Source: Octopus sinensis
Lineage: Eukaryota
DNA: 11,947 nucleotides
Assembly (NCBI RefSeq): GCF_006345805.1
Contig: NW_021826818.1
Span: 1 to 11,947 of the forward strand
Direction: 5' to 3'
How positions within the stretch are numbered: the first letter of the stretch is position 1; every line of letters starts with the position of its first letter. This document shows, in pieces, positions 1 through 11,947 of this stretch. Position numbers and translations under genes: made by a program. A model generated the notes under the pieces. That model did no database searches, was not told where the DNA came from, and was given only the letters and a program-made list of their open reading frames with translations.

Positions 1-38
1 TTTTCATTACAGAAACGCATGCGCAAACTACTGTAGTG

Positions 39-130
39 ACACACAAACACATACACACACACACACACAGACACCCACACATTCTCTCTCTCTTTCTTAA
101 AACACACACATACACTGACACACATACGCA
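39..130. repeat. Imperfect (CA)n microsatellite with a short (CT)n tract
   Basis: Direct reading of acacac and ctctct tracts. Confidence 0.85.
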
Positions 131-362
131 CATGTAACCCTGAGATCCGACAGCATCTCACATATATTTATATAACATTATATAGTACAATACGTAAAGA
201 GAAAAAGAGAAAGCTGGTGAACGAGTGAACGAGAATCGAATGTCGAACAGTTATGAGATTAAATATTTTAGATAAAAATGCTGTTTATTGTTCCAATTAT
301 TTCCCCACTCAAACCCTAACGCACGCCCTGTCTACATATATGTGCGCATATGCACATGCAAA

Positions 363-484
363 CATATATTGGTAGATGTATATATATACATACATATATA
401 TGTATATACATACATGCCTATATATACATACACACTGTCACACACACACACACACACATATAATATATATATATATATATATAT

Positions 485-516
<32 letters not shown>

Positions 517-756
517 TTATAGTTAAAATCCAAACAAGAAAACACAGAAAATAACACAGCAACGCGAGGACGTGGAACAGTTAAAGTATTATTTGACGTA
601 TATAAAGTATATATATATATATATTATATTATATATATATATATATATATAATATATATATACATATATATGTATAGATGCATATGTATATATACATATA
701 TATGTATATATACATATGCATCTATAACAGTCATAAGAGATAGACTGATCTATAGT

Positions 757-795
<39 letters not shown>

Positions 796-810
796 GTTGG
801 TATATATATG
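363..810. repeat. Compound (TA)n/(CA)n/(GATA)n microsatellite region, interrupted by unique sequence at about 520-598
   Basis: Direct reading; (GATA)n at about 757-794. It accounts for the ORFs at 288-497 and 332-562. Confidence 0.9.
520..598. mobile_element. Short interspersed-repeat fragment inside (TA)n, possibly the terminus of a Penelope-like element
   Basis: About 80 bp of complex sequence (agttaaaatccaaacaagaaaac...aacgcgaggacgtggaacag...gtattatttgacg) bounded on both sides by TA repeats. Family assignment rests only on recollection of similar octopus repeats. Confidence 0.35.
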
Positions 811-1487
811 TAGGTAAATATAATTGCCTCTGCATATGCTCGCGAGTGTCAGCGTGTGTAATAGAAAGCATTCATTATTCCTAAAATTCTATACATTTCC
901 AATGTAACAGTTCTATTTTTTATTGTTTTCACTCAAATGGTTTTCATGAAAGCGTAAACTTCAAAAAGATCGTTGATATTTATATTGCACTTGAGTAAGT
1001 TTCAAAAGATTACATCTTGAATTGAACACAGAGCGGAGTTAATATTAAGATATTTCTTATACCCTGCTTGTTTCAATGAAATTCATCGATATGATATGTG
1101 CGATAGTTTGTTTCGTTCCATTTAATTAAAGCAAGTGGCATTCACTTTTTTTTCCAATTTCAAAGTAAATTTTCTCAATCGGAATTAAGTAATTCCTCCA
1201 GTGTTGATATTTTGGCATTCGATATGATCGGAAATTTTTAGTAGAAATAACGTTATGTTTCAGGCTCTAAATGTTTTTTAGTTTTTTTTTTCTTGTTTCT
1301 TCGCCACAACTTATATTTGTAACAGATTTTTGTGTAACACAAAGAGAAAAATATGGAAACAGTATATTTATAGCAACAGCTGATGAATTCAACGTATGAA
1401 AAAAAACATAGATGAGCATAAACATTCAAGCATCAACAATGGTTTGCTGTCAATAAGCTGTAATTTTTGTGTACTATATATCTGAGA

Positions 1488-1849
1488 CTAGCACTATGGC
1501 CCGGTAACGCCGGGTCATAGTGCTAGTGCATGCATATACAGCTGCATGCGTGCGCACATACACGCGAGTACTGTCCAAATCTCTGACCAATCGCATACAG
1601 CTAGTTGGCATCCAATTGGCATATCAAGTTTCGGGCATTTTGATTGGGTTTTGGATAGAAAATTCACAAGAAGTCACTATTTTTAATGGATTTCCGGGGT
1701 GAGTGGGGAAATGTAATGTGAACAACCACCCTTGGACTGTTTTCAATGATCATAGAAAGTGCGAGCCCTCTAACTGAAAAATTGCGGATTTGTATAAAGG
1801 ACACACACACTCACACAGATAGACATTTTGCCGTTTATATATAGAGAGA
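1488..1849 (-). mobile_element. Non-autonomous Helitron, apparently full length (362 bp)
   Basis: The minus strand starts TC (1849-1848, TCTCTCTATATATAAA) after a host A (1850). It ends CTAG (1491-1488) before a host T (1487), giving A|TC...CTAG|T with no TSD. A GC-rich hairpin cccgg-taacg-ccggg (1500-1514) lies just inside the 3' end, and a short GT tract near the 5' end. Confidence 0.85.
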
Positions 1850-2253
1850 TGAATGCCTAGTTCTCGCATTAATACAGTTACGAGATATTGTAACCTCAAC
1901 ATCAGGTATTACAGTTTAAGTGCGTTCAGTCGCCGAAAGATCCCAAATCGATGTTTACGGAGAAAGGATTTACTGTATGGATTACGTATATAAAAGCTCT
2001 TCATTTTGACGGGCTTGGAATGAGATCGTGAGACAGCCAAAAAGGGATTTCTGTGTGTTACGCTTTTTCAGTAACATACGCAATTCCATCTTATTTTTAT
2101 TACTCACGTACTATGAAGGTATGGTGTGTGTAATTGATCAATTCACTATTCTTTGAATATGTCTATAGTAAGAAGGGGAGCTAGATAGACAGATTGACGA
2201 ATAGATGGATAGAAAATGTATGTAGGTCAGGAGGCACACATAGTAGATAGATA

Positions 2254-2783
2254 TGTTTCTTTATTAGCCACACAGGACTGCACACAGATAGAACAAATTA
2301 CAGGTAGAGCTTTTCTTTTGAAGGTTTTTAAAAAAAAAAAAAAGGAAGGGGGAGTTCGATCAAAAGGTCGTAAAGGAGAGAAAGAGGACAAAAAAAGGGG
2401 GGTTAAAAAAAAGGGGGAGAGGAAAAAAAAAAAAAATTGATCAATAGGGATCGTTATCACAGAAATGTCATATGAAGTGTAAAGGGGAGGACAGGTGAGG
2501 TTTACCCGTGGAAAGAAAGCCTACGGAAAAGACCACGGTAACCTCGGTCAATGGAGTCACATGTTATATTTCTTTTTTTTTTTTTTTTTTTTGCAAATAA
2601 GCAACTCTCTGTTTTTAATTTTTTGGTTCATAGGATCATGCTCAAGGTGGCTTCGTCATTCATACGTGCCATTCTTGCTACATTCACCCATCTTTTTTTA
2701 AAACATTCGCTAGACAAAACTTGCCTCTCTACTCTCACTTTCCTTTTCAAGTGGTACTTGAAGAAGTTGATGAGAGATTGACC

Positions 2784-2784
<1 letters not shown>
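2254..2784 (-). mobile_element. 5'-truncated non-LTR retrotransposon (L1/Tx1-like LINE): ORF2 C-terminus plus 3' UTR
   Basis: A minus-strand open frame (2783-2628) is followed by a pyrimidine-rich 3' UTR ending AATAAAGAAAC and then TATC repeats. The 5' end abuts (TATC)n. The tail is homologous to 2869-2910 and 5177-5218. Confidence 0.7.
2628..2783 (-). pseudogene. LINE ORF2 C-terminal fragment, 51 aa plus stop
   Basis: Manual translation: [51 protein letters not shown]. The basic helix followed by F-x-x-R-W near the C-terminus resembles Tx1-type ORF2 ends. There is no start codon at the 5' end because it is truncated at the GATA repeat. Confidence 0.6.
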
Positions 2785-2868
<84 letters not shown>

Positions 2869-2981
2869 TTTCTTTATTGGTCACACAGGGCTGAACACAG
2901 AGGGGATAAAGATATGTAGATAGATAAATAGATAGATAGATGGATAGATGAATAGATGGATAGACAGATAGATAGATAGAT
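2785..2981. repeat. (GATA)n microsatellite: perfect at 2785-2866, degenerate at 2917-2981
   Basis: Direct reading. Confidence 0.95.
2869..2910 (-). mobile_element. Extremely 5'-truncated LINE/SINE 3' tail (42 bp) inside the GATA array
   Basis: Ungapped hand alignment gives 34/42 identity to 2256-2297 and 34/42 to 5177-5218. Confidence 0.8.
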
Positions 2982-4090
2982 GTTACGTATTGTTTAACAG
3001 TTTTAGCCTTGTCATAACTATAAAACAAAAAACTGTAAACTATAAACTCATACTAACATACACATATACACAGATCAGTCTCTCCCTCTGTACATACAAT
3101 CACACACACACACGTGTATTATTTCTACTTTTAAATTATGTGACATAATTCTCTTTTCTTTCGAGAAGAGTTCAAAATATTATCCCATGTTTAAAACTAG
3201 AAATCTCGAAATTTAGTGTGACTTACACAAATTTCAACACCTCCAGCAACACCACCAAACCGTTCGCGAAAATATACGAACAAATAACATAACACATATC
3301 GAACCTCAGATAATTAACTATCAAAAACCAAACCTCCATTTGAAATAGCTAAGTTACAGAGAAAATAGAAATCTGTAACAATGTAATTTCAAAGCCTATA
3401 TTTTCTTTGTTTATTTAATAAGCTTTATCTTCTTTATAATTTCCTGACTAATAATAGCGTGAATCAGCTTAAATGTATCGATTTAACTATCTCTCGTAAG
3501 CATATTCTTATATGGAATATATATATACATATGTGTGTGTGTGTATGTATATATATATTATATATGCATATGTTATTTTTTAGACTTCTTTTATTTATTT
3601 TTTTTTCGATAGACGTTCAAAGATGCTCTGTTAAGCAACATGTATTTCTGTATTTTCAGGTTGTTTTCTTTCTGCCCGATAATGCATTTGCATGCTGTTC
3701 GATGAACCGTATATTATAGTTATCCGTAAATCAGAACACGAGTACTTACTCACTAAGACAAACATTCACAAAAGCAGTTAGCAAGCAAAATACATGTTTG
3801 TGCGTATGTGTGTGTGTGTAGAATCACACACTTTCGTCTATGCATAACAGACATACATGCATAATGAAAACACAAGATTATATTCTAAAGAAACGCTAAA
3901 CGCGAGTATACGCATGCAAGATTTGCTTACACGTGCTACTAAAAAAAATGAAAATGTGTTACATTGATTTAAGACGTAAAATTTGAATATAGGATACACA
4001 CATACTTCGTAATAAAGTTATCGTCTAAGAAAATTGCATACACAACCTATTTTTCAAAATATAAAATGGTGAACAAGATTGAACACGATC

Positions 4091-4113
4091 TATAGAGAGA
4101 TAGAGAGAGAGAG

Positions 4114-4193
<80 letters not shown>

Positions 4194-4400
4194 GGATGGA
4201 AGGATGGATGAGTGGATGGACGGATGGATGGGTGGATGGACGGATGGATGGATGGAAGGATAGATAGATAGATAGTTCTATTCTATTATTATTCATATAC
4301 ATACATACATACATACATGCATACATACATAAATGCATACATACATACATACATACATACATACATACATACATACATACATACATACATACATGCATGC
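4091..4400. repeat. Compound microsatellite (GA)n-(GATA)n-(GATG)n, then (CATA)n
   Basis: Direct reading; accounts for ORF 4090-4455. Confidence 0.95.
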
Positions 4401-4851
4401 ATGCGACGATATATACACATATTTCCCCTACAGCTTGTAATATGCAACACTCCATTTATTAACTACTGAACATATTATGAACGTTGACAAGTCTGCCTTT
4501 CAACACAGAACATTAACCTATTATAGTCATTAGCTAACCAGATAAAACAACTTGCGATATTTGTTCTGGCATTTTCTCAATAGAAAGTGAGAGAACACCA
4601 TCTTCGGTTTATCAGCTGAAAATTATGTGATAAGGACACTGTACATGTGTTACGGGATACAACGATGTGTGTTCTCTCTGGATCTGATACTGCAGAATAA
4701 TTTTAAAAAAGCATATGTTCAGTATAGAATTTCGAAACGTCCGTCGTGGTTTCAAGTAGTCATTTAGTAGTAAATATTGCTAGATTCAATCCACGGAGGG
4801 AGAATGGCCTTGAAACCGACGATTTTGAACAAACGGAGACAACATACTCAT

Positions 4852-4940
4852 TCTGCCTGAGGAAGCACAGCTTGATAAAACAGTTGTATCAAGTACCAGC
4901 ACTTTTAGGAAACTACTTTGCGTCGAAACAAATGTAGCGA
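4852..4940 (+). ncRNA. Degenerate type I hammerhead-like motif with long stem II (possible Penelope-like remnant)
   Basis: CTGAGGA at 4857-4863; gcacag/ctttgc pairing (4865-4870 with 4916/17-4921, imperfect); internal hairpin cttgata/tatcaag (4871-4893); then GAAA-C-aaat-G-TA (4925-4936). Stem I is weak. Confidence 0.4.
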
Positions 4941-5171
4941 TTAAAAAACAACTGTACCCCTTCTTCTTGTTGAGTATGTGTGTGTATGCATGTGTATACG
5001 TATGTATTTTTATGTATATGTATGAATATATGCATGGATGTGAATATATACATACAATCACATGTAAAAGGATATTTTTGCCTATACATGTTTCAGCAAT
5101 TTGCTATGTGTGTATGTGTGTGTGTTTGTATATATTATACAAACATATTACACGCACACATATTCATATAT

Positions 5172-5410
5172 ATTTATTTCTTTACTACCCACAAGGGGCT
5201 AAACACAGAGGGGACAAACAAGGACAGACATAGGTATTAAGTCGATTACACCGACCCCAGTGCGTAACTGGTACTTTATTTATCGACCCCGAAAGGATGA
5301 AAGGCAAAGTCGACCTCGGCGGAATTTGAACTCAGAACGTAGCGGCAGACGAAATACGGCTAGGCATTTCGCCCGGCGTGCTAACGTTTCTGCCAGCTCA
5401 CCGCCTTCAC
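5172..5410 (-). mobile_element. Full-length tRNA-derived SINE (family A) with LINE-type tail and 11-bp TSD
   Basis: Minus-strand head AGGCGGTGAGCTGGCAGAAACGTTAGC (A-box-like, about 5380-5406) and B box GAGTTCAAATTCC (5333-5321). The central block is GAGGTCGACTTTGCCTTTCATCCTTTCGGGGTCGATAAA and the tail ends GTAAAGAAATAAAT. The direct repeat TATTCATATAT flanks it at 5161-5171 and 5411-5421. Confidence 0.9.
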
Positions 5411-5621
5411 TATTCATATATGATATTGTTCCTTTATTACTGTTTAGTCTACTACAAATGGCATTTTGCTGTCGGGAGCTATTCACATTATTGGCTAGTG
5501 TAAATGTCCATATATTCTAATTTTATTTGATATCTGAATCACTGGTCAACAGGAAATCAATTTTAGTATATCTCACTTTCATCTTTTCTTACGTTTTCTT
5601 ATTTTTCTGTTAATCAAACCA

Positions 5622-5667
5622 TCTGTCTGTCTCTATCTGTCTGTCTGTCTGTCTATCTATCTTTCTT

Positions 5668-5758
<91 letters not shown>

Positions 5759-5780
5759 GTCTATCTATCTATCTATCTAT
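5622..5780. repeat. (TCTG)n/(TCTA)n microsatellite
   Basis: Direct reading. Confidence 0.95.
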
Positions 5781-5810
5781 GTTGTGTCTCGGAAGAGTCA
5801 TTATCTTTTA

Positions 5811-5896
5811 GCTAAGTAACGGGGACATAACACACGGGCATCGGTTGTCAAGCAATGCTAGGGGGACAAACACAGACACAGAAACACACACACACA

Positions 5897-5933
<37 letters not shown>

Positions 5934-6089
5934 GACGGGCTTCTTTCAGTTTCCGTCTACAAAATACTCACAGGCTTTGGTCGGCCGAGGCTGTAGTGGA
6001 AGACACTTGCCCAAGGTGCCACTCGTGGGACTGACCCAGAACCATCTGGGTGTAAACAAGCTACTTACCACACACCCACTCGTGCGCCT
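5811..6089 (-). mobile_element. tRNA-derived SINE (family B) with internal (TA)n/(TG)n tract, 3' end apparently missing
   Basis: Minus-strand head AGGCGCACGAGTGGGTGTGTGGTAAGTAGCTTG, a degenerate B box (TGGGTCAGTCCC) and a CORE-like GCACCTTGGGCAAGTGTCTT. The head is homologous to 8974-9062 and 11441-11518. Confidence 0.8.
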
Positions 6090-6155
6090 ATATTTCCAAG
6101 ATTATCCCAATCATATATTGTCTAAGTTTAAGGAACTATAAATACGTAAGAGCGT

Positions 6156-6422
6156 GTATATATATATATATATAATATATATATTATATATATATATATA
6201 ATATATATATATCTATATATATGCTTATATTTGGTTATGAATTGGTTATACATGTGCATTCAGGTTGGTTTTCTATACATCTTATATCAGGATATATATT
6301 TCATAGAGTTATCTAAATATATACGATATATATTCATGCACACATTGATAAATCTATATCGCATAGAACACATTTATGTATGTATATATACCTGCATAAG
6401 TTTTTGTGTTTATATATAGATA

Positions 6423-6475
<53 letters not shown>

Positions 6476-6580
6476 ATGGATATTATATAACACATTACAA
6501 CACACACATTATATATACATATATATATATAAACATATATATATGTGTGTGTGTGTGTGTGTGTTTGTGTACATATATAT
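6156..6580. repeat. (TA)n-rich low-complexity region with (TG)n
   Basis: TA tracts at about 6156-6222 and 6410-6545; TG tract at about 6544-6570. Confidence 0.85.
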
Positions 6581-7314
6581 ATTTGTTTACATAAATGAGT
6601 ACATACATGTGTGCATTTATACATTTATGTAGGCATGTATGTATATCATAATTCCTGTATGTTTCTATATGTGCAGGTTTTTCTGCTATAAATCATTTTA
6701 AAATATATGGACTTACTAAGGCAGATACAGAAAGAAACGAAAGCCGATATAGTAAAAGAGATATACTTTCTGAAATCTATGTATATGTGTGTGGCTGTGT
6801 ATCGAAATATGTATCTATTTTCCAACCGAAGATCCTTTATTTCTTATTTTGTATAAATAGATATATGTGTATGAGTATATTTGCGCATCTGAACGTATGT
6901 GTATCAATATGTCTGTTTAGATACATATCAATATATCTAAAAATTCATTATCTAGAAGGTAAAAAGATTGGTTTCTGTTTTCCATTAAATGATAGACAAT
7001 GCAGAACTGTCAACTAGACAAAGCATTCGGTAAAAATAATATTTTGTCAAAAGAAAATCTTTAAAATGAAGAAATGAAGAAATCAAATGCAAAACCGTAA
7101 GACAAAGAACATCAAATCAGTACAAGACCCCACCGACAAACGCACAGCATTTCCTTAGCCTCGATTTCGATTCAGTCATTGTGTACATTCTATTATGTTC
7201 TGTTTTATTCATTCGGATCTTTCGCATCGCATCATTTTGTATGGCTTTCGTTTGGGCTTTTCACTGGCAATAAAGCGTATGCAATCAAGCTTTTGTGAAC
7301 GCTTACTTACTGAT

Positions 7315-7660
7315 GTATATTAATATATGTATATAAGTATGTATGTAAGCATGTATATATGTATATATATGTATATGTATACCTGCATGTATGTATGTAT
7401 GTGTGTATCTATACATATATATAAATATATGGATATTACATATATTTATACTTACATACACAGATATGTATATACATATGTATATATATATACACTTATA
7501 TATATGTATGTATACTATATATATTTATACATATATATGTATATATATATGTATTTATACTATATATACATATATACGAATATATATGTATGTATACTAT
7601 ATATATATATATATATGAATAAACATATATATGTATATACTATATATATATATATATATA

Positions 7661-7694
<34 letters not shown>

Positions 7695-7785
7695 GGTGGG
7701 ATAGATAGATAGGCAGGACAAATGCAAATATTGGCAAAGGGACGATCGTTTGACATGATTTATGTATAGATACATATCTGTGCAC

Positions 7786-7850
<65 letters not shown>

Positions 7851-7865
7851 GTATATATGCATGTA
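7315..7865. repeat. Degenerate (TA)n/(TATG)n array with (GA)n and a pure (TA)n tract
   Basis: Direct reading; accounts for four overlapping Y/I-rich ORFs. Confidence 0.9.
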
Positions 7866-8220
7866 TGCACACTCACGAAAATGTGGATCATTTGAATATG
7901 GAGGTTGCCTTTGACAGGCGTTCTTGCCTTACAACGTAAAGGAAGCATTTTGCAATCTAGACATACTGACACCGCTTTAAACATAGCTAGAAACCTGACA
8001 GAGCATGACAGTTTTGTTGACAGCTCTGAGCTTCTATAAACGTGATAGTATGAAAGGAGACACATGAAACGATCGTCTTGAATGGGTTTTCAATGAATTC
8101 AATTGCTGTAGTGCGATACGTTTACAAAGGGATCCCGTTTTACACATTCCGCTGCATTGCAGGGCTCCTTGTTAATGGAAGTCAACTTTGCTGTAAGAGC
8201 GATACATGAATAGATGTAGC

Positions 8221-8227
8221 ATATATA

Positions 8228-8258
<31 letters not shown>

Positions 8259-8570
8259 CTTACATACATACATATATGTACATGTAGATGTAAAAATGTA
8301 AGGTTATGTACAGTCACGCACTGATATATCAATATATACAAATATATTTATTACTGAGTAACGTCCAAACAATATACTTCAAGTATGTGTTCATACGTGC
8401 ACATGTATATAAATATATATATATATATAATATATATATGTATATCTATGTATATATATATGTATAATATATACATATACATATATATATATTATGTGTG
8501 TGTATGTACAAGTCTATATATATATATATATATAATATCTGTGTATATATATGTATGTATGTATGTATGT
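8221..8570. repeat. Degenerate (TA)n low-complexity region
   Basis: Direct reading. Confidence 0.8.
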
Positions 8571-8973
8571 AGTCTCTTCTATACGTATTATATACGTATT
8601 CTCTTCTATATTTATTTCCTTACAAAGTATTAGCTGGGGATCTCCTGAGACTTATTCAATCACACTTTTGACAAAATGTGTGAAAGAAAAGAGAACTTTT
8701 TGTCATAACTCTATTTTATTTCGTTTATTTTCTGTCCTTGTACATAATTTCTTTAATTACTTATTTCTTTTATTGCTTATATATTTTATGACATTTTTCC
8801 TGAATGTCATTCTGACATATTGCTATTTAAGGAATAAGCTATTATCACAAATTCTTCATTCTTTTCAAAATCTTCTTTATGCTAAACAAAGTGCTTTGTT
8901 ATGAGTCTTCGATTGCCTTGATATAAAACCGGATCTCATTCAAATTTCAATCACTCTCTTGTAATTTCTCTTT

Positions 8974-9062
8974 AGCGCTGGTGTAGCTCTATGGAAAACC
9001 GTTTGTTTCCCAACCACATGCTGTCAGGTTCAGTACCGCCGCGTGGTTAACTTGGGAGAAGA
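8974..9062 (+). mobile_element. Diverged 5' fragment of SINE family B
   Basis: gtttgtttcccaaccacatg...ggttcagtacc...gcgtgg...cttggg matches 11451-11510 and the reverse complement of 6000-6089. Confidence 0.65.
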
Positions 9063-9099
9063 TGTTGCTTGTGTAATGAACTTATTATGATATAATTTT

Positions 9100-9300
9100 T
9101 AATTTAGGCACAAGATCAAAAATTTTGAAGGTAGGAGTCAAGTGGATTACACTTATTCCAAAGATTAACTGGTACTACTTATTTTAATTGACCCCAAGAT
9201 GATAAAAGGCAAAAATCATCCACGCTGGTATTTGAACTCAGAACGTGAAGGGCTAGTAGAAAGTGTCTCGGGATTACCAACTCGCCATCATCGCCACCGT
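9100..9300 (-). mobile_element. Diverged copy of SINE family A with an alternative tail
   Basis: taactggtact...ttgacccc...aaaggcaaa...atttgaactcagaacgt matches 5266-5340 in the same orientation. The tail (minus strand) reads CTTGTGCCTAAATT. Confidence 0.75.
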
Positions 9301-9603
9301 TATCGGAATAACAACAATTTTTTCTAACATGGACGGAAGCTAGACATTTTGTAAGGAAGCGCCATCCAGTGAACTCGCCCGCACTTATTCGATGCTAGTT
9401 TACTTCATTAAATTCGAAATTAGCGAAGATAAATGGTTATTTGGATAAAAATTGCAAGGGAGTGTAAAAGATACCGCAAATATTTTAACTGATCGTTCAA
9501 GGATTTCCACCAATATATCAACTTTCTACTAATTTGTAACAGGCACACACTCAGGACCTTGGTGTCGGAAGGTAGCTGCTCTCACACAGTGAAACATGCA
9601 CAA

Positions 9604-9910
9604 ACATACATACATACATACATGCATGCATACATACATGCATACATACATACATACATACATACTACATACTTCCATACATACATACTACTTCATACAT
9701 ACATACATACATACATACATACATACATAACATACCATTACATCATACATACATACCATACCTACATACATACATATACATACATACATACATACATACA
9801 TACATACATACATACATACATACATACAAGCATACATACATACATACTTCCCTACATACATACATACATACATACACATACTACATACATACCTACATAT
9901 ACATCATACA
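9604..9910. repeat. Imperfect (CATA)n microsatellite, about 300 bp
   Basis: Direct reading; accounts for ORFs 9559-9987 and 9688-9879. Confidence 0.95.
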
Positions 9911-10007
9911 TGGTAATAATGCATGAATGCATCATCTCAACCTTCAAATGTGTTCTTTTACTTTTAAAATTTAAGGTGCACAACTGACAGAATCTTTATT
10001 ATGAGGG

Positions 10008-10173
10008 GCAAAATACCTACAGGCATTTCGTCCGTCTTCAAATTAACCCAAGGTTGACTTTAGTATTCTCCTATTCAGGGGTCGATAAAATAAGGTACTC
10101 GACGAATCGAGTCCGATGTAATCGACTTCTTCCTATAGGAACATTACTGGGCCTTGTGCCAGAATTTGAAACC
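10008..10173 (+). mobile_element. Diverged copy of SINE family A with the alternative tail
   Basis: atttcgtc...ttcaaatt...aggttgacttt...ggggtcgataaaataaggtac...gatgtaatcgactt matches the reverse complement of 5239-5360. The tail reads ggccttgtgccagaatttgaaacc. Confidence 0.75.
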
Positions 10174-10269
10174 CATATTTGCAACGTCTAAACTTTTAAA
10201 TATGTAAAGAATGCCAGAAGCAAACGTCTAATTTCTCAGTGATAACCTGGAAATAAACAGTATGCCCGT

Positions 10270-10372
10270 GCACACAAACACCCTTTACATACAAATATTC
10301 GCACACACACGCCCACACACACACACCCACACACACACACACCACACAAATGCACACACTCACAAGCACACA
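10270..10372. repeat. Imperfect (CA)n microsatellite
   Basis: Direct reading. Confidence 0.85.
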
Positions 10373-10673
10373 AACTGAATCAAACGTAAACAGACACCAG
10401 TGGTTACATAATGTAACGTATAGGATTTCGGTGATTCATCATATTTCTGTTTAGACTTTTTCGTGTTATATTTTGCTTGTTATATTTATTCCTATTCTGT
10501 ATTTTTTTCGTGTTTTATCGTTTTTTCTTAATTCCCAAGGTAATATGACAGTGATGAATGAAGTTACGCCGACATAGCTCGGCGCATATATTTGTACAAT
10601 AAGGTCTTTTACTCTTGAAGCATAAGGCAAAAATTTGTACTTCCGTACAAAACCACTATTTGATATACATGCG

Positions 10674-10674
<1 letters not shown>

Positions 10675-10738
<64 letters not shown>

Positions 10739-10818
10739 GCGGGATGGGGTTTAGGATGCTTGTGCATATATTATATATATATATATATATTATATATATA
10801 TATATCAGATTATATATA
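10675..10818. repeat. (TA)n microsatellites
   Basis: Direct reading; two tracts separated by about 30 bp. Confidence 0.9.
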
Positions 10819-10869
10819 CAGGAGTTGGACAAAATAATGTAAACACCTTAAAATTTCAAACAAATTTAT

Positions 10870-11010
10870 AATAATACGTGGTAGGACCGCTTTGCTGGTA
10901 ACTACACCTGGAATTCTACGAGGTATGGAATCGTACAAATTTGCATTGATTCCAAAGGAAATTTTGTCCATTCTTCATCTAAAACAGTCTCCAGTTCTTG
11001 CAGTGATGAT
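10870..11010 (-). pseudogene. Frameshifted Tc1-family transposase C-terminus
   Basis: SSLQELETVLDEEWTKFPLESMQ, frameshift, LYDSIPRRIPGVVTSK, frameshift, GPTTY. This matches the canonical Tc1 C-terminal pattern L...EEW..I....L..S.P.R..AV...GG.T.Y. Confidence 0.88.
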
Positions 11011-11029
11011 GATGATGATGATGATGATG

Positions 11030-11077
<48 letters not shown>

Positions 11078-11151
11078 TAATAATAATAATAATAATAACA
11101 ATAATAATAATAATGATAATAATATTAATAATGATAATAATAATAATAATG

Positions 11152-11202
<51 letters not shown>
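11005..11202. repeat. (GAT)n followed by a long imperfect (AAT)n microsatellite
   Basis: Direct reading; accounts for the poly-I/poly-L ORFs. Confidence 0.95.
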
Positions 11203-11204
<2 letters not shown>

Positions 11205-11357
11205 CACAACATCGAAAAATACCTTAGTAACGAGAAATCACGTTCGAAATTTCCCTAGACACCTGATGAAAGCTGGAGGGCATAGCAGCCGAAACGTTGT
11301 GTTAACAACAAACAAGATGAGGACAAATATCCGTCAAATGCAAATAAAGTAAATAAT
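11203..11357 (+). mobile_element. Penelope-like element terminal (pseudo-LTR-type) fragment nested in the Tc1 copy
   Basis: It contains a minimal hammerhead motif typical of Penelope-like pLTRs, ends in AT-rich aaataaagtaaataat and adjoins (AAT)n. It is unrelated to transposase sequence, and no RT or GIY-YIG coding sequence is present. Confidence 0.6.
11258..11303 (+). ncRNA. Minimal type I hammerhead ribozyme motif
   Basis: Stem I gacac (11258-62) pairs with gtgtt (11299-303); core CTGATGA (11263-69); stem II gctg (11272-75) pairs with cagc (11286-89); GAAA (11291-94); vestigial palindromic stem III AACGTT. Predicted cleavage is after GTT (11298). Confidence 0.72.
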
Positions 11358-11440
11358 ATTTAAAATTTTATAGATATTTCAAAATTATGATGCTATGATG
11401 GTAGGTGTTTCCATTATTTTGTCCAGCTCCTGTATATATA

Positions 11441-11518
11441 CGTGGTAAGAAGCTTGCTTCCCAACCACATAGTTCTGGGTTCAGTCCCATTACCTGTCAC
11501 ATTGGGCAGGTATCTTCC
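11441..11518 (+). mobile_element. Head fragment of SINE family B
   Basis: gtggtaagaagcttgcttcccaaccacatagttctGGGTTCAGTCCC...ttgggcaggtatctt carries a B-box-like motif and is homologous to the reverse complement of 6000-6072. Confidence 0.8.
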
Positions 11519-11664
11519 GCCCATTAGAGTTAATTCCTAGAATTTTAACGGTTTTTCGTAGGGTCTGTTACCATTAATAGCCGACGAGAATGTAATGTCG
11601 CTTTGACATTCGGAACTCTGAGTATTATAATGGCAACCTTTTACTGTCTGTTCTAATTTATAAC

Positions 11665-11700
11665 ATGCATACATACATACACACATACGTATATATATGT

Positions 11701-11733
<33 letters not shown>
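11665..11733. repeat. (CATA)n/(TA)n microsatellite
   Basis: Direct reading. Confidence 0.85.
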
Positions 11734-11947
11734 AAAATCTGTCTTGTCTGTCTGTTTCCAAGGATCTCGGGCATCCTCCATCCGATTGCGCTCAAATTTG
11801 ATATGTAGATACCGACGGTATTAGGGTGTGTATAAGTCTTGAAAAAATTACAAAATTCGATTCCAGGTGAGAATGCGATCGACAAACATTCTTTGGAATA
11901 GAAAAAAAATCTCTCTTTATTTCTTCTTTTGCTGGTGTTTCAAATAT
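11725..11947 (+). mobile_element. 5' portion of a second putative non-autonomous Helitron-like element, possibly running off the window
   Basis: TATATAAAA is followed by a GTCT tract and then ATCTCGG...CCGATTGCGCTCAAATTTG, the same 5' layout as the 1488-1849 element and as insect Lep1/DINE-like elements. No 5' TC or 3' hairpin-CTAG is visible. Confidence 0.5.

What the first reader, a model, noticed from the sequence alone, without database searches (positions are those of the whole stretch)
2256..5218. SINE and LINE share a 42-nt 3' tail: a candidate partner pair in one window
Seen: 2256-2297 (LINE end), 2869-2910 (orphan tail) and 5177-5218 (SINE end) align without gaps at 34/42 (LINE-orphan), 34/42 (orphan-SINE) and 32/42 (LINE-SINE). 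All are on the minus strand and end A(A/G)TAAAGAAA. Established: SINEs borrow LINE 3' tails for recognition by the LINE RT, mostly documented for CR1/L2/RTE clades. Inference: if the LINE is L1/Tx1-like, this is a less common stringent-type partnership.
Basis: partly seen in the sequence, partly recalled or inferred. Interest (0 to 1): 0.75.

Follow-up and report, generated by a model that had tools for sequence, protein, structure and literature searches.

The report
Octopus SINE carries a Tx1-type tail
A very abundant short jumping repeat in this animal genome (likely an octopus) ends in the same poly(A)-less, predicted hairpin tail as a whole group of L1/Tx1-like long jumping genes, and it likely borrows the copying enzyme of one of them, though probably not that of the microsatellite-seeking copy lying next to it.

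Summary
The three 42-nt tails are real (34, 34 and 32 of 42; next best in the window 24). The LINE is a 5'-truncated copy of a 6-kb L1/Tx1-like family (A) that sits in (TATC)n; the 'orphan' is the tail of a sister LINE subfamily. The tail belongs to a whole radiation: 116 of 136 LINE ends picked by protein carry a U-rich tract, a predicted hairpin and AAUAAAG, none with poly(A); hairpin halves change together across families 56-93% alike in ORF2. The SINE (41,817 exact tail matches) has a 65-nt version of this tail and 10-21-bp target duplications like the sister families. Family A is probably not the partner: its tail is among the poorest matches, and none of 117 SINE copies is followed by TATC repeats, against 25 of 30 A copies. 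No sampled family matches the whole SINE tail, so the donor is unidentified; nothing was assayed and Tx1 membership was not tested against named elements. Co-location in the window is chance. I found no animal L1/Tx1 tail-sharing pair in the papers searched; the scan itself noted this system many times on other DNA.

The parts
2256..2788 (-). 5'-truncated copy of L1/Tx1-like LINE family A: last ~52 codons of ORF2, 3' UTR and tail; (TATC)n on its 5' side, short TATC run on its 3' side
   Evidence: 40 scored genome copies 94-96% identical over query 3-535; copies extend 5' into RT and endonuclease, one full-length ~6.1 kb copy
2628..2786 (-). C-terminus of ORF2 with its stop codon (2628-2630)
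   Evidence: ORF list; same C-terminus in long copies; coordinates
2256..2297 (-). family-A tail: predicted lower stem, AGCC/GGCU-type hairpin (one change in this copy), AAUAAAGAAA
2784..2866 (.). (ATAG)n/(TATC)n array, the landing site shared by the A copy and the orphan tail
   Evidence: TRF, 20.8 copies; junction survey
2869..2910 (-). 'orphan': extremely 5'-truncated tail of sister LINE subfamily B, TATC-type repeats on both sides
   Evidence: 264 exact matches of its core pattern; 30 of 30 loci read have LINE-type 3' UTR upstream, none the SINE body
5175..5409 (-). full-length SINE, about 235 nt
   Evidence: 40 scored copies 94-97% identical; consensus of 30 copies
5385..5397 (-). A-box-like motif of the SINE head (pattern match only)
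5321..5333 (-). B-box-like motif of the SINE head (pattern match only)
5175..5239 (-). LINE-type tail of the SINE: U-rich tract (like families D and J), predicted lower stem 5203-5209 with 5179-5185, hairpin 5187-5199 (like families C, H, F)
   Evidence: 5' border set by where older SINE copies switch to another tail
5161..5171 (.). target-site duplication of the SINE, 3' copy (11 bp)
5411..5421 (.). target-site duplication of the SINE, 5' copy (11 bp)

Best explanation
The SINE ends in a 65-nt segment homologous to the poly(A)-less 3' end shared by a radiation of L1/Tx1-like LINEs in this genome, and it is likely copied by the ORF2 protein of one of those families, which would recognise a predicted two-tier stem-loop in that tail; the partner is likely a sister family (C/H/F-like or D-like) rather than the (TATC)n-seeking family A seen in the window. 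Shown: shared tail at family level, fixed 3' end just after AAUAAAG with no poly(A), matching changes in the two hairpin halves across families, 10-21-bp target duplications in the SINE and 13-23 bp in sister families, TATC preference of A and not of the SINE. Inferred: the RNA folds this way, ORF2 binds it and starts target-primed reverse transcription a few bases downstream, and the SINE got the tail by template switching, replacing an older tail.
For: Tail in 30 of 30 A copies and 30 of 30 SINE copies. 116 of 136 distinct LINE ends chosen by protein alone carry the motif, 5 of 136 opposite-strand control windows do, and 0 of the 116 have a run of 10 A. The families form one clade (100/100) at 56-93% ORF2 identity. 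In 32 family representatives, 20 have an upper hairpin of at least 4 Watson-Crick pairs (shuffled mean 8.1, maximum 16 in 2000 rounds; halves swapped between families 17.7% of 992), with stems such as AGCC/GGCU, GCCC/GGGU, ACCU/AGGU, GAUU/AAUC, GAUC/GAUC; mean folding energy -4.75 against -2.91 kcal/mol for permuted partners, 0 of 1000 permutations as low. SINE duplications of at least 8 bp in 20 of 26 non-tandem copies, 24 of 144 mismatched controls; C 5 of 13 copies with 16-23 bp, D 3 of 5 with 13-19 bp, J 3 of 3 with 15-19 bp, and in C and D they mostly begin right after the same terminus as in the SINE. The terminal 24 nt of several C copies equal a common SINE variant. Against A as partner: local score to the SINE tail 40-51 of 130 for the A copies shown, 60-74 for the best B, H, O, C, D copies; A has TATC at 25 of 30 3' junctions and 19 of 21 readable 5' junctions (two pairs of these are one locus or duplicates); 0 of 117 SINE 3' junctions.
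Against: No sampled family matches the whole SINE tail: best 74 of 130, and five patterns aimed at a closer donor returned only SINE variants, stray A/B-type copies, a known D copy or heads of SINEs (78/80). RNAalifold found no consensus structure on the MAFFT alignment of 30 tails (the stems are out of register). The lower stem is 93.9% paired but shows no two-sided change, so it is explained by sequence conservation alone. The three window copies fold no better than shuffles (z 0.0, 0.4, 1.2). A first hairpin test with badly anchored windows was weak (25 of 32 against mean 18.3, maximum 25). The 32 representatives were hand-picked from 60 clusters, leaving out ends with no recognisable tail, and are related to each other. 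AAUAAA with upstream UGUA-like motifs is also an ordinary polyadenylation signal (own knowledge). SINE landing sites begin with bases that follow the tail in tandem copies, so RNA-target pairing may steer insertion, which weakens the target-site argument against A. No assay.
Confidence: 0.68

Rival explanations
1. The tail is mainly a 3'-end processing cassette (AAUAAA plus upstream U/UGUA elements); these LINEs recognise RNA loosely, and the SINE simply inherited the cassette and is moved by any of them.
For: AAUAAA is the best conserved part; lower stem has no covariation; no alignment-level consensus fold; hairpin sequence differs widely between families, which a strict reader would not tolerate across families.
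Against: No poly(A) in 116 ends and a fixed end only 3-6 nt after the hexamer, shorter than the usual 10-30 nt cleavage distance (own knowledge); 87 of 132 SINE copies have AGUAAA instead; hairpin halves match within families.
Confidence: 0.13
2. Family A (or its sister B) is the direct partner; the SINE lands elsewhere because the landing site is set by pairing of the RNA 3' end with the target, not by the endonuclease.
For: B matches the SINE consensus at about 38 of 42 without gaps; SINE landing sites look microhomology-driven; a few A copies lie outside TATC.
Against: 0 of 117 SINE copies at TATC; A/B have a different hairpin register and loop and lack the SINE's upstream tract; sampled A copies are younger (96-98% pairwise, biased sample) than background SINE copies (median 92.3% to consensus, n=30); target choice is said to rest mainly on the endonuclease (PMC4494074, passage).
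Confidence: 0.12
3. The SINE picked up a Tx1-like end once but is moved by an unrelated LINE (CR1, RTE, Dong).
For: Those clades are abundant and active in Octopus vulgaris (PMC13282606, Table 1); no exact donor found.
Against: The SINE ends at the same base as the C and D families and leaves the same size of duplication; its younger tail replaced older tails, which fits selection for the new partner.
Confidence: 0.05
4. Chance similarity, or a SINE tail inserted next to the LINE at this locus.
For: The stretch is short and U-rich.
Against: Background maximum 24/42; tail present family-wide.
Confidence: 0.02

Closest known systems
Stringent L1-clade pairs: maize/sorghum ZmSINE2 and ZmSINE3 with LINE1-1_ZM; Chlamydomonas SINEX-3_CR with L1-1_CR (Ohshima 2012, PMC3472496, part 1 of 3 read; Ohshima 2013, PMC3747384, passages and Table 1 read)
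   Same: L1-clade LINE lineage with a conserved last ~45 nt, a hairpin with compensatory changes, and SINEs that share it.
   Different: [quoted passage not shown] Here the LINEs have no poly(A), many are target-specific, and the tail is kept across families only 56-62% alike.
SINEU with Tx1-Mar in crocodilians (Kojima 2015, PMC4494074; passages and part 3 of 5 read)
   Same: A SINE thought to be mobilised by Tx1-clade LINEs.
   Different: That link rests on a shared target and shared U1/U2-derived heads; SINEU has poly(A) tails and the passages seen report no shared 3' tail. Here the link is the 3' tail.
Kibi (TC)n, Koshi (TTC)n and crocodilian (TTCC)n/(TTTC)n Tx1 families (as described in PMC4494074)
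   Same: L1-group LINE with microsatellite on both sides of truncated copies.
   Different: Target is (TATC)n/(GATA)n, not listed in the passages read; one search for it returned 0 papers. Relationship to Kibi/Koshi not tested.
Stringent L2/CR1/Nimb pairs: zebrafish ZfL2, eel UnaL2 (PMC4176376, passages); bivalve SINEs (PMC11481361, section 13; PMC4824008, passages)
   Same: 35-61-nt shared tails at 72-95% identity, stem-loop read by ORF2, tail swapping on a constant SINE body.
   Different: Partners are L2, CR1, CR1-Zenon and Nimb, not L1/Tx1; recognition was shown by assay for ZfL2 and UnaL2, not here.

Membership tests
L1 group (APE-type non-LTR retrotransposon) | ORF2 with APE endonuclease, RT and C-terminal zinc-binding domain; upstream ORF1 | tested here: met
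   PF03372, PF00078, PF13966 over cut-off; ORF1 with a CCHC knuckle read in L063 (no Pfam match)
L1 group (APE-type non-LTR retrotransposon) | RT closer to L1 than to other clades | tested here: inconclusive
   Human L1 151 bits against R2 70 bits, but the library holds no CR1, L2, RTE or Tx1 protein; zf-RVT supports L1 group (own knowledge)
Tx1 clade | RT phylogeny groups with named Tx1 elements (Tx1L, Keno, Kibi, Koshi) | not testable with these tools
   Homologues returned are unnamed or 'hypothetical'; trees hold no named reference
Tx1 clade | Frequent target-sequence preference | tested here: met
   A in (TATC)n; J at one site of another SINE; F and G at fixed sites
tRNA-derived SINE | Under 700 nt, non-coding, high copy, target duplications | tested here: met
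   235 nt, 41,817 exact tail matches, duplications in 20 of 26
tRNA-derived SINE | tRNA-related head with A and B boxes | tested here: inconclusive
   Box-like motifs by pattern; ARAGORN and Rfam negative
tRNA-derived SINE | Pol III transcription | not testable with these tools
   no suitable RNA data
Stringent SINE/LINE pair | SINE and LINE share the 3'-terminal sequence at family level | tested here: met
   met for the LINE group, not for one identified family over the whole tail
Stringent SINE/LINE pair | Conserved stem-loop with compensatory changes | tested here: inconclusive
   Upper hairpin supported; lower stem no covariation; RNAalifold none
Stringent SINE/LINE pair | Overlapping activity periods | tested here: inconclusive
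   Small biased samples: SINE median 92.3% to consensus; A 97.5%, C 91.4% (71-98), D 83.7% pairwise
Stringent SINE/LINE pair | Tail required for retrotransposition | not testable with these tools
   needs an assay
Direct partnership of family A with the SINE | Same target site and closest tail | tested here: not met

The most novel reading that the evidence does not exclude
An animal L1/Tx1 radiation that never relaxed to poly(A) recognition: all families select RNA by a two-tier stem-loop while diversifying their DNA targets, and the genome's dominant SINE survived by successive tail swaps, the latest a mosaic tail (tract of one branch, hairpin of another) that lets it ride several families at once. 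This would give a testable animal model for the ancestral stringent state of L1.
Probability: 0.35. Interest if true: 0.72.

Novelty: new variant of a known kind. Interest (0 to 1): 0.5.

Why it matters
Ohshima (PMC3472496, PMC3747384) proposed that L1-clade elements were ancestrally stringent and relaxed in parallel in mammals and plants, with only plant and algal examples. A poly(A)-less animal L1/Tx1 group with intact ORF2 frames (1126-1140 aa), natural hairpin variants and a passenger SINE makes this testable by tail-swap assays. It would also name the likely engine behind one of the large SINE expansions of octopus genomes. The phenomenon itself (SINEs borrowing LINE tails) is textbook, and the specific pair proposed for this window is probably wrong.

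Tried and rejected
Search for a LINE carrying the SINE's exact tail: five pattern designs and about 190 LINE loci found by protein; none found. A degenerate copy (L435/L436) is close in the last 37 nt but holds only 177 alignable codons. The lead from earlier notes, a LINE that inserts into this SINE itself, was tested at two self-insertion sites: all 60 loci were SINEs and none of the 30 loci had ORF2 nearby; the SINE-targeting family I did find (J) lands in a different SINE. L216 was fetched on the wrong side and refetched as L405. One search was mis-anchored and replaced. RNAalifold gave no structure. Named Tx1 references could not be obtained. Sequencing runs: no RNA holder listed. 'TX1' in PMC4176376 is a mutant-protein label, not the clade. 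Co-location in the window rejected as evidence: 41,817 exact 33-nt tail matches alone give one per 65 kb, and diverged copies are several times more (inference). Literature searches. Not seen: Ohshima and Okada 1994 (octopus OK/OR1/OR2 SINEs), Kojima and Fujiwara 2004, Repbase, Dfam, SINEBase entries, and the supplementary repeat libraries of the octopus papers, any of which may already hold this SINE or this pairing.

Full report
Observation. The three tails align as stated: 34/42, 34/42 and 32/42, against a best background of 24/42 in the window. The window is a whole small contig of a 2.7-Gb genome. The host is likely an octopus: the closest named ORF2 relative is from Argonauta hians (66% identity); this is inference.

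The LINE. 2256-2788 matches 40 scored copies at 94-96% (2,732 candidates). Copies are 5'-truncated at varied points; one is full length, about 6.1 kb, with an ORF1 bearing a CCHC knuckle and an ORF2 with endonuclease, RT and zf-RVT domains. The best solved relative is human L1 ORF2 (151 bits; R2 70). All 30 copies read end in the tail. This family (A) has TATC repeats after 25 of 30 3' ends and before 19 of 21 readable 5' truncation points (L009/L013 are one locus and L021/L022 look duplicated), so the repeat is a target, not a tail. Tx1 membership is a working label: no named Tx1 sequence was available.

The orphan. Its core pattern has 264 exact matches. All 30 loci read have LINE-type 3' UTR upstream and none the SINE body; 13 of 30 have the ORF2 C-terminus within 1.5 kb, in at least one case from a neighbouring copy. 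It is the stub of sister subfamily B in the same TATC array.

The tail is group-wide. Searches by protein (zf-RVT; a divergent C-terminus) and fetched stretches gave 136 distinct LINE ends; 116 carry a U-rich tract, a TCTATGT-like motif, 12-31 nt, then an ATAAAGA-like motif; 5 of 136 control windows do; none has poly(A) (the 20 misses were not all inspected, some are visibly interrupted). Twelve long ORF2 frames are 56-93% identical and form one clade at 100/100 with two outside proteins; C, H, F and M group together, D with J, and A with N (quick tree, no named outgroup).

Structure. In 32 hand-picked representatives (from 60 clusters of 145 rows) the middle forms a hairpin whose stem differs between families yet stays paired: 20 of 32 have four or more Watson-Crick pairs, against 8.1 in shuffles and 17.7% in swapped halves; native folds are 1.8 kcal/mol better than permuted partners, 0 of 1000. 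The flanking motifs can pair as a lower stem (93.9% of cells) but show no two-sided change, RNAalifold on the plain alignment finds nothing, and the window's own copies fold no better than shuffles. The structure is predicted, with fair support for the upper hairpin only.

The SINE. 5175-5409 is a full copy with an 11-bp duplication. Its 33-nt tail pattern has 41,817 exact matches. Duplications of 8 bp or more were found in 20 of 26 non-tandem copies (8-26, mostly 10-21; control 24 of 144; several lie in AT repeats). Sister LINEs leave 13-23 bp (C 5 of 13, D 3 of 5, J 3 of 3), in C and D mostly starting right after the same terminus. The three variable positions of the SINE tail among 132 copies all keep the predicted pairing, which is compatible but weak, as most transitions would. 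Older copies of the same body (median 82-83% identity against 93%) carry other tails with a reversed stem around the same CUUGU loop; two such copies lie in the window. The border between body and tail is therefore at 5240, and the tail is about 65 nt.

Which partner. The SINE's upstream tract matches D and J, its hairpin and end match C, H and F; scores out of 130 are 74, 72, 70 (D types), 67 (C), 65 (O), 62 (H), 60 (B), 59 (J) and 40-51 (A). None of 117 SINE ends is followed by TATC repeats. Sampled A copies look younger than the bulk of the SINE (biased samples). Targeted searches for a closer donor failed. One caution: SINE landing sites often begin with the bases that follow the tail in tandem arrays, so RNA-target pairing may help choose sites, which leaves some room for A or B.

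Mechanism. Most likely (0.68) a Pol III SINE transcript mimics the 3' stem-loop, is bound in trans by ORF2 of a C/H/F- or D-like family, and is inserted by target-primed reverse transcription starting at a fixed point just after AAUAAAG. The homology, end point and duplications are shown; folding, binding, Pol III transcription and the donor are inferred, by analogy with ZfL2 and UnaL2 (PMC4176376, passages).

Literature. Ohshima's survey found three SINEs with L1 tails among 58 pairs, in maize and Chlamydomonas (PMC3472496 part 1 of 3; PMC3747384 passages and Table 1). Crocodilian SINEU is tied to Tx1-Mar by target and head (PMC4494074 passages and part 3 of 5). Bivalve partners are CR1, CR1-Zenon, L2 and Nimb (PMC11481361 passages and section 13; PMC4824008 passages). 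Octopus annotations list L1-Tx1 families and tRNA-Core/tRNA-Deu SINEs, with no pairing in what I read (PMC13282606 part 1 of 3 and passages; PMC8967140 passages). Passages of PMC4758252, PMC3531059, PMC5804259 and PMC5786205 add none. Nine searches did not show an animal L1/Tx1 tail-sharing pair; Repbase, Dfam, the 1994 octopus SINE paper and supplements were not seen. Earlier notes of this scan report the same system in this and other genomes; they are not independent support.

Verdict. Real feature, new variant of a known kind; right at the level of the LINE group, probably wrong for the particular pair. Interest 0.5.

Noticed in passing
window 2784-2866; L002-L030, L061-L068: Family A and B copies stack head-to-tail in (TATC)n arrays; this microsatellite target is not among the Tx1 targets in the passages read.
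   Followed up: yes
L301-L303, L224-L226, L242, L243, L406, L409-L414: Family J (97-99% pairwise, one 1137-aa ORF2) inserts at one site in the head of the other abundant SINE, with 15-19-bp duplications.
   Followed up: partly
L119 about 2225 onward (same as L183): One K-type copy ends directly before what reads as the first base of a U1 snRNA gene (identified from recall, not by a tool).
   Followed up: no
window about 9130-9306 (minus) and 9981-10181 (plus): Older copies of the same SINE body with different tails; in other loci these tails show a GGC/GCC stem around a CUUGU loop and often end in ATT repeats: tail swapping over time.
   Followed up: partly
L034, L041, L051, L058, L066, L267, L340, L342; G000 C1 8970298-8971448: The SINE forms tandem chains of head-less units (restart near position 52) and also inserts into its own head near position 18.
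   Followed up: partly
window about 5800-6090 (minus), 8990-9070 and 11440-11520 (plus): Pieces of the second abundant SINE family (the target of family J), read by eye.
   Followed up: no
L166, L168, L169, L418-L422 (F); L120-L125 (G); L115, L199, L205 (D): Families F, G and some D subfamilies each end before their own fixed downstream sequence, so further specific targets exist.
   Followed up: no
window about 1475-1860 and 11730-11900: Short GC-richer repeats with a CTAG-type end and inverted-repeat look, possibly Helitron-like fragments; read by eye only.
   Followed up: no
window about 10815-10990 and 11360-11435: Matching inverted ends around an ATA array and a further repeat, possibly a Tc1/mariner-type non-autonomous element; read by eye only.
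   Followed up: no
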